Position numbers and translations under genes: made by a program
In this document: positions 1 to 64,000 of the stretch, piece after piece
How positions within the stretch are numbered: the stretch's first letter is position 1
Layout of the letters: every line of letters begins with the position of its first letter
Notes under the pieces: model-generated
What the model was told of the DNA's origin: nothing
Databases searched by the model: none
What the model saw: the letters and a program-made list of their open reading frames with translations, nothing else
Assembly: GCA_977030845.1 (NCBI GenBank)
Contig: OZ365110.1
Coordinates: forward strand, 35,154,001-35,218,000
Length of the DNA stretch: 64,000 nucleotides
Source of the DNA: Fimbriosthenelais zetlandica
Lineage: Eukaryota
Direction: 5' to 3'

Positions 1-3000
1 ACATAATGTATCTAGACACAGGTGCGTGACAAGAGTCAAAACAAACAATGGTAGATCTGTGCATTGTCACTTTCCAGTCAATTAATAGTAAAGTATATGG
101 TACATTGCAGATATGCATGAAGTGCTATAACAATGATGGCTTTTTAATTAATATGTTCATGGGAGTTTCCACTCTGTAACAACCAAATGCATGAATTTTG
201 AATTTAAGTTTTGTTGTGGGAATTGTTCACTGACACTTGCCATTGAAATGCAGGCAGACCAAATTGAGCGAAGTTTAGTAGTGAGGCCACCTGGCCTGTG
301 TCGGAATTGCAAAAATCTTAACAACAGGACTTCACATTGTGCAGATAATCCGGGTGACAAACCAGTTTTAAGGGACAATTATAGTCCTTGTTTAATCTAT
401 ATGATGTGGACACTTTACAAGAAGTCTTTCTTACGTGTAGACTTTTGGAAGACTTTAGCGGACATTGTTCACTGACTTGCACAGATGAGTCTGCATGGTT
501 TGGACACTGCATTGGAAAGCAATTAAATTCATATGGACCAAAGGTGGGAACTGTCTGCTTTCAGCAAGTCAGTTTTCCAACTATATAATAGAGAACTCTA
601 TTCTGCCTTCCAATTCCATTCTGTGTTGCAACAGCCACCTTAGGGGTCCAGAATGCCCTATTCAGCATCTAAACAGCAAATTTTGGGCTGCAAATTATTG
701 ACTCAGAAAACCTCAATTTCTGATCCGGACCCCGTTCAGCCTTCAAACGGCCAATTTTAGAGGCTAGAAGACTTTATTTTGTATTCAAACAGCTGGTTTT
801 GGGTCTCAGAAACATCCATTCTGAATTGAAACAGCCAGTTTTCGCTCTGCAAAAACCATCATATATCAAGGGAGACGATCAGAATGCAGGTGGGTTTGAA
901 GTTGTTGGCACAGGACAAGCATACGTATGTGTCTCCAGTTTGTGGCGTGGACAGTCGAAGACATCGACAGTCAATGCACGTCCCCCTTCTCTGTCTGCTA
1001 TATCCAACCTTAGATCTCAATGTTTGAGATGGATCCAATCTCGACGAAAAACATTCTACTAGGTCATGCTTACACTAGTCCATTGTGGGGTGTCAGACTA
1101 CCTTCTGACATCCGTCCCCCACCCTCCTGATTCCATGTTCCTGATTTTAACACTGTCACCTAACCTTCAACACTTCAACAAATCCATGTAAATCACTCTA
1201 GAAGTCACTGCAAACTCAGTCAAATTGGGTAAAAGTTTGGGCTCACAGGACGGAATTGGGTACGAGTTGGGGTACCCAGTCCATATATATAGGGTAGATG
1301 AAAAGTTTGGGCTCCCAATGGAGTTTTACGGTTCTATGGTAAGGGACCAACATATATCGGATGAGTATTCAATAGTGACAATATCATTATTATCAAGTTT
1401 GACACATTACAAACATTACAAAACTAGCCACCACGATTACTAGTAATCATTAATAATCCCATTTCCCCTGCCAGAATAAGCTTTAAAAATACACTAAGCC
1501 ATTATAATATCATCATGACATATCCAGGAGAGTTTTACAAGGCAGCCTCACACCTCAATGATTAACCTCGTTAAATCAGGCAGCGTTTAACTTTAGAGAT
1601 CAATTATTTAGTTGCATTACCAAGAATTCTGATGATTCATATAGAACATAATTATAGAATTAATTTATAGGAATAGACTGAAGGCAATTATCTATCTCCT
1701 GTCCAGGTCGCCAATTACAACCAGCCTAAAACTTGTGTACACAACAAAGACCCTCTTTGAGAGAAAAATGTGTATTGAGAGGCAGACTGAAAGTTATAGA
1801 TGAGTACCAAAAAAACATACTTAAAACCTTAATATTTACATAAAAACTTAATATATAAGTCATCGTTTCTTAATGCCTGTTACTCTATAGTAAAATACAC
1901 TTTGAAATTTAAATAGTTCAAAAATTCACATTTTGACATAATTCCTCATGCAAGGACTAAGTGCTTTCCAAACATAGACAAAGTAAAATCTTTAGTTCTA
2001 GGCCCATAGACACACCTAAATCCATCTTTTTGTAATTCCTATTCCACTATGTGTAAAGTGAACATTTTCAAACTTCTGTCTAGACTCTTGTCTCTAAGCA
2101 AAGTACTGGTACTTAACTGCTATAACAACACAGCCTCCTAGCCCTCTATTCTAATCCTCCAGTCTTGCACCCACCCACCATTCTGACCTGCTGCCATGGC
2201 AACAACAGAGTTTCCTCCTAGACTTGACCACAACACCTCTAAGCATACACACCAGTCAGGGTCTCCCCCTAGACTTGACCACAAACCCCTTGGCTATATA
2301 TAATTCTGTTGGATAATCACTTATTGTGTCAAAGTAATCAATTTCAGGCTAATGTTTTTAAATATGAGAGAACAAAACTAAACTCTTGATAGGTATTACA
2401 AATTGTAGATTTAGATATTCTCTATCTTATACTTAATTTAATTCTCTCAGTGCCATGAGGCATATAAGTTTCACTGTTACATGTGGACTCAAATGCTTCA
2501 ATTACCACAGATGTGTCATTGCTTTCATTAAAAAGAAGCTGAACATTTCATTGTGCAATCAATCTTCTCATAAAATAGATGCCATTGTTATGATTGACCA
2601 GCAGAGTTATTCTCTGAACAGTTCTAATAAAAAATAGGCTTAAAGAAAGAAAGACTTAGGCAAGTCTCTCTTCACTAATCCAAGTGACCACGAGAGTGGA
2701 GGGTTGGGGGGTGGGGGGGGGGGGGGGGGGGGGGTGCTGCAGGTGCTACCTTGACCTTGTCTTAAATTTTTGTGTATTCAAAAGCATAATTAGAAAGAAT
2801 TACTGTACTGCATAATGCAATACATGTATGCAAAGGTCTATTTATGTGCATCATTTTTTGTAATTCATACTAAGCTCTATCTTTAAAAATAAACTTGCCA
2901 GAGTGAAAAAAGCATGAAAATATTGACCAAAATGGAAAATATTAAAAAAATTATAACAAATCAACTTACAAGTGGAATACATTATGCAATATAGGTATCA

Positions 3001-3547
3001 ACAGGTCTTTTTATGTACTTTAATTCATCTAATTCATTTTAAGCTTTGTCTTTAAAAATAAACTTGCTGGATTAAATAAACTGAAAATATTGGGTTAATT
3101 AGATTTTACATCAATGTGACGTCATTTACGTCACATGGGTCTTCACCAAAAACTATTTTTCAGATACGCCCCACCCAAAGGATTCTTATTAACCAAGTGT
3201 AATCAATTTCTAACATTTTTTAATTGGGAAGAAATGGCATTTGAGAGATTTCATACCCCTGACCTAATTACACATAACTAATTAGGTCAAAGGTCAAATA
3301 TGTAGGTCAACTTATAGTCCATCATGTATCTTTACACTACATACCATTCATCTTATTCTAGATCCGCATGGGTCCAAAAAAATTACAATCAAATTTTACC
3401 AATTTGGCTGGTTTGGTGACGTCATATGACGTCATGTGATGACGTATGACATCCATTCATCACATTTGACCACTCCTTACTATGGTCTACAATATGTGTA
3501 AAAACCTCTAATATAAACCCGTTTTTCATCAAAAGTCTAACTACAAC

Positions 3548-3586
<39 letters not shown>

Positions 3587-6500
3587 ATAGTGTAGAACAA
3601 CGAGCACAAAATCTAAAACCCCATTTTCCCCATAAAGGGGAAATGGGATTAATTTGGTCTCTCAAGATAAAATTGACAATTCAGAGTCAATGCAATAACA
3701 AGGGTAGTTTATCTTGCCATATTATCACTGTTTTTTGTACAGTCCACGCCCATTGGTCTTACCAAGAGTGACGTAGACACTTAGCAGATCTTATAAACCC
3801 AAGAGTTGTTCCTGAGTCAACAAAGATGAATGAATGTCACTCTTCTTTCAACATGATGTCAAACTCGCTTTCACCAGTCTACTGAGTGACTGTTTTTGGA
3901 GACATCATGTCTTGTAATTTCATACATACAAAGGGAAGCTAAAAATTGCACTCAAAAAGCCCAGAGCAGGTTAATGACTCAAATAAATCGACTTCTATTT
4001 CTGTTAATTTAAGTAATGGGCGAGTAAAGCTAAAGAGACAACTCGCTGTCATTAACTCAGCAAAAAACTGTTACAAGAAAATAGAAGGCATACTCCCTTA
4101 CCAGAAGTAAAATTAGTCAAACTAAAATCTGATACACAAACATCACTGAATAAAATCAGAGTCCATGGACACTAAATTGTGTTGATAACTATCAATTTGG
4201 TCTGCAGAATCACCCACAAAGTTTTGAACACTTTCAAAAAATGCACGTTATTTAAAAAGGTCAGAATTAACACTTTCGACCGTTCCACTGCTACATTTTC
4301 TTACACAGCTAGGTGTACATTAGTTCCTATTCATCAGGTTATATCATGGATGAATGAATGTCAACTGCCCCTAAATGATCAAGTTGTCATGGTTCACCAA
4401 TAATTTTGGCGACACTGTATATATCTCATTCTTCTATAAGTCATTCTTGTACATCTGATACATACATTCCTGTACATCGGATACTATAATCAAATACTTT
4501 TTTTCTTGGCAGTTTTTGTTTGCAAAATACTTCAAGGTTTATTGTACATATTAATGCCTAATACAGTATCTTGTTACATGCTAAAAAGCTCCGTGAACGT
4601 TTTGGAATGCGATGTACAGTGGTGAGGGTCCCCCATGAGCATTTCACAACCCATTTAGTTTTCACAATTAATTCATTGTGAGGGGTAGACCCAACTTTGA
4701 TGTGAGTTTAAATCTGTAACCCCAAGGTCAGTTTTCATTGACCAGGGGCCTGTTTCAAATGTAAAAAGGTGAGCTACATTATCCCATAGGCTTAAAATAC
4801 AAAGTAGCGCTTCATTTTTATGAATTGGTCCCCATGGATGAGTAACCAATGTACTAGGTATTCAGGGAATACAAAGGTTTAACAGACTTCGACTTAAAGT
4901 GTACTTTAAAATAATATCAAAAGCCCGGAATACCTTACTATAAAGGTGTGGTATACTGATTTATATTGTCACTGCTATTACTGTAACTTGAAATCAACTT
5001 TAGGAAAGATTGGATCCTCAAATTAGGTCTTGAAAATTGAAATCACGTCTCGCAAATTTAGAAACGTGTAACTAAGTCTAGAAATAAATCTAGAAATAAA
5101 TTAGCTAGACTTGAAATCACGTTTAGAAACTTATTTCAGTTGTCAAGGAACTTGATATCATACTCCAGAGATGTCCAGCTGTTACTGAGAAAAAAATCCT
5201 AGATATAGGATTTACTTGAAGTGAGTGACTAAATCCTATTATTAAATTGCAACACAGGTAAAATTTCTACACGCCTCTTGATGTCTGGTCTTCCGACATT
5301 TCAACCGCAGGCCATCCTGTCCTCAACCGCCAGGACAATGGTGGGTAAATATTAAAAAACAACTGTCACCTCAAAGGCATTGTGACAGGAAGTCCTTTGA
5401 ACCATGACACTCACTCAATTTGCTGGGAAGAAAGTGGTTAAAATTCAACCAAGCCAGAATGCATTAAAATTGCGGTCATTTTGGGATTGTACGAGGGCTT
5501 GAGAAGGCTTCTGAATGAATAATAGAGGTGTACTATACTATAGTTGTGAATTGTCTACTAATGCCTCGTTTTCTTTCTCTGTCATCTGAATCTTTGATTC
5601 CTTGCCAAATGTCTGGATATATGTGGTAGTAAAAATAATTTGGTCTCTAGATCAGAGATCTATATCAAAATAGTGCACCGACTACATAGATGCAAGTCTG
5701 GCTCTTCGACAATTCTTAAAAGTTCAAAAGACTGTTTTTCAATGGGCATTTTTCAGTGTTTTCAAGAAAAGTATAATTACTTGGAAAGTTGGAATCATTT
5801 ATTCCGGTCTACTCGAGTCTAAATCTCCCAACATCTTCTTACCTAAGTGGGAAACTATTTGAAAAAACATCTGGGACATACCTGGAATTTCAAAGTAACC
5901 CCACCCCCGACAAAATCAGCTAATTGTCTGGAAACTTGTATCTAATCTACCTATTCTATATGACTATCCTTTCACATACATTTCCACTATTAACATATGT
6001 CATTATTCATGGAAGGTCTGTCTTACATAATGATAAATTAGTAAGTGCAGTTTTAATAGGACCTACACGTTAGGTTGGTTGATTATTCACTCATTTATCA
6101 AACCACGGTTAGACCTCGCCCACAAGGCTCCATACACCACGAAATAACACTTAACTAAAGTGTTTCTCCATTGTCTGTTCATAATGGGTGGAAAAGTCAC
6201 TTTATATTTCCATAAAGAAAAATTTTCTAACACATTGATTCAATTTAGAGGCACCTAATACTTGTTCCAAGTGCGTATATGTAATTTAGTTAGCAGTCCT
6301 TTAGAAGCAAACGGCAAAAGGGAAAACTTATTTTTCTTTCATTTCGACTGAGGGGATATCAAAGCAATTCCATGAGAATGACAGGATATTGCCTTCCTCC
6401 CTTCCAACTGTTTTTTTCAATCCTAGCCGACTTAGCCAATCCTAGCTGACTTAGCCATGAATGAAAAAAAACTTGCAGGATATCTAGGGCGATAATGCAA

Positions 6501-6935
6501 TAAATGTAATGTATTCGTTTGAAGTTCTTATATGTATCATTTACTTGAATATGAAAGCAATCATGCTTTGACACTATTTCCCATACACTGCATAAATGTA
6601 TGACACTACACTGCATGAATGTATCATATCCCCCTTATTCTATGATAAGCTACAGGCAAAGTTCACTGAATAGAAAAGACTTGAAAATGGCAGGGGCAAT
6701 ATTTGCTGAGGCTGCAAGTGTTTTCTAGGAGATCCACTGAAGTTGTTATGTCTTTAGATAAGCACGCACAGACACCACTTGAGACTCTCCTGGATCCACC
6801 CAAAAGCCAAACCATTTACTTTGCATTGTGATATTAAGATTCCCCCAACAAAAGCTGTGAATTGGTCGATCCATGCTCTATTGATATCCCAAAATATTTC
6901 TGATATGATTTAAATAATGATTGAAGGGAACTTAC

Positions 6936-7269
6936 CATGGTTGTAGTCGGTTAAATGGTGGTCTAGACGTAGGTATACCAATGATGGGTGCACGCACGAG
7001 GATAGTTGGGACTGGAGTGGGCTGGAGAGGCGGGATGAGTCTCCAAAACTATAGCCTCTGGTGGTAGAGTGGGAGTTAATAGACTTGCCCAAGACTCGCG
7101 GCCATTCCTTGCTTGGTGATTGATGTCGCATAGCAGCCGACGTCATAACGCAACGAGTAGGAAACACGCAGTAGGAACGACGGACCGCATATTTTCGTGA
7201 CTTATATCGCAGCAGAAATATAGACCTGTACTCAGTACTGTCGGGACTATGTCGCGACACAAAGGACAT
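6936..7269 (-). other. Probable first exon / CpG-rich promoter of an unresolved minus-strand gene
   Basis: CpG-rich island in AT-rich DNA, 111-codon open frame from ATG 7269, strong donor ACAACCATG|GTAAGT at 6936/6935. No convincing downstream product could be assembled. Confidence 0.4.
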
Positions 7270-7399
7270 TGTCGAAACAATTGATGGAACTTCCCAATGG
7301 AAAGCAATTTTTTCTTTGCTTGAGGTTATAATATTATGTTATCCACAGTCATTTGATGATTAAGAGAAAACAGGATGTTGGTTCCTGAAAGAAACAATG

Positions 7400-7540
7400 G
7401 TTCATTTACATGCCCCTCACCAGAGAGTGAGAGGCATGGCTGGCCTTTTACAGGCCTCTCATCATAGACATTAGAAAACAGGGCTGGTATTTTAAATGCC
7501 TCTCTCCATAGGCAGTGGGAAACATGGCTGCCCTTTTAAT
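7400..7540 (+). repeat. 44-bp hairpin-unit repeat family, copy (~3 units)
   Basis: Units of GGCTGGCCTTTTACATGCCTCTCACCATAGACAGTGGGAGACAT. Confidence 0.8.
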
Positions 7541-9834
7541 TTAATATAACCAAGTTAGCTGCAAATGGGACAAGAGGACAATTATTGTAAGTTTGGAGGC
7601 TGAGCCCAGAGATCTCACACATTCCCGATTCCAACACTTAACCACCCAATCCGCCGCCCCAATATATATGTGCCATGTAATATATATTTTCTTAATATAT
7701 ATTTTGAATTTAACTTGCAGTTTTCGGTGGTATTCCTTCACTTCGTCATCTGCGTCATTCCTTCTGTAGCAAGATCCTGCAAAAAGTTAAATGTTCAGAT
7801 TTAAATTTTTCTTAATCTGTACTTGCAAATTCCTTACTTTATTTTTCATACATGTAATTGGACACCTGATTTCCATAGTGTCAAATTCATCATGGGAAAT
7901 CATACAAAAATGATAAAATTTGAATATTTCAATAGCATGTGTAAAAAGTACTTTCGTGTACATTTCATAAATAATAATAAATTCATTGTATCTTATTTTT
8001 ATCCTTGTGTAAACTGATCAAATCTTGACAGCTTGCTGACTATTATGACTTTGTCATTGAAGGAAAAAGCGCCAGACCAGAAAGACCCCAAGGCCCGGTG
8101 TCAAGTTTTTCCCCACTTCCCATCTCATATCATTAGTCAAGAATTCCTTTATTCTTCCCAGCAAGAACAAGATATCAACAGCTACATCTGCACTCTAAGA
8201 AATGACTGATGAACGAATAAGAACACAATGAAATCCACTTTGAAAATTAAAGTGTGGCACCAATGACGAACGATGAGTTCATGGAATTATTACGATGGAA
8301 ATCAAGTCATTTTTGCCAATTTCCAATCGTTTTTTAACAAAACAAGACTGTAACCATTTCTAAGAGTGTAGAGCTGACTGAAACTTCCATATTTCACCCT
8401 ATTTCTCATGTGATGAAATAATAAATCTTCAGGAAAGTGGATGATATCAAATGATGCAATCAGTAAGTGATGTATGGGAATGGATGTTAGGGGAGCAGCT
8501 ATAGGGCGCTCACTCAGACCGACTGACGTTACAGTATGTGTATAAAGGGGGTGACCATTTAACATGGTTTTTCACAATGGGTTCAACTAATGGAATGAAC
8601 TACTTAATGTTTCAAGTGAATCAGGTTATGTGATTGACTGTCACCTGCCTTAATAATATTATTTAGTGTTAGTGAACAGCTGTTCCTACAATTGCTTCAT
8701 ATTATATACATTCATAACAGTTTGTTTGCCCTTACTTATTTTCCCTTTGATCTTCGAGTCTCCTTCAATTTTCTATATATTTTCTATTATGCCAATCAAC
8801 GCAATCATCTTGGATTCATTAAATTTTATCATAGATGCATGTTCAGTTTCAGATGTTACTATTCCAACCCATCCATTCTGTCAACAAAAGATCCAATTAT
8901 TCCCATTTAATTTAATTTATTTAAAAGTGTATTAAAATTCCCTCTGAACCTCACCCAGCAAAATTCACACAAAAATACCCGAATCAAAATTCATCGCAAA
9001 ATCGATCAATATGAGAAGAAAAGACCTAACAGTGACGATATGTGTGACCGATTGATCCACCATGGGGAGTGGGCGGTGGGCATCAGACTGTCACCTACAT
9101 GAAAGACCATTGAAATAAACACACATCCACAGCACGTGGCGAGGGTCAAAGGTTGACCATTCAATTATCAATCATATTCTAGGCTGACCACTGAGACATG
9201 ATCTACTAGTTCGGACTTTGTCTAGATCTACATACATGCTATTGTTTCAACACCTGATGCCTTATAGTGGAAACCTGCACTAGACCAAAACAATATCCGT
9301 GCTGAATTTATCACATTACACTTTGTTATACTGCAGCCAAGTATATTAGGCCTATGTTTAGGAATATGCAGGATGCAGGAGACATGGCTGGCCTTTGATA
9401 TCCAATTTAGCAACACTGGATGGAGAAGGACAATGGCAAGTTTGGAGAATCATTGGAGAACTGAACCAGGGACCTCCTATACATTCAACAACCTAATAGA
9501 ATAAAGGGTCATTCTTTCAACAATATCAGAAAAAATAAAAGATGCATTGATAGATAAAATGTCCAAGTTCATACATAGATCTTACTCTAAGCATAGACAT
9601 ATAGGGTCACTGCATGCACAACAATGCTTTAGCCTATGGTTGTGCGATGACCCATTAGAAGGTCTAAGCATGCAATCTTAATGATCTTGCTTGCATGCCA
9701 AAGGTCATTTGAGCAATACATCGGACTAATTGGTTTATTACCTAGGTCTAATGCTAAATTATATTATCTTAAGTTAGCACCTAGACAATAGCATCATGGA
9801 CCTGTATCTCCATTCGTGATGTGTTTTCAATAAA

Positions 9835-10060
9835 AGAGTCTAAAGTCGCACAGGCACATTCAGCGCTGCAGGCCTGTGTGCTTTGTACACAAGCTATTTA
9901 TTTTTCTTAGAATTTCGCGTTAAAAGCAAGTATGTTTATATTATTTTTGTGAGTGAAATTGAGAAAATCTCAACTGTGTGTGTATTGTCCCTTCAAGATT
10001 TGTTCCAGTTGGACAGATATTGTATGAAATGTGTATCTTCTCTATTAGAAGACGCAAGTA
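9835..10060 (+). mobile_element. Dispersed repeat fragment, second diverged copy at ~22110-22330
   Basis: Shared GAGTCTAA..GTCGCACAGG..TTTGTACACAAGCTATTTATTT..GAGTGAAATTGA..CAAGATTTG..CCAGTTGG blocks; no coding capacity seen. Confidence 0.65.
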
Positions 10061-10439
10061 ACTCAAAATCCATGCATTTTTCCGCCTTTAGACTCATTTT
10101 AGTGAAAACATGTGACATGTGCAAGTCATTAATATTCTGACAGCATGTTCCCTCAGCGAGTATTTACACATAAGGTTTGTCATAGCCTTGTAGAGCTCTG
10201 TAACTTTATAAGTCACCCAGAGATGAGAGTTTACCTTAAGCGTAAACTCAAACTGAGAGATCAGGACCCGGGATATATTTTCTCAACAAGTATAGCATGA
10301 AGTTTGTTTCAAGGTCAAATGATGAGAATTGATTTATCTGTAATTTTATTGGAATAATTTTATTGTTACAGCGACATCCATGTAGTCATGTCGCGATGAT
10401 GAGGAAACACACTGTTGGTAGTATATGGCCTACAATGGC

Positions 10440-10680
10440 AATATGGTTTATTTACATGCCTCATTGGCTCTCACATGCCTCACACCATATAATAGACAAG
10501 TTTGTGAGGAGATGGTGTTGTGCATGCCTCTCACCATCGACAGTGGGAGACATGGCTGGCCTTTTACACAAGCCTCTCACCATAGACAGTAGGAGGAATA
10601 ACTGGCCTTTTACAGGTCTCATGTAGAAATAGCTGGCATTTGATTACCCAGTTAGCAGCACTGGTTTGAGGAAAATGAAC
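10440..10680 (+). repeat. 44-bp hairpin-unit repeat family, copy with tail
   Basis: Same units followed by TTTGATTACCCAGTTAGCAGCACTGG. Confidence 0.8.
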
Positions 10681-11949
10681 ATTTCTTGTAGAAAAATTCT
10701 TTAAAAATTGGAGCAATAAATAAAGAGAGACAGGGACATGGACAGAACAAGTCTTGTTGTGACTCTAGTACTAGCAACGTCAGTGTGTTTTTTGTGACTC
10801 AACAAATAGCTTGGTGACAGTAACAGGTTTGTTTGTAGGAGGAGGGGGGCCTCCGATTCAAATTCTTGGCAACCGATACCTGCTCGTGTTAATATGTTTC
10901 AGTTATATAACTCGAGGGCAGTGAATTAATTTACATGATTAATATTTGTATTTATATTTTTTGGGAAGTTAGACTTTTGAAAGCGAACGTTACCATTACG
11001 ACAGAAAAATTCAGTTGTACATTTGTTAAATTCGAATGTAGCCGATATATATATTTTGAATTTACTTATGAATATATAGGCTTATAGGCCTATTCTCATA
11101 TTTGTAAATTGGTTTCTATTAAAAATGATCCCTTTCAGTATAATAATGGGCACTATCAGGGACATAATTCCCAATCAAATTTCAAAAGGGATGCATAAGC
11201 ATTAGCAAGACGTTTTCCATGATAGTCAAAGCAATCTAACATCTAATGCAATTATAATCCCACAAAAAGCATGATCCAATTAAGACAGCGGTAAATGGAC
11301 TGAAATAATGCATCCTCCCAATTACTAATCTCCCCAAAAGGATAATTAATGGGAGATATGGAGCAAGACTAACGGTGAAGAGATCTTTTTATGATATTGA
11401 GGAGAGAGTGCATATCTATACGCAGACATAGTTTAAGTCTCAGACGGCCGGCTGTTATGCATAGCAACCAAACTATTTCCACCTTCCCACCTTCACTTAT
11501 TCATCCCTAAAATACACAAGAGATTGAGAAATTTGGATCGGACTGAGAAAAATAGATAAAATAGAGTGAAATGTGTTGAAATCTGTGAATTGTTTACATG
11601 TGGTCTAAGTGGAGAGTATATTGAGGGGATAGCAAACAAGCAAGCAACCTATAGAAAGGTGAATACCGTATCTGTACCACTCAGCACTCTTGTCAGAAAA
11701 CGTATAGTCAAACCGCCCAGCCCAACGACATACCTCAGACTGCCACTCCCTTCAATCATTTTGTTGCCTGGTCATATTTTCCATCAATTCCTTAATATAA
11801 CCCCTTGAAGATGTTTCATGCACATAGGCTGAAGTGCATCCCCTTGATATGTGACCATTCATATGTCTCCCATTGGTGACCATTTTGTCTTGTATTTGCA
11901 CCTGGTAGCCTGGCCAAATTTGATGGGGATGGGTACTGTATATTGACGC

Positions 11950-12442
11950 TTGGTCGTTTCAGTGCCCAGCTCCCCTCATTTCAGAAATACACAGGAGATT
12001 TCTGCTCTCGAACTTACAGTAGCGACCAAAACCTCCTGCAGTCCAATGTATAATTATATACCCTTGGTCGTTTCTGTGCCCAGTCCCACTCATTTCATAA
12101 AAGTACCGGAGATTTATGCTTTCAAACTTACAGTAGCGACCAAAACCTCCTGTAGTCCAATGTATATTATACGCTTGGTCGTTTCTGTGCCCAGCTCCCC
12201 TCGGTTCATAAAAGTACCAGAACGTTTCACTCTCTAACTTACAGTAGCGACCAAAACCTGTAGTCAAAGGTATAAAACCTTGGTCGTTTCTGTGCAGCCC
12301 CACTTATTTCAGAAAAGTACCAGAACCTTCTGCTTCTGCTCTCTAACTTATAGTAGCGGCCAAAACCTACTATTATACAACCCTTGGTACCCTTGGTCGT
12401 TCCTGAACCCAGCTCCCCTCAGTTCATAAAAGTACCGGAGCA
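11950..12442. repeat. Tandem repeat, ~4.4 copies of a 105-114-bp unit
   Basis: Units start with TTGGTCG at 11950, 12064, 12175, 12280 and 12393; each of the four complete units carries CAGTAGCGACCAA (TAGTAGCGGCCAA in unit 4). Confidence 0.92.
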
Positions 12443-15400
12443 TTCCGACCAATCAATACGGTAAAGATGAGCCTAGCCCGATCTCGAGCAGTTGGATCCT
12501 CCACCCACTCGGTGGTGTCAGGTGGCATATTATGGTAGGCGTATGCATGCAGTCCCCACCCCCCGCCCAACCTCCAACCTCCGCCTCCCTTGCTCTGGAG
12601 TAGAGTAGATGGGTGGTATGTGGGCCCTATACCTATATGTTAGACCTACTATAATGTAGTGACTTCAGTCAATTCACTAAGCCATGAATTGAAGCAATAT
12701 CATGAGTAAATCTTCATTCATAGATTCTCAATTTTCTTAATTTACAGATCGTCTGAACATTGTGTCTTGTATATATGTGCTCTTGTGAAATTGTTCTTCT
12801 GTAGTTCAGCTCTAGTTCATATTGTAAGTAAATTAATAATATTAAACATTTTCAATATTATTACTTCATGCAGAATTTCAGGGTTACTTTTGAGCCCAGA
12901 CGTAAGTATCGCAACCTGAACATCTCACCTAGACTTATACAAGTCTTTGATTCTTTTTGTTGGTGTTACAACTAACCAATAATGAGATCTTTCCCATCAA
13001 GAAGTGAGAATAATTGTCACAAGCGATCTTTCAGCCTGTTGCTTTATCGTATTAGTGAAACCTAGGCATAAGTTGCAGCAATGTGGAGCCAGTTCAATGT
13101 GGAGTTCAGATGTTAAACAGAGGGAGAGAGAGGTGGTTAAGATAGCAGAACCAGGTCAGAGATCGCCCAGTTCTACCGACCGACGGATTGTTATGACTAG
13201 AAATATAGGGACAGCAATAACAGTGATTTCTCGCTCCAACCAACCACCTAAAGTCACCATGCTACTAATCTAATACGACCCATTGTCTATGTATACAGAC
13301 AGAAGCATGTGGTGTTCGAAATAGTTTTCGATCCTTTTAATATTCTTTAAATATTCATTTTTTTTGTTATTCAGGAAGTATTTGAGCAGCTCTATATTGA
13401 ACTGGGTCACAGTAAATGCCAGGGAAGATGTATGTATTTTTTCTCCTCAGCTTTTCATGGGCGTGAATGAAAGGTCTCTTGCAAATAGTGGAAATGACTT
13501 CAATATAATATATAAAACTTGTGAAGCTGGTGCACAAGCCACAAAATGTGTTTAAAAGATTTCTAAGTGCAAAACAGGGTATATCGCATGGTATGATTTA
13601 TTTGACCAATGACCAATGTAATCATGTTTACTGCAAAATTGCAATAAATCAATTATTATTTTTGTTTGATTAAGGTCTATAAATTCTCAGTAACAGCCAG
13701 GGTCATATAGCGAAGCAGAGGAAACACGCTGTTATCTCTCTGCCCTGCTCTTCTAAAGTGGAATATTAGTATAATGTTTACATCAAAGTAACATAGTGCG
13801 ATTTATTCTAAATGATAGTGCAATTTATTCAAAATCAACCTAATTGCCCAAGACAATATTGGTAATTAGTCTTCATTTACATGGGCTGTGCATCAGTAAT
13901 AAATAATATGGGAAGACATAATATAAACTATATTAATGGTCATATATCATGGTGAGTGTTTTGGCCTGGCGGAAGAATGACCCACGTCATATATATGTGG
14001 CCTGCGGCTCTCTGTTGACCCACTCTGCCCGACTAAAATATAGACATGCCAGACATTCAAAGTGACCACTATTGAAAAAGGCTAGCCAGGTCTTGTCATT
14101 TCTGCCTTTTACTTTTCTTTTTATCTTGGCATGGATCCACAGTAATGAAATGATGAACAAGCTGCACTTTAAATGGTCATGAGTACTACTGGATTTTTCT
14201 GCAGTTTTTTTCTTGTTTTTGTTTTTCTATCTGGTTTAATATTTTAATTTTCTGTTTCTTAGGCAAATATTATCAAGGTACATCAGAACTTATAGATTTA
14301 ATACAACACAAACACCTAAACACTTGATCATTGGGGACTCCCAGAAAGGGTTGCTGTTCCTACCAAGGGGGCTAATTATATGTGTAATTTACTTCACAAA
14401 TGGGTAAATCAAGCATTAAAAAGAACAGAATAAGGTCGACATGAATTAAATCACAGACTAATCTACTGTGTAGTATACTGTGGGAAATGGTTTAAATCGG
14501 ATAGAGAAAGGTCTAAGACTTTGCTGCCACCGTGTGGCATGAAAATAAAGTGTTTTGGTAGTTAGCGCTACACATACACTAGATCATGTACATGTAGCAT
14601 AATTAAACGTGTTATATTTTCCTATCCCTGTTATATATATGTTTAAAAGGTTGGTTTTATGTATTGAAGAAATTGTATTAGTGTCCAGTTTAGAAATTTA
14701 AATCCCTTATTGTATGAACACTTTGTGTCGCAAATGTAAATAATCACTCAAATGGACCATCCATATTTCGCAGAAATCGCAACAAACACCGTAAAAGAAA
14801 ACCGATGAAAAACGGTCGATAACCAATGAATTTTCAAGCCTACCTAGTTTATACATAGGTTTATTATAAATATATCAAATGTCCGAATAAATGAATGAAT
14901 GTAAACAATTTTGTGAAACATAATTTTTCTGTTCTATACATCTGTAGCAAGTGTTGGGAATTCAGATACTTTCATACTGATTTACAGTTCAGGAATGACT
15001 CTGTACATCTTCAAGACAAATTCAACATAGCCCTAAAATAATCTAAACAACCAAAATCCCCACTCTGATCGAGTCAAAATTTTCATTTTCAGGTATTTTG
15101 TAACGTCGGGACCCCACTTCGCCAGATTTTGTTACCATCTTAGTGCCGATAATAATCACCTAAAGTCCGCAGATCTTTCTAAGAGACATCAAGCAAATGT
15201 CAGATTATAAAAGGAGCCACATATTATGGTCCTTTGTTGCATTCTACATTAGCCTTGGGACTTGGCTAATGGCCAGGGATGTCTCGCTACCACAGGGAAA
15301 ACCCTCCATAAGTCCCTCTCTTTAAAACACATTTAAATACAATATTCCCGACTGTGATTGCTATGGGAAATTAAATGATGATAATATATTTTCTCATGGT

Positions 15401-16043
15401 TTAGGATTGAGGAAGTATTAATATTTGAAAATATGTTTCTGAAGCTGTACAATTTAGCGATTGGAAGTCTTCAAAGGCTATAATGTAAAAAAGTGGTAAT
15501 AAATTATTACTCTTTGCTCAAAAACTACAGGTTAATTATGACCAAAGAACTCTATAGAACATGTGTTACAACCATAATAATTATGAACAAGATCAATTTA
15601 GAGCAATACAATACCACAATGAAACTAAAATGTAATAGATTAGTATTCTTTATCTATTGTTTAACGTCGGACAAAAACACCAAAAAGTGACCATTTTTCA
15701 AAGAGGAGGGGCTAAAAATATTTTTTTTACACAACATATTTCCGATATGTCTGTATTCCCATTCTCCCGAAATTGAAAAGTGACACTGATCCAAAAACAA
15801 AGGTATTAAACTTCAGGAAATTTCCTGGAATTTGAGAAATCAGGCGTTTTGCCTGAACAATTGCACTAGGGTTATACATTGTATAACAATACTGGAATGA
15901 TGAGGCGATGACGTCATGTTATAAAATGCTGCTTGGAAGCTTTTCTCGGAGACGTAGGTGAAAATACATCAATGCAGAGCAAGAACAAGAGAGCACAAGA
16001 TCCAGACGGTTGAACAACTCTATAAATACATCCATACGACTCC

Positions 16044-16084
16044 TTACATACTCCCGCCAGCCCCGAATAATTTGGCTGTGAATT
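16044..16084 (-). CDS. EF-hand gene terminal coding exon
   Basis: tctacttacag|AATTCACA...ATGTAA; (E)[12 protein letters not shown]. Confidence 0.88.
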
Positions 16085-19000
16085 CTGTAAGTAGAATAAT
16101 TAAAATTGTAAAGGTAAAATTAAGAAACAACGGAAATTCAAAAACTTCGTATAGGGAAAGAGTATTTGGAGCCACATTTTTCAAATGCATAACTCGGCTG
16201 CATTGGTAATCTTTGCAAATAAAATAGGCCCTTTTAGTTCTATTTCTGTAACGGCAAAAAGTATTACCTTTCATTTGCAAATTCATTGAACATTGCCAAC
16301 ACAACAACACAATGCAAAGCAAGGTTCTTATAACCTTTAGAAAAAAGGTCCATGACTGGGGAAAAACCTTTGTTGTTTCAAAACAATAAGTTGCTACCTT
16401 AGCTACTAAGGTACACTTTTGTTACTAGAAAGGAATGGATTCGAACAGACGACCTTTGAATCACTATACTTACCATCTATAGATATGACTTCGCCGTCAC
16501 AGTGTTGGAGGAACTCGTTCATCTCATGATCGACTAACTTCTCCCCGAGATTGCTTAAAACGTGTCGTAATTCAGGCACACTAAGACTGCCTGAACTATC
16601 CCTGTCAAATACCTGAAAAAATACAGTTTATAGGCTTATATTGGGCATATTTCATATTTCACTGAATTTACCTAATAAAGTTTAGGCCTATATATTTGGT
16701 TATTTCAGGCACTCCCGTCTCTTTCTTTTTTGGATTTTCAAACATTTTTACATAAATTAATACCTTGAGCGCTTCGTTGAAGTCTTCTTCTGTTTTCTGT
16801 GGTAGACTGAAAGCCTTTTCTACGCATCCCTCGAGTTCTGATGCACCAAATGTACTTCGGCTTCCTGTATAATTTAATGGTCACTCTATTACTGTACAAA
16901 TACAAGTACAAATCAAATATTCAATTAATATAATTATTATGAGTAAATTGAACCTCAATAGACAAACCATGGAGTTCAGTCAGTATTGATTTTAAGACCA
17001 AAATTGATTTTAGGACCAAATTTTAAAGTATTTCCTTCAGCAGAAGTTAATAATTATCCCCCACCTGATTATACAATGAGAGGTATTCATACCTAGAACG
17101 CTGTGAGCTATTTCATCCACCTCACGGTTGGTGGGCTTACACCGAAGACTTCTCAGACACATACCCAGGTCTGAGCGGGGGATTTTACCCTCCCCTCCCT
17201 TATCAAAGAGCATGAAACATTCTGAAAGAAACGAGAGAAAAAGTTATTGAGATCATCGTAAAGTAAAATTTTAAAAATGAATGTTATAAAGTTCAGAAAT
17301 CCATTACTGAAAGTATTATATCTACTATGTGATGTAGGAAAGTAATTTGAATATCATTCGCTAATTTTCCAACGAAAGATTTTATCTACCGGTACTTTAA
17401 ATATGTCAAGACATATTACTGAACATCTACGACTTACTTTATAAATTCTTTTAAGGAAGATGAAACAGTTTAATAGCTTTCTTTCTTACCTCTGATTTGG
17501 TGCTTTGAAGGAGCCGATTCCTGGAAGAAAAGAAGAAATATTGATTTTTTAAATTATTTTCCGTGGGAATTTTCGGTAAATATCACACAGGGTTTATTGG
17601 TGGCCAACTATGAAACATGCCAACCAAGAACTGTTCAAATACATGATATTTCTGACCTAAAAATCCTGACTTTGATAAATTGGACGAAACAGGGCATAAA
17701 ATACGCTACTATAGCCTATACATAATTATACAAAAGTTGAGATTCCTGACCTAAAAGTACATGGGAGATGAAAACTTAGAAGCAATATCCCATAAAAAGT
17801 ATTTACACTGAACAGTTGAACCCTAACATTTCTGAGGTCATCCTCTTAAAAATGAATTCATTGGTATGGCCATAAAAAATGTCAATGGTAACATTTCTCG
17901 TGATCCTTTCTGTTATTCCTTTAGGCTTCTAGCAATTCTGAGGTGACCTCGTATGGATTCATTGGTATGGACATGAAGAATTTAAAAAGAAATATCAATA
18001 GCAAATTCTAGTTATCCTTTCATCCATACTTCATGTATTGCATGTAGACGACAGTGTGTGTTCTATTTGACCTCTGACCCCGTTATTTTTTTACCTTTGA
18101 CCTGAGTGGATCATCAAAGGCTCGGGGAGAATGCTAAGCCAGTGTCTCATTCATGGCTCTTGCATGACCAGGCGTGCCACGTACACTTCCAAAAATTCAC
18201 CACACATTACCAAAGTAAAGCCTGTTTTTTTTTTAACAATGTACGCCTGACATTGATATACCATATTTGCTGTAGTATTGCAGCCTGTGGTTAATAAAAC
18301 GCAAAATGATGAGTACCAACACAACTGAGACATACTCACAAAATTGACCAAGCATCGATGCGACTAGAATCAGTTCACTCCAAGGGATGGTCACATTAGT
18401 GAGATACTACTGTATATGTCAAGCATCATTAGATCTCTGCAGTGATCTCACAATGGCAATTTGGATCAATGTGAACAAAGGTTCATACAATGTTTAAGGA
18501 AGAGATACAATAAAACATTCAACAAAGCAGATAAGATAAAATAGTTCAGTATCAATATCAAATCACTTCCTCGTTCAGTGCTATGCCTTGTTCGATATGC
18601 GTTAGTCCATGATCAACGCGATTGATTTAATTTTAATAATGGATGGAAAATATCTTCAGAAAAGCTGTGAGCTTGTGTTCTATTCATTTGCTTTTATGTA
18701 TTCAAGTAGTAAAAACAAATGTCCAAATTGTAGAAAATCCAATATCTTTTAGGTAGAAAAGGGAATTTTCATATACAAATCTAATACTCATTTTTAAAAG
18801 AAGTGAATGTAATGATTTATGCCTACTGATCAATTTTGAAAATAATAAAATAATGAATATCCTAATTACATGTATCTCCGACCCTGATAAAATCTATTCT
18901 CTATTCTAGAATTGAAGTAATATTAAATCTAATCATCAGTAAAAGTAAAGGTGAATCGTGATGGAAAGTGTTTTGGAGGTAATTTTTTCAGGTAACCGTT

Positions 19001-20105
19001 GGAAAGTATGATTCATGACTGGGTGAGGAAATGTAGCTGCTCGAGCGTAAACTTCATGAATGAATGAACAGGCATAGAGAAGAGATGAGGTGAATCGAAC
19101 ACACCCAGCACCACTAGAGGTACCAGATGCCTTCATCATGATCCAACCAGATGCGGGATACTATCATGGATTGATTGACCCAAATACTTCCCACAGGCCT
19201 GTTTACAAACTCTAGCACTGAACTAGTGCTAGGAATCATTAATAGTGCACTAATAATGGTCGTTGTGGTTGCAGCGAAATTAGTTGATTTTTCATAGGGT
19301 TGAGGAAAAAGTTAATGGTTTAATTTCCAATATGCCAGTAATTAATAGTGATAGGGATCGTTTGCAAAATTGAAGCTGCATAGAAATTGTTTTTTTTCAG
19401 TGGTGTGTTCAGTAGGCCTATAGAAGAGCTTAAAATTGGCTTAAAACCATTAGAAAGGTAAACAGAGAGGGAAATTATTCGACTCCCCAAAACCAACCCT
19501 AAAGAAATACAATGGTCAGAAACACGGAAGGAAAAAAATTATCATGAAATCTAGGTGGGTATGCATATTTTGGTTTAAAGTGTCCATGGTATGTGGCCAT
19601 AATCAAGTATACTTCAGATTAAAATTCATGTAATGCTGCCTCAAAATTCATTAGATATTTTTGGAAAATAGTGAGTGGTAGGTGGTCATAGACAAATATT
19701 ATATTGATGATTCACTTTCACATGTGGATTCATATTCGGGTGCATCAAATCAAATTCATATTCAGTATATAATGCATCAAAATGCATTCGATTGGTCAGA
19801 AAAAACAGGTATATGAAAGGTGGGTGGCCAGATACAAGCATAATATTGGTTTCACATCCAGGTGAAAGGTCCAGGTGATGGTAAATGGCAACTGCTGTCA
19901 CCTTATGTATACATAGGCGGGTCCCAAATGGATCAAAAACCACCCAAATACTACAATATACCAGGCCTATTTAACCACTGATTAAATGGCGAACCAGTGA
20001 GGCGATATGCATATGAAGGTGGGATGATATTTGTGAGTTTAAAAATGGAAAGATTGGTTTAAATAGGATAGATTTGAAAGGAATGTGAATGGTTTTACTT
20101 ACCAT
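16044..20105 (-). CDS. Calmodulin-superfamily EF-hand protein, myosin essential-light-chain/CALML-like, 147 aa; join(20103-20105,17490-17520,17093-17221,16764-16864,16474-16612,16044-16084)
   Basis: All five introns are GT-AG with matching phases (0,1,1,0,1). Product: [147 protein letters not shown]. It contains ECFxLFD..GKI, LRSLxxxPTNxEV and VFDRD.SG...[13 protein letters not shown], typical of calmodulin/light-chain proteins. Confidence 0.92.
16474..16612 (-). CDS. EF-hand gene exon 5 (EF3)
   Basis: ttttttcag|GTATTTGAC...GATG|gtaagt; [46 protein letters not shown]. Confidence 0.93.
16764..16864 (-). CDS. EF-hand gene exon 4
   Basis: atacag|GAAGC...CTCAAG|gtatta; [33 protein letters not shown]. 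Confidence 0.9.
17093..17221 (-). CDS. EF-hand gene exon 3 (EF1)
   Basis: tttctttcag|AATGT...CTAG|gtatga; [42 protein letters not shown]. Confidence 0.92.
17490..17520 (-). CDS. EF-hand gene exon 2 (31 nt)
   Basis: tttcttccag|GAATCG...CAGAG|gtaaga; [10 protein letters not shown]. Confidence 0.85.
20103..20105 (-). CDS. EF-hand gene coding exon 1 (ATG only)
   Basis: ACCACCATG|GTAAGT; Kozak-like context, phase-0 donor, TATA ~140 nt upstream. Confidence 0.8.
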
Positions 20106-20230
20106 GGTGGTAGTCTCTAGGGAAGGGACCGGTCTCAGTAGAGGCTTGGTTGGTAGGTTGGTAGGTAGGTATCCTATATGACTATGATTGTCCCAATGGT
20201 AAAGGGAAATATGGTCCTGAAACGAATGAC

Positions 20231-20251
20231 GCGCATGCGGCCTCTATATAA
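20231..20251 (-). promoter_or_regulatory. Putative TATA box and adjacent GCGCATGCG element of the EF-hand gene
   Basis: TTATATAG at 20251-20244 on minus, followed by CGCATGCGC, ~140 nt upstream of the ATG|gt first exon. Confidence 0.5.
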
Positions 20252-20670
20252 GCTAGTCTGCACTGACTGGTCCTGGACAGCCAAGCGGAACGGCGAATGT
20301 CAGGTGTGCTTTAAATAGACTTGCCCCCCGCCCCGTATAAAAAGGTAAACACAGGTACACTATTATCAAAAATTATAAACTGACAAAATAACATTTGTTG
20401 GGAGCAATTATGATATTGATAGCTTATAAATGGGGATTATTTTTTTAATCGGGCTGTGAAGAAATAAGATAATTAAAATTGAAAGTTGTTAGTTTGTTTC
20501 ATTTCAAAAACAAAACAAAATAAAAAGTGGAAATAATTTTGCGTCATTGTGTAGGTCCAGGTAAAGGTGGAAACTTCCCTGTGGTTCTTGGATCCAAATC
20601 TCTTGTAATTGATGGTATCTGAAGGTATTTTTTAAGGATGGCGTCAGGTAGGCCTACTTATTAGTAGGGC

Positions 20671-20785
20671 ATAGTGCACGACTCCCGAGGTGCAGAGTGG
20701 CTATACAGGATTTATTGGCACGAGCCGAAGGCGAGTGCCTATAAATCCTGTATAGGCACTCTGCACCGAGGGAGGAGTGCACTAT
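20671..20785. repeat. 115-bp imperfect palindrome (hairpin/MITE-like)
   Basis: 55-nt arms 20671-20725 and 20731-20785 around a C-GAA-G loop; 8 mismatched positions. Confidence 0.85.
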
Positions 20786-21154
20786 TCCACTTAGTAAATA
20801 CTCCCTAGGGTCACATCTAACTTTCCTGAAAATTCCAAATTCATTGGAATATTCTAACGCCTTGAAATGGTGTTAAAATGTTTTAACACAGTAGTGTGTG
20901 TGTATGCTCTCTGGCTTTTACTGCTGGCTGGAGAGAGAGTGAGGTGGGTTGATTGGATGGTTTAAATTTATAAATAGAGAAAGCCACTGCCGCTTCTCAT
21001 GCCTGGTCAGTTTGCTTCACGCAAATGACAGTATCATGTGTGTGGGGTGTGTGCGTGTGTGTGTGTGTGGTGACTCCCTGCTCTGAAGAACTCTTCCTTG
21101 TACTTATGCACTGTTTAGTCACTACACTGAGTTCTTTGCATACCTCTGTATACA

Positions 21155-21225
21155 GCTCTGTGTGGCCACATTGGTAGAGCATCGGCTTTTCGCGTGAGCG
21201 GCCGGGGTTCAATTCCTTCCCGAAA
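21155..21225 (+). pseudogene. tRNA-derived sequence (SINE head or tRNA pseudogene)
   Basis: A-box-like TGGCCACATTGG (21163-21174) and B box GGTTCAATTCC (21206-21216) at tRNA spacing; acceptor and anticodon stems do not pair. Confidence 0.5.
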
Positions 21226-21248
21226 TTTATTCTTTACACTCCATTACA

Positions 21249-21346
21249 TTCTCTGAGCGTGCAATATAGGTTCTCTGAGCGTGCAATATAGGTTCTCTGA
21301 GCGTGCAATATAGGATATATTCAGGCTCTATAAAGCACGCTCAGAG
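21249..21346. repeat. 22-bp tandem repeat x3 plus one inverted 12-bp copy
   Basis: TTCTCTGAGCGTGCAATATAGG at 21249, 21271 and 21293; GCACGCTCAGAG at 21335-21346 is the reverse complement of its core. Confidence 0.9.
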
Positions 21347-22914
21347 GCAAAGTATTTACTAATGGCAAATAAATAATCTTGGCAGGTGCATTCATGCATT
21401 GTAACTGATAATTATGTAATCCATGTTTGGTCTGGGGAAAAAGAGAGTAAAAAAGGTTTCTCAATGGTGGTCTCATATAAATTCTTAAATAAAATGTGAG
21501 ATTCCTATTAATTTATGATAATAATTGGCCTTCAATTAGAAATTATTCTTTGATCATACCAAATTACCGGTACTGATATTTTATGAACAAGAACCAAAAC
21601 AGATATTTATGTATTTTTGCTAAGTAGGCCTACGATCATTTTAAAATATTTTTTTCATTGGGAAAGGCCTACTCACATGAATTTTAAATATTCTATTTTA
21701 AAAATTTAATCTTGAATACATTGATCATTGGAATCGGCCACATATAATATATTCAATATGTTGAGACCAAAATTGTCTTTTTTCTTTTACTTGAATACAA
21801 TTTTACATATACATGTAGTTGACATACGGTATGCTGATTCTAGTCTTCGGGGATTATATAGGGATTTCCAGATATTCTACAAAATTCCAACCAAAAATAC
21901 CCATTCAATAATTTAGTCATGGGGTAACTTTAGCAATACTAAGCTTACCTGGCGTTTTGCCTGGAATGTTAGTGGTGGGTAGATTCAGGATAAATCATAG
22001 AGTGCGGAAGCAGAGATGGTTATTTGCTACTCGTGACAAATTTTCACCTCGCTTAACGATTATGAATCAACGCGAACTTTGGGCTATATGTGATGTGTTT
22101 TCACAAAATGAGTCTAAGGTGACAAGGTCGCACAGGGTCATTCGGCGCTACAGGCTTGAAAGTTTGTACACAAGCTATTTATTTCTCTTAGCATTTTCGC
22201 ATTAAATGCAATTATGTTTTTACTATTTTTGCGAGTGAAATTGATAAAAGTCCAACTTTGTGTGTGTTGTCCCCTCAAGATTTGTTTCCAGTTGGGACAT
22301 AAAATTGACTGAAATGGGTATTTTCTCTAGTTCCCACCGTCACTATTTTTTTTATTTATATGTTTCACATTTAAATATAATTCCTTTTTTGGAAATATAT
22401 AGAATAAAATACCCTCCGTACATTCATAAACATACCCTCCACACATGTACGCGTCTTTATATCACAAACTGTCAGGACACCTTGTGTGGGACAACGAAAC
22501 TAATAGTAACATATCCCACAACTTTAAGTTTTCTAAGTTTTCTTATTTCTATGATCCTCACAAATTTCAAGATCCCGTGTCAATCACGGTAGACCATTGA
22601 AAGTTTCTTTCTTACTATACCACGTCTGCCAAACTGAATGCAAGAATGCTACATATTTTTTGTGTGTAACGTTAATCAAATTAAGTGCGACGCTGATAAG
22701 TGCTCCTATAATAGTGTGACATTGATGATTTACTCTGATTATGAACACTTTTATGGCTCCTCCACCAGTTTGCAAGGAGCAAGAGATAGCTTGCAACTGA
22801 TGATCGCCAGGGCTTTGCAAATGCTTGCAATAGAACCTTGCGATCCACGATTTGATCAAATAAAATAATTTTTGTTTTATCGCTTTCAACTGGCTGAGGC
22901 AGGAAAGTGACCTC

Positions 22915-23163
22915 TTAAAGGTGAATTCTCTCAGAAGCGTAATGAGTGCCAGGAAGGCCGGCTTCATTTTGAGCCAATTAAGTCACAACGTCAGATTTAA
23001 GTATGCTAAATCATAGGGCGACAGTAGCTAGATTCAAATTTTACGCATGTCATTTTCTGTCTGCAGCTAGCACTGGAAAACTAAGTATGACCGTCCTAAG
23101 ATTTGAGGACGTCTTTAGATCCTATAGTACTCGGTATGGGCCACTTTGAAAGTATCCCTTTAA
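22915..23163. mobile_element. Possible TTAA-flanked non-autonomous DNA element (Kolobok/piggyBac-like)
   Basis: TTAA|AGG...CCT|TTAA termini; TIR similarity beyond 3 bp is weak. Confidence 0.3.
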
Positions 23164-24484
23164 AGCTTGCTACATAGTGGAGCCCTAATACTGGTACCAG
23201 AAAGAAGTAAGATATTAAATTCAGACTCTTGTGATCATATTTTATTCGTGGACTAAATGACTAAATGAGTAATATAGATAAGATGTACAGCTCTGAAATG
23301 AAAACCATCACATGGATCTCTTGCACGGTAGAGATGATCACCACCAAGCCAAAGTTAGGAAACTAAGAAAAAAAACCATCCTCACTATATCAGGCATGAA
23401 CAGAAAGATTTAATCACAGATCCTTACAGAGACTGAAGCGGTCATCGAGCGAAAGACATTAGCAATGCAAGAACACAGCCTCTTTCTTGCAGTAGAACAC
23501 TAAATCCGGAGACATTTTTTTTTGCAGCGGCAAAAACAACATTAACAGTGGTTTACCCTTGGCAAAAACTGCAGTGACAAGTTATTTTATACAAATATTA
23601 ATTAATGAGTTAGGGCATTTACAGCAGTAGCTACTCTAGAAATATGAAACGTTTTGGCACCCTATGGCATCAGTATGATTCCAATATTTCAATATTATAC
23701 GATGCTGGAAAATGTTAGTTTTATCGATATTGGCTGACATGGCCAGAATAGAGTCAAAAAGTTTAGCATGCGAACTTTTGTTATATTATACTGAAGCCCT
23801 GTATGAGATTTACATCCGAGTAATAAATATATATACTGACTTTTTACAAATCTATATACAGCGGCAGTAGCTGATGGTGGGGACTACTTGGATCCATTTC
23901 ATAATGAAATGTTAGTCAAAATGTTTATGAAACAGGGTCACCATCCAGAGAGCGGAGCACACATGTACAACAACATTCATGGCTACATTGTGTTTGTTAC
24001 AAAGAAACCGTTTCAAAATAAGAACGTTAGAATTAGTTCAAGTTTATTCTTCAGTTTATGTATAATAATATTATTATGTCCCTTGGATGAGTTACATTAG
24101 AGTCAGTACTAAACGAATGGTCTCGAAGGCTTCTTCATACAAAGTATGATAAATGTCCCTGCTGCTTCTCCTAGATGTATATATACTTTATAATCTTCTG
24201 CAAAAATGTGCCGTGATGAATAGAACTGAAGAGATCCAAAAATGATATTAATACCATGTGACTCGTGACTGATCTAGTCGTAATTTCATGATGATAATAA
24301 TAATGGTCAATGATACGAAATAGTCTAGTGAATTATCCGTTTCTTGTGGTCTAGTAGTAGTACTTTTAGCCACAAATCGAAAGTGGACCTTGCGTGAGAC
24401 AAGGTCGGGTATATATTATAGTGATTCCTGGGTTAGTGCATTTTTAATAGATCAAGTGTAATCCTTAAGGCTCCTATTTAAAGA

Positions 24485-26016
24485 TTACTGCATGAGGTTG
24501 GTTTCATGCGGGATACCGCCGGAGCGAACCACAGGTTGTGCTGGCGCGGGGGGAGGTCCAATAACTGGCATCTCATCTCCTGGTTTGCGTAAATCGTTTG
24601 TCTTCGGGGTGGCTATCTTTCCTGCGAGCAGTTTGTCTTCAAGCGCAGACAGATCAAGCAAATCCACTGGCTCTGAAGGTGGTGGTGGTGCAGGGGTCAA
24701 TACTGGTGCAGGGGCCAAAACGGGTGCAGGAGCTTCTGTTTTGGTTGTGGTGCTTACTGGTGGTATGAGAGGTGCTAGGGCTGGTGGTATGGATGTAGCT
24801 GTGGATATTGGTGCAGATGCGGGTGCGCTAGTCACTTTGGTGGTGCCAGGGCTGGGTATTTCGGGTTTAACGGGTTCTGGCTTTGGTGCAGGTGCTGCTG
24901 CAGCTGTTGAGGCCTTGGCTGGAACGATTGGTTCAGGAACGACAGGTGCAATAGGTTCGACAGGCCTTGGTGGCTGGGGTGGAATCACTGGTTTTGGAAT
25001 CACCACCGGTGTAGGTACAACTGTTGGAATAGCCTGACTCATGGTCACTTCAGCTGGTTTGGATGTGGCCGCCATTGTAGGTAGAGCAGATTGACTGGGT
25101 GGTTCAGGTGCAGAAGATGACACTGGTTCTGGTTTTTTCATATCCTTATTGCTGCTCAAGACTGTGGTAGTTGCAGGAGCTGCAGCTGCTGTTGTCGTAG
25201 TGGCAACTTTCACCGGTCGTGGAACAGCTTTCGGTTCTGTCGTTTTCGTTTCAGGTTTTGCTACAGTTGTGGATGAAGTAGGTTGGGAAGCAGGGGTGGA
25301 AACCTTGATTGGAACAGCTCCTGGGTCGACTACTTTCTTGGGAGGCCTTATTGGGGGAGGAGCATTATTAGAGTTATTTCCGTTAGATTCTGACTTGCTT
25401 GTCTTGGGTATCGCACGTTTGGGACTGCTCTTAGCAGAATTGTTCTCATTGCCAGCTTTAGCACCAGCTTTCTTCGTGACTGCCTTGGCCGTCGCTTCGC
25501 CAGGCTTAGCACCTTTCATACCATTGCTATTAGAGTTGTTCACATTGACCTGTTGGTTACGGGGGCTTGTCTGTGGAGTGGTCTTCTTAGATGCTGACCT
25601 GGGCCGTGTGGTCGACTGTTTGGGAGTAGTAGGTCGTGGAGATCTGGTTGAAGAACTACCTCTTTGATCTGATTTTGAAGGTGATCTTGGACTTTTCCTC
25701 GCTGAGGAGGGTCTTGAAGAGCTCCTTTCTCGGTCTGTTTTCTTGCTTTCCGGGGTTGCAGGGAATAATGGGTCCAGGTTGTTGGGTGTTTTGCATCTTC
25801 TTGGAGATCTCTGGACGTAGTAATGGTGGCCGTTGCGGAAGCCTATGTGTCCGAATTCCTCAGAAGCTGTCATCAGTTCCTTGGCGGGACAACTGGCCGG
25901 TCGTTCAGCCTTGTAAGTGCCTTTGTATGTGGTGTGGAAGTCTATGGACCTCGGAGCCTCATCACTGTTGCGTCTTTGGTTTGGTACAATGGCCTGAGCA
26001 GGGGATGCCCTTTCGC
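24485..26016 (-). CDS. SAXO1/2: SAXO terminal exon (last Mn repeat, GHHYY motif and long P/A/T/S/K-rich tail)
   Basis: ttatttttag|GCGAAAGG...; open for 1532 nt to TAA at 24485; contains the 462-aa ORF of the track. Confidence 0.93.
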
Positions 26017-29000
26017 CTAAAAATAAAACACCAAATTGTCATAAAAATGATCTATAATACACACAATAACGTCAAAGGTATGCTTGAAGATTTTGAAAAA
26101 TTGAAGAATTTAAGATGAGGGAGGCAATATTCTAATATGAGATATCGATTTCCAAGGGAGTTGGTGGGTCTGAGATCCTTAAAAATCATGACTGAGTCTT
26201 AGTGGACACAATCAAAGGAGTGAAATCATAAATTCTGGAAACTACCCCTAAATATCCCAGAGTGATATGTTTGCTGTTTTGGAATGAATAATTATTGACA
26301 TCAGGAAATAAATATTTAGAAAGGGCAAGATTTATTTAAAATTTTTGCATTTGGAATGAATAATTATTGACATCGGGAAAAAAAATAATTAGAAAGGGCA
26401 GAATTTATACCTGTGTAGTTAACCTGGTAGACTGATTCACCAGTGAATTTCTCCCTTGGAGTTTCATAAACTTGATGCATCTTAAACGATTTTGCAGGAG
26501 CGGACCGTGAGAAAGGAACAAACTTCTCCATGTAGTGAGTGACCTTCGGATCATCGCTCTGGGGAGGGCCATGTAAAATATCCTTGTCTTGAGGTGTGGG
26601 TCTGAGAGGCTTCACTCTCTCAAACTTCTTAGGTTTAATATAATCACTCTGAAATGTAGAGTTGAAAGGAGTTTCTTAGGTTTTAAGAGCATAAAATGCA
26701 ATATTTGACAATTTATTATTTTACTGTGTGCAAGAACAAAATTATCTATCTATGATGCAGTTATGTCTTATCGGAGGTTCCAATGCATTAAATATCGAAA
26801 ATGACGGCAATTTTTCTTTTAGATGCCTCTCATCGGAATCAGAAAATTGGAGACATAGTTCTCATTTAATAGACATGTGATACACGGCTGCACTTTGATA
26901 TCCTAGTTATCACAGGATTTCTTCAAGGACTTTTCAGGTTCAGACTATTAGTGAGGAGGCACTTGAGCTTACCTGATATGAACTAGAGTAGGCATTAGAG
27001 TCGGGGGTAGGCTCGTAGGCCTTCTGCTTGGCCCAGCTTGGCTTCTCCATTTGTTGAGCTGGCCACTCGCGGTAAGCTTCGCTGGTTGTCGTGCCTGACT
27101 CAAACTGTACCTTAGAGGGGTGGTGGTTGATAGGAGGCCTGAAGGCAGGCTCTCTCTTATGACCAGGGTGAGGAGTGTAGTCAGACTTTACTGTAGTCTT
27201 GCCGTCAAACCGTGCAGTCGGGGCTTTGTACTCCTTGGGTTTGATTGCTGAAATGATAATGGGAAAAATTTAACTTTTAACCATTCAGTGTTCTATGTGG
27301 AGCTGAATGTAAACATGCCTTAAAAATGTGAAATTCCTAGCCTGGGGTCTATTATGAAATGACAATTGCCATCCATAATTATGCAAGAACTCGCGAAACC
27401 CAATTTTCGGGCAAGCATCAGAATTTACATGCAGAATTTGGTGAAAATTTATTAGGGGAGTGGAAAAGGCTCAAATCATATTGGTTTTATTCTTTTTGGA
27501 CCAAATTCATGTTGGCCAGATTTAGCATGCAAATTTTGCTGCTGGTTTGAAAATCAGGTTTCACAAGTGCTGCCTGTTCAATTCAGAAATGCTCAGGGAT
27601 TTCAATTAAGCTCCAGCAGCTGGCAGTTGCCCCAAGGGTATGGCTTATGGGAAAACCCTGAATGTACAAATTTAATTAAATTTAGAGTAAAGGATGCCGT
27701 ACCTTGGACAGGGGTAATGTGTTTTTGCTTGTAGTCAGTCTTATATGAAGTGTCAGAATGGAATGTTCCGCCCTCTACACTGTTCTCTGGCTGAGGTCGA
27801 TGCAGATGAGCTCTCTCTGGTCTCTCGTGGTGTCGAAAATCATTCTGGGGGAAGACAGAAAAGCGAGAGTGAATATTTGTTTACCAAATTTTCAGCAATT
27901 TGTTAAAAATACTGTCAGCACACAATGGCCTGCTCTTCTAGAACAGCAGCAATGGTACTTTTACGTGGCTCGCACCATAGACAGTTGAAGACATGGCTCG
28001 CCTTGCCTTTGATATCCAAGTTAGCCCACTGGTTGAAGGGAAATAAAGGACAAATGCTTTGTAAAACAAAGCATCTATCTGAAGCATATGTCTAAAGTTT
28101 TGTGTCCAAAGGGACATTTTTACTGTCAGCAATTATTCTTTTCCGTCTGCAATGCCTCTGGATGATTATGGAATCTTTTCTTACATGAGGACAAAGTGGT
28201 TACTCTTTCTTTAATGCCCATGACATCTGAGCAGTTTTTGACAGACTTGACAATCTGTCAGATGGACGACTGACATACGTCAAGAAACTTGACATATGGG
28301 GTTAAGAAGGTTAGTGGAGAATGCCAAAAACGGCTCGGTCGACATGGGGTAAAAGGGACAGGATGGGAAATGAAGAATGTCTTAAACTTACTTTCATAAC
28401 AGATGTAGACTCGATTTTGGTGGCCCCTGAGCCAAAGTTCTCGATGCACTCTTTGTGGCGTATTGGGGAGGCCCTGCACCAGGCCCAGTCTTCTTTACCG
28501 TGTTCCTTGAAGGTCACTCTGTACATAGTATCCTGGTCCACCTTAGCTGTGGACCGTACATAGTTAGACTCCGGCTTGTACGAATCCAAGCGCTTACCAT
28601 TCTGAAATAGTCCAAAATAAAAACGGTTAAAAATATATATTTTATTTTATTTGGTTGTGGGTTTGTCACAGCAAAAGGAAACTATGTCTTTCTTTATCAA
28701 AAGGGAGCAATGATTCTTTTTATGCAAGAGCGACTGGCCTTTTACATGCCTCTCACCATAGACAGTGGAAGACATGGCTGGCCTTTTACATGACTGTCAC
28801 CACAGGCAGTGAAATACATGGCTGACCTTTGATAACCCATTGAGCATACTGGAGACAAGTTATTTTTGTTTCCAATGAAAATATCTTTTCTTCATGTATC
28901 CTGATCCACATATTTCTATCTAACCTACAATGCTATTTCTTATTCAATAAACAGAGCACCATTTCTCCAATAAGTCATAGGAATCAATAAAAATAGGATG

Positions 29001-32000
29001 TGACATATACCATCAATGGAAAAGAATTATTTCTAGCAAAGATACGATGATACGATTATTCAATCCATGGCCATGATGGGTTCCTGATCTAATATTAGCG
29101 ACTGCAAGCATTGTAACACTTTATCCCTTACATACACTTTCCCTCCTTGTTGCTTTAGTAGGTCTATCAGTTGTAATTTGATCAGCTATTGAACATCCCC
29201 ATGCCCTGGAGGAATCTACCTTGTACTTGTCCTTAAAATGTAATATACCAGTGTAAAGCCTATATCCATCAGGAGCACATTTTGAGTATCTTTGTATTAG
29301 GACTCCTGTGGGAAATGTTCCTTATAGCCCTGTGAGGGACAGATGTATGATAAAACACTGCCGTTCCATGTAGTCATAGATTCCGGTAGAGCTGGGTTTA
29401 TGGGAGCGTTTTCCGGCTCGTGTGGGCTTCGTGAATAATTGAGCAGCTCGGAACGACTTTGACATAACAAGAATAAAAGGCCACCTGGATGGAATGAATT
29501 ATCTCCCGAGTAGCGGGGAGAAATTCATACCCGTATATATACCGACAGATGCACTAATCCGACCAGTTTAACATCCAGTTAGCAATTTCTCAGCTATCTC
29601 AGGACGAGAGGAAACACGCTGTCGGCACACAATTCACTACAGAAATGCTTCATTTACATGCCTCTCATCATAGCCGGTGGGAGACATGGCTGGCACTAAC
29701 ACGACCTTATCTTAGCATTAAAATGATCCACTTCAGACTGAAAGTTGAAGTTGAGGAAGCTCTGGCTCCTGGGTCTTAAAAAGCGTTTGCTGAGTGGTGT
29801 ATGTTTTATTCAGAGAGTACTTCTTATGGTGCGTACAGGGAGTGATGGATCGACATGGACACGCATGATTCACATTGCCAGGCATGGCTCCAGTCTGAGA
29901 GGAGCCGGTATTAACAACAATCTGACATTTAAATACTTGATATATTATAAAGAGAAAGAGAGAGTACATGGAAAATTTGAGGAAAATGAGAGGATCTGAA
30001 ATGGTGAGTGGGGGANNNNNNNNNNNNNNNNNNNNNNNNNNNNNNNNNNNNNNNNNNNNNNNNNNNNNNNNNNNNNNNNNNNNNNNNNNNNNNNNNNNNN
30101 NNNNNNNNNNNNNNNNNNNNNNNNNNNNNNNNNNNNNNNNNNNNNNNNNNNNNNNNNNNNNNNNNNNNNNNNNNGAGAGAGAAAGAGGAGGGAGGGCGAG
30201 AGTGAGAAAGGACAAAGACTGAGAGGGAGAAATTCACGAAACAGGCGGAGGAAGAACAGAGAGGGAGAAAGAAACAGACTGGGAAAGACTAACAGGGATA
30301 AACTACACATGTAACATGCAAGGGGAGAATGATAGTATCCCAGAATAGACCTCTATCTCTCACCATATTCCCACCCCCGCCATCACACCCATCACATGTA
30401 GGCATTATTAAGTACATTGGGTCGACCAGGTCAGCCTATGGCCTGGCATACGTCCAAGCCATTGAGGATGACCTCTCATACAGGCCGGAGAATGGACCAT
30501 CGGCTCTTGTTTAATAGTCCAATAAACTAGTGAGTACAGATAGCAGATTACACAAGGGTTGTTTATGATGGCCGTAAATTTGGTCTCTTTCTCAGAATTC
30601 GTAATCAAATCAGGGTTTTATCCATAATCCGCAGTGAAATAAGTGCTTCATTATGAAGTTGAGAATTTTTTCACGAAAGAATCTCTGTATTTTAATTAAA
30701 TGTGATTCAGAATTAAGTGTAATTCATTTAGAATTAAGTGTAATTCATTCAAGTTAATTTCGCTCAAAATACTATGCTTTGAAAGTACAATGTGATTTAG
30801 TTTTGAATTAAATAGTTTCGAATCTGTTGCCTACATCTGGCATTGCTATAGAACACTGGCATCTATCCCAAAACACAGACGTACACCACTGGCTAATGCT
30901 TTGCATTTTTTTCATGAAAACTTCTGCTTTATTTGCATTAAAGCCCAGCAAAAATACTTCAGTATTTGTATGCGAGTTGAGTGCCTGAACGAATTCGGTT
31001 TAGTATAGGTTTTTGACTGCCAGAATCGCAATCTGAAAGACATATAGTTCCCAAATGGACACTAAATAGCACACGGACCTTAGAAGGGGGAATATCAGAC
31101 TTTCAGAAGAAGGAAGAATATATCAGAAGAATTATCTCATTCAGTCTGACCCTGATAAGGGGGAGCCGGGGGGCTTTGTGGACCTGGCCTAATCGTGGAA
31201 GTGGAACGCTCACGGCCACTGGTGGGCTCAATAGATTTCCCAGCTATATACACTATCACCAAAAATATCTCTACACTTTTAAAACATACTTTGTTTAATC
31301 AAACCAGAATAAAGTAACAACTTTGGCTGTTACAACATCCTAGTAGTTGACCTTTCCTTAGACAGACAGATTTGTTTTCAGATTGGTGCCTTTTCACCAG
31401 TTTATAAGTCTTAGCATCAAAATTACTGTTTTCCAAGGAGTAGAAATATTTTTTTGTTATACTGTAGCTAGCACAGGGTTGCGGGCATGGCTAGTCAATC
31501 AATGCATAGATATATCAAACCAGGCTAAATATAACCTTATATTACATTGGGCCTTGAGAACGGGGACAAACGATGACTAAAGCAATATTTCTTCTGAAAA
31601 TGAAGCCATCTGGACACCAGAGCTCGCAATAGTTAATTCCAAGGCCTACATCAAATACATACTTCCCTATACTACTTACATTTACAAGAGGCATTATAAC
31701 TTGGGTATACTCTCAAATATTTTGAATATTCACTGTAACTTTCCAACCAAAAGCACTATCCATTTGTGAATTACCAGGCATGTCCATATATCATGAGATT
31801 TCAATCTATCCTACCCGAAAAGTCACGAACTTTCCCAACAATTGGACTATCCATTCATGGAATATTGGGCGTGGCCAAGACACAAAATTTCATTGTAACT
31901 TTCTCACCAATCGCACTTTTCATTCGGGTAATATCAGGAATGACCACATTAAAGAATTTCACTCTAATTTCCCACCTTTCATTCATGTAATATTTTGCTT

Positions 32001-35000
32001 ACAGGACCGCATTATACAAACATCTGAACTAAAACTCGTACCGGATTTTTGCAACTGCTGGAAGAGTTACATGTATAACCAATATAACCTAAAATCTAAT
32101 GTAAATTGCTGGAAAGTGTGGAACTGTGAAATGTTGACCAAAGGATAGTGCACTTGGAAGCCATTGCAGTCAGTATTTTAATAAACTTATTAAACTTAAA
32201 TTGATTTAAAGTAGATGACATTTTTCAATCAGCGACTGTGATCGACTCCACATTTGTTGGCAGAATGGCAATTAATTTGTAACATTGGACACTGGGTTTA
32301 ATAATTGCCCGAATCAAATTCTAATTAAAAATTCTTTCTTGACAAAATACAGGTGACAGGAGTAACCTTACCGAATTACAGTGATGAGGTTCAGGTTGCG
32401 GGGAATCAATCTGTTCACCAGTTATGATGGAACTTGTGGGTTTATATTACGTAATTTCTCTCTGTTAGATCTGTTCCTCTCTGTCTGTCTCTCTCTCCCA
32501 GCACTCGCTCTCTGCCTAACACTCTGGTTGTCTGTCTAGTAACAGTAAATCTCTCTAACTCTCTCACTCCCTGCCCTTGCTTCAGGCCTCTCTCACCCTG
32601 CCTCTCGCTCGCTTAATCTCTCCTCTCCCTGTCTGTCTCTTGCACTCTCTCTGAGTCTCTCTCTCACTCTCTCTTTCTATCTCTCCCTGTTTCTCACTTT
32701 TTCTGTCTGTTCATTTTAAGCAGTAGACCGTCTGGCTATCAGCCACGTCACAACATGAGCCCCAGCAGCCGGAGCCTACAATATTGATTTCACATTCCAC
32801 ATTGTCCAACACAAAAAACTCCCACAACTTTTATAAAGGGTAGGTGATTGTTCGGTAGGAGTTCCAAAGACCAGCATGGGCCGGCAATCCATTCATCCTA
32901 CTTTTTGACTAGTATTGACAATATAAATGAAACATGTGACCTATTGAAATTTTATATGCAGTGAGGGATGGCAAATTTATTCACCAAAGCACACATATAA
33001 TTTATTGAATATTCAAATGATTGTCAGTGCCGTTTTGATATGCCATGGGGGCTTCCTATCTATTTGGCTGTTCTGACTTTTATTGAACATGTACCAATGA
33101 TCGAATCAATGTAATAGATATTCTGATATCAAGTTGCCCTATATGCATCATATCTTTTATTAAATATCTTTTGCTTAAACTATAACGTATCTATTCATCT
33201 ATTAAATTTGTCACTGTAATAATTGCAGGTATGTGCACGCAAATGTTGCAATTATTTGTGGTACACCTTTAAATTATAAGGAGTAATCTATATCTATATC
33301 ACATTTTTCACTGAAACAATGGCGGAAATTCGTTAGTTAGTAATGTTGCAACTATTCGTGACTATAATTCAGCAAATCTATTCATAATATTAAATTTGTC
33401 AACAAATTTCCAAAATAGAGTAATTTACAAGTAATATTGCAACTATTCGCAACTTCATATTGCAACTATTCGCACCTTAGTATTATAGTTATATAAAAAA
33501 AAAATATAGAGCATTTATATATCCTATTTATTTGTTTACTATGCATACTATTTATTTGTTTACTAAGCATAAGACTGTTATTAAACATATCACTAAACAT
33601 ATCATTTAATACCAATGAATGTTACATCCTATATATCGGAATGTTAATGAGCATTGGTCTGTGTGCGATGATGACTACATGCTTCCAACATGTGACAAAT
33701 GCGATATTAATTTACGGTTGACAAGACTGACGAGCCAAGTATTGTGGGATGCGCTGCCAAATGCCTGTTATAGTAATATAAGGCCAAATAACAGCAGCAG
33801 CAGGCTACACACAGCCAGTAATTGATGGTGGGATAAAATAGGAGGATAGTGGAATCGGGGTTAGATCTATAGATAGGAGGTTAACATACGAGGTTAACGT
33901 GCTACATGTGGGTGTCAGAGCTATGGTATATATGGCATATATTGACGCAGTAAATATTTATGGGATATATTGATGTTTTATTTAAAGCTTTAAAATGAAT
34001 TTATTTTACCTTAACATACTGATAAAACATACGGAGGGAGGAGAGGGAGGGAGAGAGAGAGAGAGGGGGGGGGGGGGAGGGGAGAGATGGGATACACTTT
34101 CGATTTATGTCCGATATTTATAATAGAATTTTACTTAGATTTGGTAGCTTAATTCTACGTGATTTGGCGATTTTCTACAAGGCGGCCACTTAATTTTATC
34201 AGGATTTTTAACAGTGTACTATATCGGTGGCGAAAAAACTATAATATAACAATGGATGGAGTGAAGAGAATGGGGACAAGCTTGTATATTTAGGCGCAAT
34301 TTATCTCATTTCCTCAATCATACAGACTCCCACAACACAGAACATCGCATACCACACTCTTCTATTTGACAATACCCAAAATAGAAATTCTCTCCAACTG
34401 CACAACCTCCTTAAAAATGTTGCAGTTTTAAAAGCTTTGACTGTCTGCGCTTTAATCGCAAAGGGAGCGCAAAGCAAATGTGCCCTGGAGCAAAATGTCA
34501 CGTTCTCCCTGTGCCAAGGAAAGTGTAATGTTTTTAGTGTGATTACATGCGAGCAAAAAGCCAAGGGTGGCGAGAGTTAAATTCTAGAGGGAGACAGGAG
34601 CATGCAGTGGAAGGGCTCCAAATTACAAATGACACTTGTAAAATTGGCACTTCATGTAATATCATCCAATGTTTTAGTAAATCCTTTGCCAAATGATGAT
34701 TTACCATTATTTTCATCTCGGTATATGAGATGACAGAACTTTAAAGGGAAACTAGCACACGGGATTGAAAATGAGTGGCCGTGAGCAACTCATAAGAGCA
34801 AGTTATTTTTAGCTCAGCAATTGCTCAGGAATGAAAGATTCTGTTCTCGAAGGCAAATTGCTTTTATTCCTACTTAAGTCTGACTTGGATCGTTAAGAAT
34901 AAATGGGTGGGATATTTTATTCTTGGTCGTAGAATATCTACTAGAGTGTTATTGAATAGAGTAAAAGATTGTATAAATGTAAATGAATGCATTCTGATCT

Positions 35001-38000
35001 CTAAGACTGCAGTGACATCTACTGATATCAGAAATCAATTGAATTTGGGTTCGATTAATTACCCTTGCAGGCCACAGATGCAGTATTAAATGTCTATGTT
35101 GGGTTAATGGCTGGGCCGGGTAGTGTTCAGGGTAGCCTTGAAAGAGCCTTGAGAGCCGGGAGAACCTTGAAAGGCAAATTGTCCGAACAAGGTTTCATGT
35201 CTGCTTTTCTTCTACCTTTCTGTGTTCTTTTTGCTTTTAAAACATCTCTGTTTTTGTCTGTCCTTGTTGGATACACCCTCGCTCGTGCTCCCTCTGTCTC
35301 TCTCCATTCTCTCTGTCTGTCCTTCATAGAACTATGTACTGTCTGTTTCTGTCTTTCTCTACTGTCTGCCTCTTTTTGTTTTGCTAGTCTGTTTTCCCTG
35401 TCTCTACCTTTCTCCCTCCCTCTCCCCCTCTCTTACACTCTCACCCTCACACTTTCCCTGTCGCCCTCTCTTCCTCCCTCTTTCTCTTTCCCTTAGTCTC
35501 TCTTTCCCTGTCACGCTCACTCTTTCCCTGTCAACCTCAGCCTCACTTTCTCTTTCCCTGTAACCCTCACTCTCTCTTTCCCTGCCAACCTCTCTTCGTC
35601 CCTCTCTTTCCCTATCGCCCTAACCCTCTCTTTCACTCTTACCCTCACTGACTCTCTTTCCCTGTCGCCCTCACTCTCTCTACCATCTCTCTCTCTCACT
35701 AAATCTCTCTGACAGTGGCTTCACAGACTGAGCTTAGCCGGTACTACCGTCCACTCCCCCTCCCTGTCACACAAACAGAGCAGGAAGAGGCTGTGCAGGC
35801 CATCTTTGCCAGCAGCTGATATTCTACATGCAGCCCCACAGACACCACCAAACAACATGGCCTCGCCTGCAAGCCCCAGATACGGCCTTGCATGCTTCAG
35901 ACATGATGCAGTTGGTCAAATATATAGGATATATAACCCTGGGGAAACTCTGAATTAAGTAGACCCAATCACGCCGTCAGTTGGAGGTTGGCTAGAACCA
36001 AAACCTTGAACGGTATCATGCCGAAAGAGCTTCAGTCACCCACTAGGATGGACGCCACATGAGAAAGGATGATTTGTGCAGAGCAAGCATGCAATGGATG
36101 GTTGAAAATCGATATCTATTATAGAGGCTTAAGCACAATCTGGACGCTGCTTATTTATAGCCTAGTTGATGTAACCTACTTGGTGGTACCAGCTGAGGTG
36201 CTGATCAGGACAATGGAAATGTCGCTTTTCACGATGTCTCCGCATTTTAACTGGCCCAGAGTGAAGACCTCTCCAGCATCTTGTATATCTTAACTGCTCC
36301 TGCTTCTCCTCCTCCAGTGAGGCTGCCACTGCTGTCCTCCAGTAGGCAGCACCAGGCCCCCCACCCATATAGCGCCCCCCTTTAATGACAACCAACCTTA
36401 AAAGACCCCTTTAACCCTGGACGAAGGCAAACCCTATATATCTATCTATGCCTATATATATGCACGGAGCAATCGATGCGCTTTCCTGGCTGTTGCGTAA
36501 ATGCAAATCCAAGGCAAATGAAAAGCCATATGACCACCCATCAAGCTTTTTTTTTATATTATTTTTTTTGACACACACTCCCTACCTGTCTGGCTTCATT
36601 TCGCAGTTGTATATGTCGAGGAGACCCAGGGAGGTTTTCAGAAAATCCTGGATCCAATTCCTCCATATCGTGTTCAGAAGACCCGGCTTCGCTGCCTGCC
36701 ATTCTGTAGGGCAGCTATATAAGGTTCCTCAGTTCCTCTGGTGCTATATGTAGTCCCTAACCTCAGGGGGTTGGGATTATATAGACGTCCTAGTTTTAGT
36801 GGCAGGGTTAGTGGGCTATAAAGCTTGACCAGTGGTCAGCAATGGTTGTGTAAGTGGTAGGTGGTTGATGGTAGGTGGATGGAGCTGGGGCTTGCAGGCT
36901 GGCTGACTGCAGCTGCTGGATTGCCTGTGGATCTCTCACTACCTCTCCCCCTCGCTCTCTCTCTCCAGCTTCCACTGTTTCTAGCTGTCAACTGAGGGAG
37001 CTACATCCACTCTCCATCTGGCGTCACACACACGGACAGAAGCAGTGCTGATCCTATAGTAAGGCTATGGCTATAGCCAACAAAGCTAGCAGTAGCTATA
37101 GGGCCGTCAATTCACATCAGCTGCTGCTCATGCCTATATTACTCAATCTTGGGTAATTTGTCTCTGTCGCTCTGACTGATTGCCTGTCTGATTTATGGCA
37201 TTTCACCCTGTCTCTCTTCCGGGACCTCTTTCTATCTGTTTCATTGCATCTTCATATTCTGTCACTATCCGTCTCTCACTCTCTCCTTCTACAAATGTCT
37301 ATAGATCTATATATTTCTCCCTCTTTCCCTTTCCTTCCCTGTCTTACCTCCCTTGCTCTGTCTCTCCCTCTGTCCAACTGTCAAACTGCCTCTTTCTCCC
37401 TCTATTTGCTTTTCTTTCTGTCTCTCCCTTCCCCTGTCCCATATCCCTTTTCTCTCACTCCCTTTTCTCTCCCTTCATCTATCTATGCCCCATGGGTCTC
37501 ATTCTGTAATATAGATCCTGCCTCTACTTGACGCCTGTGTTTTGAGAGACTGGCTTGGTAATAATATGGACATATTGGCTAAGCCCTGTATTGTTACTAA
37601 TATTAGTATCTCCACAAAATAGGGCCTTATTACTGGGGAAAGGATGGGTGGGCCAGACAAGCAGCAGCCAGGGATGAGATAACGGACAGATCTAGCAGCC
37701 TGATAAGGACATGATGATGAACATGAAGATGCTGGCTTGCCGTTTGATCGGCCGCAGGCTCTGATCGATTTCATGCTTGGGAGGTGGAGGGCGGTGCTTG
37801 TGTGCAGCAGGTGGCAAGGCAGGGGTGATTATATAGTTGGATGGGAAGTGACAACTCAGTGTCGTTTTTTTGTGGGTTTTTTTTGGTATTATTTTTTTAT
37901 TTGAATTATCCTAATAATATTCTAGTCGATTTTCAATTAATTCAGTATATTATAATTGAACAAAAAAACAAGTAATTACAATAATAACAAAATTTGACTC

Positions 38001-41000
38001 CATTTTTCAGGAGTCGGAAACATGGGAGACACGGCTGGCCATTGATATGCCTGTTTGCAGCACCGTGGCCTGGGGGTGTCAGAGAATGGCAAATTTGGAG
38101 AATGCTTGGCTCAATTAAAGTTTGATGAGAGATGACAACTTGGTGTCGTTCAAGCTTGATCAGGCCAAATGAAGTCTAATCATTGACGTTATTGGAGAAG
38201 GGAAGGAAGCAGTGAAAACATTCTAAGATGGCTAATGAGAAATGACTAAATATGGACTCCAATATTAATATACTGTAATGTAATATGTATGGTAAACATA
38301 AATACTATATACTGAAGTGGGTAAAGTAGAATCCAGTATATATGTAACTTACATACATCTGACTTTCTCTCTCTCCCTTTCTATCTGTTACTCTCCTTGT
38401 TTCAGGTTTCTCTTCCTGTCTCCCCCTCTCTATCTCCCTCTCTCCTCTCCATCCCCCCTGCCTCCTCTCTATCCCCCCTGCCATCCTCTCTCTCATACCA
38501 ATGAGGGAATTCTGCTTGAAGACTACTCTCCATGACAGAGAATATTTAGGTACAAAAAGCCCACTTAAATCATTGCAACTTGCTTTGTAAGCATTCGTAC
38601 CAATTGATCCCTGTGGACCGCTGCAGAGGTAGATGGGCTTTAAGCGAGTCCGGGCAAATGAAAAGGGGTCAATATTGCTCAAAGAACGGCTCAGCCACAG
38701 GCAAGATTTGTAGCAATAGGCACTCGTACTGAAACCTCTGATATTTGCCACAAATAAATAATTTCAAAGCAATTAGCAAAAGGCAAAGCAGCCAGAGCCA
38801 AAGAGGGTTTGTAATGAGCAAATATGATATGGCTTTGCAATAAATATGCAGTCTCAATTACATACCCTCTCACTAAAGCGACCATCTCAGATTGCGACCA
38901 TTAAATGGTCAGGGCTACAATGTCTACAGTCTGTTCACTCTAAGTTGATCCGAAACCACCATACATATGCACTGTGGTTTCGGATCAACTTAGAGTGAAC
39001 AGACTGTAGTGACCAACTCATTATCCGGCCATTGAAATGATCAGAAGCAAAATGTCTCAACTCAACTATATATAGGACATACTCATTAAAGTGACCAATG
39101 AATTCTTAGATCCAAAATGTTCATTTAAGACATCTTCACTAAACCGACCATTTCACCATGTACAATGACAATTAATTCTGTCCCATTGGTCAAGATAATA
39201 AGAGCCCACTGTACTGCAATTTAACCAACAGAACAATCAGCCAATTGAGAATATTAGTCTGGCAATATTAAAACAACAATTTTAATTTTCATTGAAGGAT
39301 TAATCTTAGTTTAATGTACCGTGTAACCCTTCAGACTAAAGAGTCAATATCTGTGGCCTGGATCTGTCTGCCCTGGATATTTTCCAGGGCTGAATTCTGG
39401 TTTGTGTTAAATAGGGAAGTTTAATGTTCTGTCTCGCATGCATTTAGTTCTGGGTTTACTCATCAGCTGGCAGCACCTGACAATACAGAGTGAATGGAGG
39501 CTGTTGAAGGTTGGGGATTGCAGGGGAACATCATGCAGTCAACCTTATAAATATCTTGAATGCCGGAGGTTCAGGATTCAAATCCCCAAACATTTTTCAA
39601 ATTTATCATAGTCCTTGTCAACCCAGTGCTGCATGTTAGCTGGGTTATCAAAGGCCAGCCATGTCTCCCACTGTCTATGATACTATCACAGAATGGAAAT
39701 GATGCTAGAGATTCTAATGAAATTACTGGGATACTGACAAAATTTTTGCAGGATGTACTCACTTACGTAAGCAGTTCAGTTTTTCCCAATTGCAATTATC
39801 ATATTTTTATCGTTCTATCTATCTTCAAAGTTTAACAGGCCATGAAAATTGATAGAGCCAATCATTTTGAAATCTAAAGCACCGGTATATGAATAGAGAG
39901 CCACTCTATCAACGCAAGGGACTCTTGAGTATTTACCTTCCTTATAAAACCTTAACTATAGCCTATAGTATAGCAATAGATTCTCTTTTTTAGAACAGCC
40001 TAGGTTGGGAACTAAAGAATAGACCTGTGAACTTATGAGAGTTAAATGGCTTAGTCAATGGGTAATTCATGCGTCTTCGTCCAATAGAAAACTTTTTCTC
40101 ACACCCAGACGGTTCACCGTTGTATTTTAAGCGAAGAAGAAACCAGACTGCTTAAGTTGATAGTATGGATGGAATGCAAGCATAAATCTTAAAGTTACAG
40201 ACTCTAGCCATTCCCTGTAAAGCCTTCCAAATTTCTTCCATTTGATAATCAGAGATCAACTTTGTTTCTATTACATCACTCAATTGCATTGTTTCAATTC
40301 TTATTTTTAAGCAGTACAGGAATATACAATCATTTATTTGCCTTATTTTTCTAATAATGTTGAAGAAATTCCAATCATCCATTGGCCTTGTTTCCCCCCA
40401 AACTATCAAAATTCAAGTCATTCATTGGGCTTTTGACCTTTTTTCTTTCTTTCTTTTATAAAATTCTAATAATTTATTGTATCTTGAAACATTTGACTCT
40501 TGAAACATTTGTTTTTCATAATTAAATGCCCAACACTACCCCAAAGTTATGGCACTTCCACCCATTTTCCACTGGAACAGCCTATAATGAAAGTATAGTT
40601 CTGAGAGGGACACGGAGAATTGGCAGCCAAATATATGGTAAAACTAGCAATGATCTATAATAGATAATGCCAAACGGTCATGGGTTTCATCCACTATGCC
40701 ATGAGAATCGTATGACACATGGGTCCAGTTCAATTCCCCAATCATTTTGCAACTTTGGGATTGTCACTTGGTAACTGGGTTAACAAAGACTGACCTCCCT
40801 GTGATGAGAGGCATAGTACATGTATAAAAGGCGAGCCATGTGTCCCACTGTCTGTGGCGTGAGGCATGTAGGCTACACAAGGCCAGCAATGTATCCCACT
40901 CTCTATGATGAGAGACATAGAATTAGGAACACTGCTTCAAATCAATAATGGTAGTCTTGGGAGAGCCGACAATGTGTTTCTCCTCGTGATATGAATCTAT

Positions 41001-44000
41001 ATCTAGAATATTAAGCACACGTCAACCAAAACCTGGGTGCAGACAGATATGGGTATATGGGTGATGGTAGTAGTATAGTGAATGTGGGGTTTTCCGGTGG
41101 CATCTAGCTGGTAGGATTTAGGTTAAGGTGAGTGGGTGCGGAGTATGGGGGATCGATATGTGGAGCATTCTCTTCATCTCTCTCCTCGTTAGCCAAAACG
41201 AGACAGGTGAGAGGTGCGAGAGAGACAGACAGACAGAGAGAGGATAGAGAGATTGATCGAGAAACAGAGATATACAGACAGGGAATAGAGAAAGGAGAGG
41301 AGAGGGAGGGGGGGGGGGGGGGGGTGGCAGAAAGAGGGAGAGAGGGAGAGATAGAAATGGTGTGAGAGACATGGTGGGGGAGAGAGTTCTGAGCGATGGA
41401 GAAAGAGGGAGTGGGAGGGGTGTACTAAGTCAGCTGTGTCTACCAGAATACCTACAGAATCAATACGATTCTTCTGACTCAGCATAGAAATGAATGACAG
41501 AAATAGTCTCCAAATGTCATGAATGGACCTTAGCGAAAAAGCCACGTAGTGAAATTGTGAGGAAACTGAAAACACAACTGAAAACACTACTAGCCCATAT
41601 GCAGAAGAAAATAATTCCAAAATAAGCATTTTTATAACCTTTATATTCAAATTCATTTGTATAAAATAGTTTTAGAAAGGACTACAATATCCAGAAAAGT
41701 TTGATTGAAATGGTAGAATTTAAGCAAAGTCTACAATTAAGAACTTTGCGACTTTCTGAGTGCCCAAGCATCCCAAGTTACACTTTCATTGTGTTTTTAT
41801 CCCAAAACCATGTAGTATGGTAACGTAAAACCCTGCCCATGGTCCTACTTAGGATTTTTAGCTCGGGGCCAGGCGATGAGAAACGACTAAAGCATGTAAT
41901 AATTGCCATGAGACTTTCAACATGTTCTACCTGAGTTAACCCACATGTAAAGACCCACTATAGAACGAGGGGACCAGAAAGCTACAGTGATTTATACCTA
42001 TTCATCTATTCATATCCATTCACCTATGAGACGACCAAACAAATTAGATTAACCTTGCCTGTTACATGCATAAATTGCTCCCTTGTTAGAGGGATTTGTG
42101 CATGTTAATGATATAGCCTACACAAAGGCCAAACCACAATCTCGCCCGAGCATTTCTTAAATTTACTCGATTCTAAGAAAATGTTATTTTATGTATTTTT
42201 ATGGATCTATACTCGAGACAAGAGTTGCTATGTTTCGGTAGAAAAAAAAATGACATTCTTTCAACTATAATGAATGGTAAATGGAACATGAAATGTTACA
42301 TGAATACTGATACAATGCAAACAAAATCCTTTCAACAAGCCTAAGGGTATGTTCATTTAAAGTGTATGCTTGAGAGTGTATCCGAGAAAATAGTGAAGGT
42401 TTCCTCAAGGCTATATAAATGTGTGACTAATCAGGTATCCAAATACATCAGAAAAGGTATCCATGCACCAGACTGACAGATGCATCTTCAGAGGCCCATT
42501 TCAAAAGGGAAATTAGCAATGTTAAGTCTATGGCTAATTTTCATTTTGAAATGGGCTGCAGACAATTCCGTAAGTCGGTTTAGGAAGACCTAACAAACCG
42601 ACAGGACAAATGGAAAATTGGCAGACTGCTTTTAAAACAATTGGGGATAAGCCATATACAGAGCTTGACAAATCATCTGTTGATCGGGCCGATTTTTGTT
42701 TGTTTTGGCCGTTTTTTGTTTTCTTTTAATCCATCTGTCTGTAGGACGGGTTGGTTTTTATGAGACTATATCTTTGCTGTGACAACAAATCTGCTAGGTG
42801 TGGACTCTAATAATTGTGGCAGTTTCTTATCTGCATTTTTGATGTAAATACGAAACTGATGTACTGAGTGGGATGGGGTGTAGACTATCGTGGTTCGGGG
42901 CACTGGGATCAGAGCCAATTGTTCCTCAGGAGATGCCAGAATATGAACAATACTTTATCACAGACAGTCACCTTGCTCTATGTATATTACTTAACGCCCT
43001 ACTGGTTTACTGAGACTTCCAAAAACTATAGGATGACCTCATATTATACATATGAGAGAATGGAATGAGTAATCAATGATAGAGAAAGGGAGGGAATGTG
43101 AAAGAGACTCAGAGGGGGTGTGTTGAGTGAGACTGAGCGAGAGAGAGGGAGAGAGAGGCTAAATCTCGGAATTCATACATTCTATACAAATGATTGTAGA
43201 AATTAATAAACCTATAGATTTCGGCTGAAATATAGTCCCTGTGGGCCAATCACGATAGTTCAAATATCAGTAATAGTCCCTCTTTAGGTCCAACCACGAC
43301 AATACAATATTTCCCAGTAAAATAAACATAAAATATATGTTTCCATATTCATAATAAAAGTCCTTATCGGCGAATCAGAGATTTCCCCACAAATCATTGA
43401 GGGCCTGCTATAGCACACACTGGCAATACAGATGGTGCATTGTATCATGATAAAATAAACATCAACCATTGATTTCTATAACAACGCCTAGTGATGGCAT
43501 TCTATGTTTACCAACACGAAGCCAGTAATAAGGCCTGCCAACTTGAAGCATGTAAATATGAAGAGAAAATACCCATATAATTCAGGAATAAATTATCAAG
43601 ATATTGCATTTCCTTTTTGGAATAAGAGGACTGTGCACAGTCTTCTGCAGGTTGAGCAAAATCGAGTCTGGGAAGGTTCTTAATGAAAAGACCTCTATCC
43701 CCTTGGGACCCAGATTCTTTGCAATTCAGGCATCCTATTAGTGATGGGAAGATGAATACAGTTGAGTCCCACTAATGCGACAATTGTTGGGATAGAACTA
43801 ATAGTTTTTAATAGTAATGGCTGTATAGCACGATGATCGCTTTAATGAATAGGCTTATGACTTTAAGCCCATGTTTTAAATGCATATTTAGTCACATTTA
43901 TAATAAGAAATCAATATAGTGAGTATGCCTTAGTGGTTACTGGCTCCTCATTCTAGATACCTTATTAGCCAGCAAATAACCAGAAATGAAATGGCATTTT

Positions 44001-47000
44001 TTTCTGATTATACTTTTCTGGGATTATGCAATTTTCAATCCATTTCATATTGTTTATGTCACAAAAGTGAGAACTGGGAAAGGTGTGTCTGCCAAGCGGT
44101 CTATCGATTATGTATTACTAACGCTTCACTTATCTCTGACCTTATTCATTGAGTTATGCTAGTCAGTACTGTGACATTTTCAAATGGACTCCTGCCCAGA
44201 AGCTGCATATTACTGCAGTCTTTTTTTCTCTGGGCAAAAACAACATTCATTCTCCATTTCAATATTATGCCATGCTGTTCTGCATTTTCTCTAGATATAA
44301 TTAGAGAGAAATTGAAACATTTCATGCCGTTTCCAAACGTAGCTTATAGTCGAGTCACAGCATGAAAGATCAATCAATCAGTCTATACTATAGCAACAGC
44401 TACCGACCAGTGAATTTCTAAACAATTTACAAAATGTACACAATAACCAAATATTATTTGTACACTTTGAAATATTATTTGCACATTTTCAAAACGTGTT
44501 ATTTAATAATTTAAATCTTTCAAACAACATTTTCAGTTGCATCATTAATCTTTTCTTGCACAGCCATATCTGTTTTGACATTGGTCTCTTTATAATCTCC
44601 ATCTGTTTATTATCAAAATCACTACCCATTTTTCCAAGATGTGTGAATAACTTTTGGTCATACTGTAAGATAGACCAGCCAATGTATATTAATGAACAAA
44701 AAAACTGCAGTATAGAGCTTGCCTGCACACTAATGATAGCCTACTAGAACGATGGAAATTATGATTGAAAGAAACTTTTTGGAAGGGAATGAATGTAAGA
44801 AAAGGCACTCGGATGAAATGAGATGGTGGGAGGTCAGGTGAGGTGGGTCGAGACTGATTGTATGTGGCACGGTAAATAGAAGGCGATAGAAGGCTATAAT
44901 TTAACGTAATAGCCGTGCTTACATCAATTAACTTGACTTGATGCATAAATCAAACCATTGAAAGTTTCCTTCAATCTGAATATAGAGAGGTATCCATTGC
45001 AGTGGTATTTTCCTTTGCAATTCACTTAAATATCTGGGGAAATAATACAGAATCTTAGCCTCGATCATCGGCCTTATAGGGTAGCATGTATGTAATATAA
45101 TTATATATTCACATGATAGCATGAAAGAAACTGCTTAGTAACCTCAAGACAATACAAAATGTGCTATCCCATCTGTTCTATAGAGTACATCTCAACTCCT
45201 ATCCATCTATTCTTCAATATAGAACACAAACCCAGGTAAATCTTTGGGGCGATCGGTAGAACTATACTTAATTATTGACGAACGTTTCAGGACAATTTTT
45301 AGAAGAACTGCAGAAAATATTTTTACATATTGCCAAGTGAATGGTATGGAAAGTATAGTTAGAACTCACCACTACCATGAAGATGGAACCATCGTATATG
45401 GGCGACTCTGGCACAGGTGTGGTGGGAGCACTGCGGGATTTCCTCCCATTCCCAAATATATCCAAATCCATATTTGCCTTAGACATAGTTAACCGCTCAA
45501 AATCCTGTTACAGAATCCATCGGATCTCTCCTATCCACTCAGCCCCTTTATAGATCCTTATTATGGATTAGTACCCCTGTATAGGGTTCAGGTTTGACCC
45601 CCCTGTCTATGGAACCCTGGAGAAGGGATGGTGGTATGTATGCCCCTTCTGACACCACTGTGTTACCTCCAGGGTGTGTCTGTGTGTGTTACTGACGGTT
45701 TGTGTGTAATCCAGGTAGGTAGAGGCTCAATGCACCCCCCTCACCTCTGACTGCCTCCTCCAGCCCCCTATAGTACCATGGAGGAAAGATAGGCTCCAGT
45801 ATTACACTACTGGCAGCAGGTAGAACTTCCCTCACCCACCCTCTCCTCCTGTATCAGAACTATCTGCACCTGGCAACCGTATATCCCATCAACAGTATGG
45901 ATAGTGAAGGTGTATTAATTTGGTTTTTCACTATTTGAATGGGCCCTGATGCCTTCATATGTTGTCCAGTGTATACACATACAGGTATGTACAGCCTTTG
46001 TCCTGCTGACTATGTATAGGCGAGATGCTTAAAAATCCATACATGGATCTATATGTGTGTCCACAACAAGTGCAAGTGATCCCGAGTCATCCTACGTGTT
46101 AACTGATCCAACTTGCAAGTCTATTATACCGAGTTTGCCTCCAGCAAGATGCATGACATTATCGGCTAAAGTACTAAGATGCGTTGGAGATCTGGAGGCC
46201 AGATTTGTGTTTATATCAGATGGAAAATAGTATACAGCCAGAGATAAACCGTCCAGGGTGTTGATTTGATCCTTAAGGGTTATTTGGATCTTGATTAAAC
46301 TGACCCAATTCAGCATCAATCTTTTTTTCAACTGGGGTAAAAAAAATACAGGGTAGTCGTTCAGATGTAGGCCTCTGTGTATAATGAATCAGGCGTGAAG
46401 AAGACTGCCCTATTTTTTTTTCTCCTCCCGATTTTTTTTGTGATGAGTGATAGGTATAGAGGTATGGTATGGGGTAAAAGATCCAAAAGTATGAGGCTTC
46501 CAAGGATGAGATTCGGTGTGGTAGACTAGAATGCCATGGTGGTATATGTGAACGAATGCTAGAGGTGAAAGTTTGGCTCCTCACTCAAAAGAGGGCCATA
46601 CATCCAGCCTTGTTTCGTACCAAGGGAAGCTTGCCAGATACGAGATACCCCAGTTATGAGTGAAAAGGCCAGCCAGCCATTCATGCTATGGAATAATTGG
46701 GGAATAGAAGACAGTTCCAAATGAGACACATTAGGTTATAATATGGTATAGTTTGGTTATTATCCGAGTGCTAAGCAATTGGCTTGGATGTGGAAAAATA
46801 ATTGGTTGAGTGCAGGGTCAAGGGATAATTCAATATCACGTTTATACGCTGTGAAATTGGGTTATGTGCACAAATGAGTATTTTTTTAATTGTTTTTCCC
46901 TGAAAACAGGATATCCTGGGCATCTAAAAGCCTTGAATGAATCCAGTAAGTCTCTTTCTTCAATCTCAGTTGTTGAACTTGAAGTGGATGAATTTCTTGC

Positions 47001-50000
47001 TCGATCCTTCCCTTTTCAGTTGTTCAAGTGGGCTTGGAATTATGTCTCTCCTCACTTGCTGTCCCTCCCCTTAGTTGTTCAAGTGATTTTGAAATTATTT
47101 CCCATTTCACTTGCTGTCCCCTCCTTTAGTTGTTCAAGTGATTTTGGAATAATTTCCCTTCTCATTCGCTCTCCCTCGCTTTAGTTGTTCAAGTGGATTG
47201 GGAATAATAATTTCTCTCCTTCTGAGAGTCTCCTTCCCTAGTCATTGTTGGTACATAAAGGTATGAGCCGGTACACCTGACAAAAGGAACTTGTGATCCT
47301 CAGATCACCACACGTCCACACCTATAGTTGCCAAGCAACCAGCGAACCTTCCCCCATAGAAACCAAGCATATTTCACTCGGTCACAACTGGCCCTGTAAA
47401 TTACAGCTTGGTTCACTGGACCACCTGTAAAGGCTCTTCAGATACATCAAAATTGTCAATGGATGCTCGTTGCTGGAAGAGGTGAAAATATATAAAGCGC
47501 GTCCAATTGAAATGGACCAACAAAAGATTGGCCTGCAAAAAGGGTCGGCCGGTCTTTTCTTCAGGTTGGATGGAGGGTGGTGGCACTGCATGCTGCTTCA
47601 GGAGGCCGAATCAGAGCAGAAAGAAGAAATTTTCTCGTCGGGAGATAAAATCTTGATTTTTGTTTTGTTTGTAAAGTATTATGACATGTTGTTTCCTAAG
47701 GCTTGGATGTATAGCTAAAGGTTACAGAGTATGCAATGGGATGGATGGAGCACAGGGTTTTTATGATTTGTTTTTTTAAACGATGGTACAGAATCTCTTG
47801 TGGGGGGTCAAGTGAACTAGGTTGAGCATTTGTACTATTATTAACCTTATTCTGTGGCATTGGTTTATTAGGCTCAACTTCATGATTTTCTATTTATTAT
47901 TCTCTCACTTCAACGCTCAATATATCTGTCATGAACTAATAGTAATAATGTACCTGGCACCAAATATCAAAATATCAAAAACAGTTTTTTTCAGCGCTCC
48001 TAATTAATTTCTCTCAAACTTTTGAACAGTTTAGAATTGTTCAGATCCTGCAATATCAGGAAGTCTGTAATATTATAAACATCATTTATCTAATAAAGAC
48101 CCGGGGCTTATTTCATAACAATGCTTTAACCTATGGTTGTGAAACAGGCCCCAGGATCTGTTTTATATTAACGAAGCGAAACCTTAATTATAATTAATCT
48201 AGTGAAATGACAAAATTGCTCAAACCTTCCACCCATCTCAATTTCTATAGAATATGTCATGAAAAACTTACTTTTTGGCTGTACATGTATATTTCACAAA
48301 CTATGCACAAAATATTCATATAAGGCAATTATATTAATGATCAATAACTACCTTGATTTGGCGGAGCTCCATCCCTGTGTATACTTTGAGTTACCGGACC
48401 CTACTACCGAATGTCAACCCCTGCCATGCCTTATATTATACACACATGTATACATACATACTCGCATCTCACCCTTATTGACACGATAACCAAAATAGCC
48501 CAAGTGAACACAATATACTAACACAAGCCATTGACTCCCTACAGGCCAGCCTGCCAAGCCAGGGAGAGGGATGGATGGCATGGGGCTGATGGACAGTTAA
48601 AAAGTCCACCTCGTGGCTATGTCTGAACTACGAAACCTCAGGCAAAAATGTCAATTTATGTATGTAAATTTTCGTGTAACACAGAAATGCCCTGGGTGTC
48701 TGGAGTACCAATATAATTTATAAACATTTTTAACCCATGAAATGAATGGATTTATATCGTAATCTTTCACTGAAAACAGAGCAATAGGATGGGCTTCTTG
48801 CTCAGTCTATAAGTTTATTAAGTACTGTAATTATGTACCCATAAAAATCATCTTTAAATCAGATGAATTATATCAACAGAAACTTATTGTTTTTTTGAAA
48901 AGTGTTTAAAAATGGGGAATGGATGGTCTTTTGCTGATGGTGCCACCTATCGATAATACGTGGAACATGAACAATTGGTATCGAACAAGTTTCAGAGATC
49001 ATTTTTCAAACAACATATCGGAGGGGTTGAAATAAACATAGCCTAAACAATTGTTATATCAGAATCTTTGTTATCTCTGATCATTCACAATGATATGGAA
49101 AAAGTTGTGTATATTTCCTTTAATTTCAAAATGGCAGTGTCCCCGCAGAAGTGACAATCAAATTCCAGGACTTTTCCAAGATTTTCAAGGACCAAAATTT
49201 TCTTTTTTTGTCACGGCGTTGAAGCCGAGTCAACTGGAAGACTGACATAGCGGCAAGACAACCGAGAGGTCTCATCTTGTCAATGAAGAGACAATCTTAC
49301 TGGCTTCCATTTGTACAAGGACTGTACAAATTTGCTATTTATAATGACAAGATTTCAGGACTTTTCCATAACTTTCCATGACAACTATTTTTTTCAAGGT
49401 TTTTCAAGGATCTTCCAGGACTGTAGAAACTCTGCTAAAACCAGGCACAAGTGCTTGGAGACCCAAAACAATTATTGCTTGAAGATGAGTCCCAAATTCA
49501 TCCCAGAGAAACAATTTTCCCCATAAATTACAAAGGCTTAGAATAACATTGTGTTGACCTCTATTTCACCCTACCTCTCTCCGGGGACTCATTGATTTCA
49601 TGTTATCCTGCTGTCCAGGCCTGAATACGGCAGTTTACCCAGCTGTTTTACATACATTGAACTTTTAAATTGGAGATGATTTTTCAATGATATATGTATA
49701 CACTTTATGTAAATAAGTTCACAATATGAATATACGATGAGTACTGCTTTGTAATACATGTGTATAATAAATAGACCACTACGCAGCAAGTGTGCTATCT
49801 ACAATGCAGTCATTGTGAATTTATAGTTTTGGTAATTTCAAATCATTAGGGACATTAGGACAAAAACTGTAGGCTAACCTGGTAGTCAAAACCAGCCAGC
49901 CAAGTGAACTGGGCATTAATTCTGCATATTAGTCATAATTTCTAAATGGGATATCCGATAATTAAGTTCATCAATTAGCCAATTATACTTCACGCAATCA

Positions 50001-53000
50001 AATATTGAATAGATTCTATTTTTGATGACAAAGAAATTATGTTTGTGACACCTACTTTTCTGAGTTAATAGTTCATTTTTACATTTGTCGCACAAAGCAA
50101 ATCAAAATTTGAACATACATGTAGGGTCAGAGTTTACGTATCATGGAATTACTATTTAGAATAAATTAATTACCACAACAAGTGGTCAAAGGTAGCAAGC
50201 ATGTGTATGTTTAGATCACTTCTGGGCATAAATAACACCTAGTAAATAACAGCTGGGGGCAGGGGGGCTGTCCCATAAATACAAAGATTCACTCCATCAT
50301 GCTAAATTGGTTATGGGTCTATGGTCGTTTTTCTTCTGAAACAACCCCTCAAACCGGCCGACCCATCCTGGAAGTGTCCAGGATGTACGGTGTGTGTGGG
50401 AGGAGGGTGGGTTGAGGGTGGGGGTTTGGTTGTGAAATGTTTTGGGGTGGTGGTTGCTTGCGGGGTATTTCTTAGCATCGAGTTGCTTGTAGCATCCAGC
50501 AAATATTTACTCGATGGTTGTAGTGACAGGCAACAAGTTTTTCACTCAGTATAACTTGTATTACAAATAGTTTGTGATAGTTGAAATCAATATCAATATT
50601 TTTTAGGGGTTGGGGGGGGGGGGGGGGGGGGGATTGGGCAGGGGTATGATTTTGGTTTGTACGGTTGGTGGGAGTGTGGGTGTTTGGGGGGGGGGGGGGT
50701 GAAGGGATGGGAGACAGTGGAGGTTGGGAGTTTGGGGGGAGGGTTGCCTGGTAAATCGGGGGTATTACTAATAGAAGTGCATGCCTCACCCCCATCCTCC
50801 AGCCAAGTATAATCTGCCTTTTTAGCTGTGAACACCTGTCAGTTGGACACCTAGCAGATCCCTGCCCCACCTCCAGCCAGAGATAAACAATCCCTCACCC
50901 TACCCCTCCTCCTCCAGTGTATTTACCTCCTCCTCCAGTGACTCCATCCCACCCATAAAACATACAATATACAAAACATCCACCTATATAGCATACACAC
51001 CACCTCTATACTTACGGTGGGTGCCAGAAATATTCAATCAATTTACCATTTATGATTAGCGGCAAAATCTGAGATTTTACAGCTCTTCCTGACTGAAAAG
51101 AACAGCATTCTGTCCATAGTCATAGAGCACAGGTATATTCAAATTATGCATTTGGGCTATCACGAACAGCTGCATTTTTTTTAGATTTAAAGTACTATCA
51201 GTTCCATCAAAGACAGAGTGGCATAGTGGCACTAAATGTATATTAGATCAAGAGAGATTTACCAAGAAGCTATTAGCAAACAGTTACCTAAGACTGATTT
51301 CAATGGTACCGTAGGTTTTTCTTCAGGCCTACATCTTATCCAAACACATGAAAGTTTATAGCCAAGTGATGAAAACATCAAACCTAAGACTAGTAGGGGT
51401 GAAGTGGATGATTCAATACTAAAAGACTGATTTCTAATGAAATTGATTACAATATCTATGGATTTTCAAAAAGAAAGAATCTATAGAAAGGTTAAGATTA
51501 TAGTTGCTGAGCCCATGAACATTTTTGCTGTATCGTAAATGCTTATATATACTTGCTGAAGAGAGCTCTGCTTGTTGCTATAACATCTTCTCTCCCTATA
51601 GCTCCCTTCTATCACCTGGCCCAGTTCCTTCTGATATGCGTCTGCACATCTTCATGTATGTAAGCAGGCCTAGTTTCCCAAGATTATGGACGGCCCCTTC
51701 CTCGATCCCAATATGCCAGTGTATAGTGTGCGGTACACTACTTCAAATAAATGTTCGCTACTTTTATTGATATTGAATTTGTGATTTTAACAAGATTTAG
51801 ACAATTACAATGGATACAAAGGAATTTCTATAGGGGTATTTAATTTATAAATATTCTTGTCTTGAATTTGTACGATGGATGGCATTTCAGATGATCTTTC
51901 TTGAAGAAAGTCTGATATAGATTAAATATATAACAATGCCACTAATTCAATAGAATTTGAATGATTTGCTAATGCTGCACCAACTTTCATTTGGTGATTT
52001 TTCTGGGAGGGATTTTTTTGCTTCTAGAGTGGAAAACAATGAATAAGCTAATGCACAGGTCTAAGTATGCTTAGCTTGCTAATTGATGTCCCTCTTAAAT
52101 ACAGTTCAAAATGGGATGCAAATGGCCATTATTAATGACTTTGCAATGGATGTTTTACATTGGCAATTATCTGGCCAATTATCACTGGCGGGAACAATTT
52201 GTGGCCGGGCAATGGTCTAGACTTGGATGCCAGATGCTTGCTTCCACACTAGTATTGGTGCCCCTTACACCTGTAGCATCTGGTTTGGTCCTATAGCATG
52301 GAACCTATTAGGCAACTTAAGCTTCTTTGCTTGGGGACCTCCAATAACTAATCAAATAATGAGAATGCGTGAGCTCCAAGAGGATTTCATGATTTGGCTT
52401 CCTATTTTTGGTAAGTGGGTTGGTCTTTTTTGCCAATTAAGAGGGGTCTGCAATGCAGTGAAAGTGTGTTTATTGGGAATAAGGAACTATACTGGTGCCT
52501 ATTAGGAAGCATTAATAAACTGGCTGAGCACTAAATAACTTAGGAGCTGTACAGGAAATAGTCTTTAGTTCTTTTGCCATGTCATGAGGGCCACTATAAT
52601 TATAATCACTGGTATGCCATTACAAGTAAAGTTAGCTGAATAAATCTGTCCTGACATTTCCCTGACTTTCCCTTTAATTATCTGACTTTTTCAGTATTTG
52701 CTCCAATGCTAGAGCGAGGAACCTATTAGGCAATTTAAGCACCACATGCAAAATGCTTGATTTTCCCACAGTTTTTTCGGAACCGTTTCGAACTAGATTT
52801 GAATTGAAATATTCAATTTTGCCAAAAGGAAGATATTCATGACGGAGACCTATAATCTCAATACATACGGACATCATACATGTATACGGAATTTAATTAT
52901 TAAATGATAATATATCATTTAATTGTGTAACAGAAGTATGGACTTGTAGGGAATAAACTTTTACCTGCGTAATTTTCATTTTACAATGCATGACCTAATT

Positions 53001-56000
53001 TCATGCTGAAATAATAGCTCAATTCCTGCTCGAGTATAGCACAATCAGAATCAAATCAGGTTTCCACACCCCCAATGTTCATGATGGAGGTATTAGAAGG
53101 TCTATAGTTGATCGACTTATTGATTGTTTGCTGGGGTGAGCCATGCATGCTGCCAGCAGCCAGACCAATCTACAATTAACATCAATGTCTCTCCATAGCA
53201 CCCCAGGCCTATATACAATAATAGAGGGCGCACGTGGGAGTTAAATAACACCTACATTTATGTGAGTAAATTATCTTGGATCAACTGGGATTTAGCCCAT
53301 TTTCCAAGATGAAGTTTATGTTGTTTTACATAGGAAAATCAATGAATTTATCCATGAATAGATTTTCTTGGCTCTCTTATTTCAACATTATGAATTTACG
53401 ACGGTTTGGGTCACATTTTCCAAGGGAAAGTACAGGATGTTTCATACAGGAAAATCATATAATAACGTTTCCTATAGGAACGTATATGGCTAGATTTTCT
53501 TGAAATTCTTTGAAAATCCATTAATTTATATGAATACATTTTCCTGGATTTCATGGCAATGAATCATTGAATTAAATGTCCTGGCAGACGCCGACACAAA
53601 ATCACACTCAATCTATCTATTCTTTCTATCTCTTTAAATCTTTTAAAATAAATTGAATCTTTCTTTAAATCTTTTAAAATCAATCACTGTACAGCGAGGT
53701 GTCCACAGGGAATTGCTTCTGGATTTATCATTGAAACGTAAACAGGGAACAATGAATGTAAATGCTTGTGTGTGGGTGGAGGGCGGTGTCGAGGGAGGGG
53801 GCGGGGTGGAAAAATGAGCAGGTAGGTTGTTGCACCTTGCAGAATGATATACAATGTGTACAAGGCCAAGTATGCAACAACAAGTTGGTCGAAAAAAAAC
53901 CTCATGTAGCATCCATGTCAAAACAAGGTAAGTGGCAATACTTACACAAATTTCTGAGGTGCAGAGCACTGCGACAGCATGTATACTACGTTTGTTATCC
54001 TTCTTGCTTTCTTCAATTTCTTGCTTTGTAATATAAATCCAATATTATTCTAAGTTATTCCAGAAAGATGTAGATCGCTAGTAAATCTCTGTATGATAGG
54101 ACCAGGTGTATGGTATGATGATACTTGCCCTAGAAGTTCATGTCTACCCCCGACAACCCAGCATCAGGCAGCCCTAAGGTTTCTACGTCTGGCTACCACT
54201 GCTAGCCCTCCTGCTCTTTGGACTCCTGCTTGCTTTTGCTCTCACTCCGACGCAACTTCTACACTCTGTACCAACTTATGGTTCAGCAGGCTGATATAAT
54301 TTATGATCCGGTATCGCATCGCATTTTGCGATGTAATTTGAGGCATTTGCGATATAAAATCAAACTGGCATCGCGATTTTTGCGATACTTGTTACTTGTA
54401 TTCTATGCAAAATTCCTTGATTGGATTCTTATTGCTATGCAAAATCTTGCATAGCAAAAATGTTCTGCGCGTTTTCCAAAGTGAATCATACCCTGGTTCA
54501 GAATACATGGATCGCAGTATTGGCCCAGCCAGGCTTCGTAGCAATAGAAAAGACAAAGTAAAATATGGTACTTTTAGATTTTCCCAGATTTTCCCGTAGC
54601 ATATTACAAACCCTTGGGTCTTGGGTGCAACCCACAGAGAATTCTCCAAATTTGAGTTTGGCCTACTCCACCCATTGCTGCTAACTGAGATATATTAGAA
54701 AGAGTAAATTATTGTGTAGCGACAGCCTGTTTCCTATCATATTGAATTGGAACAGCAAATTTTACTCATCTGGAGATAGCACAGGGTCTGCTGACTGCAT
54801 ATTGAAGTAAAGTTTTGACGTGGAAGATCTTAAAAGGGCACCTGTGCTTATATCAATCCAGGATATTAAGGCCCCTAGGAACCAGGCATATTGAAGTAAA
54901 GTTTTATTCTGATAGATTCATTCAAAGATTTCTGTTTCATTCTGAAATACTGTTACTCACTAAGTTTGCGAAATAAAAATTATGCCTAACAACCACAAAT
55001 ATCAGAGTTGAAGGAAAGTCCAAAACAGTAATTAAAGTTTCCTTCAAATTGCCATCTGCTAAAGCCAAAGTTTGCAAATTGCTAAGAGAAATTTGGTGTG
55101 TTTAGCACTTTTTGCTACACAAAATTTGTAGCTATAAAGTGATCTCAACCTACACGTCTGTGCCAAGGTGAAACTAAGTGGTCAAGGAATATATTCTACC
55201 TCATGTATCCTCCTCCTACCCATCCATCCATCCACCCACCCACATCTGCTGCAGCTGCAGGCTGGCCTCAGCCTCTGTTAAGTGAGTGTTAAAAGCTGGA
55301 GCTCCCAGTCAGCAGATGGTCTATACTCATGCTCACAGTGGGATGGCTCCACACTTCTTTTACTTTCTTTCTCTCCCAATTTTTTTTTATAGTGAAGTCC
55401 CAAACGTATATGTCACTATAATATGACGTAACAATGAGGATTGGTTGTGATTTTTAAACATTCTGGCATTGTTTTCTGAACAGGTTAAGAATCCAGGCCC
55501 TTCAAAGCGATTGAATCATCTAATTTTTTTTTAAACAAACATTTCGGGACCTTATAAAAGGTTTAACTTTAAGCATGCAGTGCGTATTTATTTACCTGGG
55601 CTAGTCTATGTATATTTGGCCTAGAGAATGACCAAAAAGCCTCTGGTTGAGTTGGTAAGTTATCAGTTGGGTCACTGGTACAATTTGAAATTGAGGTGAT
55701 AAATTTTGCGTTTACTGATTGAGAAAATTGCCCATTTCTTACACTGCAGTGTTGTACACCCTACTACACAATAAATCAACCAGTGTAATTAGTAGAAAAC
55801 ATTGTCAAAATGCTGACAGAAGAGTATGTTAGTCATCACACAACAATGCCACCTATGGGAAGTTCTGTCAATCATTCATCATGTTATAAGGGGGAGTGAT
55901 TGTTCCAAGCTAAACATAGCTGTGACTCAACTCATAGACAAACTCCATTATAGGTTACAACGTGTTCAGCACATATATTTGTTTCTGTTTCTTGACAGCA

Positions 56001-57613
56001 AGAATGGGATTTGACATTCAGAACAAGGCAAGGCAAGCATCAAAATATCCAGAAACTTTCAAAGGTCACTTTCCCTAGGAGTAATTTTTTAGGGACAGGT
56101 CAATACTTCTTTCACTTTAAAACGTCATTGCTGAAAATTTGGGACATTTCTCTTTTCAAATTCAAATGAGAAAATGATCCAAGAGTTAACGAAATGAATG
56201 ACATCAGACAATTGCCAATTCAAATCAGATTTGGGTAAGGAGAAAAGTGCTGAAAGAGAAACAAAGCAGAGCAGGTGGGGTTTCAGAACCCCGTTTCCTT
56301 ATTTTTATACCATTATTTTTAACGTATTCAGTAAAGCCTGCACTTACTTTTCCTGTGTAGTCTCGACGATAAATGGAATCAATTTCAAAAGGCTGATCGT
56401 TGGTGATCGGGATGTAGCGAGGTCGGAACGGTGTAGGTGGGCAGGTGCTCTGAAAGGTCAAATAAATGATTGTGTAATTACATTACATGTTACGTACATG
56501 TATTCTGAATTAAGGAATTATGCAACCTGTTTAATTTCATTCATTTTTCATGATTTGGCTTCCTATTTTTTGTAAGTGGGTTGGTCTTTTTTGCCAATTA
56601 AGAGGGGTCTGCAATGCAGTGAAAGTGTGTTTATTGGGAATAAGGAACTATACTGGTGCCTATTAGGAAGCATTAATAAACTGGCTGAGCACTAAATAAC
56701 ATTCATTCATTTTTCTTGTTCAGTTTGAAAAGATTTGAGACCTTGAGCTAATTTTTATGACTAACTTTTACAGCATAATTCCATGAAATAAAAATAAACA
56801 ACTGCAATGACTCTCACCACAGGCAGTGAGAGGCATAGGTTAACATCATTGGGTGTGCTTTTTATTAATTTATTAATATTTATATTTTTAATATTTATTA
56901 ATTTATTAATATTTATCAATGCCGAACTTACGCCAAATTTGAGGTAGGCATCTTTATAAGTGGAGTTGATATCCATGGGTACCCTGGGACCTTGGTCCTG
57001 TTGTCTCGGGTAGAGTGTAGGTCTAGGCGCCTCATAAGCATGTGGCTCATAGGCCTATATAAAAGAAAATAACTTGATTTCACTTCAAAATTATCATTCA
57101 ATGCAACCACTACGAACAATGGCATTCACTTAAAAATCAAACTTGTACAAGAAGGCTAGGAGCTATTTTGTAATCACAATTTTCAATGCAAATTACGAAA
57201 TAACAATTATATTTATACATTGTTCATACTTACCAGTTGGTATTCAGTTGTGGTTGGAGTACATGGCTTGTTTCGATCCCTACCCAGACTGCCGCGATCC
57301 TGTGGACATCTATGACGGCTGTAATTAAGAAATAACTTAATTAATTATCAACTCTAAATTAACAATAGTAAATGAAAAGATAAATTTAAAGGATGAAAGA
57401 AAATCAATTAATTTCATAAACATACTATAATTTTTGGAGTAATTTAATACTTTTTCGGGGTAGAAAATCATAAAATTATCTATGCGGCAATAAGTTTAAG
57501 CCTTAAGGAGGTAGGTTGGGGATAGAGAGGAAGTGGTGGAGGATTAATTAAATGAGAAGTTATTTGAATACTCACCCACATATACAGAGTTGACAGACAC
57601 ACTTTCCCGCCAT
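24485..57613 (-). CDS. SAXO1/2: Stabilizer of axonemal microtubules (SAXO/FAM154 family), ~914 aa; join(57576-57613,57234-57318,56932-57054,56348-56449,28392-28601,27703-27844,26973-27247,26411-26648,24485-26016)
   Basis: N-terminus MAGKCVCQLCICG|RHRCP matches the FAM154/SAXO CxCxxCxCGRHxCP start. There are repeated Mn-type motifs (TTTEY, NSTYKDAY, DSIYRRDY, DTSYKTDY, KTTVKSDY, TTTSEAY, ESVYQVNY, HTTYKGTY) and the family C-terminal CPA...GHHYY. All 8 introns are GT-AG and phase-compatible; the summed 2745 nt is divisible by 3. An in-frame ATG at 57622 could add 3 residues. Confidence 0.9.
26411..26648 (-). CDS. SAXO1/2: SAXO coding exon 8
   Basis: tacatttcag|AGTGATTAT...TACACAG|gtataa; SDYIKPKKFERVKPLRP...ESVYQVNYT. 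Confidence 0.93.
26973..27247 (-). CDS. SAXO1/2: SAXO coding exon 7
   Basis: atcatttcag|CAATCAAA...TATCAG|gtaagc; IKPKEYKAPTARFDGKTTVKSDYTPHP...SSSYQ. Confidence 0.93.
27703..27844 (-). CDS. SAXO1/2: SAXO coding exon 6
   Basis: tcttcccccag|AATGATTTT...GTCCAAG|gtacgg; NDFRHHERPERAHLHRPQPENSVEGGTFHSDTSYKTDYKQKHITPVQ. Confidence 0.92.
28392..28601 (-). CDS. SAXO1/2: SAXO coding exon 5
   Basis: ctatttcag|AATGGTAAG...ATGAAA|gtaagt; NGKRLDSYKPESNY...IESTSVMK. Confidence 0.92.
28731..28860 (+). repeat. 44-bp hairpin-unit repeat family, copy with tail
   Basis: CTG(G/A)CCTTT at 28734, 28778 and 28822 (period 44), then the tail. Confidence 0.85.
30016..30174. other. Assembly gap (159 N) inside a GA-rich low-complexity tract
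   Basis: Run of N flanked by G/A-rich sequence. Confidence 0.98.
35270..35710. repeat. TC-rich low-complexity tract (similar tracts at 32460-32710, 37180-37490, 38360-38500 and GA-rich 41200-41420)
   Basis: Degenerate (CT)n/(CTCTTTCC)n sequence. Confidence 0.9.
38927..39006. mobile_element. 80-bp Tc1/mariner-type MITE
   Basis: TA|CAGTCTGTTCACTCTAAGTTGATCCGAAACCAC - 14-nt spacer - GTGGTTTCGGATCAACTTAGAGTGAACAGACTG|TA: perfect 33-bp TIRs, CAGT ends, TA duplication. Confidence 0.8.
40790..40935 (-). repeat. 44-bp hairpin-unit repeat family, inverted copy
   Basis: Reverse-complement units. Shorter copies lie near 9376-9460, 27945-28050, 29645-29700, 38020-38115, 39625-39690 (minus) and 56805-56850. 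Confidence 0.75.
46995..47235. repeat. 55-bp minisatellite, ~4 copies
   Basis: AGTTGTTCAAGTG recurs at 47018, 47073, 47128 and 47183 (exact period 55). Confidence 0.9.
56348..56449 (-). CDS. SAXO1/2: SAXO coding exon 4
   Basis: gacctttcag|AGCACC...GGAAAA|gtaagt; STCPPTPFRPRYIPITNDQPFEIDSIYRRDYTGK. Confidence 0.92.
56550..56700 (+). repeat. 151-bp copy of 52389-52539 flanked by a 14-bp direct repeat
   Basis: 150/151 identical to 52389-52539; TTCATTCATTTTTC at 56536-56549 and 56702-56715. Confidence 0.9.
56932..57054 (-). CDS. SAXO1/2: SAXO coding exon 3
   Basis: ttttatatag|GCCTAT...TTTGGC|gtaagt; AYEPHAYEAPRPTLYPRQQDQGPRVPMDINSTYKDAYLKFG. Confidence 0.92.
57234..57318 (-). CDS. SAXO1/2: SAXO coding exon 2
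   Basis: ttaattacag|CCGTCATAGATGTCCA...CAACTG|gtaagt; RHRCPQDRGSLGRDRNKPCTPTTTEYQL. Confidence 0.92.
57576..57613 (-). CDS. SAXO1/2: SAXO coding exon 1 (exon incl. 5' UTR probably 57576-57779)
   Basis: ATGGCGGGAAAGTGTGTCTGTCAACTCTGTATATGTGG|gtgagt; upstream acceptor ttctacttctcgaacag| at 57780. Confidence 0.9.
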
Positions 57614-58574
57614 GGAATTCATGCTAGGCCTATCGTCACGTATTTTACGAATCTTGACTCTTGTCTTGTTTGAGGTTGCAGTTAAGTTATGAAGCGGGCA
57701 CGTGCAGCTCGGTTTAAATAAATCAACGGTGGAAAGTAAAAGTAACTCCCAGAAGGATTTCCCAGGCCATTCCCCTCCCCTGTTCGAGAAGTAGAAATAA
57801 AATGAATTAGAATTCATGTCACAGATGGAGTCATCAAACAAATTAATAATGCCAAGCACAAGCGCAGGCCTATACTATAGTTACTCTTACTCTAGTACTA
57901 GTACTAGGCCTAGGTCTATATACTAATATCTATACCGGTAGAAATGACTGCTACACTACAGTGCTAGCTAAACATTTGGTTACCGGTATCATAAATAATT
58001 GTAATTTGTATGCATGATATTTGATAATGATATTGATAGACTAGATGGCCCTGATGGGGCCTGATGTCTGGCCTATATTCTATAAAAGTTTAATGGGCTA
58101 CTTTATTAGGCCTATAATTTTATAAATTATTAAAGGCTATATTCAGACTGGCCAGGGCGGATTTAGATTTTTAGGGGGTGGCGCAGAATAGTTGTTAGAA
58201 ATAGCTAGATCTAGGCCTTCTATCCCTTCCCAGGCTTGAAAATGAATGTAGATTCTGGATAGATAGTAGCCTATATGATAGGCCCCTTCTAACTGTTCTA
58301 GGATTACACAGGCTGGGGTAATAATAGACTAATACTATACAATTTTAATACTAGTAGAGTAACGTTATCCATCCCTATCGCTGTGTGAGCCTCTAACTAA
58401 CCACTTATTTTGATTCATGTGCTTGCTAGCTTATAGCTTCCAAACTCTTAACTTGAAAAATAGGCCCTTAAAAATATAGGCTAGAATTCTACTAGGCGAA
58501 ATCCAAGATTAGGCCTGACATCAATCAAATGTAATTAATTCAATTAATAAACTAAAGCCAGTAAAGGTACTTAC

Positions 58575-58780
58575 ACTTGTAAACAGGCGCCCTCACAAAT
58601 AAACGGTGTATCCAGGAAGTTATGTCGCCTTATGACGTCATTTCCTGATCGTGGCCATGGCGTCGTGGCCATGGCGTCGTGACCATGGCGTCGTGGCCAT
58701 GGTGTCGGAACTAAGTAACGACCTAGGACGGTCGTCCTCGCGTGAACCATAGAACTGTAGACAGTTCTATGCGTGAACAG
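58575..58780 (-). promoter_or_regulatory. CpG-rich promoter / non-coding first exon upstream of SAXO
   Basis: Donor AAGT|GTAAGT at 58575/58574, perfect CRE TGACGTCA at 58633-58640 flanked by GGAA/TTCC ETS cores, 14-bp tandem array, small hairpin ATAGAACTGT..ACAGTTCTAT. Confidence 0.55.
58649..58707. repeat. 14-bp tandem repeat x4 (TCGTGGCCATGGCG)
   Basis: Copies at 58649, 58663, 58677 (one substitution) and 58691 (one substitution). Confidence 0.92.
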
Positions 58781-59571
58781 AAACGATTTTGGATTTTGTT
58801 GCAGATCGCGCACAAGGGAGACAATTTTTACCTTTATTTTACCACTAATAACTGCGTTACAAGTCTAGTGGTAATGCACCAGGGATTTCAGACTGATGTG
58901 GGGATTTCAGGCAAACTCACAAAGATCAAAAATCTTAGTTTGAATCCCCGTGTCACGCGGGTGTCTTAAAAATTATTATTACATTGTAGTTTGATTCCCA
59001 CTTTGTGTATTGAGACCTTTTCCATCCAACTAACTAAGAGTCTAAGTCTAATACACTGACTGATGCGTGATGGTGATGCAGGTTACCAAAATCTGATTAA
59101 ATAGTACCAGATCTAATAGGTTATAATATCGTCATCCACCTTCGGTCTAACCTAAAATTTACATGAAATTACCTACCTTCGACTTCAAACAGTTAGGCCG
59201 AAACTGACAAACTGTTCTTCGCGGGTCTGATCGTCTACCGGAACGATGAGGGCAATAAAACTGGCCTTGGTACCGTAACCAATGCTACTCTATTTACAAG
59301 TATTGAAGTAAACTGCACTATCCTTGCCGTAACGTATACTATAGGCCTACCTGTCTTACGGCATCGCCCATTAATGGCATTATGGGTCTTGACTTCAGTA
59401 GTGTTTGGGTCACCCCCACGTGTATGAGTCTATGATGCAGATTATATTATGAAGCCGCTGAAAAGACCTATACTACTATAATATTACTACGGCTATAGGG
59501 CTAGGCCTACTAGTACCAGTACCAGGACCGGAGAGTCAGTGTTTCTCGGGCTAACTTAGCTTGATCCTTAC

Positions 59572-60060
59572 ACTTTCAAGTTTCATTAAGGACAGTAGAC
59601 GATGCTTTCAGGGTCTGCCGATGCTCAGAAATATTCGTAAACTGTCACAGTGACATCAGTGCACGCCTTTTGGAGCTGCATGTTGGTCGAACGAGGCGAG
59701 AAGTGGGTACCGGTGACACAGCCACCGTGGTCTCGTTGAAAAACAGCGCTGTCACCAAGCGGCTCAAAGGGGAACTAAAATGGTACCGACGCGTCACCTG
59801 TCAACATGGCATAGAACTAGATGCGCCCTCTGACACCAAGCTTGACGGTCTATGCACCACCACCGTGACAAACGTGAACTAACTGAAAATGGCGAAAGTT
59901 GTGTAGGCTTAAACATTAAAGTTGACCGTCCGGTGGCGCTCTCACCACCTATACGGCAAACAAAGGAACTAAGATAAGAATTTCTGCCCAGTGCCACTAC
60001 CCCACCACCGGCAAAAGTGGGAACTAATGCGCAATGAAAAGTGAATGGGGCGTCTCGAGG
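59572..60060 (-). promoter_or_regulatory. Second CpG-rich region, possible alternative non-coding first exon
   Basis: CpG-dense, only short ORFs, ends in donor AAGT|GTAAGG at 59572/59571. Confidence 0.35.
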
Positions 60061-61401
60061 AATTTCAGACGGTGTTTAGGCCTATATAACTAGGACAGCT
60101 CCTAAATGGGCCAAAATTGAAATCAGCCGGTAGATTTATATGGAGAATTTATTCCATCCAAAACATCAGAGCTACGCTATCAAGCAGTGTTGTTGTGAGC
60201 GATAATAGGGGGTTTGGCATGGATCGGAACAAAGTTGACCGCCCAGCATGCCCAGTAGCGCCCTCGCCACCTATAGGCCTACGCCAAACGAAGGAAGTAA
60301 GGTAGGCCTAAGGGGTTGGGTGGGGGGCTCTTAACTCCATCTACCCTACTTTAGCAATGTCCACCTACACACCTATAGCCTAGGCCTAGGGCCCTAGGCC
60401 TACATGTGACGAAATGAAGAAAGAACTCCCATATAGGCCTACAAATAATTTATCTACTATATTCAGTACCGGTACTGAAACCTACATAATATATGATTGA
60501 TTCAAACTGTCCCCACCTTTTCTAGTCCAAAAAAGTGGGGTTCGATCCAACCCCGCGGAGTCCCCCTTGGATCTGCCCCCTGACATTAAGTGTAGACGAG
60601 TTATCTACAGTCTTGGACACTGCGTAACTCATGTAGAAAATTCACCTATGGCTTCTTGGTCTAACTTTATTTCTAGCTCCTAGGTTATGTACAGTCTCAC
60701 AGAGAACGACATTAAATTGATTACTATTGAGGCGGATACATGCTGTAAATGTCTTGAAACCGTTTTACAAAGATGCATGTCCATGACAACGATAGGCTAC
60801 ATTAATATACCGTATAAGAAATTATTACGGTAGGCCTACGTCAATATAACATATACCGTAAAATTATTCAGTATAACCAGGCCTGTGCAGGATTGGTAGA
60901 GATGGACATCCATAAAGGCTTGGTACATAGAGATTGATACTGAATCTACCGTCAAATAATAATAGGGGGCCTATCCAGCAGATGATTGAGATGCCCAGAT
61001 TACTTAATCGAACGTCCGAAGAAATAATTAACATTGCAATACCTATAAAATTAAGGAGAAAACGTTTGAAGAATGAACAAAGGATTTGTATTATTGTGCA
61101 TGATTAGATTTCGTGGATACAATATACTATTTTAAAGAAGCCAAATTGAGCGAGAAATTTAGGGGCCTGTTAATTTCTTTTAGAAATGCATGGAAAGCAG
61201 TGTATAGTGAATACATGAGTAACGGTAGTATCCAGTCAAGCAGGAAAAATAAATCTGAAGGGAATAGTTGCAAAACCTATGTGTTTGTTTCTTGGTCCCG
61301 AGGAATAGATTATTAATTTTGCGAACTGCTTCATTTCGAATTCTATCAAAACTTTGCGAATACACCACACTAGCATGAAAAATGTTCAAGTCTTACCTAC
61401 T

Positions 61402-61491
61402 TTACTTATCCCCAGCCATATACTGCCCTGCATACTCAGACTGACGGTTGGAACCCCTTGAAGTACATTCATCAAGGGCCATTTCTTGTTC
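61402..61491 (-). CDS. GnRH/AKH: Neuropeptide precursor coding exon 3
   Basis: attctaacag|GAACAAGAA...AAGTAA; EQEMALDECTSRGSNRQSEYAGQYMAGDK*. Confidence 0.85.
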   Translation of the reverse strand, partial: EQEMALDECTSRGSNRQSEYAGQYMAGDK

Positions 61492-62848
61492 CTGTTAGAA
61501 TCCCAACAAAAAATACGGGTATATTTTTCAATTGGATAGGCCTAAATTCTTGATATTTTATGAGTGTTGTCATGCAATTTCTGTAATAACAATGTCAATG
61601 CCCAAAACCTTCTTCATTCTGATTGGCTATCCAACACAATGGCATCGAGTGACATCATTATATACTTGTTAAAGATGGCTGACTCTCATGTATCTCTTAC
61701 TCTGGGGCGACTTATCACATAGGTCCCTAGTAGGAATTGATTTCTCTCGAATGAAGCATCAGCCAGCTATAATTTGTAGGCTAATCAACTATCTAAGGTC
61801 AAACCTACCCAGAAAAATAAATTTATACCAAGTGTTAGGAATCCCTTTAAATTAATTTTGTCTAATTCTAGAATTAGGTCTGGTATACGTACCTTAACTA
61901 CCTTGTAAAGCTCTAGAATGACTTTCAATGTCACATCTTCATGATCAACTCCATGATAGATATTTAAGGGAGTGACATTCTCCAGCTTGTCAAGTTGAAG
62001 GTTCTTGCCATATTGTTCATTCGACCTTTTCATCAAGCCTCCCCAGGGAGCTGGAAGCATGAACTTGTAATCAGCTCTTTTTTTGTGACCCCATTGTCCG
62101 GGTATGGAATAGCTGAAATGGAATAGCGATCCTGTCAAACTATAACAAAGAACTGGCCAGCTATACTGGCCTCGCTCACTTTTTACTCCATAACAACTGC
62201 ACTGCGAAGGCCGCAGTCCAGTCTGAATGTGATAAAACTCCTTATGACCTCCGAGTTGATAGGATAAAATGCGTTAGAAGGTATGTAATTCCGTGATAAA
62301 AAATATCGTGAGGAGCCTCTACTGCTTTGGTGGTCAAGCCTCAAGACTCTTGGCACAGGTAGGCTGAGCCACGAATTTGGAAGGAAGTCATTGAAGCACG
62401 ACTGATTTTAATTGGGGTGATTGGATGTCGAGGCAATCATAGTGGATTAGACTCGGACTTGAGTGTTTCCCTACTATTCTTAGAGCGGAAGGTGGATAGT
62501 GTCGTGTATAAACGGGGTCAACACACTTGAGCTTTTCTTTTAGTTGTTTTGGGAAAACAACTGAGAAAAGCTCTCATGTGTTAACCCATAATTGACCTAG
62601 CATAATATATTGTATGTCTGAAGAATTTGAGCTTCATTCGAAATAAAATAATAATGAGAAAATAATGTACAAATTGCTATATTCATGGGATAATATTTGT
62701 AATTTTAACATTATAACAGAAAGAAATGGCTAATATTGAAGTCAAAGGAAAATGAAATTAAATCCCACCTGAATTGTGCGTCGGTACCTTGTAACTTGTA
62801 AGCTAGGGCAATGCAGAGCACTAAAAGAACCAAAGTTGAGTTTTCCAT
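61402..62848 (-). CDS. GnRH/AKH: AKH/GnRH-superfamily neuropeptide precursor, 129 aa; join(62769-62848,61893-62112,61402-61491)
   Basis: MENSTLVLLVLCIALAYKLQGTDA (signal peptide) | QFSYSIPGQWGH KKR ADYKFMLPAPWGGLM KR ...VILELYKVVK|EQEMALDEC...*. Peptide 1 resembles annelid pQFSFSLPGKWGNa, and ILELYKVVKEQEMALDEC resembles the AKH/ACP precursor helix (IYKLVQxEAxKLxxC); both comparisons are from memory. Introns are GT-AG, phases 2 and 0; the exon-2 donor could also be 61902. A probable 3'-UTR intron spans 61255-61396. Confidence 0.85.
61893..62112 (-). CDS. GnRH/AKH: Neuropeptide precursor coding exon 2
   Basis: ctattccatttcag|CTATTCC...GTTAAG|gtacgt; carries both peptides and the KKR/KR sites. 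Confidence 0.88.
62769..62848 (-). CDS. GnRH/AKH: Neuropeptide precursor coding exon 1 (signal peptide + QF)
   Basis: Acceptor ttattatttag| at 62871, ATG at 62848, hydrophobic core, TDA|Q cleavage site, donor TTCAG|gtggga. Confidence 0.85.
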
Positions 62849-64000
62849 TCCTTCAGCGAAACTAATGCGCCTAAATAATAAAATAGCATGTACATAATAA
62901 CAAGGATACGGATGCATGTAAATACTATAATGAGTTATTAAGCCTATGCATCCCTATTTATAATTAAAACGGTATTAACCATGTAATGAATACAGAGATC
63001 TCGTTGGATTAACACTTACCTAATAAACTTTGGGCACTGGATCTATATACTCACAACCTTACTTTTCATATGAACGCCCAACAAGCTGTTCGTCTTTTTA
63101 AATACCATCGAGAAGGGAACCTTTTCATAACAAAAGACATGAAGGAGAGATATACATGACTTCCCAGTGTGCATCATATAATTTTTGTGAAAAAGCCCCT
63201 CTGTATATTGTCATATTCATTCACCACCTACGCATGGGTCTTACGTCGGTGTTCTGATAAAAAATGTATGATGTCATCTCTTGTCCTCTTGAAGTCTCAG
63301 GCACCTTGATTGAAGGCGAACATGGGTCAGCCGTCTTGTAGGACCAAAAGGGGTTTAAGGAAACAGCTTGGCACACTGCTTGCTGTCCGTGGTTTGACTT
63401 CTTTTGACACTTAAAAACCCAAAGCGGCTGTAGTATTATCCCCTCATTTAATAACCATGGCCATAAGCATTGTTATACTAGGAGGGAGAAAAGTAGATTT
63501 TTTAACATAGGAATTGCCCGTGTAAAGACTAAATGTTCGAAATCCGAGTGGAATCTGCAAAAGAAATTTGTTTCATATTTTATCTTTGCCTCTGTATTTT
63601 TAACCCCTTCTTTTTTATATAGCTAGAAGTGTATTTCGATATGTGGAAATGGATATTAGAATATTCATATATTGGAGCAATTGCCTCTTTAGAGAATGAC
63701 AGATTGTGGTATTCATTTGCTTCATACCAAGAAACACCTGCATGCTGGGTGCTTTTACTATGGGCAATGCTAAGTGGGATCCAGTATAGGAAATGTATGA
63801 AATGATTCTACCTTACAAGTGCAGCAGGGGTGAAGCATCTGCAAGACAATTTGTTTTTCATCCACGTGATGAATTATGTAAAATGTGAGATTGGTACAAT
63901 AGTGGTATTTATAAGATTGATTGCTCATGTGTCAGTCATATCACATGTCTAATTATTATTCAGTGGAAGAATTGTACAAGTCTACATGTATTTCGTTCAA

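Follow-up and report, generated by a model that had tools for sequence, protein, structure and literature searches.

A putative diverged second hormone copy on an annelid GnRH-1/AKH-1-type precursor in a gene cluster of Fimbriosthenelais zetlandica

Organisation of gene D and its precursor

The stretch of DNA analysed, referred to as the window, comprises 64,000 nucleotides of the Fimbriosthenelais zetlandica genome (G000:C10:35154001-35218000) and encodes on its minus strand a gene that is referred to here as gene D. Judged from sequence comparisons, gene D belongs to a tandem cluster of annelid GnRH-1/AKH-1-type ('proto-AKH', GnRHL3) precursor genes, in which it is the fourth member and is transcribed divergently. 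All features of the gene described below with strand-specific coordinates are on the minus strand.

Exon 1 (62769-62848) of the spliced translation encodes a 24-residue signal peptide (62777-62848) followed by Gln-Phe and the AG of the Ser3 codon. The signal peptide ends in ...LQGTDA, its cleavage site being called by the -3/-1 rule only, and the exon is followed by a GT donor at 62768-62767. The prohormone of the spliced model has the pGlu-type copy 1 directly behind the signal peptide, with QFSYSIPGQWGH following ...GTDA. The intron (62113-62768), of which both donor and acceptor have been read, is 656 bp long and in phase 2, and lies within the Ser3 codon of the first hormone. Exon 2 (61893-62112) begins at 62112 behind ...ccatttcag, completes the Ser codon and encodes the rest of copy 1, a KKR site, copy 2, a KR site and the associated region. 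It ends in ...ELYKVVK before GTACGT, and this end aligns with the ...IYKSIH and ...IYKTIQ of paralogues A and C and the ...DFIK of the orthologue described below, each of which is followed by GT. The two exons stay open across their 100 codons and the splice sites are good. An alternative splice that joins the donor CAAG/GTACCG to the acceptor gacag/GATCG and gives ...KLQGSLFHFSYS... was also considered. It has been ruled out because the orthologue keeps both ...DAQ[FI] and AG before the GT donor and an acceptor within the Ser3 codon.

The intron harbours a noncoding dispersed repeat of about 425 bp (62172-62596), of which more than 40 copies with 86-94% identity are present in the genome. The copies are found on many contigs and some have short inverted sub-matches. 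The 8 bases before the donor (CAATTCAG, 62769-62776) and before the acceptor (CATTTCAG, 62113-62120) are near-identical, and H-F-S is encoded in frame just 5' of exon 2; these two features are compatible with a gain of the intron by insertion with target duplication. The intron is common to gene D and its orthologue and is therefore old. Elsewhere in the window, at positions 24001-26000 and 34001-38000, the G+C content rises locally from about 0.37 to 0.44-0.47, and both GC skew and AT skew are strong there.

The exon-2 part of copy 1 (62085-62112) together with the Gln-Phe of exon 1 gives pQFSYSIPGQWGH, which has no amidation Gly. It is followed by the KKR site (62076-62084), by copy 2, ADYKFMLPAPWGGLM (62031-62075), and by the KR site (62025-62030). 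The minus-strand translation of 62025-62087 reads HKKR-ADYKFMLPAPWGGLM-KR. The K-R columns of the first site and the whole of the second are invariant in the alignments with the paralogues and with the orthologue. The initial annotation had placed a dibasic-flanked peptide at 62020-62067, a range that overlaps the peptide and is shifted by about 8-11 bases from its actual position. The segment itself exists as described and, as had also been claimed, is unamidated and devoid of an N-terminal Gln: copy 2 is a 15-residue peptide with a free N-terminus and no Gly before KR.

The associated C-terminal region (61893-62024) contains no Cys and can be aligned with the paralogues and the orthologue. 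A decayed third copy may be represented by its first 16 residues. Two similar tandem stretches, ...LENVTPLNIYHGV and ...HEDVTLKVILELYKVV, are seen in this region, both of which resemble the single ...DTVMNIYKTIQ of the paralogues, and they may have arisen by a small internal duplication.

Homology of the second copy

Comparison of copy 2 with copy 1 reveals 3 identities and 3 conservative pairs among the 10 core residues, which is a weak match when taken alone. Against the family core, [FY]-x-F-x-[LIV]-P-G-x-W-[GA], the sequence Y-K-F-M-L-P-A-P-W-G of copy 2 retains the aromatic residue and the F, L, P, W and G, with Ala in place of the first Gly. A position matrix was derived from 15 distinct peptide copies of other species, D-type genes being excluded, and applied to every stop-free 10-mer, 71,445 in total, that the whole window encodes in its six frames. 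Copy 1 (26.1 bits) and copy 2 (17.8 bits) rank first and second, and the next best segment scores 14.2. A score of 17.8 was attained in only 1 of 20,000 shuffles of the remaining gene D precursor (5e-5).

The likeness of the segment to peptide 1, proposed initially from the letters of the DNA, is thus beyond chance. An accidental hormone-like match in a spacer could be invoked on the ground that only 3 of 10 residues are identical to the first peptide of the same precursor. The rank obtained with an independent matrix and the shuffle frequency speak against it, as does the location of the segment exactly at the copy-2 position of the paralogues and the orthologue, and the probability of such an accident is practically negligible. 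These comparisons confirm, at the level of sequence, that one precursor carries two copies of a GnRH/AKH-type hormone, of which ADYKFMLPAPWGGLM is the second and has diverged.

Paralogues in the same genome

Three paralogues, A, B and C, are encoded on the plus strand just past the end of the window, A and C being 3-7 kb from gene D. Gene A encodes QFSFSLPGSWGQT-GKR-SFSFALPGKWGNV-KR and gene C encodes QFSFSLPGNWGN-GKR-AFNFALPGRWGNV-KR; in both genes the second peptide clearly duplicates the first. Gene B, located between A and C, is without a hormone. Gene D aligns with A and C column by column, including both dibasic sites. The second copies of the A and C types, [SAG]F[SN]FALPG[KR]WGNV-KR, share with copy 2 of gene D their position, the KR flanks, the missing amidation and the missing N-terminal Gln. 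They are almost invariant across species at saturated synonymous sites, whereas copy 2 of gene D exceeds them by two residues and is far more diverged.

Since copy 2 is present in the cluster paralogues A, C and D, the internal duplication predates the tandem gene duplications. The internal duplication that had been suggested initially is supported in so far as a homologous second copy is recognised by the paralogues, the orthologue and the matrix, but it is neither new nor special to gene D.

Two more genes of the family are present on the same contig, remote from the cluster (L010, G000:C10:45807866-45808054; L011, G000:C10:18357107-18357283). Both encode pQFSFSLPGKWGN-amide, one of them without a second copy and the other with a vestige, AMTFS-KR. 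The loss or near loss of copy 2 in these two genes indicates that its loss is tolerated.

Orthologues and the wider family

A profile search of 1.84 billion representatives returned 34 matches, 30 of which are members of the family, including Capitella teleta ELU16520.1 (P0005) and Platynereis AKH1 AHB62361.1 (P0013). At least two full core motifs are present in 14 of these 30 representatives. A protein word search with exon 2 of gene D gave no match, and one with the D-type alignment returned P0007 as its sole match. In a metagenome scan with the D-type alignment none of the 65 pattern matches could be confirmed.

The orthologue of gene D is represented by two haplotigs (P0011 and P0012) of the assembly ERZ25767047, which encode ...SFSLPGKWGH-KR-SGFKFALPGKWGSIL-KR-NSAFGFSLPGQWA-GKR... 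Its copy 1, pQISFSLPGKWGH-KR, has the same WGH end as that of gene D, and its copy 2, SGFKFALPGKWGSIL, is equal in length at 15 residues. The third copy, NSAFGFSLPGQWA-GKR, is amidated and the tail contains Cys. The orthologous exon 1 (L007:3309-3388) ends in ...LQGADAQI and AG followed by the donor GTAAGG, and 16 of the 24 residues of its signal peptide are identical to those of gene D. The acceptor at L007:6051 (ccttccag before T) gives the same intron position and phase 2 in Ser3 as in gene D. The FALPGKWG of this D-type copy 2 is also common to the A-type copy 2.

On the ERZ25767047 contig the A-type gene P0004 lies about 41 kb from the D-type P0012 in divergent orientation, and a C-type gene is found 9 kb beyond the A-type gene. 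A B-type gene could not be demonstrated in L009, where the match 'AWRIHN' proved to be spurious. In ERZ26222911 the three-copy P0007 is placed about 5 kb head-to-head with the A-type P0002, an arrangement like that of D with A. A D-type gene divergent to the A-type gene of the cluster is thus found in both assemblies. The positional orthologue and the arrangement of P0007 identify D as a conserved, fast-evolving type of paralogue rather than a one-off.

The order of the copies differs between the three-copy D-type genes (L007:6051-6276 and P0007). In P0011 the copy with ...WGSI[LT]-KR is the second and that with FGFSLPGQW the third, and in P0007 the two have exchanged places, which suggests a turnover of copies inside the precursor.

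Selective constraint on the peptide copies

The proportions of nonsynonymous (pN) and synonymous (pS) differences were obtained from Nei-Gojobori counts. Synonymous sites are saturated in nearly all the whole-gene comparisons (pS about 0.8; 0.55 for C against ERZ25767047), including that of gene D with its orthologue (pS 0.86). In the latter comparison the signal peptide and copy 1 each have a pN of 0.16, and the tail has one of 0.55. Copy 2, for which only 15 codons are available in an alignment picked for maximum identity, has a pN of 0.39, with 6 of 15 residues identical (K4, F5, L7, P8, W11 and G12). Both dibasic sites are retained, as are the length of 15 residues and a pair of hydrophobic residues at the C-terminus. 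Between the two haplotigs of the orthologue the 306 coding bases are identical, whereas the surrounding DNA differs by about 1-5% per 200 bp.

Copy 2 of gene D is thus homologous to the other copies, with its position, its cleavage sites and the structure of the gene conserved, and the constraint on its sequence is partial. The retained length and dibasic sites and the pN of 0.39 point to some selection over most of its history, clearly less than on copy 1.

The second copies of the neighbouring genes are under far stricter conservation. The A-type copy 2 is identical across species in 13 of 13 residues with 6 synonymous differences, against a pN of 0.26 for the A-type copy 1. For the C-type copy 2, pN is 0-0.03 and pS 0.3-0.9, with 3-8 synonymous differences. 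The A-type copy 1 of ERZ25767047 has neither Gln1 nor the amidation Gly and reads KFSFALPGNWGSGS-KR (L004:3633-3854 compared with L009:10160-10381). The A-type copy 2 of that assembly, SFSFALPGKWGNV, is identical to that of this genome despite the 6 synonymous differences, and is better conserved than its copy 1.

Signs of erosion of gene D in this genome

Copy 2 of gene D has Ala at the position of the LPG Gly, which is Gly in every other full copy listed, and the residue next after it is Pro, where the others have K, R, N, Q, S or D. Since copy 2 of the orthologue keeps the whole family core, most of these changes are assigned to the branch of this genome. Exon 2 lacks the Cys pair expected in the associated region of the family, with the exon boundary kept after ...LYKVVK (family pattern: after ...[IL]Y-x-x-I-[QH]). 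The stretch matching the amidated third copy of the orthologue is unrecognisable. A third exon of gene D was sought by a tblastn search that used those of A, B, C, Capitella and Platynereis as queries, and by a scan for an acceptor with short ORF candidates, neither of which gave anything convincing; a comparison across species of the DNA downstream of D and of its orthologue found none. A match, 'FPLNEC', in L007 was rejected as a third exon as it is without an acceptor.

These observations allow the view that copy 2 is a vestigial spacer and that gene D, or everything after its copy 1, is decaying in this genome. The loss of an otherwise invariant Gly to give LPAPWG, the disappearance of the Cys and of the third copy, the failure of the searches to find an exon 3, and a pN of copy 2 that is 2.5 times that of copy 1 would all fit such decay. 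Vestigial second copies also occur in the family, as exemplified by AALGWG-KR of Platynereis and by AMTFS-KR of this genome. A decaying gene would be less compatible, however, with two exons that remain open and have good splice sites, and a spacer with the second best matrix score in the window. At saturated divergence a neutral 15-mer would be unrecognisable. The survival of both dibasic sites, of K-F, L-P and W-G, of the length of 15 residues and of the two hydrophobic residues at the C-terminus therefore argues against a spacer. The vestigial reading is considered somewhat unlikely, and copy 2 is better regarded as a probable retained, cleavable unit.

Comparison with known systems

The two-copy design has a published counterpart. 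The precursor of Capitella teleta GnRH-2, given in the supplement of Li et al. 2016, reads QFSFSLPGKWGN..GKR-AFSFSLPGRWGAQ-GKR (PMC5024129). The text of the same paper names 'GnRH-2, -2a and -3' from Veenstra 2011 (PMC5024129), of which 'GnRH-2a' presumably is the second Capitella peptide. Gene D resembles Capitella GnRH-2 in its succession of signal peptide, copy 1, dibasic site, copy 2, dibasic site and associated region. In both genes copy 2 begins with a small residue in place of Gln, and the core F-x-F-x-L-P-x-x-W-G is common to them. They differ in that the Capitella copy 2 (AFSFSLPGRWGAQ-GKR) is amidated and near-identical to copy 1, whereas copy 2 of gene D is a non-amidated 15-mer with LPAPWG in place of LPGxWG and with a hydrophobic Leu-Met end. 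Unlike in Capitella, copy 1 of gene D ends in His without amidation and contains an intron, and no Cys is found in the tail.

Platynereis dumerilii AKH1, also named proto-AKH-1, GnRH1 and GnRHL3 (AHB62361.1), belongs to the family of gene D, with a signal peptide, a copy 1 of the pQFSFSLPGKWGN type and a tail that ends in ...YRAIQ. Its copy 2 is reduced to the vestige mentioned above (PMC5024129). Corazonin receptors respond to the peptide only when its concentration is high, and it is as yet without a receptor dedicated to it (PMC6969523; PMC8557429).

True AKHs have 8-10 residues, pGlu1, an aliphatic or aromatic residue at position 2, FS, FT or YS at 4-5, W8 and a C-terminus of amidated W, WG or WGX (Li et al. 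2016, PMC5024129). Copy 2 of gene D has none of these hallmarks, with its 15 residues, Ala-Asp start, K-F at 4-5, W11 and no Gly before KR. Copy 1 has three of them (pGlu, F2 and YS at 4-5), which makes it a 'proto-AKH' in the sense of PMC5024129. The AKH precursors of arthropods and molluscs carry one copy each, and their distant likeness to gene D lies in an aromatic N-terminal half and a W-G near the C-terminus. The AKH-like peptides of nematodes are mostly non-amidated, so that a missing amide is compatible with a hormone-like role. Tandem peptides of the GnRH superfamily on one precursor, as in gene D, are also known from the GnRH genes of Ciona intestinalis, with three peptides each (PMC5592718). 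The Ciona copies are those of a deuterostome and arose by independent duplications, and all are 10-residue peptides with pGlu and amide, unlike copy 2 of gene D.

The initial annotation, which noted that precursors of protostomes usually carry a single peptide, amounts to the proposal that a duplication specific to this gene produced a previously undescribed two-ligand precursor, the second ligand possibly having its own co-evolved receptor. In the sister genes the conservation of the second copy equals or exceeds that of copy 1, as would suit a ligand. Platynereis GnRHL3 has as yet no high-affinity receptor (PMC6969523; PMC8557429), and a receptor still to be discovered is therefore possible. 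The duplication is, however, common to paralogues A and C, to the clusters of the two other assemblies and to the 14 of 30 family representatives, and the Capitella design is already in print as an annelid exception to the one-peptide rule (PMC5024129). The novelty of the design is thereby refuted, and the proposal as a whole is very improbable. In the literature searched, no paper contains the exact peptide sequences of D, A or C.

Proposed origin, processing and significance

On the reading preferred here, which is the probable one, ADYKFMLPAPWGGLM goes back to an ancient internal duplication as its second tandem copy; it would have been retained as a cleavable unit in a conserved D-type paralogue and would be released as a free-acid 15-mer. 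The duplication that gave rise to copy 2 would be older than the cluster and common to many annelid precursors including Capitella GnRH-2. In the lineage of the cluster, copy 2 would have lost its amidation Gly, and an N-terminal Gln would never have been present.

Release of the copy 2 peptide from the precursor is predicted from the arrangement of its processing sites. The signal peptide would be cut off after ...GTDA, prohormone convertase would cleave at KKR and KR, and the basic residues would be trimmed by carboxypeptidase. The expected products are pQFSYSIPGQWGH and the free-acid 15-mer of copy 2, with calculated monoisotopic masses of 1388.61 and 1695.82 Da; for copy 2 of A and of C the calculated masses are 1408.71 and 1447.74 Da.

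A bolder view would treat the unmodified second copies as a separate class of ligands that has a dedicated, still undiscovered receptor, the LPAPWG of gene D being a shift in specificity and not decay. Its members would be [SAG]F[SN]FALPG[KR]WGNV from genes A and C and, from the D type, the 15-residue x-x-[FY]-K-F-x-L-P-x-x-W-G-x-[IL]-[LM]. Such a class appears quite unlikely; if true, it would also point the way to the receptor that is missing for the annelid GnRHL3 family.

Two-copy precursors are old, common and published in annelids and do not therefore constitute a new kind of signalling. The second peptide of gene D does exist, but among the members of this known design it shows the greatest erosion. 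The unmodified copy 2 of genes A and C, with a conservation equal to or greater than that of the canonical hormone, is more notable than the result for gene D.

Within the GnRH superfamily, no branch is less well understood than the GnRH-1/AKH-1-type peptides of annelids. The locus shows that two or three tandem peptides are common on their precursors and that in one lineage, as seen in genes A and C, a second, unmodified copy is held as strictly as the canonical hormone, or more so. It also reveals a fast-evolving D-type paralogue with an intron of its own that persists across deeply diverged species, and it supplies concrete peptides for orphan-receptor tests.
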